Both the position numbers and the translations under genes were made by a program. Of a DNA stretch of 63,607 nt, positions 1 through 63,607 are shown piece after piece. The stretch spans positions 1 through 63,607 of the forward strand of contig JBMFOB010000006.1 of assembly GCA_049969855.1 (NCBI GenBank). The letters are read 5' to 3'. Below the pieces are notes generated by a model, which was given only the letters and a program-made list of their open reading frames with translations, searched no databases and had not been told where the DNA came from. Origin of the DNA: Candidatus Bathyarchaeia archaeon. GTDB lineage: Archaea; Thermoproteota; Bathyarchaeia; Bathyarchaeales; Bathycorpusculaceae. Positions within the stretch are counted from its first letter, which is position 1. The number at the start of each line of letters is the position of its first letter.

Positions 1-590
1 CTCGCATGGAGCAGCATTCTCTCGCTTGGCTTCATAAAGCCAACAGCCAGCTTTAGGCTTAAGGTGAACTTAGCCCACTTATGGGTTTTCATGCAACAAA
101 CATAAACAAGCTTCTCAGCCTTTAAGGCGCTTTCTGGTAAACTAACCTCTCTAAGATATTTACCACCAGTGGCAACCTTAACCCATTTGCCCTCATCAAA
201 AAACACAATCTCCGCGCCAGCTTCCTCTGCCTTCGCAATCATGCCAGTTTCCGCCAAAACTTTTCTAGCTGAAAGTGAAACCATAGAAGATTCGCCGAGA
301 ATCACCCTCGCAGCGCCATGCTCAAGTAAGAGTTCAATAACAGTCTTCACAAATTCTGGGTCGCTTGAAGCAGGTGGCGGGTCGGCAGTGTTGAAGTTTG
401 GCTTCAGCCATATTTCGTCGCCTTTGTTAACAAATTTGTTGAAGCCGCCAATCAAATCTACAGCCTTTAAAATGTTCTCTTTCAAATTTTTGACGTTGCC
501 CACTTTGCTAACTAAAGCCTTACCGTCTTTCTTGTATGGATTCTCTTTAAACTTGCCAATTCCTTCAACGTGCACGCTAATCACTGTCAT
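1..590 (-). CDS. DUF362 family protein (3' end runs off the window)
   Basis: Manual minus-strand translation from ATG at 590 gives MTVISVHVEG...KGDEIWLKPNFNTADPPPASSDPEFVKTVIELLLEHGAARVILGESS; the LKPN...PEFV...GES pattern is typical of DUF362. Confidence 0.75.
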   Translation of the reverse strand, partial: MTVISVHVEGIGKFKENPYKKDGKALVSKVGNVKNLKENILKAVDLIGGFNKFVNKGDEIWLKPNFNTADPPPASSDPEFVKTVIELLLEHGAARVILGESSMVSLSARKVLAETGMIAKAEEAGAEIVFFDEGKWVKVATGGKYLREVSLPESALKAEKLVYVCCMKTHKWAKFTLSLKLAVGFMKPSERMLLHA

Positions 591-642
591 AATAATGGGG
601 TGTTCAAAAATTTAGGCTTTAACCAAAACAGAAGCTAAAATT

Positions 643-1152
643 TTAAATTATGTAATTGTCCGTTTTCTCAAAATCCTTAACTATTTCCATAACCCGCTTT
701 GGAACATTAACCCCTTCTAATGGAATTCCTTTAAGCAGAGCCCAAGGACTCTTTTTAGCAATAACAGAGGCAATGTGGTCTTCGCCAAAACATTTCTTTG
801 CAACTTCATAAACCAACTCTCTGACTGCAACCTCTGAAAACTCGCCTAAAGCATGCAAATACTCATGCAACAACAAATTATAAACCAAAGCGTTGACAAC
901 ACGCTTCGAATTAAGCGCAACCTCAACTATTTGAATTAGGCGCCTGTTCAAAACTATGTTGTTTGTTCCGAAAGGATGGTAGGCGCCAAGTTGAATGGGT
1001 AAGTCATCGAGAAAAAGCATCATTCCACCTCTGCGCCTATGCAGCGAATAGTAGACGCTTTCTTTGACAATCTCCCAGACTTCCCCATAACTTTTAGCAT
1101 TATCTAAACGCTTACGAAAACTCTCAGTGTTTGCCAAATTGTTTTCACTCAT
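643..1152 (-). CDS. Conserved archaeal protein with HExxH zinc metallopeptidase-like motif
   Basis: LLHEYLHALG motif; overlaps the upstream methyltransferase by 4 nt. Confidence 0.6.
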   Translation of the reverse strand: MSENNLANTESFRKRLDNAKSYGEVWEIVKESVYYSLHRRRGGMMLFLDDLPIQLGAYHPFGTNNIVLNRRLIQIVEVALNSKRVVNALVYNLLLHEYLHALGEFSEVAVRELVYEVAKKCFGEDHIASVIAKKSPWALLKGIPLEGVNVPKRVMEIVKDFEKTDNYII

Positions 1153-1934
1153 CTTGCTTTAGCCACCAAATTCAAACTCGTCAACGGACTCATAGGCTGT
1201 AAGGTTGAAAAATTCCCATAAAATGCAACAGGCTCCCATCCAGCTTCTCTAAGAAGCGAAGAGAGTTCGCTTGGGCTGTAAACGTGAAGTTCATACTCCA
1301 CTCTGTCAATAAACTCTAAATTTTCCCCGCACTTTTTGTAAAATGTCCACACAGTCTTTAATTGGGCTGTTGTTGGGTCATATTTTCTGCTTTCCAATAG
1401 CACTATGTTATCCACTTCATCATAACCTGTGGGAACAAATTTCAAAGCCAAAAACTCAGTATGCATGGTTTCAGCTATGAGCAACACAGCATTTTCTTTC
1501 GAAAGCTCTCTTGCCTGTTTAAAAATTTTAAGGTCGTCTTTTTGGGAGAAATATCCAATTGAAGTCCAAGCATTAACAACAATGTCAAAGGGTTGAGAAA
1601 TTTTTCCAACAACTTTCTTAAGATTTCTAACATCACCTTCTATGAAATTCGCCATGCTGGAAACATTATGCTCTTCAGCCTTTCTTTTTGCATCTTCCAA
1701 AAAAGCCTTTGAAATGTCCACTCCAACAGTCTTAAAGCCTAGCTTAGCCATATGTATGGAAATTCGCCCATTTCCACAGCACAAATCAAGCAGGCTGCCC
1801 GAAGTTATTCCAAAATCGCTAAGCACTTTAACCATGCCATTTACAACTTCCTCTGTTCGAAACCACCTCTCGTTTAAAAATTTCAAGAAAAGGCTTGAAT
1901 TTTTAACAAAAAGTTTCTCAATCCAATCGCTCAT
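1149..1934 (-). CDS. Class I SAM-dependent methyltransferase
   Basis: LLDLCCGNGR motif I, GVDIS, GDVR, FDIV. Confidence 0.85.
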   Translation of the reverse strand: MSDWIEKLFVKNSSLFLKFLNERWFRTEEVVNGMVKVLSDFGITSGSLLDLCCGNGRISIHMAKLGFKTVGVDISKAFLEDAKRKAEEHNVSSMANFIEGDVRNLKKVVGKISQPFDIVVNAWTSIGYFSQKDDLKIFKQARELSKENAVLLIAETMHTEFLALKFVPTGYDEVDNIVLLESRKYDPTTAQLKTVWTFYKKCGENLEFIDRVEYELHVYSPSELSSLLREAGWEPVAFYGNFSTLQPMSPLTSLNLVAKAR

Positions 1935-2050
1935 GACTTTGTATAAAGCGCACGTTTTCTAATATGCATTTTGGGAATCCGCCATTTCACCAAAACAAAT
2001 AAAGCATAGTATCTTAAATGGTTAGGGAAAAGCTTGGAGCGTAAAATTGG

Positions 2051-2482
2051 ATGGCAAGCATAATCCTCGTCAGAGATGTCATGTCAAAAGAAGTGAAAGT
2101 TGTGCGTCCAGACACAACCGTTAAGGAAGTTGTTGCCACAATGAACAAGTTTAACATAGGCTCAATAATAGTTGTGCAAGGCGAAAGACCAGTAGGCATC
2201 ATAACAGAACGCGACATACTAAGAAGGCTTGTGGAACCATGCCTAGCCCCAGAAACCCTAACCGCAAGACACATCATGACAAGCCCAGTTACGACGATAA
2301 GCGAAACAGCCACAATAGAGGAGGCAGCCAAACTCATGGCGAAAAAGAGGGTTAAGAAGCTTCCAGTTATGAGTGATGAGAAAATTGTTGGAATAGTAAC
2401 CTTCACAGACATAGTGACAAAAGTGCCAACAATGCTCTCTATACTGGAAGAACTCGTTAGACCACACAAACGCACATACTAA
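2051..2482 (+). CDS. CBS domain pair protein
   Basis: VRDVM...VGIITERDI...IMTSPV...LPV...VGIVT. Confidence 0.9.
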
Positions 2483-4104
2483 AATTCTGGTTTAGCCTTT
2501 CCTAACTTTTTATCCAAACACGCCTTAACAAAGCCGTAGTATTCTGGGTCTGGTCTTCCTGGGCGGCTTTTGAATTCTCCGTGAAACTGCGAAGCGAAAA
2601 AGAAGTAGTGGTTTGGAAGTTCCAATATTTCCATTCTTCGGCTGTCTGCGCTTTTTCCTGAAAACACTAAACCGTTTTTTTCAAATTTTTCTAAGTAGTC
2701 AAGGTTAACTTCGAATCTGTGGCGGTGGCGTTCTTGAATTTCTTCACTTTTGTAAAGTGTGTAAGCCATTGTGCTTGGTTTTATGAGTATTTTGTGGGCG
2801 CCTAAACGCATGGTAGCCCCCTTGATTTCTATGCCTCTCTGTTCTGGCATTAAATCTATTACGGGATGTGGTGAGTTTGGGTTTATTTCTGTGCTGTTTG
2901 CCTCCTTTAAGCCGCAGACGTTTCTTGCAAACTCGACAACTGCCAATTGAAAGCCGTAGCATATTCCGAGGAATGGAATGTTATTTTCTCTCGCAAACTT
3001 TATTGCCATAATTTTTCCTTCGGTGCCTCTTGGACCGAAACCGTAAGGCACAAAGATTCCGTCAAAATCCTTGAGAATTTCAAGTTTTTCAGGGTGTTCC
3101 TCAAACTTTTCAGCCTCCATGTATTCTATGGAAACTTTTGCTTTGCATTCTGCGCCTCCATGGCGGAGGGCTTCGTTCATGCTTACGTAACTGTCTGCTA
3201 ATCCCGCATACTTTCCAACTAGGGCTATGCGCACTTCATGTTTTGGATTTGTTATGGCGTCTACGAATTCCTTCCAGCCCTTAAAGTCTGGTTTGCTCCC
3301 CGAAAAGCCAAGCCTTTTGCATATGAAGTTGCCCATTCCCTGCTCATCCAAAATTAGGGGAACCTGATAAATTGATTCCACGTTGTAGGAGCAGAAAACT
3401 GCATTTTCTGGGATAGTGCCAAACAAGGCTATTTTTCTCAAAGCTTCAGAATCAATCATTTCAGAACAGCGGGCAACAATAATGTCTGGTTGAATTCCTA
3501 TTCGCCTTAGCTCGTTTACGCTGTGCTGTAATGGTTTGGTTTTCATCTCCTTTGTGACATCTAATATGGGAACTAGGGCTACATGCACGTACAATGTGTT
3601 TTCAAAGCCTTCTTCTAAGCGCATTTGGCGAATAGCTTCAAGGAAGGGTAAGCCCTCAATGTCGCCTACTGTGCCGCCGACTTCTGTCAAAACTACATCA
3701 ACGTTTGAGGATTTTGCCACGGTGCGGATGCGATTTTTAATCTCATTTGTCACGTGAGGCACGATTTGGACGCATCTTCCGAGAAAGTCGCCTCGGCGCT
3801 CTTTTTCTATGACAGCCCTATAAACTAAGCCGGTAGTAACATTGTTTTCTTTTTTCAGGTTTAAATCAAGAAAGCGTTCATACCAACCCAAATCAAGGTC
3901 TGTTTCGCCTCCGTCGTCTGTCACGTAAACTTCTCCGTGCATGTAAGGGTTCATTGTTCCAGCGTCAACATTCACGTAAGGGTCAATTTTCACAGCCGTA
4001 ACTTTCAAACCTCTTGCTTGAAGCATCTTTCCAATGGAAGAAGTTACTATGCCCTTGCCAACTGAACTTAACACGCCACCCGTAACAAATATGTATTTAA
4101 CCAT
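2479..4104 (-). CDS. pyrG: CTP synthase
   Basis: [35 protein letters not shown] glutaminase Cys, [15 protein letters not shown]. Start placed at MVKY. Confidence 0.97.
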
Positions 4105-4346
4105 GATTTCTCCTCGTAATAACAAAACCATAAAACCACAATTAGCATTTAAATTCTTTCATTCACGGAAATCACTGCAGACCCTATTTCCATACTCTTG
4201 GCGATTAGTCTATCTTAAAAGTTTGAAAATGTTGCAATTATTGTTAAAACTATAGAGATTATGACTCCAACCATGAAGCCGAACCATCCTATGGCTTCAT
4301 TTATCCATAAAACTTTCCATCGGTATACAAAAGCATCAACCAAACT

Positions 4347-4964
4347 TCACCTTTTCTTAAGTTTTGGACCTTTATTTTTCGTTTGGTATGGAAGCTTCTT
4401 TGTTCTGAAAATTTCGCTTATGGCTTTTGCTTGGAAGCCAGCAACGCTTACGGCAATTCGTTTAAAGCCTAAATTGAAAGCCCTTTTTACGCCTTCAACT
4501 TGGTCAATTTGCGCAGTGGCTTTATCTAAAATTGTTCCGCCTTTTTCTTCGATGTACGCCATAATTTCTTTTATTGGCGTGGTTTTGATTATGCCAGTTA
4601 AACGGGCGCCGATGGCTTGCACAAGCCTTCCATTTGCTGTTATAACAGTTCCAGCGCCTTCGCCTACAACAACAGCACAGTCAATGAGCTTTTTCTCAAG
4701 CCAAACCCGCATCATTTCAGAAGCTCCATAAGCCACAATAGGCTCCGCGTCGAAGAGGCGGTTTGCACAGCAGAAGCCAAAGCCAGCAACTTTCATTTCA
4801 ACAGTTTTCTGCACAGCGTCAACGTCAATTTTTTTGGTTCCATAGAGGGCTTCGTGGAGTGGGCAATATTCTATTAATGGTTCGCTTAGAATTTTTATGC
4901 CATTTTCTGAAATCCTAACGCGGGCTCCGCAGCAGTAGATTTCATGCACTCCTTTGACGCTCAT
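4347..4964 (-). CDS. Methanogenesis marker 8 family protein (DUF2099), apparently C-terminally truncated
   Basis: IEYCPLH, GFC, GASE, GAGTVI, VQAIGARLTG, AQIDQVEG; the sequence ends in a non-conserved-looking tail after ISEI. Confidence 0.7.
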   Translation of the reverse strand: MSVKGVHEIYCCGARVRISENGIKILSEPLIEYCPLHEALYGTKKIDVDAVQKTVEMKVAGFGFCCANRLFDAEPIVAYGASEMMRVWLEKKLIDCAVVVGEGAGTVITANGRLVQAIGARLTGIIKTTPIKEIMAYIEEKGGTILDKATAQIDQVEGVKRAFNLGFKRIAVSVAGFQAKAISEIFRTKKLPYQTKNKGPKLKKR

Positions 4965-5006
4965 CAGTTAGACGCTCACATGTGAAGAGAAAGGAGCCAG
5001 CGATTT

Positions 5007-5297
5007 TTATTGTTCCTTGTTCACCATTTCGTTAATCTGCTGCTCCATCATGTGACCGCTACAATAAACCGAGACTTTTTTGACGCCGTCAACTTTCTTT
5101 GCTGCTTCCTTAACGTCTATGGCAAGTTTGAAGGCTATTGGACAGAAGGGGCTTGATGGAATAAACTCCACCTTAACAACGCCTGGCGCTTCCTCTTTTA
5201 CCTCTTTAACCATGTGCATTTCAGCGAAACTTAAACCAGTTTCCGGGTCTACGACTTTGCCAACTGCTTCCCGAACTTTATCTTCCAGTTCAGTCAA
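5007..5297 (-). CDS. DUF59 / SufT-like Fe-S cluster assembly protein
   Basis: VVDPETGLS...PSSPFCP motif; likely TTG start at 5297. Confidence 0.8.
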   Translation of the reverse strand: MTELEDKVREAVGKVVDPETGLSFAEMHMVKEVKEEAPGVVKVEFIPSSPFCPIAFKLAIDVKEAAKKVDGVKKVSVYCSGHMMEQQINEMVNKEQ

Positions 5298-5357
5298 ACC
5301 TTTTACACACCCATTTATTTGCTTCATGAATAAGCGTGAATGTGCCATATAAACTAT

Positions 5358-6905
5358 TTATTGAAAATCATTGCTTTTGTTCACTCTTTTCTGGAACATT
5401 CGCCAACTCAAAGCCATGGTCCTCGGATGGGAAGCTTTCACCTCATCCAGCTTTGGAACAGCAGTGTTATTTGGTGCTTTCAGAACGACTTCTGGATTCC
5501 TGTAAGCCTCTTCGCAGATTTTCTGCATGGCATCGACGAATCTGTCAAGTTCCTCCTTCTCGTAGGTTTCTGTTGGTTCAATCATGAGCGCTTCTTCAAC
5601 AATTAGTGGAAAGTAAATTGTTGGCGCATGCAATCCATAGTCAAGGAGGCGTTTTGCAATGTTTAGGGCTGAAACCCCAGTTTCGTTTTTTAATGGTTTG
5701 GCGCTGAAGACGCATTCGTGTTTTCTTGGCTTTTCACTATTATATGGAACGGTTAAGCCCTTAACATCTTTCAGTTTTTTAAGCAGGTAATTGGCGTTTA
5801 AAACGGAAACTTCAGCCACTTCTTTTAAGCCTTCAAAGCCCAAGCTTAGAATGTAAGCATACGCCTTCAGCAATACAGCAACATTCCCATAAAAACTGCG
5901 AATCTTTCCAACGCTGTGAGGTTTACTATAATCTAAATGGTATTTTTCGCCATCATAAACTATGCTGGGAACAGGCAGAAAATCAGCCAACCTCTTTGAA
6001 ACGCCAACAGGTCCAGCTCCTGGACCGCCTCCTCCGTGGGGTGTGCTGAAGGTTTTGTGTATGTTTATGTGGACTATGTCGAAGCCCATGTCTCCTGGTC
6101 TAACAATGCCCAAAAGGGGGTTTAGGTTTGCACCGTCATAATATAGGAGTCCGCCAGCTTCGTGGATGGTTTTGGCTATTTCTTCAATGTTCTTTTCAAA
6201 AATTCCAAGTGTATTTGGGTTTGTAAGCATTAAACCCGCCGTTTTTTCTGAAACTGCCACCTTTAAGGCTTCTAGGTTAACGCAACCTTCGTCGTCTGAT
6301 GGGACAACGACAACTTTGAAGCCAGCCATTGTTGCGCTTGCTGGGTTTGTTCCATGAGCTGAGTCTGGAACGATGACTTCGCTTCTTTTTTCGCCTTCAC
6401 CGTTTATTTTGTGGTATGCCCGCATTAGCAGGGTTCCTAAAAACTCGCCGTGGGCGCCAGCGGCTGGATGTAGGCAGACCTCATAAGTGCCTGTTATTTC
6501 TGCAAGCCAGCGTTCGAGTTTGTAGAGGATTTCAAGTATGCCTTGCACTGTGTTTTCGTTTTGGTATGGATGAAGATTGGCGATGGTTGGCAAATTAGCG
6601 ATTTGCTCGTTTATTTTTGGGTTATACTTCATTGTGCAGCTTCCAAGGGGATAAAAGCCAGAATCAACTCCATAGTTCATTTGTGACAAGCGTATGAAGT
6701 GGCGTGTTACCTCTGCCTCAGAAAGTTCAGGAAGCCTAAGCTGACTTGTGCGTTGCATATTCTTCGGTAAAAGCGTATCTGCTTCGCCTACAGCATTTTT
6801 GATTTCTTCCTCCAACTTCGGCGGAATATGTCCTCTCCTTCCTTCCTTTCCAATTTTGAAAATTATGGGTTCGTTCCAGTTTGCTTGCTTAAACATTTCA
6901 TTCAC
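5358..6905 (-). CDS. gcvPB: Glycine cleavage system P protein subunit 2
   Basis: FYPLGSCTMKYNP, PDSAHGTNPASA, HKTFSTPHGGGGPG. Confidence 0.95.
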   Translation of the reverse strand: MNEMFKQANWNEPIIFKIGKEGRRGHIPPKLEEEIKNAVGEADTLLPKNMQRTSQLRLPELSEAEVTRHFIRLSQMNYGVDSGFYPLGSCTMKYNPKINEQIANLPTIANLHPYQNENTVQGILEILYKLERWLAEITGTYEVCLHPAAGAHGEFLGTLLMRAYHKINGEGEKRSEVIVPDSAHGTNPASATMAGFKVVVVPSDDEGCVNLEALKVAVSEKTAGLMLTNPNTLGIFEKNIEEIAKTIHEAGGLLYYDGANLNPLLGIVRPGDMGFDIVHINIHKTFSTPHGGGGPGAGPVGVSKRLADFLPVPSIVYDGEKYHLDYSKPHSVGKIRSFYGNVAVLLKAYAYILSLGFEGLKEVAEVSVLNANYLLKKLKDVKGLTVPYNSEKPRKHECVFSAKPLKNETGVSALNIAKRLLDYGLHAPTIYFPLIVEEALMIEPTETYEKEELDRFVDAMQKICEEAYRNPEVVLKAPNNTAVPKLDEVKASHPRTMALSWRMFQKRVNKSNDFQ

Positions 6906-8311
6906 CTTCCAGCCAAAACTTTGTTTAAAGCCTCCGCTAAACGGTCAATTTCCGCTTTTGAATGGATTTCAGTCACGCAGTATAGGGCTGTTTCGCCCAA
7001 TTCTGGAAACTCTTTAGAAATGTCTTTGCCACCTTGGATTTGACGCTGCAAAAGGGCTTCATGAATTTCTTTAACGGTTAATCCAGCGCCATCAAAATTT
7101 ACTGTGAACTCTTTGAAGTGATATGCATTGAAAAATGGCGCTTTAACGCCTTCTATTTTTGAAATTTTGCGCATGGCATAATTAGCCTTACAAACAATTG
7201 TTTCGCCAAGCTCCCTTAAGCCTTTGGGTCCAAGCAGAGCCATGTAAACTGCGGAGGCTACTGCGCATAGGGCTTCGTTGGAGCAGATGTTGGATGTTGC
7301 TTTCTCACGCCTAATATGTTGTTCCCGAGTCTGCAGAGCCATGCAAAAACCTTGCCTCTCATTATCTACAGTTGTTGTTAATCCAATTATGCGACCAAGC
7401 ATCTGCCTAACCAAATTCATGTCATCACGGCAAGCGAATATCCCCAAAAGTGGACCCCCAAAATTCACTGGGTTTCCTAATGGTTGGGCTTCTCCGATGA
7501 CGATGTCCGCATTATAATCGCCTGGCGGCTTCAAAATTCCCAGAGAAATTGGGTCAACGCCAACTATGAATAAAGCACCATGAGAATGCGCTTCTTTGCC
7601 AATTTCTTCGACTTGCGCTTCAATAAAGCCCAGATAGGAAGGATTTTCAATGTAGACGGCTGCTGTTTTGTTGGAAATTTTACTTCTCAAATCTTCAAGG
7701 CTTATTTGCCCATTTTCCCTTTCATAGGCTAATTTTTCAGTTTTTATTCCAGCTGGTTCAGCATAAGTTTTAAGCGTTAAAGCCCTTTCTGGATGGATGA
7801 TTTCTGGAATTAATATTTCGTTTCTTCCAGTAACGCGGGCTGCCATCCGTGCTGCTTCGCCTAAAGCTGAAGCCCAATCGTACATGGAGCAGTTGGCAAC
7901 ATCCATGGCTGTTAATTCGCAAATCATGCTCTGATACTCAAAGAGGGCTTGGAGCATTCCCTGAGAAATTTCTGGTTGGTAGGGCGTGTATGCGGTTAGG
8001 AATTCGCTGCGTTGAACAATTTCTTTCACAACGGCTGGAACATAATGGGGCCAGCATCCAGCGCCCAAAAAAATGGGCATATCATTGTATGTTTTGTTTT
8101 TTGAAAGTAGAGCCTCCACATGCCTTTTAACTTCAAATTCTGATGATGGAGTTTGCGGAATGTTTAGCGGCTTTTTTAGCTTGTATTTTTCTGGAACATC
8201 CGCGTAAAGTTCATCTATGCTTTTAATGCCAATTTCCCGCATTATTTCATGTTTTATTTTTGGGTGAGAATTTGGAATGTAGGGATGGTTATGCTTCTCC
8301 AAGGGTTTCAC
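6902..8311 (-). CDS. gcvPA: Glycine cleavage system P protein subunit 1
   Basis: EFLTAYTPYQPEISQG, LQTREQHIRREKATSNICSN. Confidence 0.95.
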   Translation of the reverse strand: MKPLEKHNHPYIPNSHPKIKHEIMREIGIKSIDELYADVPEKYKLKKPLNIPQTPSSEFEVKRHVEALLSKNKTYNDMPIFLGAGCWPHYVPAVVKEIVQRSEFLTAYTPYQPEISQGMLQALFEYQSMICELTAMDVANCSMYDWASALGEAARMAARVTGRNEILIPEIIHPERALTLKTYAEPAGIKTEKLAYERENGQISLEDLRSKISNKTAAVYIENPSYLGFIEAQVEEIGKEAHSHGALFIVGVDPISLGILKPPGDYNADIVIGEAQPLGNPVNFGGPLLGIFACRDDMNLVRQMLGRIIGLTTTVDNERQGFCMALQTREQHIRREKATSNICSNEALCAVASAVYMALLGPKGLRELGETIVCKANYAMRKISKIEGVKAPFFNAYHFKEFTVNFDGAGLTVKEIHEALLQRQIQGGKDISKEFPELGETALYCVTEIHSKAEIDRLAEALNKVLAGR

Positions 8312-8372
8312 CGTTAAGAGTTAAACACTAAATTACTGTGGTTTCTTTAAGCTTTTCAGCTTTGGGAAGGGT

Positions 8373-8885
8373 TTAATATTGTATTCCTTTTGTTGTAACC
8401 ATTTCCTTTGGATATTTGACGTCTACTATTTCGTTTACAAAATCTGCCCTTTCCAAAAGTTCTTTTGGGGCAAACCTTCCAGTCAAAACCACATCGGTTT
8501 TTTTTGGAATTTTGTCCAATAACCCTAGAACATCTTTTACTTCTAAAAGTTTGCAGTATAAGGCTAAGTTAATTTCATCCAAGACTAGCAGGTGCGGCTT
8601 TTTCTCCTTGACAATTTTTTCTGCGAACCTTAAGGCTTTTTGGGCTAGTTTTTTGTCTTCTTCGCCTAAATTGCCTAGCCCATGCCATCCCTTGCGTCCA
8701 AACTGGTAAATTTCATAGTAGGGCGAAAGCATGTTGCGAATCTTGTATTCGCCTGTCTTTTTCCACCATTTCAAAAATTGGATTATTACAACTTTCCTTT
8801 TATGTCCAACAGAGCGTAAGGCTAATCCTAAGGCGTTTGTGGTTTTTCCGGCGCCTGTTCCTGTGTAGAGGTAAATGTAACCCAT
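8373..8885 (-). CDS. cobO: Cob(I)yrinic acid a,c-diamide adenosyltransferase (CobA/CobO/BtuR family)
   Basis: YTGTGAGKTT, IQFLK, LVLDE, VVLTGR. Confidence 0.85.
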   Translation of the reverse strand: MGYIYLYTGTGAGKTTNALGLALRSVGHKRKVVIIQFLKWWKKTGEYKIRNMLSPYYEIYQFGRKGWHGLGNLGEEDKKLAQKALRFAEKIVKEKKPHLLVLDEINLALYCKLLEVKDVLGLLDKIPKKTDVVLTGRFAPKELLERADFVNEIVDVKYPKEMVTTKGIQY

Positions 8886-8966
8886 TTGCTTTTTCCTTCA
8901 TGTTTTTGTGTTGAATATTGTTATAAGTCTTAAATATGATTGTTCCTTTTTTATCCTTTGGAGACG

Positions 8967-9380
8967 ATGATGACATACAACTATGAAGAGCTTTTGAAAA
9001 GGGCGCGTTCTCAGATTCCTGAAGTTTACTCTAAAAAGGAAAGGCTGGAAGTTCCTAGGCTTAATGTTTCAGTTATTGGCATGCGCACAATAGTTCACAA
9101 TTTTAAGGAAATAGCGGACGCTTTGGGGCGTGACCCACAGCATTTGTTGAAGTTTTTGACGCGGGAGTTGGCTACGGCTGCTACTTTGCAGGAGCAGAGG
9201 GCTATTTTTAAGGGGAAGTTTTCCCAAGAAACTTTGAATAGGCTTTTACAGCGGTATATAGAAAGTTTCATTGTATGTCCCGTCTGCAAACGCCCAGACA
9301 CAAAAATTGTAAAGGAGAAACGCCTATACTTTCTAGTGTGCGCAGCCTGCGGGGCAAAATCTCCTGTGCAACAACTTTAA
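8967..9380 (+). CDS. eif2b: Translation initiation factor aIF-2 beta subunit
   Basis: YEELLKRA...NFKEIA...ELAT...CPVCKRPDT...CAACGA zinc ribbon. Confidence 0.95.
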   Translation: MMTYNYEELLKRARSQIPEVYSKKERLEVPRLNVSVIGMRTIVHNFKEIADALGRDPQHLLKFLTRELATAATLQEQRAIFKGKFSQETLNRLLQRYIESFIVCPVCKRPDTKIVKEKRLYFLVCAACGAKSPVQQL

Positions 9381-9395
9381 AATGAGCGGCTAACC

Positions 9396-9692
9396 TTGGA
9401 AGTTTACATGAACCTTAGAAAAGTTGGCAACAACGTGCTTTTAGCTATATGCGACGCTGAGATTTTGGGCAAAACATTGCGAGAAGGCAAAATAACCTTC
9501 CATGTTAAAGAGGAATTCTATAAGGGCGTTAAAGTGAATGTTGAAGAGGCTGTGGCTATGATAGAAAATTCAACAATAGTGAATATGGTTGGAAAAACTG
9601 TTGTCAAGAAGGCTGTGGAAAAAGGTTACGTTCATCCCGAGGCTATATTAAACATTGAAGGGGTGCCCCACGCTCAAATAATAAAAATTTAG
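9396..9692 (+). CDS. DUF424 family protein
   Basis: LAICDAEILGK...FYKG...VNMVG...IEGVPHAQI; usual archaeal position next to eif2b. Confidence 0.85.
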   Translation: MEVYMNLRKVGNNVLLAICDAEILGKTLREGKITFHVKEEFYKGVKVNVEEAVAMIENSTIVNMVGKTVVKKAVEKGYVHPEAILNIEGVPHAQIIKI

Positions 9693-9763
9693 CAGTCTGG
9701 AAGTAAGCATGCTTTTAAGGAAGGGTGTATACTTCACTTAAGGAAAGCGTTTGAGGTGCTTGG

Positions 9764-10069
9764 TTGGGTAAAAAGAAGGTCCTAAGCGAAGAAGAATTAA
9801 GCGAGATGGTTTATCCTACGGCGAATGATGTTTTGGGTGTAGCCGTTAAACTTTTGGGTTTTGACCGTGTCTTGGTTAAGTGTCAGGATGGACATGAACG
9901 CTTATGTCGCATTAGGGGTAAGATGAAGCGTAGGGTTTGGATAAGGGAAGGCGATGTGGTTCTGGTTTCTCCATGGGATTTCCAAACTGACAAGCGGGGC
10001 GATTTGATTTGGCGTTACACAAAGTCACAGGCGGAACTGCTCCGCAGAAAAGGCTACTTAACAATCTAA
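9764..10069 (+). CDS. eif1a: Translation initiation factor aIF-1A
   Basis: CRIRGKMKRRVWIREGDVVLVSPWDFQ. Confidence 0.95.
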   Translation: MGKKKVLSEEELSEMVYPTANDVLGVAVKLLGFDRVLVKCQDGHERLCRIRGKMKRRVWIREGDVVLVSPWDFQTDKRGDLIWRYTKSQAELLRRKGYLTI

Positions 10070-10093
10070 TTTTAACATAATGGTGAACATATA

Positions 10094-10903
10094 GTGTCCC
10101 ATAGGAGAGTTATCGAGAGAAAACTTCACAGAAAAGAGAAAGAGTATGAAACTGAACAGTTGATGAAGGAGAAGAGAAGCGAAGAATACGAAGTTCTGGA
10201 AGAAGTTTTTGACCGATCAACCCTCATGGTCATATACGATTTTCTAAACAAGGGAACAATAGACGAAATCCACGGCGTAGTCAAAGCCGGAAAAGAGTCA
10301 AGGGTTTACTGGGGAAAGGATAGGGAAGGCAACGAGTTAGCCATAAAAATTTACTTAACAATCTCCGCAGAATTCCGCAAGGGCATGCTCAAATACATCG
10401 AAGGCGACCCAAGATTCAAAGGCGTTAGGCGTGACACTCGCTCAATAATTTTTGCATGGGCTCAAAAAGAATTCAAAAACCTTGAACAAGCAACATTTGC
10501 TGGAGTCCGCGTTCCAAAACCCATAGCCGTGAAAAATAACGTGTTAATAATGGAGTTTATAGGAGAAAATGGCGTATGCGCCCCATCCATGAAGGAGCAA
10601 CCGCCAAAAAATCCAGAAAAAACCTACAACACGCTCTTAACATATTTGAAAAGGCTTTATAACAGGGCTGAACTTGTTCATGGGGACTTAAGCGAATACA
10701 ACATTATGATTTGGAAAAACAAGCCAGTAATATTTGACATGTCGCAGGCTGTTCCGCTTTCGCATCCCATGGCAGACTTTCTATTGCACAGAGATTTAAC
10801 AAACATAAACAAGTTTTTCAGCAGATTAGGCGTTAATGTTTTTTCCACAGAAGAATGTTATATGAGGATTACGGAAATTGGCAAAACCAAGCACATTCCT
10901 TAA
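10094..10903 (+). CDS. rio1: Rio1-type serine/threonine kinase
   Basis: GKESRVY, WAQKEFKNL, LVHGDLSEYNI, DMSQAV. Confidence 0.93.
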   Translation: MSHRRVIERKLHRKEKEYETEQLMKEKRSEEYEVLEEVFDRSTLMVIYDFLNKGTIDEIHGVVKAGKESRVYWGKDREGNELAIKIYLTISAEFRKGMLKYIEGDPRFKGVRRDTRSIIFAWAQKEFKNLEQATFAGVRVPKPIAVKNNVLIMEFIGENGVCAPSMKEQPPKNPEKTYNTLLTYLKRLYNRAELVHGDLSEYNIMIWKNKPVIFDMSQAVPLSHPMADFLLHRDLTNINKFFSRLGVNVFSTEECYMRITEIGKTKHIP

Positions 10904-11456
10904 AATACCAAAAGAACGAGTAGGCGCCCTAATAGGTCCAGAAGGAAAAACCAAGAAAAGCATAGAAGAGAAGCTTTCAGTTGAACTTCAAATAGAAAGC
11001 GAAACAGGCGCCGTTACAATTATGCTGGCTGAAAACGCCAATGATCCATCCTTGCTCTTTAAGGCTAAGGATGTTGTAACAGCCATTGGAAGGGGTTTCT
11101 CTCCAGAACATGCCTTTCGCTTAATTCGTGATGAAGAAGTCATATTAGATGTTATAGATTTGCGAACAATTTTTGGAAGGTCAGAATCAGACATAAAACG
11201 CATTAAAGGGCGAATAATTGGGATGAATGGAAAAACCCGCAAAATAATAGAAGAGCTAACAGACGCAAACATATGCGTTTACGGACACACAGTAAGCATA
11301 ATTGGAAACATAGACCAAGCCCAAGCAGCAAGAGAAGCCATCCAAATGCTCATAAACGGAAGCCAACACAGCACAGTATACCGTTTCCTCCACAGAAAAC
11401 GCAGAGAACTTAAAAAGAAAATGCTTGAGCTATGGGAAAAATCACCAGATTCTTAG
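10878..11456 (+). CDS. KH-domain rRNA processing protein (Dim2/Pno1 family)
   Basis: IPKERVGALIGPEG, AIGRGFSPE, GRIIGMNGKTR, VYGHTV; follows rio1. Confidence 0.9.
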   Translation: MAKPSTFLKIPKERVGALIGPEGKTKKSIEEKLSVELQIESETGAVTIMLAENANDPSLLFKAKDVVTAIGRGFSPEHAFRLIRDEEVILDVIDLRTIFGRSESDIKRIKGRIIGMNGKTRKIIEELTDANICVYGHTVSIIGNIDQAQAAREAIQMLINGSQHSTVYRFLHRKRRELKKKMLELWEKSPDS

Positions 11457-11566
11457 AGAAAACACTAGTTTCTGAAATAGGCAAAGCCCCATACTTTTTC
11501 TCATTTTTGAGTCAAATTTATATAGAAAATAGTTCTAGAACAAAAGTTCACCCATCTGGGGGGGCG

Positions 11567-11737
11567 ATGGCAACAAGAAACCTTTTCTTGCTGAAAGCGG
11601 TCCTCACCATACAACTTTCAAAACTAGGCTTGGACGTTGCAATCTGCCATAAATGTGGCAAAATATTCATGAAAACTGACGGAACAACAATCTGCAAAGA
11701 ATGTCAACACCAATTACTCTCATCTTTTTCTGCTTGA
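11567..11737 (+). CDS. Small zinc-ribbon protein
   Basis: GGGGGG before ATG at 11567; CHKCG...ICKEC. Confidence 0.5.
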   Translation: MATRNLFLLKAVLTIQLSKLGLDVAICHKCGKIFMKTDGTTICKECQHQLLSSFSA

Positions 11738-11791
11738 AACCTCAATGCACTACAAACAAACGGGCTAGAGGGGAGCTAAAGCTCAACAGTT

Positions 11792-11862
11792 TGGCGAGCT
11801 CTTCGCACTCAAGATCCCAATCATTTTTGTTCAGCGGGGCCAGAGTCGTCATCGCTCTGCCA
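11792..11862 (-). ncRNA. Putative box C/D-like sRNA gene used as the integration target
   Basis: Minus strand reads TGGC(A)GAGC stem, G-ATGACGA (C-like), CTCTGGCCCCG, CTGA (D'), ATGATT (C'), GGGATCTTGAGT guide, ...AAGA, GCTCGCCA stem. The terminal D box is degenerate. Confidence 0.45.
11839..11856 (+). repeat. attL core GCCAGAGTCGTCATCGCT
   Basis: Identical to 15792-15809. Confidence 0.9.
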
Positions 11863-12760
11863 TGGTAATGATGATGATTTGCAATTTATTAATGTTGCGA
11901 CGACTCCGCCCCCGCTGAACCATTCTGTAGATTGGAGTGCGTTTAAGGAATGGTTATGCAAAGATAAGAGTGGAGATTATGCAAGAGATTTATTGAATTA
12001 TGCTAAACGCTTTCACCATTGCCTTTTCAATGGCAACTTAAGTGAAGTTGCATTGTTAAGTGAAGGCAAACGTAGAATGGTTTTAGCGAGTCTTTCAGCT
12101 TTAGCGAAGTTTTTAGGCATTTATGACCAATGGAAAAACTCCATTCAAAGATATGGGATTAAATGGGTTGAAGTTGAAACAAAAGATAAGCGAATCATTC
12201 AAAGACTAACCAAGGCAATAGATGTAAACGATGTTTACCAATGGATTAAAAGCGTTAAAGAAGCAAGACCAGAATTAAGCATCTTCATAGGTTTCATGGC
12301 GATTACGGGTTTGCGTCTTGTGGAAGCTGTCGAATCTTACAACCTCATTATTAAATTGGCAAAGGAAGGAAGGTTAAGCGAGTATTACGATAGCGAAAAA
12401 GAAGTTTTGGAACACTACAAATTTAGAGAAACATTCCTACGGAAAGGAAAGAAAGCGTTAATCAGTTTTGTTCCTAAAAGCATGGTTCAAAGGATAGCTG
12501 AAGACTCTTCGCTTAAGACAGCTTCATACATAGATAAGAGCATGAGGCATTATGGTTTACGTTCACGTTTTAGCGATTTAAGAGAGTTTCATGGAAGCAT
12601 CATGACTAAACACCTTAACCAGAACGAAATAGACTTTCTGCATGGTAGGATTGGAACATCAACTTTCATGGCGAACTATTATAATCCATTGTGGATTGGC
12701 GATTTAAAACAAAGAGTCTGGAAAGGGATAAGTGAAATCCTTGCAGAGATACGATGCTAA
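11840..12760 (+). CDS. Tyrosine recombinase, C-terminal fragment (intC) of an SSV-type integrase
   Basis: TGLRLVEA, SDLREF, FLHGR, NYY catalytic-type motifs. The frame is open upstream of the TTG at 11879 through attL (PESSSLCHGNDDDLQF). Confidence 0.85.
   Translation, partial: PESSSLCHGNDDDLQFINVATTPPPLNHSVDWSAFKEWLCKDKSGDYARDLLNYAKRFHHCLFNGNLSEVALLSEGKRRMVLASLSALAKFLGIYDQWKNSIQRYGIKWVEVETKDKRIIQRLTKAIDVNDVYQWIKSVKEARPELSIFIGFMAITGLRLVEAVESYNLIIKLAKEGRLSEYYDSEKEVLEHYKFRETFLRKGKKALISFVPKSMVQRIAEDSSLKTASYIDKSMRHYGLRSRFSDLREFHGSIMTKHLNQNEIDFLHGRIGTSTFMANYYNPLWIGDLKQRVWKGISEILAEIRC
11862..11923 (+). ncRNA. Putative element-encoded box C/D sRNA or K-turn inside the integrase ORF
   Basis: ATGGT-A-ATGATGA (box C, 11868-11874)...CTGA (box D, 11915-11918)-ACCAT; perfect 5-bp terminal stem with a 3-nt bulge. 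Confidence 0.5.
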
Positions 12761-12980
12761 ACCGTTTAATCTTCTCTCCCTTTTCATAAACAAATCCGTA
12801 ATCATTCAAAATGGCGATATAGAAGTTGCAGGAATCCTTTTAGCGTTTGAGAAAAGCAGCAGGGTCCCATTCCATAAACCTTTCACTTTAGTGCTGTTGA
12901 CGAGAGATGGAAAAGCAATTATGCGAGATTGGGACATAGTCAAATTTAGACCAGTTAAGGTGGTGAGGGGTTATGCGTAA
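12732..12980 (+). CDS. Small element protein, possibly Sm/LSm-like fold
   Basis: LSLFINKSVIIQNGDIEVAGILLAFE resembles the Sm1 motif; overlaps its neighbours. Confidence 0.45.
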   Translation: MKSLQRYDAKPFNLLSLFINKSVIIQNGDIEVAGILLAFEKSSRVPFHKPFTLVLLTRDGKAIMRDWDIVKFRPVKVVRGYA

Positions 12981-13197
12981 ACATGATAATCCAGTTCCCA
13001 AATGGATAACTCTGGTCGCTACGCTGCTTTTAGGTTGCATTCTGGTTCCAATAATTGTTGACCAGGTGCAAAGCGTTAACACGACAAGCTGGAGTTTCAC
13101 GGGTGTAAGTGGAGCAAGAACGCTTTTCGGTCTTATCCCATTCATTTTCATAGTCGGCATAATCATTTACTTTATGGTTGAACTGTTGAGGGTTTAG
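12973..13197 (+). CDS. Spindle-shaped virus major capsid protein (SSV1 VP1/VP3-like)
   Basis: 74 aa; two hydrophobic helices LLLGCILVPIIVDQV and ARTLFGLIPFIFIVGIII separated by a loop with an NTT sequon and TG. Pattern recalls fusellovirus VP1 (IGxxLLPVIVxQV...TG..ATLL.LVPL). Confidence 0.7.
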   Translation: MRKHDNPVPKWITLVATLLLGCILVPIIVDQVQSVNTTSWSFTGVSGARTLFGLIPFIFIVGIIIYFMVELLRV

Positions 13198-13202
13198 ACG
13201 GA

Positions 13203-13601
13203 ATGGCAAATATTAATCAGTTTTTTCTTGACGGTTTTCTAAAACTTTTTCTGGCAATGTTCACGTTTAACCTGGGAATGCTCTTAATGGTATTGGCAAT
13301 TAGTAATTCACTGTTTTATTATGCTTCAGCTTCATTGTGGATAATCAGCATCCTTTTCATTCTGAAACAAGTGCAACATCTACGATGGATAAAAGATAAT
13401 TTGGAATTCAAAGAAGATGATGAACCGCAAATAAGAATAGATGCAAGCGATGAAGATTATGTTAAGGTTCTCAAGTTATATCTTAACGGTTCCTATAAAA
13501 CCATAATGAAAACGTATCAGTTTAAACATCCTGGTCAAGCTCAACGGTTAATAAAGAAAAGCATAAGGCAACTTTTGATAGAAAAGGGTAGGGGTAACTG
13601 A
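13203..13601 (+). CDS. Element membrane protein (2 TM segments plus C-terminal soluble domain)
   Basis: Hydrophobic N-terminal half and charged C-terminal half; starts 5 nt after the capsid gene. Confidence 0.6.
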   Translation: MANINQFFLDGFLKLFLAMFTFNLGMLLMVLAISNSLFYYASASLWIISILFILKQVQHLRWIKDNLEFKEDDEPQIRIDASDEDYVKVLKLYLNGSYKTIMKTYQFKHPGQAQRLIKKSIRQLLIEKGRGN

Positions 13602-13612
13602 TTAAAAAATGC

Positions 13613-13765
13613 TTATTGCTTCTCTTTTTCTCTTTTGCTTAACCATTCTGGAATTATCACAGCTCGAATTAATTCTTGAACGGTTATGCCTCTCTCCTTC
13701 GCTAATTGCTGAAGTTTCTTGTAAACTTCTTCTTCGAGTGTTTGCATGAATTTAGGCATACTCAT
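13613..13765 (-). CDS. Ribbon-helix-helix DNA-binding protein (50 aa, not in the ORF track)
   Basis: MSMPKFMQTLEEEVYKKLQQLAKERGITVQELIRAVIIPEWLSKREKEKQ; GGTGA-like RBS upstream. Confidence 0.75.
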   Translation of the reverse strand: MSMPKFMQTLEEEVYKKLQQLAKERGITVQELIRAVIIPEWLSKREKEKQ

Positions 13766-13844
13766 ATGTTTCTCACCATCCTATATTTATTTCATTCTGT
13801 AGATAGCTATAGAAAGATTTAAAAAGATTTCCATTTATACCTAA

Positions 13845-14273
13845 ATGCTGCACGTATCTTCTACGTGCGAGAGTGAGAAAGTGGAAAGAAAGCTGATTGT
13901 AACTGGTTTGGCGGCACTTTTAGCGCTTGCCCTAATCGTCTATGCCTTTGAACAACAAGCTGTCACTGTTTATCGCCCCACGGTTGTAGCGGTGAACTTT
14001 CAAAACTTGCCAGTGTCACTTTACGCTGTTAATTTCAATTACAGCGATGCGCAAATGCGTTACACGACCGTAACTTTAACGTTGAACAACACTGCAGCGC
14101 CGATGAACGCTTCAATAAGTGTAATGCTTTACGCTAATGAAAGTGAAGCGTGTAGTGGATTTTGGAGTGGCGTTTTAAACGGTTTCCAGCAGCTGCAGGT
14201 AACGCTAAACTGGATTGGCAATTACACGGTGAACGACATAACCAGCGGATACGTAACATTGAAGCAACCTTAA
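13845..14273 (+). CDS. Secreted or membrane-anchored beta-rich glycoprotein, putative virion or adsorption protein
   Basis: N-terminal hydrophobic helix; many NxS/T sequons (NYS, NNT, NAS, NES, NYT). The true start may be GTG 13881. Confidence 0.6.
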   Translation: MLHVSSTCESEKVERKLIVTGLAALLALALIVYAFEQQAVTVYRPTVVAVNFQNLPVSLYAVNFNYSDAQMRYTTVTLTLNNTAAPMNASISVMLYANESEACSGFWSGVLNGFQQLQVTLNWIGNYTVNDITSGYVTLKQP

Positions 14274-14296
14274 ATTTGAAGAACTAAGCTTTCAAC

Positions 14297-14313
14297 CTTC
14301 CCCCCTTTTTTCT
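14297..14313 (+). terminator. Pyrimidine/oligo-T archaeal terminator
   Basis: CTTCCCCCCTTTTTTCT just after the stop at 14273. Confidence 0.4.
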
Positions 14314-14543
14314 GAAAAGGCAATCTATGGGAAGTTAGACGCTCCAGATTTTTTATCTGGCACTTTTTCCATGCTTTTCAGTTGAAGCGTAACATCTTTA
14401 TGGAAAATGTAATCCTCACTCTATTCGTGTGATAAGTGATATGTTGTGTTGACACGCACAAGCGTCAACCTAAACGGATGATGTCCTTTCCAATAATTTT
14501 TAGTTGATAGCGGCAAAATCAAAGCGGAAGCAATACCCACGCG

Positions 14544-14957
14544 CTAATCATGCCACTTGCCACATGGATAAAACATGAACAGATAATCCAATAAACTGTA
14601 TTTGATAACTTGATGGTTTTCCACGTCAATTATCTCGATTGCCTCTTTAACCCTCGGATTATTAAGAAGTTTAAACCATCCAGCTTTAACAATGAAATCC
14701 AATTCCCAAACATATTTTGGATGGCAATAAAATGGACGTAAAGGATGTTTAAAGACTCGAATACGCTTCAGACTTTTATACATTAACCTGCGAAACGTAT
14801 CTTTAGCATAAATATGTTTAAAAATTGGATAAAGGGCATCCATAATTTGTTTTGGAGTTGCATAATGAAAAGCTTCAAAGAACAATCTTAAATAATCTTC
14901 AAGGCGTAGGCGAGTAGTAGCATCCTCATTTTTGGTTTCATGGAAATTCATGGTCAC
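14544..14957 (-). CDS. Hypothetical element protein (possible wHTH or replication-related)
   Basis: 137-aa ORF inside the element; no recognisable catalytic motif. Confidence 0.5.
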   Translation of the reverse strand: MTMNFHETKNEDATTRLRLEDYLRLFFEAFHYATPKQIMDALYPIFKHIYAKDTFRRLMYKSLKRIRVFKHPLRPFYCHPKYVWELDFIVKAGWFKLLNNPRVKEAIEIIDVENHQVIKYSLLDYLFMFYPCGKWHD

Positions 14958-15015
14958 ATCTATGACTTTTAAAACTGAATGACAATTTAAGACTTGTTGA
15001 CAAAGGTGTGTTAAA

Positions 15016-15177
15016 ATGCAAAAAGTAAGAATAAGCGTAAGAATTGATGGAGAAGATTTCGAGAAGATTCAAGCTGCAATAAAGAAGGCATATCCAACTT
15101 TAAGAAGCGTTTCTGATGTTGTCCGTGCAGCTTTGAAGGAATTTCTTTCTAAACATGAAGGGGTGTGTGTGTATTAA
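15016..15177 (+). CDS. CopG/RHH DNA-binding protein (53 aa, not in the ORF track)
   Basis: MQKVRISVRIDGEDFEKIQAAIKKAYPTLRSVSDVVRAALKEFL; GGTG RBS. Confidence 0.75.
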   Translation: MQKVRISVRIDGEDFEKIQAAIKKAYPTLRSVSDVVRAALKEFLSKHEGVCVY

Positions 15178-15352
15178 AATGAGTGTGTCTGTCTTGTCTT
15201 CCTTCTTCTCTTCTCTCTTCTCTACTCATAATACTCATATACTCATACATACACACATACACACTCACACCTTTTCATTAAAGGAAAATGGGGTAAGCAG
15301 CGGCGGCGAAAACTCTGCAGCTTCTCCGATAATACACACACATACACACACC
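15164..15352. repeat. CA/TG-rich repeat region, candidate replication origin
   Basis: 13-bp inverted repeat (15164-15176 and 15330-15342), TACTCATA x3 (15223, 15232, 15240), ATACACAC repeats. Confidence 0.55.
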
Positions 15353-15359
15353 TTTTTAG

Positions 15360-15608
15360 GTGATGTTCATGGTTAAACGTGACGGAGCAGAAATAAGAAA
15401 AGAAAGAATCCAAGAAATTGTTAGAAAAGTTGTTAGTTTGCTGCATAACGAAGAGGAAATACTGGTAGATTCCACCGTTGCCATTCTTCAATACGAAACA
15501 GGATTAAGACCAGACAAAATAATGGAATACCTCGAAATTGGAGACCAACTTAAACGGTTTGAACTTGACAAAGATAAAAACAAAATTAAGAAAATCAAAG
15601 AGGCATAA
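15360..15608 (+). CDS. Small winged-helix-like element protein
   Basis: RKERIQEI...YETGLRPDKIMEYLE helical pattern. Confidence 0.6.
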   Translation: MMFMVKRDGAEIRKERIQEIVRKVVSLLHNEEEILVDSTVAILQYETGLRPDKIMEYLEIGDQLKRFELDKDKNKIKKIKEA

Positions 15609-15626
15609 ACGTTAAATAGCTATTTA

Positions 15627-15642
15627 TATGCATATATGCATA
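15627..15642. promoter_or_regulatory. Perfect 16-bp palindrome TATGCATATATGCATA upstream of intN; candidate operator
   Basis: Lies between AT-rich TATA-like sequence and the GGTGA RBS of intN. Confidence 0.5.
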
Positions 15643-15651
15643 GGTGAAAAC

Positions 15652-15819
15652 GTGAAAGCGAGAACAACACTCCTAATAGATGCCGACGTTTTGAAAACCG
15701 CCAAAGAATTAGGTTTCAACATTTCAATGGTTTGTGAAAACTGCTTAAAAATCTATATAGAGGCAATAAAAAACGCTAATAAGAAAATAGTGCCAGAGTC
15801 GTCATCGCTTCGCCGTTAA
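15652..15819 (+). CDS. Integrase N-terminal fragment (intN) with CcdA/VapB-like RHH domain
   Basis: RTTLLIDADVLKTAKELGFNISMVCENCL; ends ...VPESSSLRR across attR, in the same att reading frame as intC. Confidence 0.75.
   Translation: MKARTTLLIDADVLKTAKELGFNISMVCENCLKIYIEAIKNANKKIVPESSSLRR
15792..15809 (+). repeat. attR core GCCAGAGTCGTCATCGCT
   Basis: Identical to 11839-11856. Confidence 0.9.
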
Positions 15820-15857
15820 ATTTTAGCACCGTCTAAAATAAAAGTTTATAGTTGTTA

Positions 15858-16178
15858 TCACGTATGAGGATTGGCGTGCCTTATCACAGCATCGAATATT
15901 ATTCCTGCACCAAAAACCGCCAGAACAATCCAATCCATTGCTGCCAAAGTGTATAGCAACGCACTATCAACAGCGCTTCCTTCTTGTATGACTGTTAACT
16001 CCCTCAGCAGTGTATACGCTGAGGTGAAAAATGTCATAATCCATGGAAGTGTCCCAAATGTAGATGTATACTTCCAACCTTTTTCAGCTATGGCTAACCT
16101 CAAACGCGATAACCAATAAACTATCATAAGGCTTGACGCTACCAACCCAGCAACTGATCCAGCAAACACCCACCACAT
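15858..16178 (-). CDS. Small membrane protein (3 TM segments)
   Basis: Three hydrophobic segments. Confidence 0.55.
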   Translation of the reverse strand: MWWVFAGSVAGLVASSLMIVYWLSRLRLAIAEKGWKYTSTFGTLPWIMTFFTSAYTLLRELTVIQEGSAVDSALLYTLAAMDWIVLAVFGAGIIFDAVIRHANPHT

Positions 16179-16265
16179 GAAAGAACGCCTTTTAACTTTA
16201 CCGTGAAAATTTTAATCGTTGTCTCTAATAAAAGGTTATAGCTATTACATACGTGTTGAATAGTC

Positions 16266-17252
16266 ATGCTGAAGCATATTCGTGTTGTGCCATTGGCTGC
16301 TGAAAGTTTCGGCGTTAGGTCCATGTGCACTTTTGTCGAAACTCCAGACATCCGAATCCTATTAGATGCTGGGGTTTCGCTTTGTCCAAACCGTTTCGGC
16401 TTGCCACCACATCCAGTAGAATTTAAAGCCATAGAAAAAGCCCGCAAAAAAATTGCGGAAGCCGCTGAAAAAGCTGAAATTGTAACCTTAAGCCACTACC
16501 ACTTTGACCACCACACGCCATCTTATGAGGATTGGCTTTGCAACTGGACAGCAAAAGACGAAACAGCAAGACAAGTTTACGAAGGAAAAACCATCCTAAT
16601 GAAAAATCCAAAAGAGAAAATTAACTTCAGCCAAAGAAGAAGAGGATGGATTTTCCAAAAAACAGGCGGAAAATATGCGGAAAAGCTTGAAATTGCAGAT
16701 GGAAAAACCTTCCTTTTCGGAAAAGCCACAAAAGTCAAATTTTCAGAACCCGTCTTCCACGGACCAGAAAATTCAGCCTTAGGATGGATTTTAATGGCAA
16801 CAGTCGAATATGAAAGTGAAAAGTTCATGTTCGCCCCAGACGTTCAAGGACCTATGGCAAAACAAACCCTCGAAATAATCCATAAAGAAAAACCCCAATT
16901 ATTAATGATTGGCGGACCACCATTATATTTGGCAAGATTCAAAGTTGACGAAAAACAAATCCAAAATGGAATGAAAAATTTAGAAAAGGTTGTAGGCGTT
17001 TCGCAGATGGTTATTTTGGAACACCACATCTTAAGAGACAAAGCATGGCGTGAAAAAGCAAAAAACGTTTTTGAAAAAGCTCAAAATGTCGGATGTAAAG
17101 TCTTGACAGCCGCAGAATTCCTAAAGGAAGAGAACGCCTTCTTAGAAGCGGTTAGAAAAAGGCTTTATGCCGAAAATCCGCCGTCAAGGGAATTTGAAAA
17201 GTGGATGAATGCAAGCATGACATTTAAAAAGCGTGTCGAACCTCCAATATAA
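16266..17252 (+). CDS. UPF0282 family metallo-beta-lactamase-fold hydrolase
   Basis: AAESFGVRSM, SHYHFDH, DVQGP, EHHILRD. Confidence 0.85.
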   Translation: MLKHIRVVPLAAESFGVRSMCTFVETPDIRILLDAGVSLCPNRFGLPPHPVEFKAIEKARKKIAEAAEKAEIVTLSHYHFDHHTPSYEDWLCNWTAKDETARQVYEGKTILMKNPKEKINFSQRRRGWIFQKTGGKYAEKLEIADGKTFLFGKATKVKFSEPVFHGPENSALGWILMATVEYESEKFMFAPDVQGPMAKQTLEIIHKEKPQLLMIGGPPLYLARFKVDEKQIQNGMKNLEKVVGVSQMVILEHHILRDKAWREKAKNVFEKAQNVGCKVLTAAEFLKEENAFLEAVRKRLYAENPPSREFEKWMNASMTFKKRVEPPI

Positions 17253-17741
17253 TCACTTAACAAACTTTTCCAACTCAGCCACATCATCCTTTAAATGTTC
17301 AAAGCGTATCCCATAAAAAGGCACAGAAATTCCACACTCACGCAGCTTTAAACGTAATTCTTCCATAAAAATACCTGAAATTTCATTCACGCCACAACTT
17401 GGGCTCCCATCAACACCCAAAACAAGCTCCAATTTCACTCCACAATTTGCATATTCTCGCACCTGATTAGCAAGCTCCACAGCCATTCTTCTGCACTGCC
17501 GCCTAAATCCGACATTATCGTATTGCTCTCTTGTTTGAGGCTTCCTTAATGCACCAGCATAAGCAAGTTCTGGACAAGGCATCTGAACAATGCCAATTCC
17601 CCTAAGCGTTAAAAATCCAACAATTTCACCTATCACACCTGACCTTTTCGCCAAACCCATTGCACGAGAATTTTGATTCAATAGGCAATGGGCAACTAGA
17701 GCAATTTTTCCACTTCTCTCATCTTTAAACATGCCACTCAC
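17253..17741 (-). CDS. DUF523 / TudS-related (CD3072-like) protein
   Basis: AHCLLNQNS, QMPCPE, GSPSCG. Confidence 0.8.
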   Translation of the reverse strand: MSGMFKDERSGKIALVAHCLLNQNSRAMGLAKRSGVIGEIVGFLTLRGIGIVQMPCPELAYAGALRKPQTREQYDNVGFRRQCRRMAVELANQVREYANCGVKLELVLGVDGSPSCGVNEISGIFMEELRLKLRECGISVPFYGIRFEHLKDDVAELEKFVK

Positions 17742-17742
17742 A

Positions 17743-20136
17743 TTATGTGGAAATTATTTTCGTCTGGTCTTCCCTTATGCTTTCAATCATGTTTTCAATC
17801 ATATCTTCTCTTGTGGTAAGTCTGCCGATAACGTGGTGGCTTCCACCGGTTATTGAGGCTATAAATTTTGTAACTAGAAAACCGTAGGTTTCGCGTCCAT
17901 AAAGGTGTGGGTTTGTATTTACAACTATTGTGTGAATTCCTTCGCGTTTAATCATTTTCGCCACAGACATCACGTCTTTTACGGCTAAGTCTTCGTATTC
18001 CCTAACAATTATTCGAACCTCCTCTATGAGCCGAACCTCGCCAGTTTCGATGCTTCTTTTTAATGGAACGTTTGCGCTTCCATCTGTTATCAAAACCATC
18101 ACGGGCACCGTGGAAGAATCCCTTCTCTTGGCTTCTTTCAAAACTTCCCAAGCCTTCAACATTCCAGCAGCCAATGGCGTATAACCGCTTATACGCAAAT
18201 TCAACAGTTTATTAGCCACAACCCTAAGATTTGTTATGGGATGTTGAACAACAACAGCGCTCGTGCCTTTCAAAGCAACAATCCCAATGCGATCTCTAAA
18301 CCTGTAGGCATCGCCATGAAGCTTAAGCAAAGCTTCTTTCACTGCTTCAAGATTCAGAAGCATAGAACCGCTTAGGTCAACAACAAAAATCATCGTTAAA
18401 GGCGCCTTGTAACATCTCAACTTTTCACGCACATCCTGCAAGCAAATCTTCAAAGAAGTCTCCAAAGGTTTTTCCCGACTCCCCTGTTTTCGCGCTGCCT
18501 CGCGAATGGTTGCTGGAAAATGCACATCTGCGGGTTTTCCTTGTGGAAATTTCCATCCGTAAGGCTTGCCCTTATGAAGGGTTGTTATTGCTTGAGCGTG
18601 CCTTCCAGCGTAAACGCCTCGCTGTCTGGTTTTGATTTTTCCCATCTTTAGAAAAAAGCTTGACGGAGAAACCACTTTTCTCTCTAAACTGCTTATCACC
18701 GGAAAACCCTTAGAAACTTCTGATGTTTTGGCTGCATCGCTGACTGTTGGAATTCCCTTTAAATCGCCCTTCCTCTTTTCGAATTTCTCCTCATATGTTT
18801 CTCCTTGTAGCCTATCCGAACCCTTCTGAAAGCCCTCACTCATAGGAGCGTTTTTAGGACTCCTCTTCAGCTTTTTTCCAAATCCGAAAATTACTCCGCC
18901 AAAAATTCTATTTAAGAAAAAAAGAAGGCTTGCCCGCTTTCTATTTAGCTTTTTAAGAAAATTTTCTTTGTTAGCTTTCTCCTCTTCTTTTTCTGTGGCT
19001 TCATTTTTAGCCCAGAAAACAGCTTTTCCCTTCAAAATTTTCCTTTTTTCAACCTCTTTTTTTGTCGTTTCGCCTGTTTTTTCAAATTGAAAAACTTTCT
19101 TCACAGTTGCTGTGAAAACCTCTCTTATTTCTTGAGGTGTCGCCGGCTCTAGGAATCCGCCCTCTCTTGTTCTGTGACTTAGAGCAAGTTCGGCTGCAAC
19201 TAGAACATCGTCTAATGTTGCTTCTGTTCTATTTTCAAATGCTGCTAGGGCTGCGGCTGCCTTTGCGATAACTATGTCTGGGCGTAAGCCGTCAACTTTC
19301 AAGTCTAAACAAGCTTTGCAGATTCCTTCAAGAAGATTTTCTGGAACAACTACATCTTTTAACACTTCTTTTGCTTTTGCTATTCTATCACGCAATTCCT
19401 GTTGTAGCGGTTCAAACTTTTGACAGAATTTTTCTGGGTCAGCCTCAAACTCCACGTTTCTCTTAACAATTTCAATCCTATCCTCAACAGACGTTATCCT
19501 ATCAACAGTAACCGAAAGCGGAAAACGGTCGAGAAGCTGTGGTCTTAATTCCCCTTCTTCTGGATTCATTGTTCCAATAAAAATGAAGCGGGAAGGATGA
19601 CTTACGGATATGCCTTCCCTTTCAACAATGTTCCATCCAGTAGCCGCAGCATCCAATAAATCGTCAGCTATGTGGTCTGGAAGCAAATTAACCTCATCCA
19701 CATACAATATATTTTGGTTTGCCTCAGCTAAAATTCCAGGCTCCAAGGCTTCTATGCCGTATTTTATAGCCTTCTCCACATCCAAACTTCCAATAACCCT
19801 ATCCTCAGTGGCGCCCAATGGCAAGTCAACAACAACCATCTCCCTCTCTCCAACAGGCAACTTTTCACCCCTCTTGTATTTTTCGCTGCATTTAGGACAC
19901 ATATTAGACGGATCATGCGGGTTACAGTTGAAGGAACAATCCTTAACAACTAAAATTTTTGGCAGAATATCCGCCAAAGCCCTAACAATAGTGCTTTTTC
20001 CAGAACCCTTAGGCCCCTTTATGAGGAGACCACCAATTTTGGGGTTTATGGCATTCACTAAAATGGCTAGTTTAAGCTTATCCAAACCCACAATAGCCGA
20101 AAATGGAAAGACAAGTCTCTTCCTCTGAACGCTCAA
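17743..20136 (-). CDS. Magnesium chelatase-like AAA+ ATPase (ChlI-type) fused to a VWA domain
   Basis: [40 protein letters not shown]; C-terminal DLSGS MIDAS motif and ITDG. Confidence 0.85.
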
Positions 20137-20225
20137 GGCAATTCCTATTTTATATAAACAAAATCTAATCTATTAGCTTTGCCACAAACAAGCATCTAAT
20201 ACGGCGGCTAAAACCTTGTATAAGG

Positions 20226-20299
20226 GGCCGGGGCCGGGATTTGAACCCGGGCGCTAGGCTCCACAGGCCTATAGGCTACCAGGCTACCTCACCCCGGCC
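20226..20299 (-). tRNA. tRNA-His(GUG) with genomically encoded G-1
   Basis: GCCGGGG/CCCCGGC acceptor stem, TAGGC-CT-GTG-GA-GCCTA anticodon arm, GGTTCAAATCC T loop. Confidence 0.95.
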
Positions 20300-20432
20300 A
20301 ATTGTTTATGAGGGTGTTCCCTAAGTTTTGTTGTGTTTGGGAATTATTTATGTTTACGGTGAAGTGAAAGAGTTTAGTGGGTAAGCCTTTATTTAGAAAA
20401 GCTTCAGTTTTAATCTTTAATGCTTTGGAAAG

Positions 20433-21605
20433 ATGAGTGAATTGCAAGAATCAAAGAAGAATGTTCAAATTGCCCTTTTAGGAGCCGCCCACTCTCTTAA
20501 CCATTCACTATTCGTTATTGCGCCACCTCTGTTAAGCCTAATTATGAATGACTTAGGGGTTTCAAAATCAGTTATGGGGGCTGTGGCAACAATTGCTTCT
20601 ATGCTTTATGGCGTCGGAGCTTTAGTTGGCGGTCCTTTAGGCGACAAGATTGGAGAAAATAAGACGATAACATTGTGCCTAATGTTTTCGGGACTTTCCA
20701 CATTTATTATGCTTGCTGCTTCAGCCACGCAGAGCGTTTATGTTTATGCTGTTGCCTTAATTTTGATGGCTTCTTGGGCAAGCCTTTACCATCCAACCGC
20801 AAACTCGTTGATTTCAAAAGCTTTTAAGGGTAAAGTTGCCGAAACCATGGGTTTACATGGCGTTGGCGGAACATTAGGCGTTGTATTAACTCCCTCAATC
20901 GCTTGGTTTTTGGGCGTAAATTTCGGGTGGTCTTGGTCCTTCATTGTTTTTGGAGTATTATGCATTTTGCTTGCATTAATATTTCTTAAAAATTTTAACA
21001 AAGTTCAAAACAGGGAGGGAAAAAGTGGAACAATTATGGAAGCATTAAAAATTCGGGAACTCTGGACGCTGTTGATTTTTAACATAGCCATAGGGTTTTT
21101 CATGAAAGGCGTAGAACTGTTTTTCCCAACATACCTTGAAGAAAACAGAGGAATAAATTCCATGTGGGCTTCAATAGCCTACACAATACTTTTGGCTGTA
21201 GGAGTTCCCGGGCAATGGATTGGCGGGAAAGCCGCTGACAAGGTGGGTTCAAAAAGGGTTTTGATAGCTACTTCCTCAGGCGTCTGCATAAGCCTCTTAT
21301 CGCTTCTGCTTCTTCCAGATTACAATGTGGGGATAATAATTTTCATCGTTTTTTATGGCATTTCCTTTTATGCCCACCAGCCAGCACTGAATGCGCTAAC
21401 AGGTTTTCTATCTCCACAAAACCAACGCGGCGCAGTCTACGGCGTCTTCTTCTTCACATCTTTCGGCATAGGTTCCCTTTCGCAAGTTATGGCTGGATAC
21501 ATGGCTGACACATATGGCTTCGACGCAGCCTTTTACATGCTAACAGCCTTCGCCCTCATCGCTTTAATTCTCTCCTTCAAAATTCCAAAAACAAAAGAGA
21601 AATAG
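20433..21605 (+). CDS. MFS transporter
   Basis: About 12 TM segments, GPLGDKIG, SLYHP, GKAADKVG. Confidence 0.9.
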   Translation: MSELQESKKNVQIALLGAAHSLNHSLFVIAPPLLSLIMNDLGVSKSVMGAVATIASMLYGVGALVGGPLGDKIGENKTITLCLMFSGLSTFIMLAASATQSVYVYAVALILMASWASLYHPTANSLISKAFKGKVAETMGLHGVGGTLGVVLTPSIAWFLGVNFGWSWSFIVFGVLCILLALIFLKNFNKVQNREGKSGTIMEALKIRELWTLLIFNIAIGFFMKGVELFFPTYLEENRGINSMWASIAYTILLAVGVPGQWIGGKAADKVGSKRVLIATSSGVCISLLSLLLLPDYNVGIIIFIVFYGISFYAHQPALNALTGFLSPQNQRGAVYGVFFFTSFGIGSLSQVMAGYMADTYGFDAAFYMLTAFALIALILSFKIPKTKEK

Positions 21606-21945
21606 CCGAACATAAACGAAGTTTATAAATACATAACAGCATTAAACCGTACACATGAAAATAGTGCAGAACTTCTCAAGAAATGCTAAACGAAAGAGAC
21701 AAGTTTTGTAAAAGAATTCATGAGAGGACCCGTAAAATTTTGAAGTTGCCTTTTGCTTGTTTAAAACGAAAAATAAGCGAATGAACAAATTTTACAACAA
21801 AAAGCTAAAAAATATCATAACTGATTGTGAGAAAAGCTTCAAAAATTTAAATCTAACCATTTTTCGCCCCATTATAAAGGATGGAAAAAACACGAAGTAA
21901 AATCAGCAGATTTTACAGCATGCGAGTTGTAAATTTTGGGGAGAA

Positions 21946-22362
21946 TTATGTTTCACCAACAACTTGAATGAGGACGGTTCTCCTTCTTGGGTAAACGTCT
22001 GTTTCCACAAATAGAATGGACTGCCAAGTTCCAAACTCCACCCTGCCATCAATTACTGGTAACGTTTTATCTGGTGGAAGAAGCACAGACCTTAAGTGGG
22101 CGTGAGCATTGGACGGATGTCTATACGCTTGGTGTTTTGGGATTATTTTTTCAAGGAAAGTCTTAATGTCATCCAGCAAGCCATACTCGTTTTCCGTTAG
22201 GATTAGTATGCCAGTGGCATGTGGCGCAAAAACGTGAACCAAACCATTCTTTACACCAGACTTGGAAACTGCCTCTTGAACCTTATCCGTCAAGTCTATG
22301 AAGTCTATTTCGCCCTTTGTGGAAAAGCTGTGGCTTACGTTAAAGACTTTAAAGTTTGACAT
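21946..22362 (-). CDS. YjbQ family (UPF0047) protein
   Basis: IDLT, HATG..ENE, NAHAHL, FGTWQSI. Confidence 0.9.
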   Translation of the reverse strand: MSNFKVFNVSHSFSTKGEIDFIDLTDKVQEAVSKSGVKNGLVHVFAPHATGILILTENEYGLLDDIKTFLEKIIPKHQAYRHPSNAHAHLRSVLLPPDKTLPVIDGRVEFGTWQSILFVETDVYPRRRTVLIQVVGET

Positions 22363-22369
22363 GCCTTTT

Positions 22370-22918
22370 TCACTCCAACAGTTTAGTCATTATAATTTCA
22401 TCTATGTACCTTCCGCCTTTGAAATGTTTTTTCGGAATAACCCCTGTCTGCACAAACCCAACCTTTTCGTAAACATGAATAGCCCGCTTGTTTGTTGCAA
22501 AAACCGTAAGCGTCAAAACCTTCAAACCCATTTTATAGGCTTGCTCCACCAAAACCTTCATCACTTCAGTTCCGATGCCAACATCCCTAAATCCGTTCTT
22601 GATTATTATGCCCAAAACGCCAACATGCCTCTCAAAACCTCTCAGCGGATGAATGTCAGAAGATGCAATAACCTTTCCATCAACCTCAGCGACAAGAAAG
22701 AATACTTCATCCTTCTCTAAGCTTGCAAGAGTTTTAGACAACCAGTCAACTTCCTCTTCCCTCGAAACCTTCTCATTCCTAATTATTTCAGCTCCTTCCT
22801 CAACAAGCGAATTAATAAGCCCCAACAAATCATCCAAGTCTTCCCACTTAGGCGTCCTCAAAACAACCCGCCGCCCATCCTTAGCAGAAAAGCTTCGTAT
22901 AATCTTTCCAGCTTTCAT
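22370..22918 (-). CDS. GNAT family N-acetyltransferase
   Basis: RDVGIG, NKRAIHVYEKVGF. Confidence 0.9.
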   Translation of the reverse strand: MKAGKIIRSFSAKDGRRVVLRTPKWEDLDDLLGLINSLVEEGAEIIRNEKVSREEEVDWLSKTLASLEKDEVFFLVAEVDGKVIASSDIHPLRGFERHVGVLGIIIKNGFRDVGIGTEVMKVLVEQAYKMGLKVLTLTVFATNKRAIHVYEKVGFVQTGVIPKKHFKGGRYIDEIIMTKLLE

Positions 22919-23763
22919 AAAAATAAATTACAAAACAGAAGCTTATTTCATTTTTCCATTTCTGAAAGAGAGTTGTGTTGATGCTTTTGTATACAGCCTT
23001 TACGCTTTGCGTTTCTGGTGAGGGCTAGTGAAACAATAATTGTATTTGTAATACCATATTCACCAAAGTTACCATAAAGTAAGAACTCAATGTGAAAAAC
23101 ATGAAAATATTAGCCATATAGCCTACACCAAGCAAAACAACTTTGAACATTCATTGAAAATAAGCCAGAAAACAGCCGTTTCAGAAATCAATTATCACAT
23201 CGGTTTACATCTAGTGACACACACTCCTTCAGAAGGCTTGAACAGTTAAGCCGTATACAAAAGCATAAACAAAACTCCACCTTCAGCCAGCGGATGCCTA
23301 CAAGAATAGTGCTATTGCTAGAAAACTTTTCAAAGAACACCCCTTAAAAAGCTGCTTTGAAAACCATCAAAAACTCGAAGCATTAACGAATAGCAATGGC
23401 GAAAGTTTGGCATGGAGATTTTCGTAGGTTTATTTATGAGGCCACGGTTAAGTCCATTCTTTGAGTTTGTTGGCTGTCTGGAAAGGGATAAAATAGGCTT
23501 CTTTTCCAATTTTAAGCCAAATTCAAGCTTAACCATTTTCTGTTTCATAACAGCGGAGCAGCCACTTTTAGCGTTTAGGTTTGTTCGATTTGTTACAGGT
23601 TATAATTGTGGTTTTTGTTGGTAAAGAAGGCGTTAATGCGGTTAAAATTTTAAAAGAAGCAAAACGGAATTTCTTCATTCAATGTGCGGTGTGGTGTATG
23701 TTATTGGTTTTTTCATATTGCTAATTTTGAAATAACCTCTATAATAATTCAGCGCCATGTCTT

Positions 23764-26040
23764 ATGACAGAGGATATTGGAAGGCTGTTACCTTTGCAAG
23801 TTGACCCTTTTGGAAATGACGTTGAAATACTTGAAAGAAACGTTAACAGCAGAAAGGTTAGGGTGAAATGGGATTGGGGCAACTTCAAAAGCACTGAAGG
23901 CTTTCCAGTTGATGACAATCTTATAAACTGGGTTATTGGGCAGGAACAAGCCTTAAAAGAATGCTTCTTATGCCTCGACGAGTGGGTTCATAAGCTTAAG
24001 TGGCTTGAAGAGACACAATGGTATGAAAGTTGGAGCGACCCAGACAAACCTAAACTCTCAGTTAAAACAGTCATAAGCCCAGGGCCATACTTACTTCTTT
24101 TAGGCGACCCTGGAACAGGCAAATCCTTACTTGGCAGAGCCTTGTCTGAGAAGCTTACCCAAGTTTACAGGGAAAATGGCATAAAACTTTTTGATGTTCT
24201 CTGTTGGAGGAACCAGACGTTGCCAAGCCAACCGAAAATTTCAATTCATAAGGCTGGTGAGGGCAAGAAGATTCTTCAGAGGGAGCAGCTTAAAGAACTT
24301 AAGCGAAAGTTCATAACGAAAGTTGGTCTAAAGACACTGCAAATCTTTTTGGTTTTGATGGGTCTCTTCTTAATATCCTTAGGCTTCTACTTCTTGTATC
24401 AGGCTTGGATGACTTGGCAAGCTAACCCCATGTATTTGGGGGAACCCCTACAAGAATATTATAATTACAGTTTCTTAGATTATCTTATAGGAAAGTTTGT
24501 TGGGCTAGTGCCATTAACCTTCATTCCAGGAGGAAGCCTCATCTTCTTCGGGATCTTCATATGGTGGTTCTCCAAGCTTGGCGGTCTTGGAAATTTGAAG
24601 GGTATAGCAGGCTCCCAACAAACTGACGTTCCAAAGTTAATAGTTGACAATTGCTCTGGACATGCGCCTTTCGTTGATGCCACTGGACACAGAAGCGCCC
24701 AACTTTTCGGTTCAATAGCTTGGGATCCATACCAGACTGGAGGGTTAGGCACGCCAGAACATCAGAGAGTCACAGCGGGAGACGTTCATAGGGCATCTCT
24801 TGGAATCTTATACATTGATGAAATAAAAAATTTGGACCCAGAAGAGGCTGTTACGCTGCTAACCGTTCTCGAGGATGGGATATTACCAATCACTTTAAGG
24901 GGCAGATGGCACGGCGGAGACACAGCAGCAATGGCAGTTTCAACAGAACCAGTTCCAGCCATAACCTTCCTCGTAGGCGCTGGAAATTTTGACAGTATAG
25001 GACAGATACATCCAGCCTTGATGGATAGAATTTATGGTTATGGAAAAGTTGTTAGAATGAATAATGACATGCCAAACACAATAGAGAATAGGCGAAAATA
25101 TGTGCAGTTCATAGCGCAAGAAGTTAAGCGCTTCAACCTTATTCCATTCAGCAGAGAAGCCTGCGAAGAAATTGTAGAGGAAGGCAGAAGAAGAAGTAAC
25201 AAAAAAGACGCCTTAACAACAAAGTTTAGACCGCTCATTTCAATTATTAAAACGGCTGCAACCCTGGCCATGAACGAAGGCTGTAAAATTGTCGAAAGAA
25301 GGCATGTAAGAGAAGCAATAGAGCATCACTGCAAAACAATTCAAAGACAAATACTTGAGCACGAAATTAGCGAAAGAGGCAAACTATTAGAGATAAAGCC
25401 TAAAGGGGCAAAACTTGGGCAAATTTATGGTTTGGTTGTTGTTAAAGACCCATATAGCGGAGAAATGACTGGAAGCGTCCTATGCGTGAAAGCCCACATG
25501 GCGAAGAGAAGCGAGCTTCCGAGGAATTATCCAATTAAGGGCTATTACAAAGTGACTGGAGTGGCTAAGGGTCAAAGTTTCATTTCAGACAGTATAGCCA
25601 AAGTTAGAAGCGTAATCCTACAAAAATACGGTGTCGACATAGCCCAAGACTATTTAACCCACATTGATTTTGCCCAATCCTATGGCGTAGACGGTCCATC
25701 AGCAGGCGTAACTATGGCTATACTCTTATGCTCGCTTATTGAGGGTAAACCTGTAAGGCAGGATGTGGCTGTCACTGGAGAAATAAACCTCGGCGTCGGC
25801 GATTCCATTCAAATTACAGCTGTTGGCGGCGTTTACGAGAAGATTAAAGCTGCTGAAGCTTGGGGGTTCAAGAAGGTTGTTATTCCCCAAAAGAATTTTG
25901 AGCATTCAATAGATGTCAGAGACTATAAGATTGAGGTTGTTCCAGCAGCTACGTTAGATGATTACTTGAAAGAATGTTTGATTGAGAAGCCAGCCATCAA
26001 AGTTTGGATTCAAAACGCCTTCAAACGCAGAAAATCCTAA
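23764..26040 (+). CDS. lonB: Membrane-anchored archaeal Lon protease (LonB type)
   Basis: GDPGTGKS Walker A, TM insert, LYIDE, DGPSAG catalytic Ser and EKIKAA Lys. Confidence 0.9.
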   Translation: MTEDIGRLLPLQVDPFGNDVEILERNVNSRKVRVKWDWGNFKSTEGFPVDDNLINWVIGQEQALKECFLCLDEWVHKLKWLEETQWYESWSDPDKPKLSVKTVISPGPYLLLLGDPGTGKSLLGRALSEKLTQVYRENGIKLFDVLCWRNQTLPSQPKISIHKAGEGKKILQREQLKELKRKFITKVGLKTLQIFLVLMGLFLISLGFYFLYQAWMTWQANPMYLGEPLQEYYNYSFLDYLIGKFVGLVPLTFIPGGSLIFFGIFIWWFSKLGGLGNLKGIAGSQQTDVPKLIVDNCSGHAPFVDATGHRSAQLFGSIAWDPYQTGGLGTPEHQRVTAGDVHRASLGILYIDEIKNLDPEEAVTLLTVLEDGILPITLRGRWHGGDTAAMAVSTEPVPAITFLVGAGNFDSIGQIHPALMDRIYGYGKVVRMNNDMPNTIENRRKYVQFIAQEVKRFNLIPFSREACEEIVEEGRRRSNKKDALTTKFRPLISIIKTAATLAMNEGCKIVERRHVREAIEHHCKTIQRQILEHEISERGKLLEIKPKGAKLGQIYGLVVVKDPYSGEMTGSVLCVKAHMAKRSELPRNYPIKGYYKVTGVAKGQSFISDSIAKVRSVILQKYGVDIAQDYLTHIDFAQSYGVDGPSAGVTMAILLCSLIEGKPVRQDVAVTGEINLGVGDSIQITAVGGVYEKIKAAEAWGFKKVVIPQKNFEHSIDVRDYKIEVVPAATLDDYLKECLIEKPAIKVWIQNAFKRRKS

Positions 26041-26107
26041 AATGCTTAGCGGATAAACTCTTTTAGCCTTCTAATACATTAAAGAATGAAATAATAGGGA
26101 ATCTGTT

Positions 26108-26527
26108 ATGGTTAGAGAAATCGACAAGGCTGAGCTTCGCCGATGGCGCAAAAGAGGCTTTTACAGCGAAAATGTCCTAGTAAAACTTCTAACAAAAAAT
26201 GGCTTTCACGCAGTGCGAGTTCCAGTAAGCAACCCAAGCCTCAACCCCTTACCAGACATTATCGCGAGAAAAAATTCGGAAATTTACGCTTTTGAAGTGA
26301 AAAACGCCAGCTATTACGCTTACTTTCCAAAACAGCAGATTGAAAAACTTTTCAGATTTCTTGAAGAGCTGATTCCTTTGGAAAAAGCGCATAAACACGC
26401 AGTGCTTGCGGCGCATCTTGGAAAAAGATGGATTTTCAAGGAAATCGACTGGAAGGATTGGGAGAAAAAGCGAATTCCTGAAAAGGCGAGAATCCTAAAA
26501 AGAGACAGAGGAAACTTCAATATATAA
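26108..26527 (+). CDS. Hjc-like PD-(D/E)XK Holliday junction resolvase
   Basis: RGFYSE...GFHAVRVP...PDIIA...FEVK. Confidence 0.75.
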   Translation: MVREIDKAELRRWRKRGFYSENVLVKLLTKNGFHAVRVPVSNPSLNPLPDIIARKNSEIYAFEVKNASYYAYFPKQQIEKLFRFLEELIPLEKAHKHAVLAAHLGKRWIFKEIDWKDWEKKRIPEKARILKRDRGNFNI

Positions 26528-26710
26528 TTAAGGAAAGTTAGGCAAATGTCCGCTGAAAAAATGGTGGTTTTTAATGGTTTTAAAGTTTTCAAAGAAACCC
26601 CTCTTGGAAATTATGACTTAAACTTGAAAAAGCGATACACTAAAAAGGGAAATTTCAACTATCTATAAGCACAGCAAAATTTTGGAGGCTTGGCGGAGGT
26701 GAAAGCGTTA

Positions 26711-26980
26711 ATGGCCCAAGAGGTTCAAGGAATAATAGTAAATTACCGTTTAGGTCCCAGAAATCAGAAACCGAAAGAATGTATAGTTCAATTTACCCAT
26801 GTGAAATCCCTTTCCGAAGCAGGCAGACTCATGGGGCGGAAAGTGGCTTGGAAAAATGGTAAAAACAAGTTTGTTGGAAAAATAGTGGCTTTACACGGCA
26901 AAAAGGGTCTTGTTAGAGTACGATTTAGAAGGGGTTTGCCGGGTCAAGCCTTGGGAACAAGGGTTGAATTAACTGGTTAA
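26711..26980 (+). CDS. rpl35ae: 50S ribosomal protein L35Ae
   Basis: GIIVNYR...GKIVALHG..GLVRVRF..GLPGQALG. Confidence 0.93.
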   Translation: MAQEVQGIIVNYRLGPRNQKPKECIVQFTHVKSLSEAGRLMGRKVAWKNGKNKFVGKIVALHGKKGLVRVRFRRGLPGQALGTRVELTG

Positions 26981-26995
26981 GCTTACGCTATTTTC

Positions 26996-27670
26996 TCACC
27001 AGTTTTTTAGCCAAGTTTTATTAAACATGACAGCCATCCAAGAATTCACCATCATTATGGCAATAGCCCTAAAAAATCCCCACTTAATCCAGCGCCTCGC
27101 AGAAGTAGGAACCACCTTCTTAGTAATAACTACAAACTTGCCAACAGAAGCCAATCTTTTAGCCATGTGCTGGTCTTCCGCCACGGGATTTTCCCAATAA
27201 CCGCCTATACTGTTGAAGGCGCTTTTTCGCATAAAAATTATTGAACCCGAAACTCTTGGTTTGCATGATATGGGCACTTTTTCAAACAATTTTGAAACTA
27301 ACGCTGTAGTTGTTAGAAATAATGTATGATACCAAGCGCCATCGTAGGGATACAACCTAAATGTTCCACCAGAAACCCGCTTGTCCTGCATTAATTTCTC
27401 AATTTCAGAAATTAAATCCTCAGTTAATATTGTGTCTGCGTCCAATTGTATGAGGATTTCATTTTGAGCCAATTTTGAACCAATGTTTCTAGAAATTGGA
27501 GTGTTTTTATTTGAAACTATGACTTTAGCCCCAAAGTTTTTCGCTATTTCCACTGTTTTATCCTTACTTCCGCCATCAACAACTATGACTTCAAACCTTC
27601 GCAGATGCCGCAATATAATGGGCAGGAGCTTTTCCTCATTCAATGTTGGAATGACAATGCTTACGCTCAT
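26996..27670 (-). CDS. GT2 family glycosyltransferase
   Basis: SIVIPTLNEE, VVDGGSKD, LDAD, AED, TSARR. Confidence 0.9.
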   Translation of the reverse strand: MSVSIVIPTLNEEKLLPIILRHLRRFEVIVVDGGSKDKTVEIAKNFGAKVIVSNKNTPISRNIGSKLAQNEILIQLDADTILTEDLISEIEKLMQDKRVSGGTFRLYPYDGAWYHTLFLTTTALVSKLFEKVPISCKPRVSGSIIFMRKSAFNSIGGYWENPVAEDQHMAKRLASVGKFVVITKKVVPTSARRWIKWGFFRAIAIMMVNSWMAVMFNKTWLKNW

Positions 27671-27725
27671 TCGCTCACTTCACATAAAATTGAGAAATGC
27701 CAAAAATAAAAGATAAGCGCCCTTG

Positions 27726-28382
27726 TCATGCATAGGCTGGCAACTGATTTATGAAATCATTAAACTGAAGAACTGGAATTATAGGCACTTCATCATAAAA
27801 CTTGAACCTTCCAGGAACAAGCGATAAAACTGCTGGAACAATTTTAGCTTTATCCCAAGAGGCAAATTCAAACCTGCCGACTAGCGCAGGTAAGGATTCA
27901 GCCAAAGCTGTAGTCCTTTTCCTTTGCGCATCAGCAACTTTCTTTAGGGTTGATGGATGCATTCCATGGTGCCAATGTTTACAGTCAACGCATAGGATTA
28001 TTGGCTTTTTATAGCCAACAACATCTATCTCCCATCGCTTTCCAGCATGTCTAAACCACAAATTCTTCTCCACAGCATACCCGTTCCTTTCAAGAATCAC
28101 AGCAGCCATACCCTCAAACTCTTTCCAACCAAGAAAACTGCATATGTGTTCAAAGTCAGCGCCTAACTCTATGGCATAAACAGCCAACCTGAGACGTTGA
28201 ATGTTATTGGCATCTACAAAACTTTTTCTTAGATAAACGAAACCATCATTTTGCAATTTTCCAAGCAATTTTTCAACAATCTGCGATGGCACTCTTGCAT
28301 CTTTTTTCAATATTTCATTTGAAACAGAACCATTTTTGGTCAATTTTAGAATAGAAATAATCAAATTGATTTCAACATTCAA
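27726..28382 (-). CDS. Mrr/NERD-like PD-(D/E)XK nuclease domain protein
   Basis: WKEFE...EIDVV...CVDCKHW. Confidence 0.7.
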   Translation of the reverse strand: MNVEINLIISILKLTKNGSVSNEILKKDARVPSQIVEKLLGKLQNDGFVYLRKSFVDANNIQRLRLAVYAIELGADFEHICSFLGWKEFEGMAAVILERNGYAVEKNLWFRHAGKRWEIDVVGYKKPIILCVDCKHWHHGMHPSTLKKVADAQRKRTTALAESLPALVGRFEFASWDKAKIVPAVLSLVPGRFKFYDEVPIIPVLQFNDFINQLPAYA

Positions 28383-28602
28383 TTAGAAATCTCCTAAAAT
28401 AGACAGTAAAAAGATAAAAAAATCAGCAATTTCAGTAACATTTAAAAGTCTTTCTATAATCTCCACAACAGTCCACCTTTCAAAGGTTAGCGGATAGAAC
28501 TGCAATCTTGAAACTTCCATAATATTCAAGTCTCCTTTCGAATTTTATGTAAAACAATGATAAGAAACTTCCGCAAAACCTAAAACGTAAAGTAAAACTC
28601 AA

Positions 28603-29355
28603 ATGGAAGATGTTCTCCATAAGTTTGAAGGGTTAAACTTGAAAGAAAAAATCATTGGAATATTAGGTGGAATGGGTCCAGAAGCCACCGCTGACTTGTT
28701 CACTAGAATAATAAGGGAAACTCCAGCCAAGAAAGACCAAGATCACCTTAGGGTAATTATAGATAATAATCCAAAGATACCTGATAGAACCACGGCAATA
28801 TTAAGCGAAGGCGTTAGCCCAATACCAGAGATGATTAAGACAGCTAAGAATTTGGAAAAGGCTGGGGCAGACTTCATAATAATGCCATGTATAACAGCCC
28901 ATTACTATTATGAAGAGCTAAGCAAAAGCGTGAAAATTCCAGTATTAAACATGGTTGAATTAACAGCGCAAAATGTAAACAAAAATTTTCCTAAAGCGAA
29001 AAAGGCTGGTCTTTTAGGCACAACGGGAACCGTTAAGAGCAAATTGTTCGACAAATCCTTTGGCAAATTCGGTGTTGAAATGATTTATCCGTCAGAAGCC
29101 TTTCAAAGGAAGGTTATGGAAGCCATATACGATTATATAAAGGCTGGAAAAATTCTGGAAGGCAAGAAACTCGTAGTTGACGTGGCTAACCATTTAATCG
29201 AGTTAGGCGCGGAGGTGATAATTTGTGGATGCACAGAAACTTCCTTAGTTTTAAAGAATGGAGACGTAACCAAACCAGTAGTTGACCCCGTGCAAATTCT
29301 GGCTCAAACTGCCGTGAAAGTTGCCCTAGGACAAATGCTGATTCAAAAAGTTTGA
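28603..29355 (+). CDS. Aspartate/glutamate racemase family protein
   Basis: IGILGGMGPEAT, IPDRT, PCITAH, GCTE. Confidence 0.9.
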   Translation: MEDVLHKFEGLNLKEKIIGILGGMGPEATADLFTRIIRETPAKKDQDHLRVIIDNNPKIPDRTTAILSEGVSPIPEMIKTAKNLEKAGADFIIMPCITAHYYYEELSKSVKIPVLNMVELTAQNVNKNFPKAKKAGLLGTTGTVKSKLFDKSFGKFGVEMIYPSEAFQRKVMEAIYDYIKAGKILEGKKLVVDVANHLIELGAEVIICGCTETSLVLKNGDVTKPVVDPVQILAQTAVKVALGQMLIQKV

Positions 29356-29442
29356 AATAGAATTTCATTTAGCTGTTGTGAACTGTTTAAATAAGGCTTG
29401 TTAAAACCTAAATAACAACTTCACAAATGGAAGGAAACATAA

Positions 29443-30732
29443 ATGTTTGAAGATTACACTTCAAAAACTCCAAAATCTAAAGCCCTCTACGAACGGGCAA
29501 AAAGGGTTCTTCCAGCAGGAGTTTCATACGCCATAAGATATTTTGAGCCATACCCGTTTTATGTTGCCAAAGCAAAAGGAAGCAAACTTTACGACGTTGA
29601 CGGAAACAGTTACATCGACTTTTGGCTTGGACACACAGCGCTCATACTTGGTCACAGCCCGCCAGCCGTGGTTAAAGCGGTTAAAAGGCAAATGGAGAAT
29701 GGCACACATTACGGAACAGCGCATGAACAAGAAATAGCCTTGGCAGAACAAGTTACAAGAATGATTCCAACCGCAAAAATGGTTCGCTTCACCAACTCGG
29801 GAACAGAAGCAAACATGTACGCCATACGCTTGGCGAGAGCATATACGGGAAGAAACAAAATTGCAAAGTTCGAGGGAGGATGGCATGGAGGCTACGATGC
29901 ACTTCACGTGGCTGTCAAACCACCATTTAACATTCCCGAATCTGCCGGTCTAACGCCAGGAGCGCTTCAAGACACCATAATTTTGCCATTCAACAACATT
30001 GAAGGAGTGAGAGAGAAACTGAAAAATGAAGAGGTTGCCGCCATTTTAATTGAACCAGTCCTCGGCGTTGGCGGAGGCGTTTTCGCAGAAAAAGAATTCT
30101 TAAAAGAGCTTAGGGAATTCTGCGACGAAAAGGGAACATTGCTTATTGTAGACGAAGTAATTACCGGATTCCGTTTAGCCCCAGGCGGAGTTCAACAATA
30201 TTTTGGCGTAAAACCAGACATGACGATTCTTGGAAAAATTTTGGGAGGAGGCTTCCCAATAGGCGCTTTCTGCGGACCAACAGAAATAATGGAAAGAGTG
30301 GATACGCTTCGTTATCAGAGACCCCAATACTCCTTCCATGGCGGAACCTTCGCTGCAAACCCAATAACAATGACAGCCGGATTAGCAACACTGAAAATTT
30401 TAGAAGACGGCAGACTAATAAATAGGCTGAACAGGCTTGGAGACAAAATAAGGGAAAAGTTAAGGGAAATTTTCGAAGCAAAAGGCATAGACGTGCAAGT
30501 TGCAGGGACAGGCTCCATATTTAACGTTCACTTCACAAAAGAAGAGTTAAAAGACGCTAATGTCGTTTTTAGGGCTGACAGAAAGAAACTTGCAGACTAC
30601 CACTCAAAATTGATTACAAATGGCGTGTTCTTTCTTCCAACCCACAATGGCACATTAAGCACTGCTCACACCAAAGACGACATAGAAAAACTTTTTTCAG
30701 AAACCGAAAATTACGCTAAGAGCATCGCATAA
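29443..30732 (+). CDS. Glutamate-1-semialdehyde aminomutase-like class III aminotransferase
   Basis: NSGTEA, FEGGWHG, DEVITGFR, GKILGGGFPIG, GTFAANP. Confidence 0.85.
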   Translation: MFEDYTSKTPKSKALYERAKRVLPAGVSYAIRYFEPYPFYVAKAKGSKLYDVDGNSYIDFWLGHTALILGHSPPAVVKAVKRQMENGTHYGTAHEQEIALAEQVTRMIPTAKMVRFTNSGTEANMYAIRLARAYTGRNKIAKFEGGWHGGYDALHVAVKPPFNIPESAGLTPGALQDTIILPFNNIEGVREKLKNEEVAAILIEPVLGVGGGVFAEKEFLKELREFCDEKGTLLIVDEVITGFRLAPGGVQQYFGVKPDMTILGKILGGGFPIGAFCGPTEIMERVDTLRYQRPQYSFHGGTFAANPITMTAGLATLKILEDGRLINRLNRLGDKIREKLREIFEAKGIDVQVAGTGSIFNVHFTKEELKDANVVFRADRKKLADYHSKLITNGVFFLPTHNGTLSTAHTKDDIEKLFSETENYAKSIA

Positions 30733-30749
30733 AAATGATCGTTATCCCA

Positions 30750-31379
30750 TTAAATTTTATTTTCTTTATCTCTAAGCATTGCTTCAGCCTTCCTCAAATC
30801 CATAGGCGTATTCACATTGAAAAAACTCTTGAGCTCCGGGTCTAACTGCCGCAGAACAAGTGTTGAAACGTAGCGGACTCCCCTAAGCTTATCCACCATT
30901 GATTGCATGTTCATTTTTCCTTCACTCAAAGCCTTTTTAGCAGCTTCTAAGGCTGGTTTTGTGCAGTAAACCGCTTGTAAGGGTTCTATGTAACCGTTTG
31001 GCCATCTTGGAATAACAGCGTTTTTGTTTGGGCATAAATCAAGCAGAAGTGAAAGAATATCCTTAGAAATCAAAGGTGTGTCGCATGGAAGGAGAAGCGC
31101 ATACTCGTTCAATGCTTCTTTAAAGCCCTTTAAGGCGCCAACCAAGGGACTTTGCACATTGTCATCGTCAACGAAAATTTTAACTTTTGAACCGACAACC
31201 CTTGCGTAGTTTTCAGCTTGAGCTTCGGAGCTGACGACAACTATTTTTTCATCCACAATCCTGCTAATGGCATTTAAAACGTGTTCTATGAGCGGCTTAT
31301 TTGCCAAAGGCAACAATCCTTTATCTTGTCCGAATCTTCTTGAAAATCCGCCAGCAAGGATTACTGCTGATCTTTCCAA
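30750..31379 (-). CDS. mobA: Molybdenum cofactor guanylyltransferase
   Basis: ILAGGFSRRFGQDK, PCDTP, EPLQAVY, FFNVNTP. Confidence 0.9.
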   Translation of the reverse strand: MERSAVILAGGFSRRFGQDKGLLPLANKPLIEHVLNAISRIVDEKIVVVSSEAQAENYARVVGSKVKIFVDDDNVQSPLVGALKGFKEALNEYALLLPCDTPLISKDILSLLLDLCPNKNAVIPRWPNGYIEPLQAVYCTKPALEAAKKALSEGKMNMQSMVDKLRGVRYVSTLVLRQLDPELKSFFNVNTPMDLRKAEAMLRDKENKI

Positions 31380-31517
31380 TAATGGCTTTTCTCCAGTTTT
31401 TACTCGTAGTGGAATGTCTTCTATTCTATAAGTTTTATGCGTGAAATATTACGAAAATGGAATACAACCTATTACTTAATTCACGAAAATAATCATCAAG
31501 GAAGGTCGGAGACATCC

Positions 31518-31637
31518 ATGAATTCAGAGATTAAAGAATTGAACTGCATAATATGCAAACAATGCGACGAAAAAGACTACGAAAAATGCAAAAACTGCAA
31601 AGTCTACCAACTGATAAACAGAATAGCAACCCAATAA
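31518..31637 (+). CDS. Tiny Cys-rich protein
   Basis: CIICKQC...CKNC; RBS-like GGAG upstream. Confidence 0.45.
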   Translation: MNSEIKELNCIICKQCDEKDYEKCKNCKVYQLINRIATQ

Positions 31638-31641
31638 AAAA

Positions 31642-32418
31642 TTATGGCATAGTGTCTATTTTATCCGCTATCGCATCCAAAATTTTCGTGAGCGGATGCT
31701 CAGGTCTTTCATGAACAAAAACAATGTTTCCCTCAGCTCTCAAAACATCACAAAAGCAGGGTATAACCCCTAAAAGCGGAGCGCCATACATCTCCTGGAA
31801 TTTTGCTTGAATCTCATCTCTTCTTGACTTTGAAGAAACATCCAAAAGAGCCTTGTTTAAGACTATCTCAGTTTTTTTCTCGAATAAGTCGTAAAGTTCG
31901 CTAAGCATACGTTTTGTTCCCTCTACATCTGACCTGTCAAGGGTTGTTGCCACAATAACTAAATCAGCGCCTACGATTGCATTTATGGATGAATATTGCA
32001 GTCCAGGGCTTGTGTCAAAAATCAAGTAGTCAAAACCCCTCTCGCTTAGAAGAGAATTTCTAAGAGTCAAAAGTCTTCCCAGAGCACGCATTTCCCATTT
32101 TCTATCCTTAGCAGAAATGTCCCTTATGGCTTCGGTTGCCGGATTGGCTAAACCCACAAAAAGTTCACCTTTATTTTGAAATCTTTCGCTTAAATTTACC
32201 AAAACCTTCTCTATACCGCAAGTGCCGTTCAAATAATCGTTAAGCCAGCCCTCTGCCTTCTCAATTTTGAGAATTGTGGCGAGGCTTGGGGCTCTAAAGT
32301 CAAGATCTAACAAGCACACTTTTTTGCCACGTTTAACAAGGGTTACGGCTAGGTTCAGGGAAAGGAGGGTTTTCCCAGTTCCACCTTTATAGGAATGAAC
32401 AGCTACTATCTTACCCAA
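31642..32418 (-). CDS. MinD/ParA family ATPase
   Basis: SYKGGTGKT deviant Walker A, LDLD, FDTSPG. Confidence 0.88.
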   Translation of the reverse strand: MGKIVAVHSYKGGTGKTLLSLNLAVTLVKRGKKVCLLDLDFRAPSLATILKIEKAEGWLNDYLNGTCGIEKVLVNLSERFQNKGELFVGLANPATEAIRDISAKDRKWEMRALGRLLTLRNSLLSERGFDYLIFDTSPGLQYSSINAIVGADLVIVATTLDRSDVEGTKRMLSELYDLFEKKTEIVLNKALLDVSSKSRRDEIQAKFQEMYGAPLLGVIPCFCDVLRAEGNIVFVHERPEHPLTKILDAIADKIDTMP

Positions 32419-32424
32419 AGTTTA

Positions 32425-32799
32425 TCACCCTTGACTTTCCCTATCTACATAGAAATAGGCTTTTCTTCCCTTCCTTTCCTTCTTCAAATATCCCATAATA
32501 ACAAGCTGGTTTAGGTAAGCGCTTTCAACAGCCCTAGCCCTATGTGTTTGTTGGGCAATTTCCTCCGCCGTAGCTCTGCCAAGTCTACAAACTGTCATGG
32601 CTGTCTTTCTAAGGTGGTCTGGCATGGAAAGCAAGGTCATAACATCAAGCGGCGCTTCTGGGAGCATTTGGGCGTCTTTTTTTGTGTGCTTCTGAAGTTC
32701 AATCATGACTTCTATCTTCTCGTTTAGCTTCTCAAGATTTTCTCTAATTTTCTCCAAGATCTGAAGGGGTTTTTTCCCAAAAACTTCTTGTTTAGCCAC
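32425..32799 (-). CDS. Coiled-coil plus winged-helix DNA-binding protein
   Basis: ATAEEIAQQTHRARAVESAYLNQL...GRKAYF. Confidence 0.75.
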   Translation of the reverse strand: MAKQEVFGKKPLQILEKIRENLEKLNEKIEVMIELQKHTKKDAQMLPEAPLDVMTLLSMPDHLRKTAMTVCRLGRATAEEIAQQTHRARAVESAYLNQLVIMGYLKKERKGRKAYFYVDRESQG

Positions 32800-33128
32800 T
32801 AAAGTCCCCTTTTTAGTGTTTTACTTGTGTACAGTAGTTTTAAGAAAGCAGCATTTATTAAGTCTTACGAAACATTTATAATGATTCACAAAATAAACAC
32901 AGACTACTTAGAATAAACACTATTTTTAACCCAAAAAACGCCAGAAAACACAATAAATAATAGTATAAAGACGAACAATGCCGCCGCATATCCTGAAGCA
33001 AAAACTGCCATTTGCTCAAACATTTTAATCGTTAAACTTAGATTAAGTTATAGAATAAAAGACGTGCTTCGTTCTGAAAAATATTACCGAATAGGAAGTT
33101 CAGCTCTTTTAAAAAGTTATGGGATTAT

Positions 33129-33425
33129 TTAGTATGGCACTGGCATTCTGTTTCTGGCTTCTTCCACTATTGGCAGAACCTGTTTGAGTTCCCTAAAGTA
33201 TTTGAGTACAGTTATGCCCCTCTGGGTTATGGCATAAACGACTCTTCGCTTTCCGATGGTTCTTTCTTCCACCAAATTCTGTTTTATCAGAAATTCTAAA
33301 TATTCCTTTAAAACGCTGCAGTTAACATTAGCCTTATACATTATATGCGTCAGCTTCAATGGACCACGGTGAGCTAACACTTTAAGAATGTCTATATACA
33401 TTTCAAGTTTGGAACGTCTCATCAT
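33129..33425 (-). CDS. Winged-helix regulator (HTH_45 / ArnR1-like)
   Basis: RRSKLE...DIL...THIMYKANVN...YAITQRG. Confidence 0.85.
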   Translation of the reverse strand: MMRRSKLEMYIDILKVLAHRGPLKLTHIMYKANVNCSVLKEYLEFLIKQNLVEERTIGKRRVVYAITQRGITVLKYFRELKQVLPIVEEARNRMPVPY

Positions 33426-33508
33426 CCAAACCTCTTGGCGATATTTTCAACCTCTTTATATAAAGCTTTTATGGATTCAAACTATGTCTTTTTCCTATTT
33501 ACTCTGCG

Positions 33509-33691
33509 TTAGTAGCTCCTTTTCCTCTGCGCTTTTATTAACACGTTTATTCTATTTTGAAAGGCTGTGACCATGTCATCTAGCAATATTTTTTGCAATT
33601 CTGCTGAAAGCCCCTTAATGTTTTCCTTGAGAACCTTAGCCATTTTAACTTCCAAATCTCTTCTCTGTTTTAATGTTAAATTTTGCGTCAA
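33509..33691 (-). CDS. Small hypothetical protein
   Basis: 60-aa ORF with GGAGG RBS before a TTG start. Confidence 0.55.
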   Translation of the reverse strand: MTQNLTLKQRRDLEVKMAKVLKENIKGLSAELQKILLDDMVTAFQNRINVLIKAQRKRSY

Positions 33692-33957
33692 AGGTTTTCC
33701 TCCACATTAACGCAACAGAAATAGTCCTCAGCTATTTAACTAACTTATGAATAGAAAATCTGAATTTAAAATTCACATTCGCTCATGCCTTGATTCTATT
33801 TGTGGTAAAAGAACGTTTTTATTTTTGGTTTTGCCTTTTATTTTTGCCGGATGATGAGAAGGCATTAGCTTGACGTATGGATGAAATCTCAGAGTTACTC
33901 GGACGGCAATTAACATTTTATAATCATGTAATTCATAAAGAAAGGTTTGGTGGTTAT

Positions 33958-34413
33958 GTGTCGAAGAAGCGTGAGTTTGATTTGGCTTTTCTAGAATCTG
34001 AGCTTAAGGGTAAAACATTACTTGTTTATTGGTACATGCTTAGGGCTGAAGGTTCTAAAGTGGGCGTTCGTGAAGTTCAGCGGAAACTTGGTTTTTCAAG
34101 TCCAAGCGTGGCAGTTTACCATCTGGATAAGTTGGAGTCTTTGGGGCTTGTGGAGAAAACTGCGACTGGAGAATATGTTTTAACCAGCCAAGTTAAGACT
34201 GGTTTACTGCGTTTCTTCACAAGGTTTGGACGTTTCCTAGTTCCGCGTTACTTGTTTTATTCAGTTTGGTTCACTACTATGCTGATAAGTTACATTGTTT
34301 TTTATGGACAAAGTTTCTGCATACATAACATTGCCGCGTTGATTTTTGGCTTTGCTGCTTCATGCGTTTTGTGGGTTGAAACCTTGCGGTTGTGGAGGGA
34401 AAAGCCCTTTTGA
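33958..34413 (+). CDS. Membrane-anchored winged-helix transcription regulator
   Basis: GVREVQRKLGFSSPSVAVYHLDKL plus two C-terminal TM segments; the ORF is open from 33877. Confidence 0.75.
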   Translation: MSKKREFDLAFLESELKGKTLLVYWYMLRAEGSKVGVREVQRKLGFSSPSVAVYHLDKLESLGLVEKTATGEYVLTSQVKTGLLRFFTRFGRFLVPRYLFYSVWFTTMLISYIVFYGQSFCIHNIAALIFGFAASCVLWVETLRLWREKPF

Positions 34414-34455
34414 CGTCTGTTCTAAAGTGTAGAATTAAAAGAGTTTAAATCGAAT

Positions 34456-34731
34456 ATGTTGGTGAGAAAGATGAAAAGAACTCTGTTCCTAATGGCTTCG
34501 GCGGTCCTCTGCGGAATCCTAGCTATGTTTCTGCCCTTATACATTTGGCATCAAGCTAATTTTCCAGATAAACCAGCGACTTTAAGCAACTTAAGAGAAG
34601 AAGTTCCAGAGTACTATAAAGCTAATTGGGGGCTTCTTGAACCTGCTCCGATTACGCCTTTATACGCTGCCTTAGCGATTAGTTTTGCAATTTCACTTGT
34701 TGCCTATGCTTTCTTTAAGAGGCGCCTTTAG
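34456..34731 (+). CDS. Small 2-TM membrane protein
   Basis: Two hydrophobic segments. Confidence 0.55.
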   Translation: MLVRKMKRTLFLMASAVLCGILAMFLPLYIWHQANFPDKPATLSNLREEVPEYYKANWGLLEPAPITPLYAALAISFAISLVAYAFFKRRL

Positions 34732-34735
34732 GATT

Positions 34736-34753
34736 TGTTCTATTAATAGAACA
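34736..34753. promoter_or_regulatory. Perfect 18-bp palindrome TGTTCTATTAATAGAACA; candidate operator
   Basis: Intergenic; related sites at 34418-34435 and about 34757. Confidence 0.5.
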
Positions 34754-34803
34754 CTTTGTTCAAATGTGTAGCATTATAGAAAAGAATTTCCAAATAACTT
34801 CTG

Positions 34804-35505
34804 GTGAAAAATTTGCGGATAAAGAAAAAAGAAATAGTTTTAGCAGCGGGATTATGCCTGTTCATAACAGGCTTTGCCGTATACTCAAACATAAAGAACA
34901 CTGAAAAATATTATCCAGCTGGAAACTTGGCGGCTAGGACGCTTTCTGAAACTTATGGACTTTCCTCAAACACGGAGAGCCAACAGTACTCTAAAGTGGT
35001 TTCCGAAACTATTGAGGGTGAACTGGATAGGGGAGCATTCGAAAAAGTTGTGAGCACACTTGAAATTTTAACGGAGAATGTGGGTGGTTATGTAAAATCG
35101 CTTTACATGACGTACAGGGATGAAGTTTGGAGCGGCACAATGATCAGCAAAGTTCCAACAGCAAACGTTACAACCTTCACATTTGCCGCAAGGGAAATAA
35201 TTGACGCTAACGGCACAGTTACCTACATAAACATCAGCGTAGAAAGCGTAAACGCATCGCAACTCGGCGAAGAAGGCAAGTATTCGACTATTACTTTCAA
35301 TTTGATGGAAGTTAAGCTGAAAAGCGAAGATGGAATTATAGCAGCAATATCGCCTATTCTGCCAATATTAACTACAAGTCTCGTGTTGGTTGCCCAAGGA
35401 TTAATAATTGGCGTACCATTGTGCTTCGCATCCCTCGGCATAATTCTACTCGTTAATAGAGGAATAATCCCTTTATGGCGAAGTATGCTGAAAAAGCCAA
35501 AATAA
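34804..35505 (+). CDS. DUF4349-like membrane-anchored protein
   Basis: N-terminal TM, GGYV...KVP...YSTI, C-terminal TM. Confidence 0.6.
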   Translation: MKNLRIKKKEIVLAAGLCLFITGFAVYSNIKNTEKYYPAGNLAARTLSETYGLSSNTESQQYSKVVSETIEGELDRGAFEKVVSTLEILTENVGGYVKSLYMTYRDEVWSGTMISKVPTANVTTFTFAAREIIDANGTVTYINISVESVNASQLGEEGKYSTITFNLMEVKLKSEDGIIAAISPILPILTTSLVLVAQGLIIGVPLCFASLGIILLVNRGIIPLWRSMLKKPK

Positions 35506-35534
35506 CCTTGCCAAGCATAGGGAAAGGTTTTGCA

Positions 35535-36035
35535 ATGCATAAGTGGAAAAAGCTGATGATTTTCGCCACCATAATCTATTTGACATCATTTTTCACTCCA
35601 TGGATTTGGCAACAGTACAGTTTCATAACTATAATGCATCCTGATATTTATCCGCCGCCCTCCGTTCCAAGAGAAGGTTGGTTTTGGTCTTTTATGGCTG
35701 TTATCTGCACAACATGGAGTGGTAACAAGGTTTTGCTGTTTTCAGGTTATTGGTTTAATGCAAATGAGCCTCATTATCAAGGATGGCTTGGAGTTTTCAC
35801 ATTTCAAATTTTAACATTATCCATAGCTTTAATTACAATCCTTCGAAAAACTGGCGATAAAAAGCTAAGTGCAGCAGTAACGGCGCTTTTATCCATTGTA
35901 CCGCCAATTTTGTGTTTTTATCAGCACTCCTTGCAATTGACTTATTATGTTGTAACTTCTCAATTTTTTGTAGGCTTTTGGCTTTCCATAATTTCTTCCA
36001 TTGCCTTTTTTGTTTCATCCAAGTTTGTTAACTGA
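35535..36035 (+). CDS. Integral membrane protein (about 4 TM segments)
   Basis: Hydrophobic segments. Confidence 0.55.
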   Translation: MHKWKKLMIFATIIYLTSFFTPWIWQQYSFITIMHPDIYPPPSVPREGWFWSFMAVICTTWSGNKVLLFSGYWFNANEPHYQGWLGVFTFQILTLSIALITILRKTGDKKLSAAVTALLSIVPPILCFYQHSLQLTYYVVTSQFFVGFWLSIISSIAFFVSSKFVN

Positions 36036-37224
36036 TGGTTAATGCTTCCAAGTCTCTCGGGTAATAGGTGATTATTTCTGCGCCATCTTCAGTTATTAAA
36101 ACAGTGTCTGAATGCCTAAAACCTGCAAATCCAGTTTCGTATATGCCTGGTTCGCAGCTTACAACCATGCCAGCCCTTAAAGGCTCCTCATTACCTATGT
36201 CCAGCCATGGGGGTTCATGTCCCTCCAAGCCTAATCCATGTCCACTGTGGTGCAGCACCAAATGGGATAAACCAGCCTTTTTGAACACGTTTACTGTTGC
36301 CTTGTCAATTTCGCTGCACTTTACTCCAGCCTTAAAAGTTTTGAAGGCAGCCTCTTGGGCTTTAACCATAACGTTAAAGTAGCGTTTCTGTTTTGGCGTT
36401 GGTTTTCCAACAATCATTGTTCGCTCCAATTCGCAACTGTAGCCGCCTATGTCTGCGCCTGCGCCCGTAACAACTACATCGCCTTTCCTAATCATGCGTT
36501 TTGTGGCAATTGAATGAGGTATGGCGCTCATTTCACCAATCTGGCCTCTAAAACCGACACTTACTGGAGTGCTTTCGCGCAGCGGCTCATATTCTGGTCC
36601 AAGCGCTTTTTTCGTTATCGCGGATGCTTCATGGGTAGCCGCCAACGCAATTTCAACATCCCACAAGCCTTCACTCGTATACTCTTGGAGTAAACTGTGG
36701 GCGAGATTTGCCCATTTGGCGCTTTCTCTTATTAGGGCTATTTCCTCTTCAGACTTTATGAGGCGCATGGAAGGAACCAAATCCTTCATGTCCACAAACT
36801 TAGCTTCAGGCAACTTTTTCGTTATTGGCGAACCTTTATAACCCCATATGGCGGCTGCTCCAGCTTTGTTGTCTATGCCTATGCGTTTCTTCGCCAAACC
36901 CATCTCTTTTAGGAAATCTGCAAAATAGTCTATTGGGTGTTTTTCGCCTGGATAATCCAAATAAGTCTTCACTTCTTCGATAATTCTCGTCTTCAATGGA
37001 ACATGGTCCTTCTCGAGCAATGGTCCTAGGAATGTGATTTTGCCGTCGGTTGGTATGATTAGGGCTGCTGGGCGTTCTGTTGCCAAAAAAGAGTAACCAG
37101 TTAGGTAGAATATGCTTGTCGTGCTTGTTAAGTATAAGGCGTCAAGCTTCCGTCTAACTAAAACTTTTCTCACATGCGTTATTCGGCGTTTATATTCTGC
37201 ATCGCTTATGGAAAACTTTACCAT
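36028..37224 (-). CDS. Xaa-Pro peptidase (M24 family)
   Basis: RLIKSEEE, IPH, HSGHGLGLEGHEPP, EPGIY, GFRHSD. Confidence 0.9.
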   Translation of the reverse strand: MVKFSISDAEYKRRITHVRKVLVRRKLDALYLTSTTSIFYLTGYSFLATERPAALIIPTDGKITFLGPLLEKDHVPLKTRIIEEVKTYLDYPGEKHPIDYFADFLKEMGLAKKRIGIDNKAGAAAIWGYKGSPITKKLPEAKFVDMKDLVPSMRLIKSEEEIALIRESAKWANLAHSLLQEYTSEGLWDVEIALAATHEASAITKKALGPEYEPLRESTPVSVGFRGQIGEMSAIPHSIATKRMIRKGDVVVTGAGADIGGYSCELERTMIVGKPTPKQKRYFNVMVKAQEAAFKTFKAGVKCSEIDKATVNVFKKAGLSHLVLHHSGHGLGLEGHEPPWLDIGNEEPLRAGMVVSCEPGIYETGFAGFRHSDTVLITEDGAEIITYYPRDLEALTIS

Positions 37225-37272
37225 TTCACCACCTTGAAAGTTCAGTTATGATGGCAATTGCATAAATGTTTT

Positions 37273-38052
37273 TCACTGCTTCCATGCTTTTCTGGCGAAT
37301 GTAATATAGCCCGTATGCCCAGTCATCAAAGTTTGCGGTCTTGTTTTGCCGCGTTCAACCTGCATTCCACGCATTAAGCATTCAACCGTTTCCGGATCCA
37401 CGAAACCGTTCTCTTTTAGGGCTTCAGCGGTTTTGACTACTTGGTCTATTGTTGGGCTGAAGGAGACTATTGTTCCGCAAGGTTTTAGGGCATTGTAAGC
37501 GTGGGGAACTACAAGCCATGGAGTTGCCAAATCCAAAATGACTGCGTCTACGTCACTTTCGTCTATTCCAGCAGTAACATCCTTATTTTTCAGTTCCACA
37601 AAATCAATTAAGCCTGCACGCCGTAGATTTTTCTCTGCTGTTTTCTGAAATTCTCCTCTGATTTCGTAACTGTAAACCTTGCCTTGTGGCTTAACATAAT
37701 GGGCTAAGGCTGTTGTTAAAGCGCCTGTGCCAGTTCCAGCCTCAACAACATGGCTTCCGGGTCCTATTCCGCTGAACATTACTATTAGGGCTATGTCTTT
37801 CGGGTAGGTTATCTGGGTTTTCCGCACGGATTTCATTATGAAATCGCATAAGAGAGGCTTTAAGGCTTTGAATTCATAGCCTAAATTGCTCAAAACCGTA
37901 GCGCCATATTCTTTTCCAATTAAATCATCAAATTTTATGAATCCCTTGTGGGTGTGGAAGCTTTTTCCAGCCTCCGCTTTAACAAGGTAGGTTTTTCTTT
38001 GGCTTAGGTATAGGAGTATGTAGTCGCCTTCCATTATTTTCTGGTTTGACAA
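37273..38052 (-). CDS. trmI: tRNA (adenine-N1)-methyltransferase
   Basis: TQITYPKD, VEAGTGTGALT, LDLATPW, GHTGY. Confidence 0.92.
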   Translation of the reverse strand: MSNQKIMEGDYILLYLSQRKTYLVKAEAGKSFHTHKGFIKFDDLIGKEYGATVLSNLGYEFKALKPLLCDFIMKSVRKTQITYPKDIALIVMFSGIGPGSHVVEAGTGTGALTTALAHYVKPQGKVYSYEIRGEFQKTAEKNLRRAGLIDFVELKNKDVTAGIDESDVDAVILDLATPWLVVPHAYNALKPCGTIVSFSPTIDQVVKTAEALKENGFVDPETVECLMRGMQVERGKTRPQTLMTGHTGYITFARKAWKQ

Positions 38053-38060
38053 TGTGGTCC

Positions 38061-39548
38061 CTATGGCGTGTACTTGAAGGGATGCTTCGAACGGTCTTTA
38101 TTTTCTATTAATTCATCCATGCTCGGTCTGCCTTCTATGGCTTTGCGGATGGCGTGGCGCATAGCCTTATAATTGTTTATGTAAACCCTTTGCCTATCCA
38201 CGGCTGTGGGGTGAACGAAAACATTTGCTATAATGATTATGTCTTCCGCAGCTTCTCTTGGAATTGTGCCATCGGCGACGCTGTCGACTACTGCTTTTGC
38301 TACTGCGGTTTGGGCTGGTCCATAAACCATGCTGGCTTGGCGCATGCTGGTAATCGTAACTGTTGGAACTATGAGGGTTACGGGTTTAACTGTCAAGTTG
38401 GGTTCTAAAATTGCCAACAAAGGCTCATGTCCAGGCGTAGGTGCAGCCTTAGCCTTTGCAAAAGCCTCGCCAACAGGACCATCACTTTTTCCTATGATTA
38501 GGTCTATGTGGGCAACTTCTGCGCCTTGTCCAGCCAATGCTTCGCCAACACGTAATTTGAAGTCTCTTATGGTTTCTGGTGTTATGTTTATAGCCGTGAA
38601 ACGTTCTTCTATTGGCTTTTCTTCGATTTCAAACTTTATTGGTTTTGGTGTTATTTTGCCGATTTTTTCTAAGTCTAGGCGAAGTTCTTCTCTTGCTTCG
38701 TAGGTTAATTCTCCGCCAACGCTAAGCGGCTTTCTGACTGGTCCAACTTTTATTTTCATCATGTTTAATGCTTCTTTTGTGCCTACAGCTCCGCTTCCAG
38801 CTATTATTCTGGCTATCTTCTGCACTTTATATTGGAGTTCTCGGGCTTTTTGCAACTCGCCATTTTTCACGTGATTGTAAATTTGAACCCAAATGTCTGG
38901 TATCACATTAGCGCTGGCAAGAATAGCGCCAGAGCATCCAGCGGCTAATGCTGCTACGACAACTTCGTCGTGTCCGCATAAAACCTTAATTTTGTCTCTG
39001 ACTTTCTCTAGAACCGCTAAAATGAAGCTTAATTGCCCGCTACTGTCTTTTAAGCCCACAATGTTTGGGATTTGCGCCAAGTCTTCAACCATCTGCCAAG
39101 GCAATGGCAAACCAGTGCATTGCGGAATGTTATAGAGGATTATGGGCATGTCAACCTTGCTTGCAATCGTGTCATAATGCTCATAAATTCCACGGTCTGC
39201 AGGCTTCAAATAGAAGGGCGTAACAATTAAAGCAGCATCACAACCCACGTCCTTCGCATATTTTGTCATCTCCAAAGCTTGGTCTGTCCCACTTGCGCCC
39301 GTCCCAGCGATGACTGGAACTCGTCCATTAACCTCGTCAACAACAATTTTAATGACACTTTTCTTTTCCTCAGTTGTCAAATTAACAAATTCGCCAGTGG
39401 TGCCACATGGAACAACCCCGTTAACTCCCAACTCAATGCAACGATTAACCAAAACGCGAAGCCTTTCCGCATCAACAGCTTTTCCGTCGTCCGTGAAAGG
39501 CGTAACCAGGGCGGGTAATATTCCTTCAGGCTTAAACATTCTTTGCAT
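38061..39548 (-). CDS. DapA-family aldolase fused to a formaldehyde-activating enzyme (Fae) domain
   Basis: N-terminal GTTGE, YNIP, GLKDS (DapA family). C-terminal VGEAL..GAEVAHIDLIIG...GH.PLLA...GPAQ.AVAKAVVDSV...VFVHP...NY (Fae). Confidence 0.9.
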   Translation of the reverse strand: MQRMFKPEGILPALVTPFTDDGKAVDAERLRVLVNRCIELGVNGVVPCGTTGEFVNLTTEEKKSVIKIVVDEVNGRVPVIAGTGASGTDQALEMTKYAKDVGCDAALIVTPFYLKPADRGIYEHYDTIASKVDMPIILYNIPQCTGLPLPWQMVEDLAQIPNIVGLKDSSGQLSFILAVLEKVRDKIKVLCGHDEVVVAALAAGCSGAILASANVIPDIWVQIYNHVKNGELQKARELQYKVQKIARIIAGSGAVGTKEALNMMKIKVGPVRKPLSVGGELTYEAREELRLDLEKIGKITPKPIKFEIEEKPIEERFTAINITPETIRDFKLRVGEALAGQGAEVAHIDLIIGKSDGPVGEAFAKAKAAPTPGHEPLLAILEPNLTVKPVTLIVPTVTITSMRQASMVYGPAQTAVAKAVVDSVADGTIPREAAEDIIIIANVFVHPTAVDRQRVYINNYKAMRHAIRKAIEGRPSMDELIENKDRSKHPFKYTP

Positions 39549-39634
39549 CTCCCATCTTTTAGTTAAGCATAGCCTTTATATCATTTAAACTTTGAATATT
39601 AAATCCGAGTATTCAATCATGGGAAGGCGAAATA

Positions 39635-39919
39635 ATGAATGAAAACCTGATTGGACCTTGCGGTTTATACTGTGGCTGGTGTCCCTTTTACGTTGTAGGC
39701 TCCAAAGAGTTCACTTGTAAAGGCTGCTGGTCTCGGGAAAAATGCGAAATTAGGGATTGCGCAAAAGGTAAGGGTTTAAAACTTTGCACTTTCTGCCAAG
39801 ATTTTCCATGCCTAAGGCTTTATGGAATGTATGGGCAGATGGACAAGTTTTTTGATGATATGAAGAAGGCTTTTCCAAAAGGCGTCAAAAAGAGTTTAGA
39901 AAACACTGAAAACGTTTAA
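39635..39919 (+). CDS. DUF3795 Cys-rich protein
   Basis: PCGLYCGWC...CKGC...C.IRDC...C.FC.DFPC. Confidence 0.8.
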   Translation: MNENLIGPCGLYCGWCPFYVVGSKEFTCKGCWSREKCEIRDCAKGKGLKLCTFCQDFPCLRLYGMYGQMDKFFDDMKKAFPKGVKKSLENTENV

Positions 39920-39964
39920 ATTAGCTAAAAAGTAAGATAAGCTTATTATCTGGAGGACACGTTT

Positions 39965-41251
39965 TTGGATACTCTTAGGGAAAAGCTGAAAATCAAAGAA
40001 GCGAACCTGAAGGAAATTAACGATTTTCTCTTGCGGAAAGATAACCCCTTAGTGAATAAAGTATTAGAAATTATCGATAAACATGGCGGCGTAGAAGAAA
40101 TTAACCGTAAAGCCAGAGAAGCCCGCAAACTCGAAAACTTAATGAAAAGGCTTGAAAAGAAAAAGTCTCCATTCTTAAAGGACATTGAATGGCTAATAAA
40201 ACAACGGGACGCTGAAGCCTTCATTAGCATACCCGCCTACCGCAGAAAAGTTTTGGGGAAAAATGCTGATTCCATAAAGTTTGATGAAAGCTTCGCCGTC
40301 ACCTTGGAAATTAGCGCTTCCAACTTTTTCCCATGGCTTATTGAAGAGGCAAAAAGAGCCATTGAAAAACAAGAGCTGATGCCAGCTCGTTACATTCGAG
40401 TCCGCAACATGAAAGAGCAAGTGGAGGATGACGATGTTTTGGCTTTTGCTGCAGCCATGCAAGTTATAGGCGCCTCTTACGTGCAAACCTTAGACACGAA
40501 GGGAACAATGCCGGGACCAGACGGTGCACCCATAAACGTTCATTTGGGCGGTCCGGAGACGATAACTGGTTATTTTGGTGGTGTTGGGGTTCCGAATCAT
40601 TATGCTTTGAAGTGGGTTGAGGAGTTTCTCCATTATTACACTGAATATGGCGTCCGGCAAGTTTTGAATATAAATGCGGGAACAATAATGCTGGGATATT
40701 GGCTGCACAAACTTGGAATCGACGTGGAATTTAAAATTTCAGTTTACGTAGGCAATGACAATCCCTACTTCATCTTTTGGACTTTAATGACGGCAAAGCT
40801 TTTTAGCCGTGAAGATGGCGCAACTCCACTTATTGGATTTAACCTTTCAAATTCGGTGAACAATGAAACAATTGAACTTTCAGCATATATCAGAAAAGCC
40901 TTCAATTTTGAAGATATAGTCCGCATCGAACATCACATTGTGGAAACACAAAAAAGCATTGTCAGGCAACCATACGACCGCCTTAACGAACTTTTAGAAA
41001 TAGCGGACCACGTCAAAAACATAAGCGCCAAACATGAAGGTGGAATTCCAGAAATTGACAAAAGCAGAGAGCATCCATCAGACATACTGGACTATTTTAT
41101 GCCAAAAAAAGAAATAATAGCGCAAGGGCTTATGCCAAAACTCTTACAAAACTACTTGGATAAACATGAAGCCGTAAACAGAACAGCCCGCGCATTAACA
41201 GAAAGAGGCTTAACCTTTATTGCAGCACAAAACTTGCACAAGACGAAATAG
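39965..41251 (+). CDS. Hypothetical protein (428 aa), possibly an enzyme
   Basis: Long ORF with conserved-looking stretches (NVHLGGPETITGYFGG, RIEHHI, KHEGG). Confidence 0.65.
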   Translation: MDTLREKLKIKEANLKEINDFLLRKDNPLVNKVLEIIDKHGGVEEINRKAREARKLENLMKRLEKKKSPFLKDIEWLIKQRDAEAFISIPAYRRKVLGKNADSIKFDESFAVTLEISASNFFPWLIEEAKRAIEKQELMPARYIRVRNMKEQVEDDDVLAFAAAMQVIGASYVQTLDTKGTMPGPDGAPINVHLGGPETITGYFGGVGVPNHYALKWVEEFLHYYTEYGVRQVLNINAGTIMLGYWLHKLGIDVEFKISVYVGNDNPYFIFWTLMTAKLFSREDGATPLIGFNLSNSVNNETIELSAYIRKAFNFEDIVRIEHHIVETQKSIVRQPYDRLNELLEIADHVKNISAKHEGGIPEIDKSREHPSDILDYFMPKKEIIAQGLMPKLLQNYLDKHEAVNRTARALTERGLTFIAAQNLHKTK

Positions 41252-41266
41252 AGAAAGGGAGATATT

Positions 41267-41956
41267 TTACCAGTACTGTTTTGGTTTTCGCATAGCCAAA
41301 TATAGCGTGGTTATGACGAAGAAGAAGGCTATTATGGCTAAGACTCCAACAGCAACCCTCGTGTTGTTAAGTTCGCCTAACTTTCCTTCAAGTTCAGTGT
41401 AATTTTCCATTAGTTCCCAGTAAGTCTGGTTTAACTGTGTAAAGGTATCATTCAACTCTTTATATGCGTCTTTAAGCCCTTCAAATTCAACATTTCTTAT
41501 CACTGTTATCGAGAAGCCCTCGGTTTTTTGGAATGAATCCTCTTGAATTGAATATCTCAAAATGAATTCTGCATATGCCGCTCCCCAAACGTTAGAAGGC
41601 ACATGCACAGTAATTTCATACTCGCTTGTTTGGTTAAAGCATAATAGTTCATCTTTGAATATGGAAGTGTCATTTAGTGAAATCTTCTGCTCGCCTCCTA
41701 TGAAGCCATAGACGGTAATGTTTAGATATTCTATGTGAACGATGTTAGCGCCGTCTGTGCAATTTAACCAAAGTCTAACGGCCAAATTTTCATTTGGGTC
41801 AGTTTTGTTTGTTGCATCAACTCTTATTGTGATTCCAGCATAATTTTTGTAAAAGAAAGTGCACATATCATCTGGAGTTTGCGCTTTTGCCTGATTAAGA
41901 ATTGCAACTGTTAAGATTAGCATTTTAAGAATTGCCATAACTTTCAGTTTTTTCAA
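41267..41956 (-). CDS. Secreted protein with C-terminal membrane anchor
   Basis: Signal peptide, several N-glycosylation sequons, coiled coil, C-terminal TM followed by RKPK. Confidence 0.7.
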   Translation of the reverse strand: MKKLKVMAILKMLILTVAILNQAKAQTPDDMCTFFYKNYAGITIRVDATNKTDPNENLAVRLWLNCTDGANIVHIEYLNITVYGFIGGEQKISLNDTSIFKDELLCFNQTSEYEITVHVPSNVWGAAYAEFILRYSIQEDSFQKTEGFSITVIRNVEFEGLKDAYKELNDTFTQLNQTYWELMENYTELEGKLGELNNTRVAVGVLAIIAFFFVITTLYLAMRKPKQYW

Positions 41957-42035
41957 AGTTTCACCTTCTAAGAATAATGGGTTTTAGTCTTGAAGTTTAT
42001 TTAACAATTTCTAACGGTTCCGAATATTAGAGGAG

Positions 42036-42263
42036 TTATTTTATTGAGCGGATTAGGCGCTGGTATATGTATATGAAGTAGATTAGGGCGAAGGCTGTTA
42101 AAATTATTTCGAGGAAGAGGATGGCTGGGTTGTTTTCAACCGCCATAAAATATCCGTGTTGAAGAATATCTGTGAAGACTAGGATTTGGAGGAATATGGC
42201 TCCTCCTAAACAGCTTAAGCCTAAAGTGTGGATGAGCATTAGTATTTGGCGGTTGAGCCTCAT
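42036..42263 (-). CDS. Small 2-TM membrane protein
   Basis: Hydrophobic ORF. Confidence 0.55.
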   Translation of the reverse strand: MRLNRQILMLIHTLGLSCLGGAIFLQILVFTDILQHGYFMAVENNPAILFLEIILTAFALIYFIYIYQRLIRSIK

Positions 42264-42452
42264 CTTTATCGTGAATATCAAGAGTTGATACGTTAACTTA
42301 TAGGTTATGAATCACAACACACAACAAAACCTAAAGATTAAACTTTAGGATTCAAGGTATAACTTTTCATTTTGTCCGAAAATGGCGCCATAGACGGCTT
42401 TATTTTCTCTACCCCCTCCCCCTCTAGATTTAGTAAATTCCACAACTGCTGG

Positions 42453-43046
42453 ATGCGCAGATCTGCAACCCTTGAGCTTTTGGCAGAGTCAGGTCTTAAG
42501 GCGATAGGAGAAGTCATAATTAGAAGGAAAATGCCCGACGTTCTAATAGACATTAATGGTGTAAGGGTAATAATTGAAGGGAAATATTTAGGGAAAAGAG
42601 AAGAGTTGTATACGAATGCATGTGGCAGAATAGATAATGGATTATGTGATATTGTCATGATGGTTGAATATGTAAACCTGTCGCTTGGAAGACAAACGCA
42701 AATGCAGGTAGACCAGAAAGCCGTAAAAAGCGCTTTGAAGGCAGGGACTTTTAACGTTGGTTTTCTGACATATGTGGACAGAGTTGGTTTAGATAGATGG
42801 ATTCCTCAAGCAAGAAAGACACCAGAATTTTATGAAAACATTGACTTTCAAAATTTAGTTGCGTGTGTAATGATGGTCTATGATGCTTTGATTAGAGAGG
42901 ATGTTTTGGATAAGATAATAGAGAGAATGGAAGAAAAAATATCGTCTTTCAGTAGCAGAGTGATGATGGATTCCCCAAATATAGGTAGGCTAAAAGAGAT
43001 TTTGGAGTTAAGAAAGGAGGAGAAAAATGGGAAACAAAGAGGATGA
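42453..43046 (+). CDS. PD-(D/E)XK endonuclease-like protein of an R-M-like locus
   Basis: MPDVLI...IIEGK; directly upstream of the methyltransferase. Confidence 0.65.
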   Translation: MRRSATLELLAESGLKAIGEVIIRRKMPDVLIDINGVRVIIEGKYLGKREELYTNACGRIDNGLCDIVMMVEYVNLSLGRQTQMQVDQKAVKSALKAGTFNVGFLTYVDRVGLDRWIPQARKTPEFYENIDFQNLVACVMMVYDALIREDVLDKIIERMEEKISSFSSRVMMDSPNIGRLKEILELRKEEKNGKQRG

Positions 43047-45301
43047 ACAGAAGATTCTTGCAACTTCAGCGATATTACTAGTTGATGCTATGGTGTTTCA
43101 AGAAGTATTGGCAAGAAAAGATCCCACTATTGAAACCCTCTCTTCCATTAAATATAAATTGAACATAAAAAAGAGTTTTGAAGATGTATGGTCCGAAATT
43201 TTGAAAAAAAAATTACCAGCCAATATTTAAAATAGCCCAAGATATTTTGAAGTCGCTCCCTGCTTCTCCAAATGTAAACGCTGGTTTAAAAGATTTGATA
43301 GATATAGCCTATGACATTGCTTCGTCTCCTATTCTTCTGAAACATGACTTATTTGGAAGAGTTTATCACACGCTTCTTCTCGGTAAACTGATAAAATATT
43401 ATGCTACTCTCTATACTTCAATACCTGCGGCAAGATTGTTGGCGAGATTACTGGTAAATCTTTCGAATATAGAAATGGAAATTCCTGTAAAATTTGAGGG
43501 TGAACCTCTTAGGGTTATCGATTTTGCATGTGGTTCAGGAACTCTGTTATCAGCGGTTTACAAGGAGCTTGAACTGAAATATAGGTTGGAAGCGGAAAGT
43601 ATGGATATTGACGATTTTCATAAGTATTTAATTGAGGAGGGGCTTTGGGGGTTTGATGTTTTGCAACATGCAACTCATCTTACAATGACAACACTTTCTC
43701 TTCATAATCCTTCACCAATTCAAGATTCACGGATTTATGCATTAAAGCTTGGAATAGAAGGCAAAGAGCATTATTTAGGGAGCATAGATTTTTTGGAATC
43801 CCCATATTTGAAAGCTACTGAACTGTTAGGAGGGGAAAAAATAGGTCCGGTGAAATCAACTGTTACCGAGAAAGGGGTGACTGAAGTTGAATTGCCAAAC
43901 TTTCATATTTGTATAATGAACCCACCATTTACAAGAAGCACAATTGGAAATCTGCTTTTTGGATGGGTTCCACCCTCGGAAAGAAGGACTCTGCAAGAGG
44001 ATTTAAGTCGAATGTTAAATAAGAAAGGGCTGAGTGGTATAGGACAAGCTGGCTCTGCTGCAGTTTTTGTGTTTGTAGCGGATAAGTATCTAGTTAAAGG
44101 TGGAAGGTTAGGGCTTGTTTTGCCGAGATCTATTCTTTCTGGGTCTTCATGGAAGAAAGTTAGAGAGAAACTGTTGAGCAGTTATCACATAGAGTATATA
44201 GTTACAAGTTTTGAAGGAGGTAACAACTGGAACTTTAGTGAGAATACGAACTTAAGTGAGGTGTTGATTGTTGCAAAGAAATTAAAGGAAGAAGAAAAAG
44301 CAAATTATACCATTTTTGCAAATTTGTGGAACAAACCAAAAAATGAAATAGAAGCCATCTCCATAGGGTCTCAACTTCTTGAGGTGTATGATAATCCAAA
44401 ATTGTTTGATATTCAAAATTCGAATGCATCCTTTTTTGCTATTAGGTTGAGGGGTAAGAAAATTGGAGAATGCTACTCTGCATTTCTCGATGAAAATCAG
44501 TTCGGACATGTTTCTTTCTTTGCTCAAGCAGAGTTAAATCGTATAACTTCACTTCTAAGAAAAGGAGTTCTTTACTTACCGAAAGAGGGAATAGTACCGA
44601 AAAACATTCCCTTAGCGCCTTTATCAGATGTAGTTAGTGATATAGGTGTTGACTGTGGGCAAGTATCTAAAACTTTTGAGATGGATAAGTTTGGCATTTA
44701 TAAGGGATTTTGGGGTCAACGTTCCGAAGAAGTGACAACTATTGCTCAAAAGTCTAACACAAACCTTAAGCCAAAAAATGTTAATGCTGCAAGAAAAATA
44801 TGGGAAAAGAGGGGTAACCTTTTAGTTGCCTATAGAGCTTGGCTTCCAACAAATAGAACTCTATCAATATTTGTATCGGAACCGGTCGTGTCAAGTATGT
44901 GGTGGAGTATAATGACACATGATGAAGAGGACGCTAAAATTTTGGCATTATGGCTGAACTCCACTTTTGGTTTATTACTCCTTTTATCAGCATCAGAAGT
45001 TACAAGAGGACCTTGGATTGAATTTAAGAAGGGAGATAAAGCAGATAATAGTGGGTTGTGTGGTCTCCCAGTTATCAATTTACGTAAGTTACGTGAAAAA
45101 CAGAAACAAGCATTCTTAAGCCTTTATGATGAGATGGCTAATAAAACGCTAAAGCCATTTCCCGAAGATTTTTCCAATCCAAAAGAGAAAAGAGAAATAG
45201 ATGACAGCATTAGTGAAATCCTTGGCATAAAAATAGATTTAACAGATGTTTACCAAATGTTAGCAAGAGATCCGATGATAACGGGCTCTCTCCTCAAATG
45301 A
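43027..45301 (+). pseudogene. N6-adenine DNA methyltransferase (type IIG / Eco57I-like) frameshifted at an A9 tract
   Basis: ORFs 43027-43230 and 43247-45301 join if A9 (43204-43212) is A8, giving EILKKNYQPIFKIAQDILKSLP. Motifs DFACGSGTLL and IMNPPF; C-terminal TRD-like LWLNS. Confidence 0.75.
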
Positions 45302-45333
45302 ACCACCCATTAGGTCCATACCTTCAACTTCTG

Positions 45334-46671
45334 TTAAATTTCGTATTCCCTGCCTTTCTCGACAAGTATGGTTTCGCTTTTTAGGTCTCGCATAAACTTG
45401 GCGAATAATTCCACGTTTTCAGTATGCACTGGAAAGATTTTTGTTGCGTTTATCTCCTTGAGTATCTTTTTGAGTTGTAGGGGCATTATGTGTCCTGAAA
45501 CGTGCACATGATATTGTGGCAGTCCATAATGCCTCAGCCAGTTAAGGAGTCTTTCAAAGTCTATTTCCATCTCTTCATTGAAGGGTTCAGAAGCAGAGAG
45601 CACGTAACAGCTTCCAGCAGCGGGTTGGATTTCCACGAGTTCTTCTAAATCGTAGAGAGACATGGCTAATATGGCTTTGCACTGTTTCTTCGAAACTTCG
45701 AAGACGTCAACAATCTTGTCCTTATACTTTTCAACAATAGTGTTTTCCCATTTTTCATATCTCTTCTTCGACTTTCGAAAAATCAAAATGTTCTCATCAC
45801 TTAAGACTGGAAGCCTTAAACCCTTATCCTTACGCAGTGCCTCCATCAGAAAAGCTTGCCTCAGTGAAACAGTAAGGCAGCGTCCAGTTTTCTTGGCAAT
45901 TCGATAAAAGGAATTAAACCTATCAACATCAGTAGAAGCAAAATCAGCCAACACAATGCCATTTGCCTGCTGAACAATTTCATTTAACTTGCTTTCAACT
46001 TCACCTTCAGATGAGATGGATGCACCAGTCATGTTTGTGGCTTCACTAACAACAGCTGCGGGCTCGCTTTCCTTCGCTTTCTCAACAAACTCACCTGTCA
46101 TTTCTGGCTTTGCACCATGAGCCCTAAAATCGCCAGTATAAGCAACAACGCCACTAGAAGTTTGAACAATAAAACCATAAGCTCCTGGAACAGAATGGTC
46201 AACGTGAATTGGCAAAATTTCCAAACCGCCAACACGTATTTTATGTCCAGTCCTGAAAGCCTCAAATTTTATGTCTTCAACATCAAACTCTAAATCGGCT
46301 CTACGCATTTCACTCATGGCTTGCAAAATAATTTTTGTTGTTTCTCCGCAGTATACGGGAATTTCCCGTTTTATGAAGGACAGGTAGGCTGAATGGTCCA
46401 TATGCCCATGAGAAATGAAAACAGCGTCTACTTCAGGCGCTTTAGCGTCAAACCTGTAAACGCCATCAATTTTTGGCAAAATTCCCAAAGCTTGAAGACT
46501 TTTCTCGCTTTTAGGCGAAAGAAGAGGCGGAGAATAAAATTGTCTTCGCATTGAGAAGGACATGCCGAAATCAAAGAAAACCCGTGTGTCTCTGTCCCTT
46601 AGTAGGATTTTGTTTCCCCCAACCTCGTTTACTCCGCCGTAAAAGGTTATGGTTGTTTCATCTTTAACCAT
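45334..46671 (-). CDS. RNase J-like beta-CASP metallo-beta-lactamase
   Basis: GGVNEVGGN, SHGHMDH, VDHS, YTGD, HVSGH, PVHTE. Confidence 0.85.
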   Translation of the reverse strand: MVKDETTITFYGGVNEVGGNKILLRDRDTRVFFDFGMSFSMRRQFYSPPLLSPKSEKSLQALGILPKIDGVYRFDAKAPEVDAVFISHGHMDHSAYLSFIKREIPVYCGETTKIILQAMSEMRRADLEFDVEDIKFEAFRTGHKIRVGGLEILPIHVDHSVPGAYGFIVQTSSGVVAYTGDFRAHGAKPEMTGEFVEKAKESEPAAVVSEATNMTGASISSEGEVESKLNEIVQQANGIVLADFASTDVDRFNSFYRIAKKTGRCLTVSLRQAFLMEALRKDKGLRLPVLSDENILIFRKSKKRYEKWENTIVEKYKDKIVDVFEVSKKQCKAILAMSLYDLEELVEIQPAAGSCYVLSASEPFNEEMEIDFERLLNWLRHYGLPQYHVHVSGHIMPLQLKKILKEINATKIFPVHTENVELFAKFMRDLKSETILVEKGREYEI

Positions 46672-48373
46672 GGCTTATCCCTTTCAACTTTTCCGCTTTT
46701 CTACAAGTGTTAGAAATAACGAACATTACATGGGGAAGGGTGAATACGCTGAAAACCTTTGTGTATTTAGGCTTTCCAGCCGCCTTAACAATTTTAACAT
46801 CTCCGCCAGCCCTCAAATAACCTTCAATGAAAGCCTCTGCAATAAGCTGCGCGGGGCGAACACCAACAAAAGGTGAAACATAATGTCCAGAATAATACAG
46901 GAATTCAGCCACATCCCAAACCTTGTCGCCACTTCGCGAAGCTTGCTCAAAATCTAAAATGTAAATCTCCCCACTTTTTCCAACTATCATGTTTTCAGGC
47001 TTTGTGTCGCCTAAAGCAATGCCTAAAGCATGAATTTTAGCGAATTCCGCTCCAAGCCTCCTTATAACTTCCAAGCCCTTATTAACGCTGTCAGCATTTT
47101 TTGAACCCAAAATTCTTTTCACCAATTTGCTGAGGCTTTCGCCTTCAATGTACTCCATGAAAATTAAGCGTTCGCTATGGCTTACGTGAAAAATCTTTGG
47201 AACAGCGAAGCCCTTAGAGTGCAAAAGTTGGCTTATGGCGCATTCCCTCTCCAGTCTTGAGAGTCCCAAAACGGCGAAGGTTCTTGTTCCAAAAGTCCAT
47301 AACGTGAGGGGGAACCACTTAAAACTTGACCAGTCCCTAAAACTTTTGACAACAACTCTCTTCTCAACACCGTCCACAAGAGCCTTAACCAAATAAACAT
47401 CATTCAAAACACCGCCAACCTCCTCAACCTCAACTTTTGCATCCGCGCCCGCGCAAAGCACTTTCCTAGCAAAGGTTTCAACATCAATTCTGCTTGCCAA
47501 AGGAACAAGACCGCTGGCTGTGGGAACATACAAGTATTTTTGAGGTTCCTCAATTTGGTGAACACTCTCAGAATTTTCTCTAGAAAACCGTTGCAGTTTG
47601 AAGAGCGCTTCTCTGTTTTGAGAAAGGAAGCTTAAGGTTTTTGGAAAAATTCCAAGCAAAGAAGTGAATAAAGCCCTTTGAGCGGTTTTAAAGAGGCTTG
47701 TGAAGCGAATCTTCTGGCTTTTGGCTTTATCCACAAACTCTCTGGAGATTTTAACGTAACCGTCCGAAAAGTCAACTATGTTTTCACCTTCTAAATCCTT
47801 TAACGCCTCCAAAAACCCTTGCAGAGAACCTTCCACATTTTTCTTTTTAACATCCTTCCGCATAAAATTGAAAACATTGTAAAGCATGGGTGGGAAAAGG
47901 CGGGCTCTGCTCAATATTGTTTCGTAAAGGAAATATTCTGGTTTTACGTGAAGCTCGTAGGAAAGCTCTGGAAAAGCCAAAACAAGATTCTCTAAAAGCT
48001 CCAGGATTAAGCGCTTTTTCAATTTAACCTCTTGAAAATGAAGGTAATCGCCATTTACTAAGGCTATGTAAGGAAAAAGAAGGCTGCCAGCCACGGCTTC
48101 GCCTAAAAATCCCCTTTCAACATCCATTTCAAAAACTCCTTGGTCAACAACCAAAACAACAACGCTTCTTTCGCCAAAAGCTTTCAAATAATTCATAAGC
48201 TTAGGTTGAAAACCGTTAACTACAAGCAAAGTTTCAACCAAACTTTTTGCATTAGGCAATCCTAAGGCGTAATCGCCACAAACGCACGCCGCAATTATTT
48301 GGTTAGTCCCAGCAACATGCCTACAAAAATCAAGAATTTCGCCAAGCAGTTTAGACTGCTGAAGCTGAGTCAA
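46664..48373 (-). CDS. Atypical (Bud32/Kdo/RIO-like) kinase with long N-terminal domain
   Basis: GGVLNDV, VVVK, MEYIEG, LGDTKPEN, ILDFEQ. Confidence 0.75.
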   Translation of the reverse strand: MTQLQQSKLLGEILDFCRHVAGTNQIIAACVCGDYALGLPNAKSLVETLLVVNGFQPKLMNYLKAFGERSVVVLVVDQGVFEMDVERGFLGEAVAGSLLFPYIALVNGDYLHFQEVKLKKRLILELLENLVLAFPELSYELHVKPEYFLYETILSRARLFPPMLYNVFNFMRKDVKKKNVEGSLQGFLEALKDLEGENIVDFSDGYVKISREFVDKAKSQKIRFTSLFKTAQRALFTSLLGIFPKTLSFLSQNREALFKLQRFSRENSESVHQIEEPQKYLYVPTASGLVPLASRIDVETFARKVLCAGADAKVEVEEVGGVLNDVYLVKALVDGVEKRVVVKSFRDWSSFKWFPLTLWTFGTRTFAVLGLSRLERECAISQLLHSKGFAVPKIFHVSHSERLIFMEYIEGESLSKLVKRILGSKNADSVNKGLEVIRRLGAEFAKIHALGIALGDTKPENMIVGKSGEIYILDFEQASRSGDKVWDVAEFLYYSGHYVSPFVGVRPAQLIAEAFIEGYLRAGGDVKIVKAAGKPKYTKVFSVFTLPHVMFVISNTCRKAEKLKGISHG

Positions 48374-48433
48374 CTTTTCACCTAAAGGAAGTAAGAGTAA
48401 CCAAAAATAGAATCTATAGTCTACATAATATAG

Positions 48434-49786
48434 TTAATGCTTTTCGACTATTTTGCCATATTCTCTCAAAACTTTTAGGGCTTTGACGGCTTTCTCAGGC
48501 AAATTATACAATGGAATATTCGTGTTGCCCAAAACCTTAAAAACTAAGGCAAAATCCTCTCCGCCAGCAGGAACATCCACAACAGGCTTGCCCGGATATT
48601 TCTTTGCCACTTTAGGAATTACTTTGGCGTCTTTTGGTTCAAAAAAGCAGGACTTAAGCATATTTATTATTAAGACGCCATCCACATTCCTGTCTGAAAG
48701 CACAAGCTCCAAAACCTTTTCGTACCTGTCGGCTCTTGCATCAGCTATCATATCTATGGGGTTTGTTGCATCCACGCCTGGATAGGAACTTTCAATTTTT
48801 CTTTTCGTTTCTTCGGTTAAAGCTGCAAGTTTAAGATTATTTCTCACGACAGCATCACCAGCCAAAATTGCTGGTCCGCCCACATTGCTTACTATTGCCA
48901 CATGTTCTCCACGCATTGGAGGTTGCTTAGAAAGGGCTATGGCTGCATCCATTAGCGCTTCTACGTCTTCAACTCGAATTATGCCTGCTTTTTTTAGAGC
49001 AGCTTCAAAAATTTCGTCTTTTCCAGCCAATGAAGCTGTATGTGATTTGGCTCTGTGTGCTGATTCTTCGGTTATTCCGCCTTTCAAGGCTAGGATTGGT
49101 TTTTCTTTGACGATTTTTCTTGCAGTTTCTATGAAAGCTCTTCCATTTTTTACGCCTTCCATGTATAAGCATATGACCCTTGTTTGTTTGTCTCTGCCAA
49201 AATATTGTAGTAAGTCAACGTCGTCCACGTCTATTTTGTCTCCCATGAAAGCGAATTTGCTTATCCCAACATTGTAGAAGCAAGCCCAGTCAAGGATGCA
49301 GGCGCCAACCCCGCCACTTTGAGATATTACGGCTATGTTTCCCCTTTTAGGCATAGTATCTCTTTCAAAAGTTGTGTTCAACCCATTTGCAGTGTTTATA
49401 ACACCCATAATGGTGTTTGGTCCCAAAATTCTAACGCCATGCTTTTCCCTAATTTTGACAAGTTTTTCACGTTGAACGTCTTTGTATCCGCCAGTAATAA
49501 TGATGATGGCTTTTACGCCCATTTTGGCGCATTTTTCAGCCATAAAAATTGATTGGTTTGAAGGAAGCATAATTACAGCAAGTTCGGGAACTTCAGGCAA
49601 CTCGCTTAGACTTTTAGGGTTTGCGTCTACGTCAAGAATGTAGGTTTTTCCGCGAAAGAATTTTTTCATGTTGTAAATGACGCTTTTAAAAAGTTGCGGA
49701 GATGTCATGCCAACCTTTTCCTGAATGACGCTTGAGCCTATAAGGACAACGGTTTTCGGCTCAAAGATAGCCTTCACTTCATTCAT
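48434..49786 (-). CDS. ADP-forming acyl-CoA synthetase alpha subunit-like
   Basis: RILGPNTIMG, SQSGG, SHTASLAG phospho-His, NPID. Confidence 0.85.
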   Translation of the reverse strand: MNEVKAIFEPKTVVLIGSSVIQEKVGMTSPQLFKSVIYNMKKFFRGKTYILDVDANPKSLSELPEVPELAVIMLPSNQSIFMAEKCAKMGVKAIIIITGGYKDVQREKLVKIREKHGVRILGPNTIMGVINTANGLNTTFERDTMPKRGNIAVISQSGGVGACILDWACFYNVGISKFAFMGDKIDVDDVDLLQYFGRDKQTRVICLYMEGVKNGRAFIETARKIVKEKPILALKGGITEESAHRAKSHTASLAGKDEIFEAALKKAGIIRVEDVEALMDAAIALSKQPPMRGEHVAIVSNVGGPAILAGDAVVRNNLKLAALTEETKRKIESSYPGVDATNPIDMIADARADRYEKVLELVLSDRNVDGVLIINMLKSCFFEPKDAKVIPKVAKKYPGKPVVDVPAGGEDFALVFKVLGNTNIPLYNLPEKAVKALKVLREYGKIVEKH

Positions 49787-49861
49787 AGTTTAACCTTCAA
49801 ACCAAACTTTAATGGGGAAGGAAAGAAAATACGCTTTTCATATTCATAAATTTAACCATGG

Positions 49862-50644
49862 TCACTTTTGAGTTACTTTCATATAAGCAAAAGTTGCCAA
49901 CAAAGTGAAAATTAACGCAAACAAAGCTATGTCAACCAGCATAACAGGCGTGAATGGCGGATTTCCTAAGAGGAAAGCTCTTGAAAGGTCTGCACCGCAA
50001 CTTAAAGGATTATACTGAGCTAATAGAGCTAATTGTGGCAGTGCAGCTTGTATGAGACTCATGGGGTAAAATACTGTGCTGCAGAAGAAAAGCACATAAT
50101 AGACGACGCCTCTGGCTGTAATGTACTTCTCAAAGCTTGTTGTCGAAACAGCAAGGGCTATGCTTAAGCCAGAAGTTCCAATAGATATCAAAAATAATGC
50201 CGCTACAATTGTTAAAAACTGTAGTGGATAAGGAAAAACGCCAGTGGAAATATAAGTTATTACTAGGGTTGTAGCGAGAAGCGGAGCCATGTAAATGATC
50301 CCCCTAAGACCGCCAGCCAAAACCCTTCCAATGGCTAACTCCCACCGTTTTATTGGCAAACTCAACATGTAATGGGAAATCTCCCGCCTAACTTCCATGT
50401 TAATTTCCCTTCCAATCATAAAAGCCGCAGCGAAAAGGGCTGTTATGGTTAAGCCTGGAGCGAAAAAGACAAAGTATGAAACAAATTCTTTTGTGATTGT
50501 TGGGTTAACCATGTTTGTGTAAACTATTGCCATTATGAAAAGGTCAGCAAGGTTCATGCTAAGCATTCCAGCAATCCACCACTTGTAACGGAAGAAGTAG
50601 CTGAAGTCTCTCTGAACAACATGCAATATTGGTTTTACTGCCAA
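49862..50644 (-). CDS. ABC-2 type permease
   Basis: About 6 TM segments, FYP...NPL. Confidence 0.85.
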   Translation of the reverse strand: MAVKPILHVVQRDFSYFFRYKWWIAGMLSMNLADLFIMAIVYTNMVNPTITKEFVSYFVFFAPGLTITALFAAAFMIGREINMEVRREISHYMLSLPIKRWELAIGRVLAGGLRGIIYMAPLLATTLVITYISTGVFPYPLQFLTIVAALFLISIGTSGLSIALAVSTTSFEKYITARGVVYYVLFFCSTVFYPMSLIQAALPQLALLAQYNPLSCGADLSRAFLLGNPPFTPVMLVDIALFALIFTLLATFAYMKVTQK

Positions 50645-51420
50645 CCCCCACCCTCCAATCTACGCTCATGCAAGAATATGCCAAGAAAAGTGAACATGGA
50701 AAAGAAGGCAACTATGCCAAAAGCCGCCAGTAAAGGCGGAGTAAGAGCCGCTGATTCCATTCCTGCACCCCATCGGAATAGGTCAGCGGCAAAAGTTAAA
50801 GGATTAATTGATGCAACACCAGCGTAATATTGTGGCATATAAGCTATTGGATAAAGCGTTGTACTCAGCCTAACTATTAATGCGTCTGTAACACCCATCA
50901 ATATATCAAACCTATCTGAAGATTTTATGCTAACCGCCAAAGTTATACTAAAGCCAGCCACACCAAAGGTGAAAAGAAAAAGCGATAGTAAAGCCACGAG
51001 AAGTTGCAAAACATTTGAAACGCCTATCAAATATAAGACGAACAGCATCATTGGACCAACATACAAGAAACTTCTCAGGCCTCCTCCAATAGACCTTCCA
51101 AGAACCAGTTCCTTGCGGGAAACAGGGACGCTTAGGAGATATTCTATGACGCCATGGTCAGCCTCTTCATAAATGTCATATCCGATGAAAACAGTTGTTG
51201 AATACAGCATTGTTATTATTATTCCAGCAGCATAATAATTGAAGTAGCTGCCGCCAACAGCACTCTGAACGTCTGGGTTAAACATTCTGTTGACGACCAA
51301 GCCGAAAAGGGCTATTTGAGAAACAAACCATATGGCACGCATTATTAAAAGAAACTTGTAACGAAGAAACATTCGAATGTCTCTTTCGGCAACAGTCCAA
51401 ACCTTACGTAAACTTATCAT
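50635..51420 (-). CDS. ABC-2 type permease
   Basis: About 6 TM segments, LYP...INPLT. Confidence 0.85.
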   Translation of the reverse strand: MISLRKVWTVAERDIRMFLRYKFLLIMRAIWFVSQIALFGLVVNRMFNPDVQSAVGGSYFNYYAAGIIITMLYSTTVFIGYDIYEEADHGVIEYLLSVPVSRKELVLGRSIGGGLRSFLYVGPMMLFVLYLIGVSNVLQLLVALLSLFLFTFGVAGFSITLAVSIKSSDRFDILMGVTDALIVRLSTTLYPIAYMPQYYAGVASINPLTFAADLFRWGAGMESAALTPPLLAAFGIVAFFSMFTFLGIFLHERRLEGGGWQ

Positions 51421-52373
51421 TCCCTTTGAGCCTCTTCAATGGTTAAGCCCGTGTAATGCGCAAAAACATCGTCAAGCGACGGTTCACTCATGTGTATGGA
51501 TTTTACTGGCAATTGCGCTTTCATGAAGAACTCTGTTATTTTTGGGAGAACCTCCTCAGCTTGGTTTAAGTAAATTTTCAACTGGTTCTGCGTTATTGCT
51601 AAAACATTCACCACCCGTGGGATTTCCTTCAACTCCGCGAGCACAGCATTAGTAATATCTTTTTCCAAAGCTATTTCCACAACATCCCCGCCTGGAATGC
51701 TATCCTTCAATTTTTTAGGTTCATCGCAGACGAGGAGTTTGCCCTTATGCATTATGGCAACTCTATCCGAAAGCACATCAGCCTCATAAAGCTCATTAGT
51801 TGCAAGCAATATAGTTGACCCTTCATCTCTCAAGTCACGAAGCATATTCCAAATTCTATGTTTGCCAACAATGTCAATCTGTGCTGTTGGCTCATCAGCA
51901 ATGGCTATTTTTGGTCTTTGAATGAGAATTTTGGCTATTTCAACCCTTTTACGCATTCCACCAGAAAAGGTGTGGACGCTCTTAAATCGGTCATTCCACA
52001 ACTCCACTTGCTCTAAAACCCAGCGGACCCTCTTTTTCCGCTCCTCAGCCGATAAACCACAAACTTTTGCGTGCCAATTAAGAATATCCCAAGGAGAATC
52101 AACCCACAAAAGCTTAGGCTCCTGAAACGCCATGCCAATAAGCGTCCTAGCCTTGTCAGGTTCCTTGCTGACATCATATGGACCCACAAAAGCCGCTCCC
52201 TCTGTAGGCTTTATAACAGTTGTTAACATGAGCAAAGTTGTTGTTTTTCCAGCTCCGTTTGGACCGAGAAGCCCAAGGATTTCGCCTTCCTCAACTTCAA
52301 GGTTTAGATGGTCAACTGCCGTGAACTCTCCAAACTTTTTTGTTAGATTAACTATTCGAACTATTGGTGGCAT
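51417..52373 (-). CDS. ABC exporter ATP-binding subunit (DrrA-like)
   Basis: GPNGAGKTT, FSGGM, DEPT, EPSLDDVF. Confidence 0.9.
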   Translation of the reverse strand: MPPIVRIVNLTKKFGEFTAVDHLNLEVEEGEILGLLGPNGAGKTTTLLMLTTVIKPTEGAAFVGPYDVSKEPDKARTLIGMAFQEPKLLWVDSPWDILNWHAKVCGLSAEERKKRVRWVLEQVELWNDRFKSVHTFSGGMRKRVEIAKILIQRPKIAIADEPTAQIDIVGKHRIWNMLRDLRDEGSTILLATNELYEADVLSDRVAIMHKGKLLVCDEPKKLKDSIPGGDVVEIALEKDITNAVLAELKEIPRVVNVLAITQNQLKIYLNQAEEVLPKITEFFMKAQLPVKSIHMSEPSLDDVFAHYTGLTIEEAQRE

Positions 52374-52434
52374 TTTAAACCCAGATGCTGAAGCAAATAG
52401 AATAAACAAGCAAATAGATAAAATTAACTATCAA

Positions 52435-53724
52435 TTATCTAGCAAGCAAATCTAAAGCCGTCCTTTCAGCTTCTCTAATTACGCTTGTCTCATCTAATGT
52501 CTTCACATGCCGATTTTCCATTATAACTTTTCCATCAACAATAACGGTGTCAACATCGCTTCCATGCGTAGAGTAAACAAGGCTCGCAAATACATCATGC
52601 ACTGGTTTTAAATGCGGTTTTGAAAAGTCAATTAGAATCAAATCCGCCCTTTTCCCAATCTCAAGCGAACCAATTTTATCCGTTAACCCTAAGGCTTTGG
52701 CGCCATTTATTGTCGCCATCTTCAAAACTTCGTAAGCAGACAAAACCGTTGGGTCCATGTAGGTGAGTTTTTGAAGCAACGCAGCGAATTTCATGGTTTC
52801 AAACATGTCCAAAGTGTTATTGCTGGCTGCACCATCAGTTCCCAAACACACATTAACGCCCAAACTGGTTAAGTCTTTTATTTTTGCTGCTCCCAAGCCA
52901 AGTTTCATGTTAGCCACTGGAACATGAGCCACATGGACGCCTCTTTTAGAAATGATACGCATATCACTTTTTGATAGGTTTATGCAATGGGCAGCCAAAA
53001 CATAATTCTTAAAAAAGCCTATTCCATCCAAAAATTCCACTTCGCTAAAATCTTCGAACATCGTTTTTGATTCAGCCAAATGCATGTGCACGCCAATTCC
53101 AAGTTCAGAAGCCTTTTCCCTTACTTCCACAAGCAAGTCTCGACTGCAGCTGTAAGCCGCATGAGGTCCAAGTAAGGCTGTTATTCTGCCATCAGCTTGT
53201 CCATTAAATTTTTTGGCAAAATCTACGCTTTCGCTGAACATTTTTCTTCCTAACTCTCTGTTTTCGGCTTCAATTATTCCTTGGGCTAATGCTGCTCTCA
53301 TTCCGCTTTGCTCTACAGCTTTTGCAACCATCTCTTCATGGAAATACATGTCAGCAAAACACGTTGTTCCACCCTTAACCATTTCTAAACAGCCTAAAAG
53401 AGCCCCAACATAAACGTCCTCAGCCTTAAGCTTAGCCTCTAAAGGCCAAATAGTCTCCTTCAACCAAGCGTCTAATGGTTTGTCTTCAGCGATTCCCCGA
53501 AATAGAGTCATGGGCGCGTGAGTGTGACAGTTAATTAAGCCTGGCATGGCAACCTTTCCTTTAGCGTTTATTTTGTTTTCAGCTTTTATGCTGGTTGCAA
53601 GTGAGGCTTTGCCGACGAAAACGATTTTTCCATTTTTTATTGCTATGGCGCCGTCTTCTATGAATTTTTTATCATTCATCGGCAAAATAGTGCATCCATA
53701 AATTAAAATGTCTGCCTTTTCCAA
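52435..53724 (-). CDS. Amidohydrolase (MTA/SAH/5'-deoxyadenosine deaminase family)
   Basis: PGLINCHTH, GPHAAY, HLAES, GTDGAASNN. Confidence 0.88.
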   Translation of the reverse strand: MEKADILIYGCTILPMNDKKFIEDGAIAIKNGKIVFVGKASLATSIKAENKINAKGKVAMPGLINCHTHAPMTLFRGIAEDKPLDAWLKETIWPLEAKLKAEDVYVGALLGCLEMVKGGTTCFADMYFHEEMVAKAVEQSGMRAALAQGIIEAENRELGRKMFSESVDFAKKFNGQADGRITALLGPHAAYSCSRDLLVEVREKASELGIGVHMHLAESKTMFEDFSEVEFLDGIGFFKNYVLAAHCINLSKSDMRIISKRGVHVAHVPVANMKLGLGAAKIKDLTSLGVNVCLGTDGAASNNTLDMFETMKFAALLQKLTYMDPTVLSAYEVLKMATINGAKALGLTDKIGSLEIGKRADLILIDFSKPHLKPVHDVFASLVYSTHGSDVDTVIVDGKVIMENRHVKTLDETSVIREAERTALDLLAR

Positions 53725-53828
53725 AAGCCCACCCTTTTCTATTTAAATGAGAAATTGGCAATAAAAAGAATACGTTCACCTAACTTTTGGTAACTTTGAA
53801 AGTTAAAAGATTTTGGAGTATTTGATGG

Positions 53829-54242
53829 CTAGAACACTGGTTTTTCTTCGATTTTCTTCAGGAAAGGACGCAAGGTTGGCTGAGGAACATTTTCTTCGCC
53901 TAAACCGCCTTTTGGAAGCCCAGGCGTGCCGATTTTTCTGCATATGAAGTTAAGCGAATCCTCTGTGAAGTTCAGCAGGCTCTGTCCCTCAGATGTTAAC
54001 TTGTAAACTTTCCTCGGTCTTTCGCTGTTCATGTTCCATTCACTTTTTACGTAACCCTTCTTTTCTAAGGCGTTTAGGAGCGGATAAATTGTGCTTGGTC
54101 CAAAATAGACGCCAAAGGTTTTGCGCACTTTAGTTATTATTTGATAGCCATGCATGGGCTGTGAGCTTAGAAACTGTAGCACTATTAGGTCTAGGAGGCC
54201 TTTCATTAATTTGACCTGAACTTCTTTTGAGTTGTTGACCAT
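53829..54242 (-). CDS. PadR family regulator
   Basis: PMHGYQI...IYPLL..LE..GYV...RKVYKLT. Confidence 0.9.
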   Translation of the reverse strand: MVNNSKEVQVKLMKGLLDLIVLQFLSSQPMHGYQIITKVRKTFGVYFGPSTIYPLLNALEKKGYVKSEWNMNSERPRKVYKLTSEGQSLLNFTEDSLNFICRKIGTPGLPKGGLGEENVPQPTLRPFLKKIEEKPVF

Positions 54243-54470
54243 TATTTTATCCTTCCTTTCATGTGTTTTTTTGCTCTACACATATACAATATGTCCTTTT
54301 CTGGACATATCTCAAGACTCTATAAAGCCTAAACAAAAATATAAAGGTTCACACTTACCACAAACATAAAAAAGCATAAAAAAGCATACCAAACTATTCC
54401 AACTCCTACATAACCTAAATAAACCCAAACCCGAACAAGTCCAAAACAGAACACTCTAGAGAGTGAAAAA

Positions 54471-54794
54471 TTGACACAAAACTACAAAAAAGAAATTGTT
54501 CAACGCATAACCAGAAACCTACTAGACATCCAAATACTAAGACTCCTAAGCAAAGAACCAATGTGGGGCTACAAAATAAAAAAACAAGTAGAAACAAACT
54601 ACGAAGTAAAACTAAGACACGGAGCCCTATACCCACTACTAAACGCACTAGAACAAAAAGGCTTCCTAAAAAGCCAAAAACAACAACAAGGAGGAAGAAC
54701 AAGAAAAGTATACACAATAACAGAAAAGGGGAAAGAATACATCGAAGCATACAACGGTATACTAAAAGAACAAATAAGAATGACAGATCTTTAA
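54471..54794 (+). CDS. PadR family regulator
   Basis: PMWGYKI...GALYPLL..LE...RKVYTITEKG. Confidence 0.9.
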   Translation: MTQNYKKEIVQRITRNLLDIQILRLLSKEPMWGYKIKKQVETNYEVKLRHGALYPLLNALEQKGFLKSQKQQQGGRTRKVYTITEKGKEYIEAYNGILKEQIRMTDL

Positions 54795-54851
54795 GCCGTC
54801 TTGCTGAAATTACCATTAGTTTTAAATAGAACAGAACAAGAGAATGAACTC

Positions 54852-55850
54852 ATGAGTTTTAAGAAACACAAAAAAACATCTCAACTGCTTTTGGGAAAAC
54901 TGGAGAAGCGAAGCAGAAAAGGGCTCGAACTCGCAAAGAAAATTGTTTTAACGGAAAAAATAGAATCCCAAAAAGTATACGATGCATTAAAGTATTATAC
55001 TTCAAATTGGAAAATTTTCACTCACCCTGGATTATTTTCAATAGCTTGCGAAGCTGTAGGCGGAAACCCGGAGAATGCCATAAATGTGCAAGCATCCTTA
55101 ATCATGATAACAGCAGCACTCGACATACACGACGATGTCCTTGATAAATCAAAAATAAAGCATGAGAGACTAACTGTTTATGGAAAATTCGGGCATGATA
55201 TAGCACTTCTTTTAGGGAACGCCTTCATTGTGAGCGGTTTTACACTTCTTGGAAAATCCATTGCTAAGTTACCAGCAGATAAGGCCAAAGAAGTCTTTGA
55301 CACTGTTCAGAAGTCGCTTTTTAAAATTGGGAGTGCACATGCTTTAGAATCCGCTCTTAAAGGAAAAATGGATATCGCCCCCAAACAGTACATGCAAATA
55401 TTAGAGATGAAAGCTTTTAGTGCGGAGGCAAGCATGCGACTTGGCGCAATAATAGGCGGGGCAACTGATTATGAAGTTGAATTTTTATCAAAATATGGAA
55501 GAATTTTTGGATTATTGGCAACATTAAGAGAAGAATTCATAGATATCTTCGAAATCCAAGAATTGAAACAACGCTTATCTAACGAATGCCTACCCATACC
55601 AATTCTTTATGCACTTCAAAACGAGAACTCAAAAGAAATTGTTCAAAAGATACTCTTAAAGAAAAAGATTACAGATGCTGATGTTGAACAATTGATTAAC
55701 GTAGTTACCGAAACAAATGAGGTAAAAAAACTTAAAAGGAAAATGAAAGGGTTGGTTAAAACGGCTATTGCTTTAGCATCAAATATTAAGTATCCAAAAC
55801 TAAAAAATCTACTAACTCAGCTAGTTATTGCGGCACTAGAAGACCTATAA
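54852..55850 (+). CDS. Polyprenyl-synthetase-fold protein with degenerate second Asp-rich motif (ComQ-like candidate)
   Basis: First motif LDIHDDVLD, IALLLGN, second motif position REEFID instead of DDxxD, no RRG after the first motif. Confidence 0.8.
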   Translation: MSFKKHKKTSQLLLGKLEKRSRKGLELAKKIVLTEKIESQKVYDALKYYTSNWKIFTHPGLFSIACEAVGGNPENAINVQASLIMITAALDIHDDVLDKSKIKHERLTVYGKFGHDIALLLGNAFIVSGFTLLGKSIAKLPADKAKEVFDTVQKSLFKIGSAHALESALKGKMDIAPKQYMQILEMKAFSAEASMRLGAIIGGATDYEVEFLSKYGRIFGLLATLREEFIDIFEIQELKQRLSNECLPIPILYALQNENSKEIVQKILLKKKITDADVEQLINVVTETNEVKKLKRKMKGLVKTAIALASNIKYPKLKNLLTQLVIAALEDL

Positions 55851-55858
55851 TTGAAATA

Positions 55859-55909
55859 CTAAATATCTGGCCAAACTCGAATAGGGACCTTTCTTTTAGC
55901 CTTCTTCAC
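55859..55909 (-). CDS. 16-aa peptide MKKAKRKVPIRVWPDI, putative prenylated signal peptide precursor
   Basis: GTG start 6 nt after a GAGGGGG Shine-Dalgarno; TATA-like TTAAGTA upstream; convergent with the prenyltransferase-like gene (8 nt gap). Confidence 0.5.
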   Translation of the reverse strand: MKKAKRKVPIRVWPDI

Positions 55910-56038
55910 TTTTGTCCCCCTCTGGAGTATACTTGTTCAACAGTTATACTTAAGATTTGCTGTAGAACACGAATACTGGATGCATTAAGGGCAAAGAATT
56001 ATTACTATTTTAACATAGTTAATTAGAGGGCTGTTTAT

Positions 56039-57265
56039 ATGTCTTGGAAAACTTTGAGACAAGGTCAAGTGTTAAAAGAATTCTTTCCAGCATTTATCAT
56101 TGTAGCGAATACCCTTTCTTGGAACACGCTCGCCTTATCAATTTTTGGCAACTCTGTTAATAGTCTTCCCATATCTCAAATTGAAAGCATAGTTATTTTT
56201 GGCGTTGAATATTTGGCTATCGCACTTTCTGCCATTTTAGGATCAATATTTCTCCCACAAAGAAGGAGAATTTTGCTTAGTATTTGGATTCTTTTTGGAG
56301 CATTAATGTCATCTCTTTTAATTACAATTCCAAACAATGGATTGGCAGTTAACTTAATGTTTTCCTTTTTTTTCGGGGTTGGAATAGGTACTGGGCTTCC
56401 TTCAGCTTTGGCCTATTTTGCGGATGCGACCATTACGGAAAACCGAGGGTTTTTCGGGGGGATTACTTTCTTTTTTGTTGGATTTTTAACAATACTTTTT
56501 GTAGTTACGAGTCTTTTTCTTAATAATATTATGAATGTTTTAATGATAAGTTTATGGAGAATTATGGGGTTAATCTTGTTTTTCTTCACATCTAAGCACG
56601 AGAAAGCTTGCTCTGAACGCGAACCTTCATATTTAGACGTTTTGAGCGAAAAAGAGCTGATTTTATATCTTGTGCCATGGGTGATGTTCTGTCTTGTAAA
56701 TTACATGGAGGCGCCATTAATAGCAAATAAAATTAGCGATTTGTATGGTAAGGAAGCATATGCGTTGATGGGTTTTATTGAAGTTGCCTTAGCTGGATTA
56801 TTTGCCTTGGTAGGCGGCATAATTGCTGATTATTCTGGTAGAAAAAGAACCATAATCATAGGCTTTGTCATTTTGGGTGTGGAATACGCCATATTAAGTC
56901 TTTTATATGAAATACCCGTTTCATGGTACATTTATACAGCTTTCGATAGCATTGCTTTAGGGATGTTTGCATCGGCTTTCTTCATGACCTTATGGGGAGA
57001 CCTTGCAGGAAATTATGCTAAAGAGAAGTTTTACACTGTGGGAGGGCTTCCTTATCTTCTTGCCAGTTTCTTGTCTATATTAGTTAAACCTTATGTGGAA
57101 ATAATCCCGTTAGGCATGGCTTTCTCTTTGGCTAGCTTTTTCTTGTTTTTGGCTGTTATTCCATTGATGTTTGCTCCTGAGACTTTGCCTGAGAAAAAGC
57201 TTAGGGAGAGGGAGCTTAGGCAGTATATTGAGAAGGCTAAGAAGATTAAGGAAAAATACGCTTAG
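56039..57265 (+). CDS. MFS-fold membrane protein (transporter or receptor)
   Basis: About 12 TM segments, GIIADYSGRK motif A, PETL followed by a charged tail. Confidence 0.85.
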   Translation: MSWKTLRQGQVLKEFFPAFIIVANTLSWNTLALSIFGNSVNSLPISQIESIVIFGVEYLAIALSAILGSIFLPQRRRILLSIWILFGALMSSLLITIPNNGLAVNLMFSFFFGVGIGTGLPSALAYFADATITENRGFFGGITFFFVGFLTILFVVTSLFLNNIMNVLMISLWRIMGLILFFFTSKHEKACSEREPSYLDVLSEKELILYLVPWVMFCLVNYMEAPLIANKISDLYGKEAYALMGFIEVALAGLFALVGGIIADYSGRKRTIIIGFVILGVEYAILSLLYEIPVSWYIYTAFDSIALGMFASAFFMTLWGDLAGNYAKEKFYTVGGLPYLLASFLSILVKPYVEIIPLGMAFSLASFFLFLAVIPLMFAPETLPEKKLRERELRQYIEKAKKIKEKYA

Positions 57266-57285
57266 CAATTGAGAGGTGAAAAAGC

Positions 57286-58410
57286 GTGTTCTTTCATGTT
57301 GTGCTGACGAGCGAGTGTAATTTGCAGTGTCGATATTGTTTTGGCGAGGCTTTGGAGGATTTTGATTCTGGCTTTCATGGTTTGGATGTTGATTATTCCT
57401 TGCCTAAACGGATGAGTTATAATGTTGGTTTGTTGGATAGGTTTTGTAGGCGTGATGCGGATTGTGTTTTGATTTTTTATGGCGGCGAACCATTGCTCTG
57501 TTTGGACGATATTAAGAACATTGTTGACAATGTTAAGGCTAAACATTTTATTGTTCAAACGAATGGTTTGCTTCTTGGTCGGTTAGAACCAGAATATGTT
57601 AACCGTTTCCGCACAATACTTGTTTCCATAGATGGCGACGAAGCCTTAACGGATTTTTACAGGGGTCACGGCACTTTCAGAAAGGTTGTTGAAAATTTGA
57701 GGTTAATTAAGCATAATGGTTTTAGGGGCGAAGTTATTGCGCGGATGACTGTTATGGAGCAAACGGACATTTACAAGCAGGTTAGGTGGCTGCTGGAAAA
57801 CGGTGAGTTTCCATTTTCTTCTATTCATTGGCAACTTAACGCTGGATTTTGGTCAAAAGATTTTGAACGCCGCGATTTCAAAAGGTGGAGTGAGGAAAAT
57901 TATAATCCTGGAATCCGTAAACTAGTCAAGTTTTGGGTTGACAGCATGGAAAAAAGTGGGATTGTTTTTAGGCTTTACCCATTCCTCGGAGTTGCTCGAT
58001 CGCTTCTATTAGGCGAAGAGGAAAGTCTTCTCAGATGCGGCGCTGGATGGATAAACTATGCCATACAAACTGATGGTTACATTGTTCCATGTCCAAGCAT
58101 GTGGGGAATGAAAGACTACTATTTGGGGCATATCAGCAATGCTGACCCGTTAAGTTTAAAGAAGGTTTTTGTTGGTGAACCATGCACGAAATGCGAAATT
58201 TTCAACTTGTGCGGGGGAAGATGCCTCTATGCGAATATCACCAAGCGTTGGAAAGCATCTGCATATAACCTAGTTTGCGAAACTGTGAAAAATCTAATAG
58301 AAGCCATACACACTGAAACGCCAAGGATACAGGAGCTTATTAAGGAAAAGAAAATTCGGCTGGAAGACTTTGAATTTATGAAGTACAACGGTTGCGAAAT
58401 AATCCCATAA
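57286..58410 (+). CDS. Radical SAM / SPASM protein (TIGR04084-like)
   Basis: CNLQCRYC, YGGEP, QTNG, and SPASM cysteines C..C...CGGRC. Confidence 0.88.
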   Translation: MFFHVVLTSECNLQCRYCFGEALEDFDSGFHGLDVDYSLPKRMSYNVGLLDRFCRRDADCVLIFYGGEPLLCLDDIKNIVDNVKAKHFIVQTNGLLLGRLEPEYVNRFRTILVSIDGDEALTDFYRGHGTFRKVVENLRLIKHNGFRGEVIARMTVMEQTDIYKQVRWLLENGEFPFSSIHWQLNAGFWSKDFERRDFKRWSEENYNPGIRKLVKFWVDSMEKSGIVFRLYPFLGVARSLLLGEEESLLRCGAGWINYAIQTDGYIVPCPSMWGMKDYYLGHISNADPLSLKKVFVGEPCTKCEIFNLCGGRCLYANITKRWKASAYNLVCETVKNLIEAIHTETPRIQELIKEKKIRLEDFEFMKYNGCEIIP

Positions 58411-58472
58411 ATTTTTATTGCATCCATTGTACGGCTACTTCCTTTTTCTGAAATAGGCAAGTTCGTCTTTCT

Positions 58473-58616
58473 TCATGGCGAACTCGAATCCTTAACGAGC
58501 ATGTTTGGACCATTTTTGGCAAGGCGTTTCCGGGCTTCTTCGCTGGTTAAACCTTTAGGCGAAGTGTCAAGAAAATCAAAAACCTCTTCGACGCTCAAAC
58601 GCGCTATATCCTTCAA
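58473..58616 (-). pseudogene. N-terminal remnant of a cation-transporting P-type ATPase
   Basis: Manual translation MKDIARLSVEEVFDFLDTSPKGLTSEEARKRLAKNGPNML followed by a stop soon after; matches the Cation_ATPase_N pattern. Confidence 0.65.
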
Positions 58617-58880
58617 TTCTAAACCCGCCGAAAACAAGAAACTTAAGCTCTTCTGATTTCATTACTTTCTCAGGTTTTTCTCCAGGCTTAGCGACTGTTC
58701 CAGCTTTCTTAAGTTTTCTAATAGCCCTTTTCTTCATAGTACTCCAAAAGAATAATGGTGGGGCAAACAACATCACTACCTCTTAAGAATATTATTAACG
58801 ACATAGTAGCGTCTGCCTTCGGTTACCGCCAACATTAAGCTGATTGCTAGTATAAACCTATTGCACTTATTGTTTCATTT

Positions 58881-59705
58881 TTAAGTCTCGGTTTTCTTTA
58901 ATTCATTTCTTCCTTGTCCTTTAGGCAGCTCTTTGATGCCGTAAATGCCCACTGGTGGCCATCCTGCTTCAGGCATAGCAGCAGGAACAAGCATTATAGT
59001 ATTTGCACCTGCTTGTTGACCTAGTTCGTATAATATGTTCATCCAACGAAGTCTTAGCCCTTCAGGGCTTTTCTCATACATTTTTGCAGCTTCTATCATT
59101 TTCTGGGAAGCTTCATATTCGGCTGTAGCAAGCGTCACTCTCGCTATCCTTTCTCTTTCTGCTTGTGCTTGCCTGGACATAGCGTCTTGTAGGGCTGTAG
59201 GAATTATGACGTCTCTTATTTCAACAGACGTAACTTTTATTCCCCAAGCCTCGGTTTTTTCGTCAATAATCTCGCGTAAATGTTTGGCGACTTTCTCTCT
59301 TTCGGCTAGCAAATCGTTAAGCTCTACTTTGCCTATAACTTCCCTAAGCGTTGTTTGCGCAGCCAATTGAGTAGCTTGAAAATAGTTTTCAACAGATAAC
59401 ACAGCTTTCTCTATGTCCACAGGCCTCATATATAGCACTGAATCGACGTTCACTGGGACGTTATCTTTAGTTAAAGTCGATTCTGTTCTAAACTCAATCG
59501 TGTCCAGTCTGGTTGAAATCCTCACGGGAGCTCTGTCAATAAACGGGATGAGATAGGTTATGCCTGGTCCTCTTAAACCCACATAGCGTCCAAGCCTCAA
59601 GATGGGTATTCTTTCCCACTCTTTTAGAACCCTTATCCCGCTGAGCAGTATCAATGCAATTATAAGGGCTATGAATGCAATTGCAATTGTCACAAGGTCA
59701 ATCAT
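58881..59705 (-). CDS. SPFH/stomatin (slipin) family protein
   Basis: RLGR..G..GPG, LTKDNV, AQTTLREVIG, AMSRQAQAERE. Confidence 0.92.
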   Translation of the reverse strand: MIDLVTIAIAFIALIIALILLSGIRVLKEWERIPILRLGRYVGLRGPGITYLIPFIDRAPVRISTRLDTIEFRTESTLTKDNVPVNVDSVLYMRPVDIEKAVLSVENYFQATQLAAQTTLREVIGKVELNDLLAEREKVAKHLREIIDEKTEAWGIKVTSVEIRDVIIPTALQDAMSRQAQAERERIARVTLATAEYEASQKMIEAAKMYEKSPEGLRLRWMNILYELGQQAGANTIMLVPAAMPEAGWPPVGIYGIKELPKGQGRNELKKTET

Positions 59706-59721
59706 TACTTCACCTCCCATT

Positions 59722-63607: not shown

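What the first reader, a model, noticed from the sequence alone, without database searches (positions are those of the whole stretch)
11839..15809. A ~4 kb integrated element encoding a spindle-virus-type capsid protein: miniature provirus or satellite
Seen: an 18-bp direct repeat bounds a 3953-bp unit containing an integrase, a 74-aa two-helix hydrophobic protein, a membrane protein, an N-glycosylated surface protein and three or four RHH/HTH proteins. Known: the 74-aa pattern matches fusellovirus VP1/VP3 capsid proteins, and described spindle-shaped virus genomes are several times larger. No polymerase, helicase, primase or ATPase is recognisable. Inference: this is a minimal spindle-shaped virus, or a helper-dependent satellite with its own capsid gene, in a probable Bathyarchaeia host.
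Basis: partly seen in the sequence, partly recalled or inferred. Interest (0 to 1): 0.88.

Follow-up and report, generated by a model that had tools for sequence, protein, structure and literature searches.

The report
Tiny integrated element with spindle-virus capsid gene
A complete 4-kb mobile element sits in a hot-spring Bathyarchaeia genome, carries a spindle-virus capsid gene and a self-splitting integrase but no replication or packaging enzyme, and belongs to a family of 3.4-4.2 kb elements that look like capsid-bearing satellites of larger spindle-type viruses.

Summary
An exact 18-nt direct repeat (11839-11856, 15792-15809) bounds a 3953-bp insertion. Two same-genus genomes have the empty site with one copy of the core. 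The integrase is of the SSV ("suicidal") type. Its gene is split by integration into Int(N) at the right end and Int(C) at the left end, and the circular form restores one uninterrupted 361-aa frame. The 74-aa protein scores above Pfam's cut-off for His1_capsid. Its family has 163 cluster representatives.

The element is not a deletion remnant. Independent relatives are a circular 3954-nt contig and integrated units of 3941, 3984 and 3364 nt. There is also an episomal contig, 90-99% identical to the 3984-nt copy, with an intact integrase gene.

Larger virus-like contigs (11 kb or more) share the capsid gene and also carry a P-loop ATPase that the small elements lack.

My best reading is a helper-dependent, capsid-bearing integrative satellite. 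It resembles the SRCE elements proposed for haloarchaea in 2025, but has no Rep or ATPase. An autonomous mini-virus is not excluded.

The target is a conserved structured small-RNA gene with no Rfam or tRNA match. I rate it a new variant of a known kind.

The parts
11793..11856 (-). Host gene for a conserved structured small RNA of about 70 nt. This is the integration target. Its 5' end lies in the att core.
   Evidence: The block is 89-98% identical across many genera, while the flanking genes are 72-90% identical. In 26 sequences, 96% of cells are paired against 52% or less when the partners are slid, and U-G wobbles fit the minus strand only. There is no Rfam or tRNA match.
11839..11856 (.). 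attL core, the left copy of the 18-nt direct repeat
   Evidence: D7; the single copy in the empty sites of L037 and L038
11840..12760 (+). Int(C), the C-terminal catalytic part of an SSV-type (suicidal) integrase. The frame runs through the att core. The ORF as listed is 11879-12760.
   Evidence: phrog_5127 at 9.6e-11. There are 308 homologues, and most of the 120 listed carry PF16795.
11899..11920 (+). Inverted near-copy (20 of 22 nt) of the target RNA's 5' region, lying inside int. Unexplained.
   Evidence: I4; identical in relative L022
12732..12980 (+). 82-aa core protein that always lies just upstream of the capsid gene. Predicted as a small beta-barrel (one helix plus four strands).
   Evidence: Homologues in L017, L018, L020, L025, L027 and L088. 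AF2 pLDDT 66.5. No significant fold match.
12973..13197 (+). 74-aa homologue of the spindle-virus major capsid protein. It is a two-helix hydrophobic hairpin with a conserved N-T-T sequon in the loop.
   Evidence: PF25665 at 39.2 bits against a cut-off of 27; AF2; family alignments; 163 cluster representatives
13203..13601 (+). 132-aa protein with two N-terminal hydrophobic helices and a C-terminal HTH. The HTH resembles the C-terminus of the P-loop ATPase of the larger virus-like contigs.
   Evidence: hhalign probability 85.7%, E 5.5e-6 over 44 columns; BLASTP at 4e-8 for a relative
13613..13765 (-). 50-aa ribbon-helix-helix protein
   Evidence: PF01402 at 25.5 bits, cut-off 20.5
13845..14273 (+). 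142-aa protein with an N-terminal membrane anchor and five N-x-S/T sequons. Candidate surface or virion protein.
   Evidence: Translation. Homologues in L026 and L027. Beta-sandwich leads only.
14274..14543 (.). Non-coding gap
14544..14957 (-). 137-aa protein, probably winged-helix DNA-binding. Part of a backbone module shared with elements that lack the capsid gene.
   Evidence: Atlas leads only. Homologues at 31-33% in L089 and L090.
15016..15177 (+). 53-aa ribbon-helix-helix protein of the backbone module
   Evidence: PF01402 at 19.1 bits, below the cut-off of 20.5; 79-81% identical in L089 and L090
15178..15359 (.). CT-rich and CA-rich low-complexity tract. Candidate replication origin (inference).
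   Evidence: A similar tract stands at the same place in L090 and in L018, as read from the ORF translations.
15360..15608 (+). 82-aa protein of the backbone module
   Evidence: 70-80% identical in L089 and L090
15628..15819 (+). Int(N), the N-terminal CcdA-like part of the integrase. It runs into the right att core.
   Evidence: PF07362 at 31.3 bits. The frame through both cores is continuous. 97% identical in L020 and L022.
15792..15809 (.). attR core, the right copy of the direct repeat
   Evidence: D7
15810..15850 (-). Host DNA holding the first 5 nt of the small RNA and its conserved AT-rich upstream box, now cut off from the RNA body
   Evidence: The alignment shows the box conserved about 20-25 nt from the RNA's 5' end.

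Best explanation
The insertion is an intact copy of a family of 3.4-4.2 kb circular DNA elements of Bathyarchaeia.

What is shown. The element enters the chromosome through an SSV-type integrase whose attP lies inside its own gene. Integration therefore splits that gene into Int(N) and Int(C). Here the target is the 5' end of a conserved small-RNA gene.

How the element is built. It combines three modules:
- an integration module;
- a small plasmid-like backbone: a winged-helix protein, an RHH protein, a low-complexity tract and an 82-aa protein;
- a minimal spindle-virus morphogenetic module: a small beta-barrel protein, the capsid protein, and a membrane-anchored HTH protein.
A sequon-rich surface protein is also present.

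What is inferred. The element has no replication enzyme and no AAA+/P-loop ATPase. I infer that host proteins replicate it. I also infer that it spreads by being packed into spindle-type particles built from its own capsid protein together with functions supplied by a co-infecting larger virus of the same capsid family. That would make it a capsid-bearing satellite. Excision from the integrated state would need an intact integrase supplied by a related incoming element.
For: Shown:
- Precise insertion, with empty sites in two same-genus genomes.
- The circular-form int is one 361-aa frame. It is colinear with the intact integrase gene of L026 and identical at 169 positions.
- The L026 integrase carries PF16795 (31.7 bits) and CcdA (24.1 bits), both above their cut-offs.
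- The capsid homologue scores above the cut-off, as does the one in L088 (33.7 bits).

Same-sized relatives:
- L018: 4076 nt with a 122-nt terminal overlap, so a 3954-nt circle.
- L022: a 3941-nt unit at the same target.
- L017: a 3984-nt unit at tRNA-Arg. Its episomal counterpart L026 is 90-99% identical.
- L088: a 3364-nt unit with perfect 44-nt repeats at tRNA-Ala, in a genome of the same family.

Mosaic build: the window and L022 are alike at the DNA level only in the int ends, 86% and 95%.

For helper dependence:
- No ATPase, Rep or primase family was found in 10 of 10 ORFs.
- Contigs L023, L024, L028, L030 and L033 carry a capsid gene 44-61% identical to the window's and several further shared genes. 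L024, L030 and L033 also carry a P-loop ATPase with Walker A and B motifs.
- L024 comes from the same metagenome record series as the small elements L015 and L026.
- The C-terminal HTH of the small elements' 2-TM protein matches that of the ATPase.
- The backbone module occurs without a capsid gene in L090, which fits a plasmid that acquired a viral module.
- The SRCE precedent (passages read).
- Suicidal integrases need an outside integrase for excision (review passages).
Against: - No helper was found in the host MAG. The capsid protein has only this one match in G000, which is 93% complete. The capsid profile matched only 4 of 401 sampled class genomes.
- No particle, no virome fraction and no expression data are at hand.
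- No circular junction was seen in the one holding run, which is kept only as contigs.
- The link between the small elements' HTH and the ATPase is modest. One profile-profile run failed, at probability 0.4.
- The element has its own capsid gene and a candidate surface protein, so self-sufficiency is not excluded.
- Foldseek gave no significant capsid match.
- The window's own Int(C) did not reach PF16795 at E <= 1. Membership rests on PHROGs and on homologues.
- I could not open the supplementary tables of the SRCE preprint and of Duan et al. They might list similar elements.
Confidence: 0.55

Rival explanations
1. It is an autonomous minimal spindle-shaped or pleomorphic virus. The capsid protein, the sequon-rich surface protein and small DNA-binding proteins are enough to wrap a 3.4-4 kb circle. 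Replication is left wholly to the host, and no helper is needed.
For: The element has its own capsid gene with a conserved sequon, a candidate surface protein and several DNA-binding proteins. No helper provirus was found in the host MAG. Many integrase homologues sit on contigs of 3.7-4.4 kb, which suggests an abundant, self-sustaining population.
Against: According to the SRCE preprint passages, the signature module of spindle viruses is the capsid protein plus an AAA+ ATPase. The ATPase is missing here. The 3364-nt relative L088 also lacks the surface-protein gene. Larger relatives with the full gene set exist.
Confidence: 0.2
2. It is an integrative cryptic plasmid whose capsid-like hairpin serves as a membrane protein, for example in vesicle-borne transfer or in exclusion of incoming viruses. 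It does not build a virion.
For: The backbone module is shared with an element that has no capsid hit, L090. A two-helix hydrophobic hairpin is a simple fold with no specific structural match. L018 has no integrase and looks plasmid-like.
Against: The protein scores above the curated cut-off for the capsid family, and 39 of 73 family members do too. The same gene, at 44-61% identity to the window's, sits in virus-like contigs of 11 kb or more next to a block of conserved large genes. The trio of beta-barrel protein, capsid protein and 2-TM HTH protein is kept together across elements whose other genes differ.
Confidence: 0.15
3. It is a decaying remnant of a larger provirus and is no longer mobile.
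For: Larger relatives exist: L014 with a primase-polymerase domain, and L020 with an extra ORF of more than 197 aa at the same target. The integrase gene is split.
Against: All ORFs are open. The att cores are identical at 18 of 18 nt. The circular-form int is uninterrupted. Five independent relatives measure 3.36-3.98 kb, among them a circular contig and an episomal contig with an intact integrase gene. A split int is the normal integrated state for this integrase family.
Confidence: 0.05

Closest known systems
[quoted passage not shown]
   Same: Both are small circles (SRCEs are 2.7-9.0 kb, median 3.6 kb) that carry a spindle-virus capsid gene, have an incomplete morphogenetic module and a plasmid-like remainder. 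SRCEs were proposed to be satellites of co-occurring spindle viruses.
   Different: SRCEs encode a rolling-circle Rep or a primase-helicase, and often the AAA+ ATPase. No such family was detected here. These elements integrate through a suicidal integrase, live in hot-spring Bathyarchaeia and go down to 3.36 kb. Whether any SRCE integrates was not in the passages I read.
pSSVi and pSSVx, satellite plasmids of Sulfolobus/Saccharolobus fuselloviruses (pSSVx as described; the details of pSSVi are recalled)
   Same: They are small circles packed into small spindle particles when a fusellovirus co-infects. As I recall, pSSVi carries an SSV-type integrase and integrates into a tRNA gene.
   Different: They have no capsid gene. 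pSSVx has a plasmid replication module and the ATPase, whereas the element here has a capsid gene and neither of those.
Huangdivirus (Huangdiviridae), the one described spindle-type provirus of Bathyarchaeia (Duan et al., PMC10541130; passages read)
   Same: Same host class. It has two-helix capsid proteins with sequons and a tyrosine integrase.
   Different: Huangdivirus has at least 40 numbered genes, including VP1-VP3, an AAA+ ATPase, a glycosyltransferase and a lyase. The element here has about ten genes.
His1 (Halspiviridae) and SSV1/SSV19 (Fuselloviridae) major capsid proteins
   Same: A profile match to PF25665. The best PDB profile hit is VP1 of 7xdi. The fold is a two-helix hairpin.
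   Different: Those genomes are several times larger, by recall about 14-17 kb. The link to 7xdi is weak, at E 0.088.
SSV-type (suicidal) integrases of SSV1, pTN3 and pT26-2 (review PMC8371274; passages read)
   Same: attP lies inside the gene, integration splits it into Int(N) and Int(C), and the PF16795 domain is present in homologues.
   Different: The window copy targets a conserved small-RNA gene that is not a tRNA. Its relatives L017, L088 and L090 use tRNA genes. The N-terminal domain matches the CcdA profile.

Membership tests
Spindle-virus major capsid protein (Pfam PF25665 His1_capsid) | Profile match above the curated cut-off | tested here: met
   39.2 bits against a cut-off of 27, E 6.7e-10. 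39 of 73 scanned family members match at E <= 0.001. L088 scores 33.7 bits.
Spindle-virus major capsid protein (Pfam PF25665 His1_capsid) | A protein of about 70-90 aa made of two long hydrophobic helices joined by a short loop | tested here: met
   AF2 gives helices 8-37 and 44-73 at pLDDT 78.5.
Spindle-virus major capsid protein (Pfam PF25665 His1_capsid) | Likeness to a solved spindle-virus capsid structure | tested here: inconclusive
   The family profile's best PDB hit is 7xdi_A VP1, but at E 0.088. Foldseek found no hit at E <= 0.001 in PDB or BFVD and listed no capsid protein.
Spindle-virus major capsid protein (Pfam PF25665 His1_capsid) | Being the main protein of DNA-holding virions | not testable with these tools
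   This needs purified particles.
Bona fide spindle-shaped virus (Fuselloviridae, Halspiviridae, Thaspiviridae, Huangdiviridae) | Capsid protein together with the AAA+ ATPase in one genome (the signature module) | tested here: not met
   No ATPase family was found in the 10 ORFs. A P-loop ATPase is present in the larger relatives L024, L030 and L033.
SSV-type (suicidal) integrase, PF16795 | attP inside the int ORF, so that integration splits the gene into Int(N) and Int(C) | tested here: met
   The frame through both cores is continuous and the circular form gives one 361-aa ORF. The episomal/integrated pair L026 and L017 shows the same.
SSV-type (suicidal) integrase, PF16795 | Phage_integr_3 domain | tested here: inconclusive
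   The window's Int(C) has no PF16795 hit at E <= 1 but matches phrog_5127 at 9.6e-11. Homologues score 25.3 bits (P0009, 79% identical), 31.7 bits (L026) and 37.1 bits (L090) against a cut-off of 27.
SSV-type (suicidal) integrase, PF16795 | Catalytic Arg/Lys/Tyr residues | not tested
   No alignment to a solved SSV1 integrase was obtained. phmmer against PDB found nothing relevant.
SSV-type (suicidal) integrase, PF16795 | Target is a tRNA gene (usual, not defining) | tested here: not met
   No tRNA lies at the site in the window or in the empty sites. Relatives use tRNA-Arg, tRNA-Ala and tRNA-Thr.
SRCE (spindle-shaped virus-related circular element) | A small circle that carries the capsid gene and/or the ATPase of spindle viruses | tested here: met
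   A 3953-bp unit with a capsid gene. Relative L018 is a circular contig.
SRCE (spindle-shaped virus-related circular element) | Plasmid-type Rep or primase-helicase | tested here: not met
   None at E <= 1 in Pfam or PHROGs. The 137-aa protein gives only winged-helix leads.
SRCE (spindle-shaped virus-related circular element) | Dependence on a helper spindle virus | not testable with these tools
   The only evidence is co-occurrence of larger relatives in the same metagenome series.
Box C/D small RNA (considered for the integration target) | C (RUGAUGA) and D (CUGA) boxes next to a terminal stem, with about 12-nt guides. The motifs are recalled. | tested here: not met
   A CUGA and a near-C box are present, but there is no CUGA next to the 3' stem. 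The two would-be guides pair with each other. No Rfam match.

The most novel reading that the evidence does not exclude
These 3.4-4 kb elements are self-sufficient viruses. They would be the smallest double-stranded DNA viruses of archaea. They would build a spindle or pleomorphic particle from one 74-aa capsid protein, with or without a small surface protein, and without any ATPase or replication protein of their own. They would hide in the chromosome by splitting their own integrase gene inside a small-RNA gene.
Probability: 0.18. Interest if true: 0.9.

Novelty: new variant of a known kind. Interest (0 to 1): 0.64.

Why it matters
This would carry the recently proposed idea of capsid-bearing satellites of spindle viruses from salt-lake haloarchaea to a distant, uncultured and globally abundant archaeal class. 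It would do so in a stripped form, with no Rep and no ATPase, and with chromosomal integration.

The family offers a very small, well-bounded system in which integrated, episomal and empty-site forms are all in hand. It could be used to ask what the least gene set for a spindle particle is, how suicidal integrases are rescued, and how such integrases switch from tRNA targets to another RNA gene.

It also points to an unannotated small RNA that is conserved across a whole Bathyarchaeia family.

Tried and rejected
**Structure and profile searches that gave nothing**
- Foldseek of the capsid model against PDB and BFVD: no hit at E <= 0.001, and no capsid protein listed. A helical hairpin is too simple for this test.
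- Foldseek of the 82-aa protein: no significant hit. The top of the list holds Sm, Gemin and Tudor barrels, which are leads only.
- hhalign of the 2-TM HTH family against a two-sequence ATPase alignment failed, with probability 0.4. Against the single L024 protein it gave 85.7%.
- phmmer of Int(C) against PDB: nothing relevant.

**Collection scans**
- IMG/VR scan with the capsid alignment: none.
- tblastn of the capsid protein against the phage collection: no match.
- The L024 ATPase found only ORF5 of Halorubrum pleomorphic virus 3, at 27% identity and E 2e-3.
- Pfam and PHROGs on the large genes of the bigger contigs and on extra ORFs of relatives: almost nothing.
- The 197-aa ORF of L020 shows no likeness to the 486-aa protein of L014. 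I call neither a helicase.

**Host and reads**
- My simple repeat scan found no CRISPR array in G000, so no spacer link could be made.
- The short 90-100% matches of the element's DNA in family genomes fall mostly in the low-complexity tract. I did not take them as spacers.
- Sequencing runs: no RNA holder is listed. In the one DNA holder, kept as contigs, no circular junction appeared.
- One contig in that holder reads through 11856 into 12 letters of the right flank, which is an empty-site form. It could come from excision or from a strain without the element.
- Depth there is not a copy number.

**The integration target**
- The small-ORF reading (36 aa, 11742-11852, minus strand) is rejected, because relatives differ by 1-2-nt indels in the middle.
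- The box C/D reading is not met (see the membership test).
- G000 has no 16S gene. The two would-be guide targets, searched as exact 11-mers in four relatives, occurred at the locus itself. They also occurred at three other places that have no Rfam family.

**Tools**
- Supplementary files of the papers were not opened.

Full report
**1. The observation**

The window holds an exact 18-nt direct repeat at 11839-11856 and 15792-15809, with 21 of 23 nt identical when extended and a spacing of 3953 nt. By my own arithmetic, a 7-kb stretch should hold about 0.0004 exact 18-mer pairs by chance.

The insertion is real. Two genomes of the same genus, G456 (L037) and G425 (L038), have the left and right flanks abutting, and they overlap by exactly one copy of the 18-nt core. 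In the one public run that holds the stretch, a hot-spring metagenome kept as contigs, one contig also reads from 11856 straight into the right flank.

**2. The integrase and the way of integration**

The ORF at 15628-15819 (63 aa; Pfam CcdA, 31.3 bits) runs into the right core. The frame through the left core is the same frame, and it continues into the 293-aa integrase ORF. Joining the two by coordinates gives one uninterrupted 361-aa frame. That frame is colinear with an intact integrase gene on contig L026 and identical to it at 169 positions.

The L026 integrase carries CcdA plus PF16795, the 'Archaeal phage integrase' domain, both above their cut-offs. Of the 308 homologues found, most of the 120 listed carry PF16795, and the long ones carry both domains. 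The window's own C-part did not reach PF16795 at E <= 1, but it matches phrog_5127 'integrase' at 9.6e-11.

This is the 'suicidal' SSV-type arrangement described in the review PMC8371274 (passages read). The att site lies inside the gene, integration splits the gene, and excision needs an intact integrase supplied from outside.

**3. The capsid homologue**

The 74-aa protein scores 39.2 bits on PF25665 His1_capsid, whose cut-off is 27, and 4.3e-5 on a PHROG of virion structural proteins. AF2 with an 18-row alignment gives two long helices, 8-37 and 44-73, at pLDDT 78.5. The loop between them holds a nearly invariant N-T-T sequon followed by W-x-F-T-G.

A profile of the family finds 163 cluster representatives at E <= 0.001 among 1.84 billion proteins. 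I scanned 73 sequences, namely the window protein and 72 single-stretch proteins that I picked from the 150 listed. Of these, 39 match PF25665. The profile's best PDB hit is VP1 of 7xdi, but only at E 0.088, and Foldseek gives nothing significant. The capsid assignment therefore rests on sequence profiles and on gene context, not on fold comparison.

**4. The element is complete, not a remnant**

A metagenome scan with the capsid alignment returned 21 loci. A scan of family genomes with the element's DNA returned more. Among them:
- L018 is 4076 nt with a 122-nt terminal overlap, so it is a 3954-nt circle. It has the same gene order but no integrase.
- L022 is a 3941-nt unit at the same target. 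Its Int(C) is 85% and its Int(N) 97% identical to the window's.
- L017 is a 3984-nt unit bounded by the 3' half of tRNA-Arg. L026, L027 and L025 are episomal contigs of the same kind. L026 is 90-99% identical to L017, and its int gene is intact with the tRNA-like attP inside it.
- L088, in genome G528 of the same family, is a 3364-nt unit with perfect 44-nt repeats at tRNA-Ala. Its gene order matches the window's: Int(C), the 79-aa protein, the capsid protein (33.7 bits on PF25665), the 2-TM HTH protein, an RHH-like ORF, a 167-aa ORF and Int(N).

The window and L022 are alike at the DNA level only in the two int ends, at 86% and 95%. The integration module therefore moves between different cargoes, as the review expects for such compact modules.

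**5. Modules**

The trio of the 82-aa protein, the capsid protein and the 2-TM HTH protein stays together in all the small elements.

The block made of the 137-aa protein, RHH53, the CT/CA-rich tract and the 82-aa protein recurs at 31-81% protein identity in L089 (same genus) and in L090. L090 is a 4842-nt unit at tRNA-Thr. No capsid homologue was found in it, and its 75-aa 2-TM ORF has no Pfam hit. I read this block as a plasmid-like backbone with a candidate origin. That is inference.

The 137-aa protein gives only winged-helix leads. The 142-aa protein gives membrane-anchored beta-sandwich leads. The 82-aa protein models as a small barrel of one helix and four strands, with no significant fold match.

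**6. Larger relatives and the helper idea**

Contigs L023/L024 (up to 11.1 kb), L028 and L030/L033 carry a capsid gene 44-61% identical to the window's and a conserved block of larger genes. L024, L030 and L033 also carry a P-loop protein with Walker A and B motifs. That protein hits a PHROG of unknown function at 6e-17 and ORF5 of a haloarchaeal pleomorphic virus weakly.

Its C-terminal HTH resembles the C-terminus of the small elements' 2-TM protein: BLASTP E 4e-8 over 68 aa, and hhalign 85.7%. One other profile run failed.

L024 shares its metagenome record series with L015 and L026. The small elements lack any ATPase, Rep or primase.

A 2025 preprint describes SRCEs in halophiles. These are 2.7-9 kb circles with the capsid gene and/or the ATPase plus plasmid replication genes, and they are proposed to be satellites. 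It also notes that pSSVx lacks a capsid gene (passages read). The only described spindle-type virus of Bathyarchaeia, Huangdivirus, has at least 40 numbered genes (passages read).

My searches of the paper library found no description of such elements in Bathyarchaeia (the one paper searched for three terms). Supplements were not seen.

**7. The target**

The att core lies at the 5' end, on the minus strand, of a block of about 70 nt. The block is 89-98% identical across the genera of the family, whereas the neighbouring genes are 72-90% identical. It always lies between a KH-domain gene and a metallo-beta-lactamase-fold gene.

In 26 sequences, a 7-bp terminal stem shows A-U, G-C and G-U exchanges, and an inner helix is invariant. 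96% of cells are paired, against 52% or less when the partners are slid. Indels of 1-2 nt in the central loop rule out the 36-aa ORF. No Rfam family or tRNA matches. A conserved AT-rich box lies 20-25 nt upstream of the RNA's 5' end.

After integration the RNA body stays at attL, with element DNA upstream of it. The element has a similar AT-rich box at about 11884-11893, at the same distance from the RNA body, and it is identical in L022. It may restore expression of the RNA. That is inference.

A 22-nt inverted near-copy of the RNA's 5' region lies inside int at 11899-11920 and is kept in L022. I cannot explain it.

**8. Host**

G000 is 1.28 Mb in 49 contigs and 93% complete. Genome G391 of the same family holds the contig that the public record calls 'Candidatus Bathyarchaeota archaeon'; the capsid-gene match lies at the same coordinates in both. 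Several integrase homologues are named as coming from Bathyarchaeia. The holding run is a hot-spring metagenome.

**9. Verdict**

The element is a complete, probably still mobile member of a family of integrative or episomal elements of 3.4-4.2 kb. It carries a spindle-virus capsid gene and a suicidal integrase. I put 0.55 on a helper-dependent satellite, 0.20 on an autonomous mini-virus, 0.15 on a plasmid whose hairpin protein has another role, and 0.05 on a remnant.

Relative to the SRCE preprint it is a new variant of a known kind. It has a new host class, it integrates, it has no Rep or ATPase, and it uses a new kind of target.

Noticed in passing
window 11793-11856 (minus strand), plus 15810-15850: An unannotated structured small RNA of about 70 nt. 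It is conserved at 89-98% across a Bathyarchaeia family, has its own AT-rich upstream box, and has no Rfam or tRNA match. It looked partly like a box C/D RNA but fails that test.
   Followed up: partly
window 11829-11850 and 11899-11920: A 22-nt inverted repeat at 91% complementarity. One arm is the host flank plus the att core. The other arm lies inside the integrase gene and is identical in relative L022. Its purpose is unknown.
   Followed up: partly
L024 1-11107; also L023, L028, L030, L033: Virus-like contigs of up to 11-13 kb. They carry a capsid gene of the same family and a conserved block of genes of unknown function (about 250, 447 and 255 aa, with a 455-aa gene in L023/L024); L024, L030 and L033 also carry a P-loop ATPase. 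They are probably an undescribed group of spindle-type viruses.
   Followed up: partly
L014 1-6600 (the same contig as G391:C31): An integrated element of at least 6.3 kb in a named Bathyarchaeota MAG. It has a 50%-identical Int(C), an 87-aa two-helix hydrophobic protein, a Prim-Pol domain protein (20.3 bits, below the cut-off) and a 486-aa protein. Its right end looks like a tRNA.
   Followed up: partly
L090 3579-8504 (G489:C1): A 4842-nt unit bounded by 84-nt repeats at tRNA-Thr. It shares the backbone proteins (79-80% identity) and the CA-rich tract with the window's element. In place of the capsid trio it carries two small membrane proteins and a 357-aa protein with a weak Glyco_hydro_99 match.
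   Followed up: partly
L004 (G005:C13:3659-6850): A 73-aa two-helix protein in a genome of another family of the class. It scores 24.9 bits on the His1_capsid profile and lies next to a 494-aa ORF. It may be another spindle-type provirus.
   Followed up: no
window 15858-16178 (minus strand): A 106-aa membrane-protein ORF between attR and the metallo-beta-lactamase-fold gene. It is present in the same-genus genomes but not in other genera, where the small RNA lies 35-60 nt from that gene. It is not part of the element.
   Followed up: partly
L020 3-596 and L088 6881-7393: A protein of more than 197 aa and unknown family. It lies just upstream of the capsid trio in an element at the same target (L020), and it recurs at 47% identity outside the 3364-nt unit in L088.
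   Followed up: no
window 11432-11737: The 101-aa Cys-rich ORF left of the small RNA lies in a stretch that differs in length between the window (about 308 nt) and the same-genus L037 (about 143 nt).
   Followed up: no

Follow-up and report, generated by a model that had tools for sequence, protein, structure and literature searches.

A Bathyarchaeia element with a split SSV-type integrase integrated at the 5' part of a conserved box C/D sRNA gene

The window analysed here, by which we mean the whole stretch of 63,607 nt from a Candidatus Bathyarchaeia archaeon (GCA_049969855.1 JBMFOB010000006.1:1-63607), contains a 3.95-kb integrated element, at 11839-15814, within the genome of a hot-spring Bathyarchaeia archaeon, and raises two questions: what kind of host gene serves as the integration site, and what becomes of that gene upon integration. 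The element lies between the copies of a 23-nt direct repeat, which differ at 2 positions and agree exactly over 18 nt; the 17-nt core of the repeat occurs in exactly two copies in the 1.28-Mb genome (reversed-pattern control: 0). The element and its boundaries are as follows:

11839-11861: attL, one copy of the 23-nt repeat, with the exact 18-nt core at 11839-11856
11857-15791: element body (3953 bp from core to core), absent from same-genus relatives
15792-15814: attR, the other copy of the 23-nt repeat, with the exact core at 15792-15809, carrying on the minus strand the native 5' arm GGCGAAGC and box C

Comparison of the window's flanks (left flank to 11856, right flank from 15792) with three same-genus relatives, L002, L003 and L005, shows that in 3/3 relatives examined the flanks are contiguous and overlap by 17-18 nt, and that the element body, 11857-15791, has no match in any of the three. 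An unoccupied junction is also present in the source hot-springs metagenome (run X1), the one public run found to contain this stretch; among RNA runs, none contained the locus. In X1, an 81-nt Logan contig (depth 15) spans 11788-11856, and its next 12 letters agree, as compared by eye, with 15810-15821. A 32-nt insertion close to 11774 distinguishes the X1 population from the window, and the X1 empty site therefore may belong to a co-occurring strain and not be an excision product. Depths in X1 were 11.7-15.9 for flank contigs vs. 6.5-7.6 for element contigs.

The element carries, at its two ends, the two parts of an integrase gene:

11840-12760, plus strand: Int(C), catalytic C-terminal part of a split SSV-type tyrosine integrase, open from the att core
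15628-15819, plus strand: Int(N), N-terminal ribbon-helix-helix part (CcdA-like, PF07362; E 2.7e-7), a 63-codon ORF running into attR

Int(C) has its first listed start codon, a TTG, at 11879. Joining of 15628-15809 to 11857-12760 yields a reading frame that continues across the core and encodes 361 aa with no internal stop. Residues 13-359 of the joined integrase align to residues 2-353 of an unsplit, 354-aa homolog (P0024) with 52% identity, and the joined integrase is likewise collinear with the unsplit homologs P0033 and P0038. Unsplit homologs match both PF07362 and PF16795 ('Archaeal phage integrase') above cut-off, and Int(C) matches a phrog_5127 integrase (E 1.1e-10). The window's own Int(C) has no match to PF16795 at E <= 1; with the same profile a 78%-identical homolog (P0003) scores 25.3 bits, under the cut-off of 27, and P0024 and P0033, both about 50% identical, score 34.5 and 38.1 bits, over it. 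In an alignment of 15 integrase sequences, R159, K204/205, R248, R270 and Y280 are invariant and H251 is nearly so; the invariant Arg/Lys/Arg/Arg/Tyr positions are probably the catalytic residues. Sequence and profile searches with the integrase against sequences of solved structures found no integrase, and the best 120 homologs include no unsplit integrase of more than 56% identity. With attP inside its reading frame, int is cut in two when the element integrates. We conclude that the integrase is of the SSV type, as a preliminary description of this DNA had implied: int is split by the insertion, is open for 361 aa through the core, and aligns end to end with unsplit homologs.

Five further elements are present at the same site, an sRNA gene characterized below: one (L055) in a second genome, G294, and four (L057-L060) in metagenomes. 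The integrases of L057-L060 are 81-84% identical to that of the window, and that of L055 is 71% identical over residues 1-115. Compared part by part among related elements, identity is 93-98% for Int(N) and 82-85% for Int(C), and cargo differs between elements. L057-L060 each have a second copy of the core 3247-3941 bp away, that is, both att copies, and the attL junction of L055 matches that of the window. These results bear on whether the 3.95-kb segment might be a chimera of MAG assembly, or a chance repeat, instead of a site-specific insertion. The genome is a 49-contig MAG with 3.8% contamination, the X1 Logan contigs are fragmented here and unequal in depth between flank and element, and L059, whose two flanks are inconsistent with each other, looks chimeric. 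However, the both-att junction structure on four other metagenome contigs, the matching attL junction in a second genome, the in-frame junction of the integrase halves across the core, and an empty site in relatives that is exact to the base leave an assembly artefact or chance repeat with a negligible probability. Site-specific integration is, in contrast, well supported.

The segment that the element entered is not a tRNA gene. ARAGORN and Rfam find only one tRNA in the window, tRNA-His at 20224-20298, and neither att site contains one. A split or intron-containing tRNA as target is rejected as well, since the locus contains no tRNA by ARAGORN or Rfam, whether in the window or in intact orthologs. 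What is present at attL, on the minus strand, is the following series of features, together with a native upstream box beyond attR:

11793-11861, minus strand: box C/D sRNA gene as rebuilt at attL, about 69 nt (RNA nt 1-6 from the element, 7-23 from the att core, the rest from the host)
11861-11854, minus strand: 5' arm of the sRNA, GGCAGAGC, 8 nt, followed by G
11852-11846, minus strand: box C-like ATGACGA
11845-11835, minus strand: D' guide, the 11-nt spacer from box C to box D'
11834-11831, minus strand: D' box CTGA, followed by 6 nt
11824-11818, minus strand: C' box ATGATTG
11817-11806, minus strand: D guide, the 12-nt spacer from box C' to CGAA
11805-11800, minus strand: D-like CGAA(GA)
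11799-11793, minus strand: 3' arm GCTCGCC
15835-15843, minus strand: native TATA-like box TTTTATTTT, with its centre about 25 nt ahead of the native 5' end (15814)

The minus-strand sequence outside attR is TTTTATTT (15843-15836), followed after 21 nt by GGCGAAGC, whose first letter is at 15814. All of the minus-strand boxes, guides, stems and A/T boxes of the preliminary description, and its statement that no tRNA lies at either att site, were thus confirmed.

The segment is conserved. In a BLAST search of 11400-11861 against 40 relatives, the last ~65 nt, corresponding to the span of the sRNA, were matched in 27 relatives with 81-98% identity, and these 27 come from several families within the order. 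The covariance model R1, made with 18 orthologs, matches 109 of 151 sampled Bathyarchaeia genomes, including 75 of the 95 high-quality ones, and matches the window at 11791-11861, minus strand, with 87.5 bits. Conservation in relatives, proposed earlier as a check on the segment, is thereby established by both methods. The sRNA is single-copy in every genome matched by R1 except G143, which has two matches, and a search of the genome of the window (G000) found no second copy. About 25 nt ahead of a GGYGGGC arm, the orthologs have a box in common (consensus CTTTTTATTT, with CTATA in front of it), and the shared box and arm fix the transcribed strand. As far as searched, the sRNA family appears to be specific to Bathyarchaeia.

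To define the boxes we used a set of 47 orthologs, 27 from the window's order and 20 picked from more distant families. The consensus for box C is RUGAUGA. The window's box C, AUGACGA, is one change (at position 5) from this consensus; AUGACGA is present in 37/46 orthologs and canonical A/G-UGAUGA in 3/46. The D' box has the form xxGA in 46/46 orthologs, with CUGA in 24. The four letters after the D guide are CUGA in 5/47 orthologs and xxGA in 16/47. In the window, the D box is represented by CGAA and then GA ahead of the 3' arm, with the essential GA kept and the register ambiguous. In the window's order, 1-3 extra GA-rich nt separate the conserved D register from the 3' arm, and GA always adjoins the 3' arm wherever the arm exists. 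The degenerate terminal D box, which the preliminary description had named as a weakness of the box C/D assignment, is accordingly real in the window's order but is not a property of the family: distant orthologs have canonical CUGA at the expected place, and canonical UGAUGA also occurs among them.

Analysis of the terminal stem provides a second line of evidence. Across the 47 sequences, 80.2% of cells are paired, vs. 66.5 +/- 1.4% in shuffled controls (0/500 reach the observed value) and 40-53% when partners are slid by 1-3 columns. All seven stem pairs vary on both sides, in 46 cells, in this 47-sequence alignment, which was fitted to the model, and the 27-sequence set gives the same picture. 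Because the alignment was fitted to the model, we added a model-free test of arm partners, in which native partners have a mean pairing energy of -11.0 kcal/mol and swapped partners -9.48 +/- 0.36 kcal/mol (0/2000 permutations reach the native value; n=25). No obvious terminal stem was found in lineages L101, L119 and L111.

Matches to Rfam families on the correct strand are, without exception, to C/D families, and all score below gathering; because guides differ among C/D families, a sub-gathering score is expected for a new family. With the snoPyro_CD family, for which the gathering score is 45, the window scores 12.7 bits, and ortholog L020, which has a canonical D box, aligns to the full model such that each of the four boxes is in register, at 25.7 bits and E 8.7e-4. 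The eight Rfam matches of L020 are all to C/D families, sR-tMet included. Genes for the box C/D proteins fibrillarin (322.7 bits) and Nop5 (263.4 bits) are adjacent on G000 contig C5. The results show a conserved RNA with the C/D'/C'/D layout and a covarying terminal stem. We conclude that the target is a box C/D RNA gene and not a tRNA gene, an identification that we regard as well supported.

With mature tRNA-Leu(CAA), the D guide forms an uninterrupted run of 11 Watson-Crick pairs; with the precursor, which still carries its intron, the number is 10 (gene at G000 C19:10374-10481, with a 22-nt intron); the next best of 38 tRNAs forms 9 pairs, G-U counted. Counted from the conserved D register, position five of the guide is opposite wobble C34 (N+5), whereas counting from the stem-adjacent GA in G000 would give C32, not C34. 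By rough arithmetic over ~3000 tRNA positions, the chance of an 11-nt match with position 34 at N+5 is of the order of 1e-3. Of the 47 orthologs, 43 contain the D-guide core, GAUCUUGAGU. The anticodon arm of tRNA-Leu(CAA) is unchanged in 16 relatives (4 of 20 pattern matches, which had no GGA stem, were set aside), and in 9 of the 16 the intron directly follows the paired stretch. tRNA-Leu(UAA) would pair with the D guide through a G-U at position 34. In excerpts of PMC7994747, Pyrococcus C/D sRNAs are described as aiming at the first anticodon position of tRNA-Leu(CAA) and tRNA-Leu(UAA). rRNA as a target of the D guide was rejected, the best pairing being 10 bp and G-U-rich in the LSU and SSU of G012 and 10 further LSUs; relatives were used for rRNA searches because the G000 assembly is without rRNA.

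The D' guide appears to be an orphan. Its best rRNA pairing, 12 bp including 2 G-U at one LSU site, is available in only 5 of 11 LSUs, and rRNA was rejected as its target, the two weak LSU sites being present in 5/11 and 7/11 LSUs. tRNA was rejected likewise: over 38 genes, mature and precursor, the maximum is 10 bp with 4 G-U, inside an intron. Genome-wide, exact complements of the D' 11-mer in addition to the gene itself were confined to G002, G012 and G000, in the last case at C7:7233, shortly before a start codon; by estimate this number is at chance level. The D' spacer is invariant within the order and diverges in distant lineages, where the D guide stays conserved. An orphan D' spacer fits the statement, in the excerpts of PMC7994747, that tRNA-targeting sRNAs use one guide and have no target for the other.

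A different interpretation is that the conserved RNA is some other K-turn small RNA or a regulatory element, and that its match to tRNA-Leu(CAA) is coincidental. Consistent with that interpretation are the sub-threshold Rfam scores, the variant box C (AUGACGA) and the degenerate D box of the window's order, the strong conservation within the order of a D' segment for which no target was found, and the missing terminal stem in L101, L119 and L111. Set against it are the restriction of right-strand Rfam matches to C/D families, the 11- and 12-nt spacers and xxGA boxes at all four places, the canonical CUGA and UGAUGA of distant orthologs, an 11-nt Watson-Crick match that puts position 34 at N+5, the description of the same target for Pyrococcus sRNAs in the excerpts of PMC7994747, and the fibrillarin and Nop5 genes of the genome. 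On balance we consider a non-guide RNA very unlikely. [quoted passage not shown]

The choice of this gene can be compared with the site choice of the wider integrase family, homologs of which are present in 71 of 401 genomes of the class. At the other family junctions that could be read, the site is a tRNA gene in 29 cases of 29. These junctions comprise 25 of 30 fetched genome loci and four metagenome loci; cut or fragmentary loci (L036, L050, L051, L026, L061, L064 and L067) were left out of the count. The DNA adjoining Int(C) is a tRNA 3' half at 23 of the 29 junctions and an antisense tRNA 5' half at six, five of the latter having been called by motif and one, L053, by eye. The sRNA gene adjoins Int(C) only in the window element and its closest relatives.

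The position of the att core within the sRNA gene determines what the element has to provide. The core corresponds to RNA nt 7-23 and takes in the final two 5'-arm nucleotides, box C and the beginning of the D' guide. Since this places it in the gene's 5' part, RNA nt 1-6 at attL come from the element, as does an A/T box about 28 nt upstream:

11885-11892, minus strand: element-borne A/T box TTAATAAA, inside the int frame; candidate replacement TATA box

At attR, what is left of the sRNA gene is a truncated, 23-nt 5' stub, followed by element DNA with two T-runs within 30 nt. At attL, pairing of the window element's arm, GGCAGAGC, with GCTCGCC has an energy of -11.7 kcal/mol, a value equal to that of the native arm and matched by 0.13% of random 9-mers; the claim that a different, element-borne 5' arm pairs with the same 3' arm therefore stands. 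In five of the six elements, the element arm forms a 7-bp pairing with one bulge with the resident 3' arm (-10.8 to -13.1 kcal/mol; equalled by 0.1-0.9% of random 9-mers). The exception, L060, forms only 4 bp (-5.4 kcal/mol; equalled by 20% of random 9-mers). A cross-matrix of the arms of the six elements shows no host-specific matching. Boxes and D guide are intact in all six attL copies.

In the window, 28.5 nt separate the centre of the A/T box from the rebuilt 5' end downstream of it; the box is centred at -28.5 in 5/6 elements and is invariant in 6/6. Among the native orthologs, the best A/T octamer is centred at -22 to -32 in 32/47, with a mode of -28. In DNA of roughly 60% A+T, a rough figure, the chance of an all-A/T octamer within an 11-nt window is by estimate ~0.1; moreover, the box lies in int coding sequence without unique conservation there, and the six elements are related to one another. 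The position of the A/T box at the native distance is therefore supportive but weak evidence for a replacement promoter.

The explanation that we consider probable is that the element integrated, through its own SSV-type integrase, at the 5' part of a class-wide C/D guide RNA gene and supplied a replacement 5' end. By this account, the element integrase, with attP inside the int frame, recombined with the 5' part of the single-copy sRNA gene; integration left the native promoter with the 23-nt stub at attR, and joined the remaining sRNA gene at attL to the element-borne 5' arm and to the A/T box ~28 nt upstream. The attL copy would then be transcribed from the element's A/T box and be functional.

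An alternative explanation for the last part of this sequence of events is that the guide RNA gene loses its function on integration, leaving a silent or non-functional copy at attL, and that the likeness of the arms is att homology from a past host capture and not selected repair. The 4-bp pairing of the L060 arm and the lack of a match between element arms and particular hosts would be expected on this explanation, the A/T box might be fortuitous or follow from the codons of int, and the sRNA, not found in 42 of 151 class genomes, may for that reason be dispensable. Arguing in the other direction are the retention of the 7-bp arm with one bulge in 5/6 elements, an A/T box that is invariant and at the native distance, the intact boxes and D guide of all six attL copies, the usual gene-restoring layout of the tRNA-gene relatives of the integrase, and the lack of a second sRNA copy in G000. 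We think inactivation somewhat unlikely, though to be taken seriously. Replacement of the 5' end thus remains our preferred account, and functional restoration of the sRNA gene is, from sequence evidence, plausible. The term 'compensatory', applied to the restoration of stem and promoter in the preliminary description, is too strong: the element arms are variants of the native arm, they show no matching to particular hosts, and that of L060 pairs over only 4 bp.

The element also contains, inside int, a further likeness to the sRNA:

11899-11920, plus strand: inverted near-copy (20/22 complementary) of sRNA segment 11829-11850, 48 nt from the core

The mirrored segment comprises the tail of box C, the D' guide and the D' box, and the 22-nt near-copy is conserved in 6/6 related elements. 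One could imagine that integration moves a tRNA-modification guide to a promoter in int, such that wobble methylation of tRNA-Leu(CAA), the UUG reader, would follow transcription of the element; that the inverted copy would serve control or integrase binding; and that a subset of this integrase family evolved to capture small RNA genes at their 5' ends and promoters, the six relatives at antisense tRNA 5' halves being further cases. This proposal is speculative, and we rate it as quite unlikely.

SSV1, pTN3 and the TKV elements are examples of elements with SSV-type integrases, and tmRNA (ssrA) is an integration site of bacterial phages and islands. Elements that integrate at tRNA and tmRNA genes replace the gene's 3' end. 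The element described here is like SSV-type elements in that attP lies inside int and int is split, in that its integrase homologs match PF16795, and in that the target is a small stable-RNA gene that is partly copied on the element. It is unlike them in that the target is a box C/D sRNA gene instead of a tRNA gene, and in that Int(N) is a CcdA-like ribbon-helix-helix domain. Moreover, because the core is at the 5' end of the sRNA gene, the element must bring a 5' arm and a promoter and not a 3' end. The bacterial ssrA and ffs sites resemble this one in that a conserved small RNA gene serves as attB; the integrase families there differ from the archaeal one here. Integration into ffs, which encodes 4.5S RNA, is reported for bacteria in excerpts of PMC12540744.

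The sRNA itself resembles Pyrococcus tRNA-targeting C/D sRNAs in length (~60-70 nt), in its four boxes, in having one guide that is complementary to the anticodon loop and places position 34 at N+5, and in having an orphan second guide. It differs from snoPyro_CD in its score (at best 25.7 bits vs. a gathering score of 45), in its mostly AUGACGA box C, and in a D box that, in the window's order, is degenerate and shifted. Closer relatives of the guide may exist among the sRNAs catalogued for Pyrobaculum and Pyrococcus.

According to excerpts of PMC7253208 and PMC8371274, those tyrosine integrases of archaeal viruses and plasmids that belong to the SSV type (type I, 'suicidal') have attP in int, and, in the latter source, attB sites of archaeal tyrosine recombinases are tRNA genes and some intergenic regions or protein genes. 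In the excerpts of PMC8371274, the terms 'sRNA', 'snoRNA' and 'non-coding' do not occur. A search of the main texts of openly available papers, such that an earlier mention elsewhere is possible, found no published case in which integration took place at a C/D box sRNA gene, in agreement with the earlier proposal that the integration target is of a new class. What is new is thus the class of gene used as attB and the fact that the gene receives a new 5' end and presumed promoter rather than a new 3' end; the SSV-type mechanism was already known. The results define a C/D box sRNA gene as an attB that is used recurrently and site-specifically, and they add a new class of gene to the conserved stable-RNA genes that act as landing pads, in a mirror image of the logic of tRNA genes in that the 5' end and promoter, and not the 3' end, are replaced. 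They also define, in an uncultured lineage, a class-wide Bathyarchaeia guide RNA with a testable predicted target, C34 of tRNA-Leu(CAA), and the invariant 17-nt core may be useful both as a marker in searches for such elements and, in genetic tools for archaea, as a defined attB.

Searches for a free or circular form of the element gave no relatives in a protein search of viral_contigs and 0 exact matches to a 23-nt stretch across the element end and core. Between the two parts of int, the element body carries the following cargo:

12973-13197, plus strand: 74-aa ORF, matching a phrog_11172 virion structural protein (E 4.3e-5)
13613-13765, minus strand: 50-aa ribbon-helix-helix regulator (CopG/Arc-like)
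15016-15177, plus strand: 53-aa ribbon-helix-helix regulator (Arc-like)

A homolog of the 74-aa ORF is present in 3/4 related elements. Judged by eye, the product of this ORF seems to contain two hydrophobic stretches.

In 6 of 29 tRNA-associated relatives of the integrase (L035, L042, L043, L053, L063 and L066), counted at one junction per element, namely the Int(C) side, the sequence adjoining the integrase is an antisense tRNA 5′ half, and not a 3′ half. If the geometry of these six elements is the same as that of the element in the window, their targets are likewise rebuilt at the 5′ half, and the promoter for a gene rebuilt in this way would have to be supplied by the element.

At attR, where a truncated stub of the box C/D sRNA gene remains, the minus strand directly past the core carries TTTT and TTTTTT, both within 30 nt after the stub (15762-15791). 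The two T-runs are identical across five elements and could serve as terminators for transcription from the orphaned native promoter. L059, a related element, has at attR a native arm, GGCGAAGC, that is mismatched to the attL 3′ arm, GCCTGCC; its left flank is similar to those of L057 and L060, and its right flank to that of L058. Either an assembly that joined near-identical elements into a chimera or a recombination event between lysogens could account for this mismatch of arms and flanks.

The int gene contains a 22-nt inverted near-copy (11899-11920; 20 of 22 positions matching) of sRNA segment 11829-11850, located 48 nt from the att core. The duplicated segment comprises the tail of box C, the D′ guide and the D′ box, and the matched part of the sRNA extends past the att core. 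The near-copy is unchanged in all six elements (that of the window, L055 and L057-L060), and we consider it a candidate for either integrase binding or the formation of a regulatory hairpin.

The element also contains a possible structural gene:

12973-13197, plus strand: 74-aa ORF matching PHROG 11172

The match, to a family annotated as 'virion structural protein', has an E value of 4.3e-5; two stretches of the ORF appear hydrophobic by eye, and homologs are present in three of four related elements. The ORF calls to mind the small capsid proteins that spindle-shaped archaeal viruses have; however, at 3.2-3.9 kb these elements are small, and none has a recognised replication gene.

On the other side of the sRNA gene, the stretch that separates it from the KH-domain gene (11432-11790) contains an ORF of 101 aa that matches a zinc finger weakly. 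The stretch is absent from two relatives, G001 and G003, in which about 14 nt separate the KH gene from the sRNA gene, and may be a leftover of another insertion. A contig from hot-springs metagenome run X1 has an extra 32 nt near 11774, similar to G002.

For the D′ guide, a membrane-protein gene of the same genome has a 13-nt complement immediately 5′ of its start codon (G000 C7:7232-7244), and an 11-mer match is present in same-genus G002 (C20:16354). Conservation of the complement at the membrane-protein start does not extend to other genera, and both matches are, by our estimate, at chance level. The D′ guide could also form a 12-bp pairing, with two G-U pairs, with GGGGCCAGGGUU in LSU rRNA (about 1420-1446). 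This sequence is missing in the LSU rRNAs of G032, G030, G014 and G029, although all four have the sRNA, and is present in those of G012, G034, G006, G008 and G023.

For the D guide, the invariant part is exactly complementary to positions 31-40 of tRNA-Leu(CAA). At G000 C19:10374-10481, and in nine among 16 relatives (L069, L071, L072, L075-L079 and L081), the gene for this tRNA has an intron at a non-canonical position, after 39 or 40, and stretch 31-40 exists both before and after splicing.

What the first reader, a model, noticed from the sequence alone, without database searches (positions are those of the whole stretch)
11862..11923. Element carries a canonical C/D-box motif inside the integrase ORF whose guide copies the host target locus
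Seen: ATGGT-AAT-GATGA...CTGA-ACCAT has canonical K-turn geometry. Positions 11899-11920 (GACGACTCCGCCCCCGCTGAAC) are a 20/22 inverted copy of 11829-11850, and 10 nt of that match is host sequence outside the att core. Inference, alternatives: (a) a viral C/D sRNA that replaces or retargets the disrupted host guide; (b) an L7Ae-bound K-turn controlling integrase translation; (c) an RNA or DNA element that helps recognise attB; (d) a relic of captured host sequence.
Basis: partly seen in the sequence, partly recalled or inferred. Interest (0 to 1): 0.78.

Follow-up and report, generated by a model that had tools for sequence, protein, structure and literature searches.

The report
Integrase arm mirrors host sRNA target
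A tiny virus-like element in a hot-spring archaeon has inserted into a small guide-RNA gene, rebuilt that gene, and keeps next to the insertion point a conserved mirror copy of the RNA's guide segment whose job (DNA control site or viral guide RNA) is still open.

Summary
The C-box/D-box motif with its 5-bp clamp and the 20/22 inverted repeat sit where stated, and the repeat is far beyond chance.

Context changes the reading. Window 11862-15791 is a 3.9-kb integrated element with a split SSV-type ("suicidal") tyrosine integrase. Its target is a conserved box C/D-like sRNA gene on the minus strand, found in 227 of 401 genomes of this Bathyarchaeia order. Integration does not disrupt that gene: a full-length copy is rebuilt at attL in 7 of 7 elements (70-80 bits).

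The "guide copy" is an inverted duplicate of the sRNA's box-C tail, D' guide and D' box. It lies in the first codons of Int(C). All seven elements with this target keep it, together with TGATGA and an AT-rich 9-mer. Synonymous change there is 0.07 against 0.25 gene-wide.

As a canonical C/D sRNA it fails. The terminal helix exists in this copy only (5,2,0,0,1,0,0 bp). There is no D' box, no target, and 17 bits against Rfam's 90.

Best reading (0.45): a DNA-level attP arm, combining a replacement promoter with a target-mimic repeat. A viral guide RNA stays possible (about 0.15-0.2).

The parts
11793..11861 (-). Rebuilt host box C/D-like sRNA gene at attL. Its 3' 46 nt come from the host; its 5' 23 nt are the att core, of which the outermost bases are the element's version.
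   Evidence: Covariance model R1 built from 29 orthologues gives 77.1 bits, E 7e-20, full length 1-67. It is the only match in the whole genome. Orthologues are conserved across the order.
11839..11861 (.). attL core
   Evidence: Direct repeat D4, 23 nt, 21/23 identical to 15792-15814, spacing 3953. A 17-nt stretch within it is common to both att sites in all five elements whose two ends are held.
15792..15814 (.). attR core, followed by the sRNA gene's native promoter region
   Evidence: The reconstructed attB aligns without a break across the junction to three same-genus genomes.
11862..15791 (+). Integrated element, 3.9 kb
   Evidence: Bounded by the direct repeats. Sister elements measure 3247-3941 nt from core to core.
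11862..12760 (+). Int(C): C-terminal part of a split SSV-type tyrosine integrase. The frame is open from the core; the ORF listing gives 11879-12760.
   Evidence: phrog_5127 'integrase', E 9.6e-11. AlphaFold model pLDDT 86. Fold hits: archaeal XerA 4a8e (E 4.5e-4), SSV1 integrase catalytic domain 3uxu/3vcf (prob 0.99-1.00, TMt 0.57-0.62), lambda Int.
15628..15819 (+). Int(N): N-terminal part of the integrase (RHH/CcdA-like). It reads the core in the same frame as Int(C).
   Evidence: Pfam CcdA 2.7e-7. Both attR and attL read the core as ...PESSS... in the same frame.
11829..11850 (+). Left arm of the inverted repeat: 10 nt of host flank plus 12 nt of core. It is the antisense of the sRNA's box-C tail, D' guide and D' box.
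11899..11920 (+). Right arm: the element-borne sense copy of the sRNA's box-C tail, D' guide (2 changes) and D' box. It encodes TTPPPLN of Int(C).
   Evidence: 20/22 match. Present in 7 of 7 elements with this target. Absent from 26 tRNA-targeting homologue loci.
11868..11877 (+). Box C-like heptamer ATGATGA (two overlapping copies), in the codons N-D-D
   Evidence: ATGATGA in 6 of 7 elements and TTGATGA in 1 of 7, inside an otherwise hypervariable linker. TGATGA occurs in 0 of 26 tRNA-targeting homologue loci.
11915..11918 (+). Box D-like CTGA, which is the copied D' box of the host sRNA
   Evidence: 7 of 7 elements
11885..11893 (-). Invariant AT-rich 9-mer. On the minus strand it lies about 23-33 nt upstream of the rebuilt sRNA's first base and is a candidate TATA box.
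   Evidence: Identical in 6 of 7 elements, one synonymous change in L094. The position matches the native AT run at about -21 to -31. A PWM of native promoters does not score it.
11862..11866 (+). 5' half of the 5-bp clamp ATGGT/ACCAT (partner at 11919-11923), present in this element only
   Evidence: Contiguous clamp pairs 5,2,0,0,1,0,0 across the seven elements
12973..13197 (+). Small two-helix capsid-like protein gene of the element
   Evidence: Pfam His1_capsid 6.7e-10, 39.2 bits against a cut-off of 27. phrog_11172 virion structural protein 4.3e-5.

Best explanation
The 62 nt are the P' arm of an attP site that lies inside a split SSV-type ('suicidal') integrase gene. They are not a free-standing canonical C/D sRNA.

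The 3.9-kb element recombined with the first about 17-23 nt of a conserved host box C/D-like sRNA gene, which is transcribed on the minus strand. That event removes the gene's own promoter to attR. The element carries a replacement 5' end, so a complete sRNA gene is rebuilt at attL.

The DNA just inside the element therefore has jobs as DNA, and these override the integrase's codon choice:
1. An invariant AT-rich block, flanked by a short symmetric GCAA/TTGC repeat, sits where a TATA box and BRE for the rebuilt sRNA must lie.
2. Directly upstream of it is an inverted duplicate of the sRNA's most conserved segment (box-C tail, D' guide, D' box). With the gene's own copy it brackets the new promoter and the crossover region as a 22-bp inverted repeat. 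I take this to be a protein-binding site. It could be a second copy of the sequence the integrase (or a regulator) recognises in attB, serving synapsis or directionality, or control of the promoter.

Shown here: the element and its att sites, the split integrase, the identity and rebuilding of the sRNA gene, the origin of the copy, its conservation, and the constraint at synonymous sites.

Inferred only: promoter activity, protein binding, and which protein binds.
For: - Element and att sites. Same reading frame of Int(N) and Int(C) through the core. Tyrosine-recombinase fold with SSV1 integrase among the top hits.
- Homologous integrases occur in 142 of 401 genomes of the order. In 27 of the 29 best loci the Int(C) part abuts a tRNA-gene fragment (judged by eye), as in known suicidal integrases.
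- The target is a conserved RNA gene. The 124-nt query is matched at 80-98% identity in about 38 of 60 relatives. The guide box is found in 227 of 401 genomes. A 7-bp terminal helix has 4 pairs changed on both sides, reached by 0 of 500 shuffles.
- The sRNA is rebuilt in 7 of 7 elements at 70-80 bits, and it is the only copy in this genome. Its expression therefore depends on element DNA upstream.
- Within a linker that the wider integrase family does not conserve, the AT block and the copy are almost invariant. Synonymous pair differences are 13/177 = 0.07 in codons 15-38, against 603/2388 = 0.25 overall. None of 243 other 24-codon blocks is as low.
- The stretch between the AT block and the sRNA start is hypervariable, as expected between a TATA box and a start site (recalled).
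- The long repeat is specific to the sRNA-targeting lineage: 26 tRNA-targeting loci score at shuffle level. tRNA targets bring their own stem-loop symmetry.
- The review PMC8371274, section 17 (read in full), states that archaeal att sites need nucleotides outside the shared core and inverted repeats around the overlap.
Against: - A PWM built from 29 native promoters of this sRNA gives the element's antisense region only -0.2 to 2.0 (L096: -9.2). The native median is 9.5, and 6.7% of all window positions score 0 or more. The promoter idea therefore rests on position and AT content alone.
- The copy is 45 or 48 bp from its partner. That is too far for a classical core-type dyad, and the spacing is not constant in helical phase.
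- SSV-type integrases are not known to use arm sites (review).
- The two mismatches in the repeat are constant, which a simple dyad does not explain.
- The conserved TGATGA in the variable linker is unexplained by this reading. It is what a box C would look like.
- The whole att-proximal region, Int(N) included, is unusually alike among the elements. Part of the low divergence could come from recent exchange of this module, as described for suicidal integrases (PMC7253208, passages).
- No transcript or binding data exist.
Confidence: 0.45

Rival explanations
1. Viral C/D-like guide RNA. The integrase mRNA carries a box C (ATGATGA), a degenerate C' (GCGACGA), an 11-nt guide and a box D (CTGA). 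Host L7Ae/Nop5/fibrillarin assemble on it. They either release a small guide RNA with a specificity changed at two positions, or sit on the mRNA and control integrase translation.
For: - Consensus box C and box D are present in 7 of 7 elements. The C-to-D gap of 37 or 40 nt and the 11-nt guide-to-D spacing equal those of the host sRNA.
- Box C is the only conserved string in a hypervariable linker. It is kept while the preceding residue changes N/Y/I.
- TGATGA is found in 0 of 26 tRNA-targeting homologue loci.
- The best Rfam match on this strand is an archaeal C/D family (snoR9, 17 bits, E 0.064).
- The guide's two differences from the host are constant. The one variant (C to T in L094) would still pair with G.
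- C/D sRNAs can mature out of longer transcripts (recalled, Tripp et al. 2017, not read here).
Against: - The terminal helix next to the boxes has 5,2,0,0,1,0,0 pairs.
- RNAalifold gives -2.66 kcal/mol, no terminal stem, and 0 compensatory pairs.
- No GA-containing D' box is present.
- 17 bits compares with a gathering score of 90. The host-sRNA model scores the copy at only 11.7-19.3 bits.
- The best complementarity of the viral guide to the 16S/23S of a family member and to 38 tRNAs of this genome is 8.5. That equals the median of 100 shuffled guides.
- No target lies inside the elements.
- TGATGA is also simply Asp-Asp/Glu codons.
- The invariant AT block is not explained by this reading.
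Confidence: 0.17
2. RNA-level hairpin or decoy. In transcripts that cross attL, the two arms pair into a 22-bp stem. On the plus strand this would block read-through from the host gene into Int(C) or hide its start. On the minus strand the element-side arm is antisense to the sRNA's guide region and could sequester or mimic a target of the host sRNA.
For: - Very stable predicted hairpins are found on both strands (z -6.4 and -7.4).
- On the minus strand, one of the two mismatches becomes a G-U pair in all seven elements (worked out).
- The repeat is complete only in the integrated state.
Against: - No promoter or transcript is known that would include both arms on the minus strand. The expected sRNA start lies between the arms.
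- Two constant mismatches sit in the middle of a stem supposedly selected for pairing.
- No oligo-T follows the hairpin.
- In four of the seven elements the outer end of the repeat is no longer than in the window, whatever the host flank is.
Confidence: 0.12
3. Relic with no function of its own. The copy is a scar of how this lineage switched from a tRNA to the sRNA target, for example an earlier attP in the opposite orientation or an integrase-mediated inversion. It looks conserved because the att-proximal module spread recently among the elements.
For: - Int(N), the core and the first 38 codons of Int(C) are all much more alike than the rest of Int(C).
- Suicidal integrases are described as hybrids of N and C parts of different origin (PMC7253208, passages).
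- Partial inverted duplicates of this sRNA's 5' part also exist elsewhere, in G267 and G349.
Against: - A hypervariable linker with indels lies between the core and the copy. Time has therefore passed while the copy stayed fixed at synonymous sites.
- The wider family does not conserve this linker as protein.
Confidence: 0.14
4. Overlapping micro-ORF. In the +1 frame, the ATG(s) of the 'box C' open a 15-18-codon frame that ends at the TGA of the 'box D'.
For: Read. The frame is open from ATGATG to CTGA in 6 of 7 elements.
Against: L094 has an earlier TGA. No ribosome-binding context or homologue was examined. The frame is a by-product of the same conserved letters.
Confidence: 0.03

Closest known systems
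SSV-type (type I, 'suicidal') integrases: SSV1/SSV2, pTN3, pT26-2 (review PMC8371274; PMC7253208)
   Same: attP lies inside the integrase ORF. Integration splits the gene into int(N) and int(C). Direct repeats flank the element. The target is an RNA gene antiparallel to int, and that gene is regenerated. The tyrosine-recombinase fold is closest to XerA and SSV1 Int.
   Different: The target is a box C/D-like sRNA gene, not a tRNA gene. The core is short (17-23 nt against the 40-50 nt quoted in the review) and takes the 5' end of the RNA gene, so the promoter must be replaced. A 22-nt inverted duplicate of the target lies 45-48 bp from the core. There is no sequence-level match to Pfam Phage_integrase or to PDB chains.
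Archaeal box C/D sRNAs (Rfam clan with snoPyro_CD and snoR9; sR families)
   Same: The element's motif has a consensus box C and box D, the right overall length, and an 11-nt guide next to box D. The host RNA it copies has C, D', C', a GA-type D box and a covarying terminal helix.
   Different: In 5 of 7 copies the motif lacks the terminal helix. It has no D' box, no identifiable target, and scores far below every family threshold. It sits inside a protein-coding frame.
Lambda-type attP with arm sites and architectural bends (recalled, and as summarised in PMC8371274 section 17)
   Same: Conserved recombinase-proximal DNA lies beyond the core on the phage side only, with an AT-rich bendable stretch between the core and the accessory site.
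   Different: Here the accessory sequence copies the core/attB sequence itself in inverted orientation. No separate arm-binding domain or accessory factor is known for SSV-type enzymes.
Virus-encoded C/D RNA of Epstein-Barr virus (v-snoRNA1; recalled, not read here)
   Same: It would be the precedent for a virus carrying its own box C/D RNA.
   Different: It is a eukaryotic virus with an independent canonical snoRNA. Nothing comparable is known to me for archaeal viruses, and the present motif fails the structural tests.

Membership tests
Box C/D sRNA (the element's motif, plus strand 11862-11923) | Box C (RUGAUGA) near the 5' end and box D (CUGA) near the 3' end | tested here: met
   ATGATGA in 6 of 7 elements and TTGATGA in 1 of 7. 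CTGA in 7 of 7. The gap is 37 or 40 nt.
Box C/D sRNA (the element's motif, plus strand 11862-11923) | Terminal helix that brings C and D together into a K-turn | tested here: not met
   Contiguous pairs in the canonical register are 5,2,0,0,1,0,0. The RNAalifold consensus has no terminal stem and 0 compensatory pairs.
Box C/D sRNA (the element's motif, plus strand 11862-11923) | Internal D' and C' boxes with about 12-nt guide spacing | tested here: not met
   The C'-like GCGACGA (the copied box-C tail) is present in 6 of 7. At the D' position there is only TATT/ATTA and no GA.
Box C/D sRNA (the element's motif, plus strand 11862-11923) | Guide complementary to a conserved rRNA or tRNA site | tested here: inconclusive
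   The best score of 8.5 equals the median of 100 shuffled guides, against the 16S/23S of G012 and 38 tRNAs of G000. The genome's own rRNA genes are not assembled.
Box C/D sRNA (the element's motif, plus strand 11862-11923) | Score above a curated family threshold | tested here: not met
   snoR9 scores 17 bits against 90. SNORD34 and SNORD18 score 13-14 bits.
Box C/D sRNA (the element's motif, plus strand 11862-11923) | Stable small transcript bound by L7Ae/Nop5/fibrillarin | not testable with these tools
   No RNA data could be examined.
Box C/D sRNA (host RNA, minus strand 11793-11861) | Boxes C, D', C', D in order, with 11-13-nt guides | tested here: met
   C = ATGACGA (one deviation) is invariant in 33 of 33. 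D' = CTGA or another nnGA. C' = ATGATTG-like. GA lies directly before the 3' stem strand in all but L020. The boxes deviate from consensus, so I call it C/D-like.
Box C/D sRNA (host RNA, minus strand 11793-11861) | Terminal helix supported by covariation | tested here: met
   7 pairs, 97.5% of cells paired, 4 pairs with changes on both sides (14 cells), 0 of 500 shuffles as high, and slid controls at 40-57% paired. Only 29 of 33 sequences were used. The 4 with fewer than 6 of 7 pairs were dropped beforehand, which inflates the paired percentage.
Box C/D sRNA (host RNA, minus strand 11793-11861) | Curated family match or known target | tested here: not met
   No Rfam hit at E<=1 in 12 orthologous loci. 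snoPyro_CD scores 12.7 bits against 45. Candidate targets are only marginal: 23S position about 1438 scores 11 against a null 95% of 10.5, and the tRNA-Leu(CAA) anticodon loop scores 10 against a null median of 9.5.
SSV-type (suicidal) tyrosine integrase | Tyrosine-recombinase catalytic fold | tested here: met
   Model pLDDT 86.2. Foldseek hits: 4a8e XerA E 4.5e-4, 3uxu/3vcf SSV1 Int prob 0.99-1.00, lambda Int 5j0n/1z1b. R146, K191/K192, R235, R257 and Y267 are invariant in 29 homologues. Assigning them to catalytic roles is recalled, not tested.
SSV-type (suicidal) tyrosine integrase | attP inside the int ORF; integration yields int(N) and int(C) at opposite ends | tested here: met
   The ORF ending in attR and the ORF opening in attL read the core in the same frame, in 5 of the 5 elements with both ends held.
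SSV-type (suicidal) tyrosine integrase | Episomal form with intact int | tested here: inconclusive
   No circular or attP-form contig was found by pattern in viral contigs (0), metagenome contigs (5 hits, all attL) or genome contigs (1 hit, attL).
Spindle-shaped archaeal virus (His1/fusellovirus-type capsid protein) | Small two-helix major capsid protein | tested here: met
   Pfam His1_capsid 39.2 bits against a cut-off of 27.
Spindle-shaped archaeal virus (His1/fusellovirus-type capsid protein) | Remaining virion and replication genes; genome size of known members | tested here: not met
   The other six ORFs have no Pfam or PHROG family. The element is 3.2-3.9 kb. There is no tblastn match of Int or capsid protein in 50,697 phage/virus records.

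The most novel reading that the evidence does not exclude
The element encodes, inside its integrase mRNA, a guide RNA pirated from the very sRNA gene it integrates into. It would consist of a box C, a degenerate C', a guide altered at two fixed positions, and the copied D' box acting as box D. The host C/D machinery would load onto it and be redirected to a new 2'-O-methylation target, or the bound RNP would throttle integrase translation. This would be the first virus-borne C/D guide in archaea.
Probability: 0.15. Interest if true: 0.85.

Novelty: new variant of a known kind. Interest (0 to 1): 0.55.

Why it matters
Suicidal integrases are described as tRNA-gene specialists. This lineage has moved to a box C/D-like sRNA gene and takes its 5' end, so the element must supply both the RNA's first nucleotides and its promoter from within the integrase's own reading frame.

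The locus therefore shows three codes overlapping in about 100 nt: protein, att site and RNA-gene control. The signature of nucleotide-level selection is measurable.

It also offers a clean test bed:
- how an SSV-type enzyme recognises a target that has no stem-loop symmetry;
- whether a virus can borrow a host guide RNA module.

Two side results have value of their own. One is an unnamed, order-wide conserved C/D-like sRNA. The other is a family of 3.2-3.9-kb integrated elements with a spindle-virus capsid gene, smaller than any archaeal virus genome I can recall.

Tried and rejected
- **Rfam at gathering threshold.** On the window it found only tRNA-His. On 12 orthologous loci at E<=1 it found nothing.
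- **rRNA genes of the window's genome.** None are assembled. I used the 16S/23S of the family member G012 instead.
- **Expression.** No RNA holder is listed for window 11700-13300. No statement on expression is made from this.
- **Laying DNA contigs of two runs.**
  - An 81-nt contig covers 11788-11856 and runs on for 12 letters that equal the sequence right of attR. This is fewer than the 31 letters the tool asks for to count as bridging, so it is only a hint of an empty site.
  - Parts without cover are not interpreted.
- **Covariation of the copy with the host flank.** L094 looked striking (9 shared letters after CTGA). Only 2 letters are specific changes of that element, the rest being shared with the other elements. 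In L095/L097 the copy does not follow the host flank. I dropped it as evidence.
- **mRNA target of the host D' guide.** A perfect 12-nt complement lies just before the start codon of a membrane-protein gene in G000 and G012. It is present (up to 2 mismatches) in only 8 of 30 orthologous loci. Rejected as a conserved target.
- **Native-promoter PWM on the element's antisense strand.** No support.
- **Shared 8-mers between the P and P' arms.** Only TTTCAATGG is common to all five elements, which is within chance for regions of this size.
- **Further elements with this target.** None were found among 401 genomes of the order by duplicated cores. G267, G313, G349 and G374 hold paralogues or rearranged partial copies, not this element. 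No relative was found in viral contigs.
- **Integrase identification by sequence.** Pfam, NCBIfam and PDB (single sequence and profile) gave nothing. Identification rests on PHROG 5127, the fold and the context.
- **Literature.**
  - The review PMC8371274 holds 0 occurrences of sRNA, snoRNA or non-coding RNA.
  - None of the 15 listed papers holds either C/D sRNA phrase together with att terms.
  - From these two searches alone, I found no report of integration into a C/D sRNA gene.
  - Supplementary files were not opened and may list such sites.
Full report
**1. Observation**

- ATGGT is at 11862-11866, followed by one spacer base.
- ATGATGA is at 11868-11874, and again at 11871-11877.
- CTGA is at 11915-11918 and ACCAT at 11919-11923.
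- Positions 11899-11920 are the reverse complement of 11829-11850 at 20 of 22 positions, 48 nt apart.

An independent repeat search gives the att core as 11839-11861 and 15792-15814 (23 nt, 21/23, spacing 3953). The outer 10 nt of the left arm are therefore host sequence beyond the core.

The inverted repeat is far beyond chance.
- It scores 16, against at most 9 in 20 shuffles.
- The hairpin z-scores are -6.4 and -7.4.

The box pattern alone is weaker evidence.
- ATGATGA-N30-45-CTGA is expected 0.39 times per window. It occurs at one other place, 8967.
- The 62-nt motif by itself folds no better than shuffles (z -0.65).

**2. What surrounds it**

The window is a contig of a 1.28-Mb, 93%-complete archaeal MAG. 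The record title of a sister genome's contig places the group in Candidatus Bathyarchaeia.

Between the two cores lies a 3.9-kb element.
- Its largest ORF (11879-12760, frame open from the core) matches only PHROG 5127 'integrase' by sequence (E 9.6e-11). It has no Pfam, NCBIfam or PDB sequence match.
- A model built on 29 homologues (pLDDT 86) finds archaeal XerA (E 4.5e-4). It also finds the SSV1 integrase catalytic domain (prob 0.99-1.00) and lambda integrase.
- The 63-codon ORF that ends in attR (15628-15819, CcdA/RHH-like) reads the core in the same frame as the ORF that opens in attL. This holds in all five elements for which both ends are held.

So the circular form would carry one integrase gene with attP inside it, and integration splits that gene. 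This is the SSV-type or 'suicidal' arrangement (PMC7253208, passages; PMC8371274, section 17).

Homologues occur in 142 of 401 genomes of the order. In 27 of the 29 best loci the Int(C) part directly follows a tRNA-gene fragment. I judged this by eye from T-arm or D-arm strings. L041 shows none and L045 is cut by its contig end.

The element also encodes a His1-type capsid protein (Pfam 39.2 bits against a cut-off of 27).

**3. The target is a conserved C/D-like sRNA gene, and it is rebuilt**

The host DNA left of the core, plus the core, is conserved at 80-98% identity in about 38 of 60 related genomes (E<=1e-5). The reconstructed empty site aligns without a break across the junction in three genomes of the same genus.

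On the minus strand the orthologues show these features:
- an AT-rich promoter block;
- a 7-bp terminal helix;
- ATGACGA (box C with one deviation);
- an invariant guide;
- CTGA or another nnGA (box D');
- ATGATTG (box C');
- a second invariant guide;
- GA directly before the 3' strand of the helix.

The helix has 4 pairs with changes on both sides, and 0 of 500 shuffles reach its covariation score. That count used 29 of 33 sequences. The 4 with fewer than 6 of 7 pairs were dropped beforehand.

The guide box is found in 227 of 401 genomes of the order. No Rfam family reaches threshold.

The att core is the first 23 nt of this gene. At attL the element's version of those nucleotides joins the host's remaining 46 nt.
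- A covariance model of the orthologues scores this rebuilt gene at 77 bits here and at 70-80 bits in 7 of 7 elements.
- It is the only copy in this genome.

The host guide is therefore not lost. However, its native promoter now lies at attR, 3.9 kb away.

**4. Sister elements**

A pattern joining the core to the copy found one further case in the species-representative genomes (G188, L093). It found five in metagenome contigs (L094-L098) and none in viral contigs. All are attL junctions next to the sRNA.

All seven keep four things:
- (A/T)TGATGA;
- the 9-mer TTTATTAA(T/C);
- the copy with the same first substitution and C or T at the second;
- CTGA.

The codons between the core and the 9-mer are hypervariable, with indels.

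Among the five full-length genes, synonymous pair differences are 13/177 = 0.07 in codons 15-38 (11885-11956). Overall they are 603/2388 = 0.25. None of 243 other 24-codon blocks is as low; the minimum is 0.15. Two of the five genes are 98% alike.

The wider family does not conserve this linker as protein, because in each lineage it is the translation of that lineage's att region. The constraint is therefore on nucleic acid.

One caveat applies. Int(N) and its promoter are also nearly identical among the elements. Hybrid formation at att is known for these integrases. Part of the signal may therefore reflect a young, shared module.

**5. Test of the C/D reading**

For it:
- Consensus boxes C and D are present in 7 of 7 elements.
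- The C-D gap is 37 or 40 nt.
- The 11-nt guide-to-D spacing equals the host's.
- Box C survives in a variable linker while the preceding residue changes.
- The best plus-strand Rfam match is an archaeal C/D family (snoR9).
- TGATGA is absent from 26 tRNA-targeting loci.

Against it:
- The clamp that gave the 'canonical geometry' is peculiar to this copy. Contiguous pairs number 5,2,0,0,1,0,0.
- RNAalifold on the seven sequences gives -2.66 kcal/mol, no terminal stem and no compensatory pair.
- There is no GA at the D' position.
- snoR9 scores 17 bits against a threshold of 90.
- The host-sRNA model gives the copy 11.7-19.3 bits.
- The viral guide's best match to the rRNAs of G012 and to 38 tRNAs of this genome equals the median of shuffled guides.
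- No target exists within the elements.
- TGATGA is also just Asp-Asp/Glu codons.

I put a functional viral C/D-type RNA at about 0.15-0.2.

**6. The reading I prefer**

The element takes the 5' end of an RNA gene that the whole order conserves and of which this genome has one copy. The element must therefore supply a promoter on the minus strand inside its own integrase frame.

- The invariant AT run lies at about -23 to -33 from the rebuilt RNA's first base. The native AT run lies at about -21 to -31.
- It is flanked by a small symmetric GCAA/TTGC repeat where a BRE would be (recalled consensus).
- The stretch between it and the start is the hypervariable one.
- A PWM of the native promoters does not recognise it. 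Support is therefore positional only.

The copy lies directly upstream. Together with the gene's own segment it brackets the promoter and crossover region as a 22-bp inverted repeat.

The long repeat is absent from 26 tRNA-targeting relatives, whose targets supply stem-loop symmetry. The review states that archaeal att sites need nucleotides outside the shared core. I therefore take the copy to be a second binding site for the integrase, or for a regulator such as the RHH-type Int(N) fragment.

Four observations count against this:
- the 45/48-bp spacing;
- the two constant mismatches;
- the lack of known arm sites in SSV-type systems;
- the unexplained TGATGA.

Confidence is 0.45.

**7. Comparison and novelty**

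The system is an SSV-type integrase element by fold, split gene and direct repeats. What differs is:
- the kind of target;
- the use of the target's 5' end;
- the short core;
- the target-mimic repeat.

In the review (0 occurrences of sRNA, snoRNA or non-coding RNA) and in the listing, I found no report of integration into a C/D sRNA gene. Supplements were not seen.

I rate it a new variant of a known kind, with interest 0.55. The anatomy is unusual and testable.

Noticed in passing
window 11793-11861 (-) and orthologues L004-L022, L058-L087: This is an unnamed box C/D-like sRNA of about 65-72 nt. It is conserved across an order of Bathyarchaeia (227 of 401 genomes by pattern), has two invariant guides, and has no Rfam family. 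Its targets are unresolved: 23S position about 1438 and the tRNA-Leu(CAA) anticodon loop are only marginal candidates.
   Followed up: partly
L014, L019, L062-L067, L074, L075, L077-L079, L085, L090 (G267), L142 (G349): In many orthologues the sRNA carries an insertion of about 30-60 nt between the second guide and the D box/3' stem. The conserved 3' end resumes after the insertion (seen for L014 and L019, and for G267). It could be an intron or an expansion hairpin.
   Followed up: no
window 11862-15791; L095-L098: This is a family of integrated elements only 3247-3953 nt from core to core. They carry a split integrase, a His1-type capsid protein gene and five or six ORFs without any family. 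Neither integrase nor capsid protein matches anything in 50,697 phage/virus records. They may be minimal spindle-type proviruses, satellites or remnants. In L095 the Int(C) frame stops after 165 codons.
   Followed up: partly
window about 15615-15650 (upstream of Int(N)): A perfect palindrome, TATGCATATATGCATA, sits at the integrase promoter and start region. It is identical in five elements and looks like an operator for a dimeric regulator.
   Followed up: no
G000 contig C7 7233-7247; L113, L124, L129, L131, L132, L135, L141: A 12-nt perfect complement of the host sRNA's D' guide lies directly before the start codon of a conserved 160-aa membrane protein in G000, G012, G252 and G279. It is present with up to 2 mismatches in 8 of 30 orthologous loci. 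It is either lineage-specific regulation or chance within a purine-rich ribosome-binding region.
   Followed up: partly
window 11788-11856 in run X1: An 81-nt contig (depth 15) covers the sRNA and runs on for 12 letters identical to the sequence right of attR. This suggests that cells without the element exist in the same sample (element contigs have depth about 7).
   Followed up: partly
L029, L031, L033, L051 (tRNA-targeting relatives, just after the tRNA fragment): A 7-9-bp hairpin with a 3-nt loop directly follows the att core on the element side. Its arms differ between loci but stay complementary, as read by eye. P'-arm palindromes may be a wider feature of this integrase clade.
   Followed up: no
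L090 (G267 C9 about 485.7 kb and 498.3 kb); L142 (G349 C81): Partial duplicates of the sRNA's promoter and first 27-35 nt lie in inverted orientation 12.5 kb and 2.6 kb from the complete gene. They could be traces of other elements or of integrase-mediated inversions at this locus.
   Followed up: no
G000 contig C19 10374-10481 (-): An intron-containing tRNA-Leu(CAA) is missed by the default ARAGORN run and found with introns allowed. Its anticodon loop pairs over 10 contiguous bases with the host sRNA's second guide.
   Followed up: partly
window 9764-11456: The host genes left of the site are the usual archaeal aIF-1A, Rio-type kinase and KH-domain protein trio. I read this from the translations and did not run the proteins against families. 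They are followed by a small zinc-ribbon ORF at 11432-11737, which has weak Pfam zinc-finger hits below cut-off.
   Followed up: no

Follow-up and report, generated by a model that had tools for sequence, protein, structure and literature searches.

A conserved micropeptide gene beside a repurposed isoprenyl-diphosphate-synthase homologue in Bathyarchaeia, with a candidate role in peptide lipidation

Results

Organisation of the locus

The window, a 63,607-nucleotide stretch of a Candidatus Bathyarchaeia archaeon contig (JBMFOB010000006.1), was analysed computationally. We focused on a group of genes and signals towards its end. These are listed below.

53829-54242, minus strand: PadR-family regulator 1 (PadR1), 137 aa (Pfam PadR, 69.7 bits)
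54471-54794, plus strand: PadR-family regulator 2 (PadR2), 107 aa, divergent from PadR1 (Pfam PadR, 75.2 bits)
54852-55850, plus strand: trans-isoprenyl-diphosphate-synthase (IDS)-like protein, 332 aa, apparently repurposed (Pfam polyprenyl_synt fold, 73 bits)
55859-55909, minus strand: micropeptide gene, 16 aa, GTG-MKKAKRKVPIRVWPDI-TAG (locus-wide conservation and synonymous codon variation)
55916-55922, minus strand: Shine-Dalgarno-like GAGGGGG, 6 nt upstream of the micropeptide GTG start
55926-55977, no strand: imperfect 52-bp palindrome centred on CTTAAG (repeat search; 29-nt arms, 76% complementary)
56039-57265, plus strand: MFS transporter, 408 aa, 12 helices, with motif-A-like GGIIADYSGRKR (Pfam MFS_1, 32.3 bits, and AF2 fold)
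57286-58410, plus strand: radical SAM/SPASM protein, TIGR04084 (318 bits against a cut-off of 225)

An earlier sequence-only reading had placed a PadR pair, a polyprenyl_synt-fold protein, a 16-aa ORF and an MFS-fold protein here, and all lie where it put them. The strong Shine-Dalgarno (SD) sequence that it gave the small ORF is also present, as is a Trp four residues from the C-terminal end of the peptide. The micropeptide gene converges on the IDS-like gene, with 8 nt to the stop codon of the latter, and diverges from the MFS gene. Between 51.4 and 59.7 kb, the ORFs encode an ABC ATPase, an amidohydrolase, the two PadR proteins, the IDS-like, MFS and radical SAM proteins and an SPFH protein. 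None of these ORFs encodes a ComP/ComA-like sensor kinase or response regulator. No Rfam match was obtained for 55700-56200 at E ≤ 1. Similarly, no terminator was detected in 55700-56100, by a bacterial-type scan that carries little weight for archaea.

The micropeptide gene is conserved across loci

Loci were gathered with patterns that included the REEFID motif of the IDS-like protein. Small ORFs were then counted with a fixed regular expression, which builds in part of the apparent invariance of the Pro and Arg. An ORF with a basic head, a P-[VI]-R core and a short hydrophobic tail, antisense between the IDS-like and MFS genes, was found at 70 of 81 genome loci. A like ORF occupied the same place and strand at 65 of 72 evaluable metagenome loci. 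In contrast, the expression matched only 17 of 2995 control windows of 200 nt from the same loci, which rules out a chance ORF. Nine of the 11 missed genome loci carry relaxed variants of the ORF; the other two have no IDS-MFS arrangement. A stricter signature matched four times in the whole 1.28-Mb genome, and one match was the window ORF.

The ORFs also vary as coding sequences do. All synonymous codons are used for both the peptide Pro (CCA 38, CCT 15, CCG 11, CCC 5) and the peptide Arg (CGA 23, AGA 22, AGG 11, CGG 8, CGT 4, CGC 1), and differences between the small ORFs of close relatives fall mostly at third codon positions. The start is ATG in 60 of 69 ORFs. Upstream of 66 of the 70 lies an SD-like tetramer, compared with 15% of random positions; the count for the ORFs is somewhat inflated because the choice of start favoured an SD. 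The predicted peptides of the genome loci are leaderless and 12-21 aa long. Each opens with a poly-Lys/Arg head, continues with the P-[V/I]-R core and ends in a hydrophobic or aromatic tail of 3-9 residues. The peptides have no match in a 15-billion-protein collection, in Pfam or in NCBIfam.

Linkage to the neighbours is tight. In many loci only 3 nt separate the end of the small ORF from the IDS-like stop codon, and at 77 of 80 loci the IDS-like gene is followed by a co-directional MFS gene. Where genomes have several copies, the paralogous IDS-like/MFS cassettes have peptides of their own. Carrier contigs include some labelled Hadarchaeota, Hodarchaeaceae, Hydrothermarchaeota and Methanobacteriota. 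The earlier expectation that similar basic-headed ORFs would lie beside homologues of the enzyme is borne out, in a fixed place and on a fixed strand at more than a hundred loci. From these comparisons, we conclude that the micropeptide gene is real, that its amino-acid sequence is conserved and that it is linked to the genes for the IDS-like and MFS proteins.

The IDS-like protein has lost the basic residues of the canonical isopentenyl diphosphate site

The AF2 model of the IDS-like protein (pLDDT 93.6) most resembles the archaeal geranylgeranyl diphosphate synthase (GGPPS) 1wy0 among PDB entries (Foldseek TM 0.81). Chains of the indole prenyltransferase Ord1 (9v4g-j) matched at TM 0.66-0.75, and the two kinds of active site, GGPPS-like and Ord1-like, could not be told apart by the fold search. 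Likenesses to canonical archaeal GGPPS such as 1wy0 include the fold, the FARM motif and a KT-type Lys, and a homodimer-type architecture is expected. The first motif reads IHDDVLD, with the FARM DDVLD kept; D94, D95, D98 and K103 are invariant among 60 IDS-like sequences.

Elsewhere the protein departs from the canonical pattern. The genome has a canonical GGPPS at another site (G000:C3:11184-11960), with 17% identity to the IDS-like protein. Against this paralog, GGKRWRP becomes NWKIFTHP, RRG becomes KHE and DDILD becomes EEFID. The last two motifs align column for column, so the second motif is acid-conserving and not simply lost. With this nuance, the sequence-only reading was right that only the first DDxxD is retained, that REEFID stands at the second and that RRG is absent. 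Across the family this motif reads [E/D/N][E/D]xxD with an invariant Arg in front (R-[E/D/N]-[E/D]-F-x-D); the preceding residue is Arg and not Gln, and Thr, Ser, Leu or Phe lies one turn upstream.

The best NCBIfam score was 105.9 bits against a cut-off of 468, far under every equivalog cut-off. No ComQ model matched in Pfam or NCBIfam at E ≤ 0.01, and the best sequence and HMM matches were archaeal GGPPS/IdsA. A canonical chain-elongating trans-IDS (GGPPS or FPPS) was rejected as an assignment, since GGKRxR, RRG and the second DDxxD are all replaced and the score is below curated cut-offs. As the basic residues of the isopentenyl diphosphate (IPP) site are gone and a canonical GGPPS is encoded elsewhere, the protein is, judged by its motifs, not an ordinary chain-elongating synthase. 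This agrees with the earlier proposal.

The peptide tail is variable and often lacks Trp

The sequence-only reading took the near-terminal Trp as the defining target of the enzyme. The wider family does not bear this out. Of the 69 unique peptides from genome loci, 30 have a Trp and 39 do not; of the 59 from metagenome loci, 10 have one. No aromatic residue of any kind is present in the tails of 17 of the 69, and Cys is found in none. The tail position accepts W, F, Y, L, I and M. In the nearest relatives of the window, VWPDI is replaced by VFPDI (L103) or ALPDI (L003); hence, Trp-specific chemistry cannot be the conserved function of this clade, most members of which have lost the residue. 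Tails are nearly all Trp-bearing in the basal clades and in one large clade. Many are of the GW type, such as AGGWA, TGGWY and SMGWW, while some are rich in Arg and Trp (FWWR, FWNWR). Enzymes whose peptides lack Trp have bulkier pocket residues (Phe for Ala at position 90, Phe for Leu at 125 and at 62), an association that is only suggestive because it tracks clade structure.

A complex model places the peptide in the former acceptor site

The complex was modelled for the enzyme and peptide of locus L050, rather than for the window's own pair, and as a complex free of prenyl donor. The L050 peptide was used in its natural 31-aa reading, of which the first 12 residues are probably not peptide. 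The pair scored an ipSAE of 0.65, against 0.02 for the best of three controls. Of 80 solved complexes, 58 attain the mark for this score, as do 2 of 110 mismatched pairs; the mark is only roughly valid here because the alignment was self-made. At least 71% of contacts agreed between runs, with a partner pLDDT of at least 52. On the peptide side, contacts involve K14 and K17-W26. On the enzyme side they involve residues beside an invariant Trp, D89, K101, the REEFID helix (221-231) and the C-terminal residues 322-330. The modelled peptide sets its K-P-I-R core against the REEFID helix, which is peculiar to the family, and against the LEDL C-terminus.

The model supports binding of the micropeptide at the former acceptor site of the IDS-like enzyme. 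We consider that the gene probably encodes a peptide bound by this enzyme, which may in turn lipidate it. The same predicted binding would also suit a peptide that is never modified, acting as a plug, activator or small subunit in the former IPP site. Such a ligand might control the fate of an allylic diphosphate, for example its hydrolysis, cyclisation or transfer to another acceptor. Tolerance of W, F, Y, L, I and M in the tail suggests a hydrophobic contact and not a nucleophile. Furthermore, the conserved part of the peptide is the P-x-R core, modelled against the acidic motifs peculiar to the enzyme, and the pocket differences noted above point the same way, with the same phylogenetic confounding. 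However, we know of no 12-21-aa subunit of any trans-IDS, an invariant FARM motif shows no more than the importance of diphosphate binding, and this reading gives no reason for the link to the MFS protein. We regard an unmodified ligand as possible, though not probable.

Transporter, promoter region and other neighbours

The AF2 model of the MFS protein (pLDDT 93.5) matched PfHT1, VMAT2 and SV2A in Foldseek (TM 0.63-0.75). Motif A (GxxxD-R/K-xGR-R/K) is represented by a conserved GGxLADxxGRKR. The Pfam MFS_1 score is slightly below the 33.4-bit cut-off. By its predicted structure and motif A, the 56039-57265 protein has the twelve-helix fold of the MFS superfamily.

The palindrome between the micropeptide and MFS genes contains TGTTCAACA and TGTAGAACA boxes flanked by (G)TATAC and AATAC, and the region is conserved among 57 aligned spacers. 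It is likely to be a shared divergent promoter-operator for the two genes. This arrangement would also fit a peptide that is MFS cargo, a regulatory micro-subunit of the transporter or a lone cationic membrane-active peptide, with the IDS-like protein a mere syntenic neighbour. Near-constant presence of the MFS gene is in keeping with this, and the Arg/Trp-rich tails resemble cationic antimicrobial peptides. Conversely, the complex model prefers the IDS-like protein as partner, the small ORF abuts the IDS-like stop codon, and the acidic motifs specific to the enzyme would have no explanation. A peptide that serves the transporter, or acts alone, is thus improbable.

PadR proteins regulate efflux pumps in systems such as LmrR-LmrCD. 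The locus is similar in that PadR-family genes adjoin a transporter gene whose promoter region is palindromic. Unlike in pumps of that type, the PadR pair occurs upstream in only about half of the loci (37 of the 71 with enough upstream sequence), and the binding site is putative. The palindrome core, TGTWSWACA, is absent from the PadR1-PadR2 intergenic region. It has five matches in the window, a number reached by 8 of 100 shuffles. Control by PadR is offered tentatively, since the core is absent between the PadR genes and five matches are not clearly above chance. The proposal that the PadR proteins are the output of the system fares poorly given their patchy presence.

The TIGR04084 gene adjoins the cassette at 49 of 66 judgeable loci. 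It is single-copy and occurs in 164 of 301 genomes of the class, some of them from families in which the cassette is missing. Peptides encoded next to it have Trp tails no more often (16 of 44) than the others (14 of 25). Its wider distribution, the lack of Cys in the peptides and the lack of any Trp-tail excess led us to reject an obligate peptide maturase. The radical SAM gene is a frequent neighbour and probably not part of the module. The lack of Cys counts against thioethers; C-C crosslinks on aromatic residues may still occur.

The cassette is analogous to ComQ/ComX

Known trans-IDS-like peptide prenyltransferases offer the closest comparison. ComQ, PalQ and StheQ are reported to attach prenyl groups to a Trp close to the C-terminus of their peptides, PalQ favouring GW/GGW ends (PMC13290415; bioRxiv 10.64898/2026.08.29.745113). 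All characterised enzymes of this kind are reported to need Trp, and a Gln just upstream of the second motif is considered central to its recognition (PMC13290415). In ComQ-type enzymes the altered second motif, or pseudo-SARM, is described as NDxxx, with a conserved Gln shortly before it (bioRxiv 10.64898/2026.08.29.745113; PMC13290415). The Trp is given as third from the C-terminus in ComX168 and second in StheX (PMC13731918; bioRxiv 10.64898/2026.08.29.745113).

ComQ/ComX of Bacillus subtilis and StheQ/StheX of Sphaerobacter thermophilus share with the archaeal locus an all-alpha trans-IDS fold, an intact first DDxxD, an altered second motif and an adjacent peptide gene. The differences are several. 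NDxxx after Gln in ComQ and StheQ contrasts with [E/D/N][E/D]xxD after Arg. ComX-type precursors are 55-73 aa with a leader and a conserved Trp, whereas the archaeal peptides are 12-21 aa and leaderless, and their Trp is not conserved. The ComQ-type precursor gene is co-directional with the enzyme gene, while the archaeal gene is convergent. In addition, the ComQXPA locus has ComP/ComA, unlike ours. PalQ of Paenibacillus alvei is likewise trans-IDS-like and acts at or near the terminus of PalX, and G-W recurs in many archaeal tails. Nevertheless, PalX has an NHLP leader, and PalQ and Ord1 are described as sharing a Gln-centred Trp-recognition network that the archaeal enzyme lacks (PMC13290415). 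Ord1, despite its fold match, is reported to act on free Trp (PMC10853753).

The sequence-only reading had proposed a ComQ/ComX-like cassette. The fold, first DDxxD and adjacent peptide gene stand; the NDxxx/Gln signature, Trp conservation, peptide length, leader, gene orientation and ComP/ComA do not. Hence, on present comparison, the best reading is that the cassette is analogous to ComQ/ComX and not a member of that family. A literature search that covered ComQ/ComX in archaea, TIGR04084/AF0577, polyprenyl or RiPP work on Bathyarchaeota, and archaeal micropeptides with prenyltransferases turned up no account of the cassette.

The strict version of that proposal is quorum sensing by a Trp-prenylated pheromone, with MFS export and PadR readout. 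Enzyme fold and FARM motif agree with it, as do the Trp four residues from the end of the window peptide and the Trp tails of the basal clades and of one large clade. Against these stand loss of Trp from most of the window's own clade, a cluster with no sensor kinase or response regulator, a PadR pair at only 37 of 71 judgeable loci and the missing operator-like motif between the PadR genes. We think such signalling quite unlikely.

Last, a purely cis-regulatory ORF with no trans-acting product (an arrest peptide, a leader peptide, or antisense RNA that tunes the IDS-like gene by convergent transcription into its 3' end) is very unlikely: the tail-to-tail gap of 3-8 nt in many loci means that the two mRNAs should overlap, and Pro/Arg near the stop and a poly-Lys head are features like those of ribosome-stalling peptides, but no sense-strand gene lies downstream to be regulated, the tail varies in length and sequence unlike arrest motifs, and the complex model yields a specific partner.

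Discussion

We tentatively favour an enzyme-micropeptide-transporter cassette in which the peptide is prenylated by the IDS-like enzyme and exported by the MFS protein, with a probability of roughly 0.4. Briefly, a leaderless peptide of 12-21 aa would have a gene and an SD of its own, and one palindromic promoter region would drive this gene in one direction and the MFS gene in the other. The K-P-x-R core of the peptide would dock where canonical enzymes bind IPP, touching the R-E-E-F-x-D helix and the acidic LEDL C-terminus, as in the complex model. The IDS homologue retains an intact Mg/allylic-diphosphate motif, DDxxD. Most likely, an allylic diphosphate would donate its prenyl group to the peptide tail, with Trp as the acceptor in peptides that have one, as in the window. 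The product would be a cationic lipopeptide, exported or flipped by the adjacent MFS protein. Where present, the PadR proteins may regulate the cassette. Judged from sequence, the leaderless peptide, a gene that is convergent rather than in an operon with the enzyme and replacement of Gln by Arg count against prenylation.

A bolder form of this proposal is that the leaderless micro-precursors are a widespread archaeal family lipidated by a repurposed IDS whose second Asp-rich motif reads the P-x-R core. Since many peptides have no Trp, the acceptor would have to be one that trans-IDS-like enzymes are not known to prenylate, for example Arg, Tyr, a terminus or the backbone. We consider this doubtful.

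Bathyarchaeia are abundant, uncultured archaea of sediments and hot springs, and to our knowledge almost nothing is known of their peptide biology. Our analysis adds a gene family of 12-21 aa, overlooked by gene callers and conserved in well over a hundred loci, and pairs it with a specific candidate enzyme partner. Prenylated or not, the cassette is compact and expressible in E. coli. Should prenylation not take place, the peptide would stand as a rare micropeptide that fills the acceptor site of an isoprenoid enzyme. Should it take place, archaea would join Firmicutes and Chloroflexi in having peptides prenylated by trans-IDS-like enzymes, here of a lineage that arose independently and recognises its peptide by a different logic, and the peptide could serve as a minute natural tag for lipidation by enzymes. 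Were Trp-free lipidation also true, the products would be the smallest known ribosomal lipopeptides, the first from archaea and possible membrane-active or signalling molecules of Bathyarchaeia.

Organisation of the locus

All elements of the candidate archaeal ComQ/ComX-like, prenyl-Trp peptide signalling cassette proposed by the sequence-only reading were found where that reading had placed them. The source genome of the window is 1.28 Mb in size and 93% complete. The relevant features are as follows.

53829-54242, minus strand: PadR gene 1, divergent from PadR gene 2
54471-54794, plus strand: PadR gene 2, divergent from PadR gene 1
54852-55850, plus strand: polyprenyl_synt-fold (Pfam, 73 bits) isoprenyl-diphosphate-synthase-like (IDS-like) protein, 332 aa
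55859-55909, minus strand: small open reading frame (sORF), 16 aa, GTG-MKKAKRKVPIRVWPDI-TAG, with GAGGGGG 6 nt 5' of the start
56039-57265, plus strand: MFS protein, a true MFS by model fold and motif A
57286-58410, plus strand: radical SAM/SPASM protein, family TIGR04084

We took 80 loci with relatives of the enzyme from contigs, using one genome per species. An MFS homolog lies downstream of the IDS-like gene, on the same strand, in 77 of the 80. The MFS model (pLDDT 93.5) has 12 helices and motif A; neither these nor the fold hint at a substrate. The PadR pair is upstream of the IDS-like gene in 37 of 71 judgeable loci. We saw no evidence of quorum sensing or of PadR output, both part of the initial proposal. 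The TIGR04084 gene adjoins the cassette in 49 of 66 judgeable loci. It is single-copy, present in 164/301 Bathyarchaeia genomes, and also occurs in cassette-less families (18/44 and 25/53 genomes) and Sulfolobus acidocaldarius. This gene is a frequent neighbour, not an obligate partner. Our literature search for TIGR04084 or AF0577 found no paper on the protein. Enzyme, micropeptide and MFS protein make up the core unit.

An amidohydrolase gene (52435-53724, minus strand) sits beside a gene for a DrrA-type ABC ATPase (51417-52409, minus strand), and more than 10 loci show the pair in synteny with the PadR/IDS-like cluster. The best models for the amidohydrolase, both below cut-off, are N-ethylammeline chlorohydrolase (529 bits) and 5'-deoxyadenosine deaminase (402 bits). 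The latter activity would fit well with a nearby radical SAM gene.

Of 301 Bathyarchaeia genomes sampled, 99 encode the IDS-like enzyme, and its distribution is clade-specific (61/77 in its own family, 16/16 in another, 0/22 and 0/44 in others). Some genomes carry two to four copies. Paralogous cassettes retain the IDS-to-MFS pairing, each with its own antisense peptide, such as MKANNKVIRTGGWY or KLKPPRLFSW. Tandem IDS-like genes occur at relative locus L084 (2618-3511 and 3687-4634) and similarly on contig C31 of genome G120. In both, an antisense peptide and MFS gene follow the second copy only; no separate peptide accompanies the first. Three cassette contigs (L004, L068 and L081) are labelled as Caldiserica, Anaerolineales and Cytophagales MAGs; at 46-61% identity to Bathyarchaeia proteins, they probably come from archaea and were mis-binned.

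The micropeptide gene is conserved

In nearly all loci, the IDS-MFS spacer (roughly 150-250 nt) contains an antisense ORF of 12-21 codons with one design. Briefly, a Lys/Arg-rich head precedes P-[V/I/M]-R and a tail of 3-9 hydrophobic or aromatic residues. A fixed regular expression matched the sORF in 70/81 loci, compared with 17/2995 control windows from those loci. A stricter signature occurs at four places genome-wide, including 55859-55909. Nine of the 11 misses have relaxed variants, for example KPIRVTVWFGGPL, KLVRSMGWW and KPIRPIRSWWM, the last without a canonical start codon. The other two, L080 and L082, have no IDS-to-MFS arrangement at all. Among independent metagenome contigs, the sORF was present in 65 of 72 evaluable loci (n=80, with 8 left out as too short or partial).

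Micropeptide Pro residues use all four codons, and Arg residues use six, from both CGN and AGR boxes. The sORFs of close relatives diverge mainly at third positions; between that of the window and L103, a relative locus, six changes are synonymous and one is a replacement. Selection on the sORF acts at the amino-acid level. ATG serves as start codon for 60 of 69 unique peptides. An SD-like tetramer lies 5' of 66/70 sORFs versus 15% of random positions, a somewhat inflated excess since, where several starts were possible, we preferred those with an SD. No micropeptide matched a Pfam or NCBIfam model, and five that were tested are absent from a 15-billion-protein collection. On these comparisons, the sORF is a real, conserved gene. 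At L059, L063 and L064 the peptide reads NKP[I/L]RPIRSWWM, lies approximately 297 nt into the antisense spacer and has no in-frame ATG, GTG or TTG. This reading may use a non-canonical start codon.

The sORF is convergent with the enzyme gene, their stops being 3-8 nt apart in many loci, and starts about 120-150 nt from the MFS start. The window's spacer contains a 52-bp imperfect palindrome (55926-55977; centre CTTAAG; 29-nt arms, 76% complementary). Its elements are kept across 57 aligned spacers, in the order GTATA-nn-TGTWSWACA, a central TATA-like CTTATAAG, TGTTGAACA-nn-AATACAG and a GTTTTATC box. The palindrome would be a shared divergent promoter-operator of the sORF and MFS gene. Its 9-nt core is absent from the PadR intergenic region, and the count of this core across the window is not clearly above chance. 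A conserved AAAtGTTTTATCt box, about 25 nt beyond the palindrome and upstream of the MFS start (55990-56038 and aligned spacers), may be a second TATA-like element.

Departures of the enzyme from canonical synthases

Among NCBIfam models, IdsA scores highest for the IDS-like protein, with 106 bits where the cut-off is 468. A canonical GGPPS (218 bits) is encoded on a different contig of the same genome. We aligned the two paralogs, which share 17% identity. The first Asp-rich motif (FARM), HDDVLD, is retained. Conversely, GGKRWRP is replaced by NWKIFTHP, RRG by KHE and DDILD by EEFID, the last with Arg immediately before it. Across 60 family members D94, D95, D98, K103 and T108 are invariant; R226, D231 and a C-terminal E-D are nearly so. 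All variation in the second motif stays within [E/D/N][E/D]-F-x-D. Hence, the motif is acid-conserving, not lost. In trans-IDS enzymes, the basic residues replaced here bind the IPP diphosphate. Hence, the allylic-donor site looks intact and the IPP site dismantled. The replaced residues, and the canonical GGPPS elsewhere in the genome, argue against the alternative that the protein is an ordinary chain-elongating synthase.

The AF2 model (pLDDT 93.6) best matched archaeal GGPPS 1wy0 (TM 0.81); the indole prenyltransferase Ord1 was also matched, and fold alone does not separate the two. The cassette enzyme appears to be derived independently from archaeal GGPPS-type enzymes. In one homolog (P0071, 502 aa), roughly 170 extra N-terminal residues duplicate the opening third of the IDS-like domain and bring with them a second IHDDII motif.

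Trp is frequent in the tail but not conserved

Small ORFs with a basic head and near-terminal Trp had been predicted beside homologs of the enzyme. The basic head was borne out in both sets of loci, but only 30 of 69 unique genome-locus peptides have Trp in the tail. An aromatic residue of any kind is found in 52 of the 69 tails and none in 17; Cys is absent from all 69 peptides. We built a tree of 97 enzyme sequences (IQ-TREE, LG+G4, SH-aLRT support only). The outgroup, the genome's own GGPPS, is on a long branch and the root is unsure. Basal lineages and a 32-row clade have nearly all Trp tails (PIRGVWW, PVRFWWR, PVRIWM, AGGWA, TGGWY). Tails in the window's 48-row clade are of several kinds: 9 have Trp, 21 have Phe/Tyr and 17 are aliphatic. 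A relative with 92% identity has the same peptide as the window; at the Trp position a 67% relative has Phe and a 65% sister Leu. Hence, Trp-directed chemistry is plausible for many members, including that of the window. Judged from these tails, it cannot be a conserved requirement in the window's clade, and near-terminal Trp does not hold as the common target.

We compared enzymes of Trp-tail and non-Trp cassettes at alignment positions 56, 62, 80, 88, 90, 121 and 125 (window numbering). The former have smaller residues (A90, L125, L62, A/V121, G/A80) and the latter F90, F125, F62, L121 and Q80, a difference confounded by phylogeny. Position 90, four residues before FARM, is a chain-length-determining site.

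The cassette resembles ComQ/ComX in its outline of working but lacks several features of family membership. According to the review PMC13290415, every characterised trans-IDS-like peptide prenyltransferase depends on Trp, and all have a Gln just before the second motif; this position is Arg in the archaeal enzyme. The G-W endings of archaeal tails recall the GW/GGW preference of PalQ, described in the same review. We found no paper describing this cassette.

A model of the peptide-enzyme complex

The micropeptides are too short for complex modelling. Hence, we used the 31-aa natural reading of the ORF at relative locus L050, whose final 19 residues probably constitute the peptide. The cognate enzyme was supplied as a 49-row alignment. 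The complex scored 0.65 and the best of three controls 0.02. The score mark is reached by 58/80 solved complexes and 2/110 mismatched pairs, and is rough here because our own alignment was used. Contact agreement between runs was at least 71% and partner pLDDT at least 52. Confident partner-side contacts all fall at K14 and K17-W26, inside the real peptide. On the enzyme, contacts lie beside the invariant Trp of the former GGKRxR segment, at D89 and K101 flanking FARM, in the REEFID helix (221-231) and at the conserved LEDL C-terminus (322-330). As modelled, these are exactly the features that distinguish the family from canonical synthases. The StheQ paper reports docking only (bioRxiv 10.64898/2026.08.29.745113), and we found no solved complex of this kind in the literature examined. 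Hence, the model is unlikely to have passed by reproducing a known structure.

Binding of the micropeptide to its cognate enzyme is supported, not shown, by the model. In the best-supported mechanism, the P-x-R core docks in the former IPP site, against the enzyme's C-terminus and its repurposed second motif. The main rival would have the peptide act as a ligand or plug of the enzyme without being modified. Most probably, where the tail offers a nucleophilic aromatic residue, the docked peptide would instead receive a prenyl group on that tail and afterwards be handled by the MFS protein.
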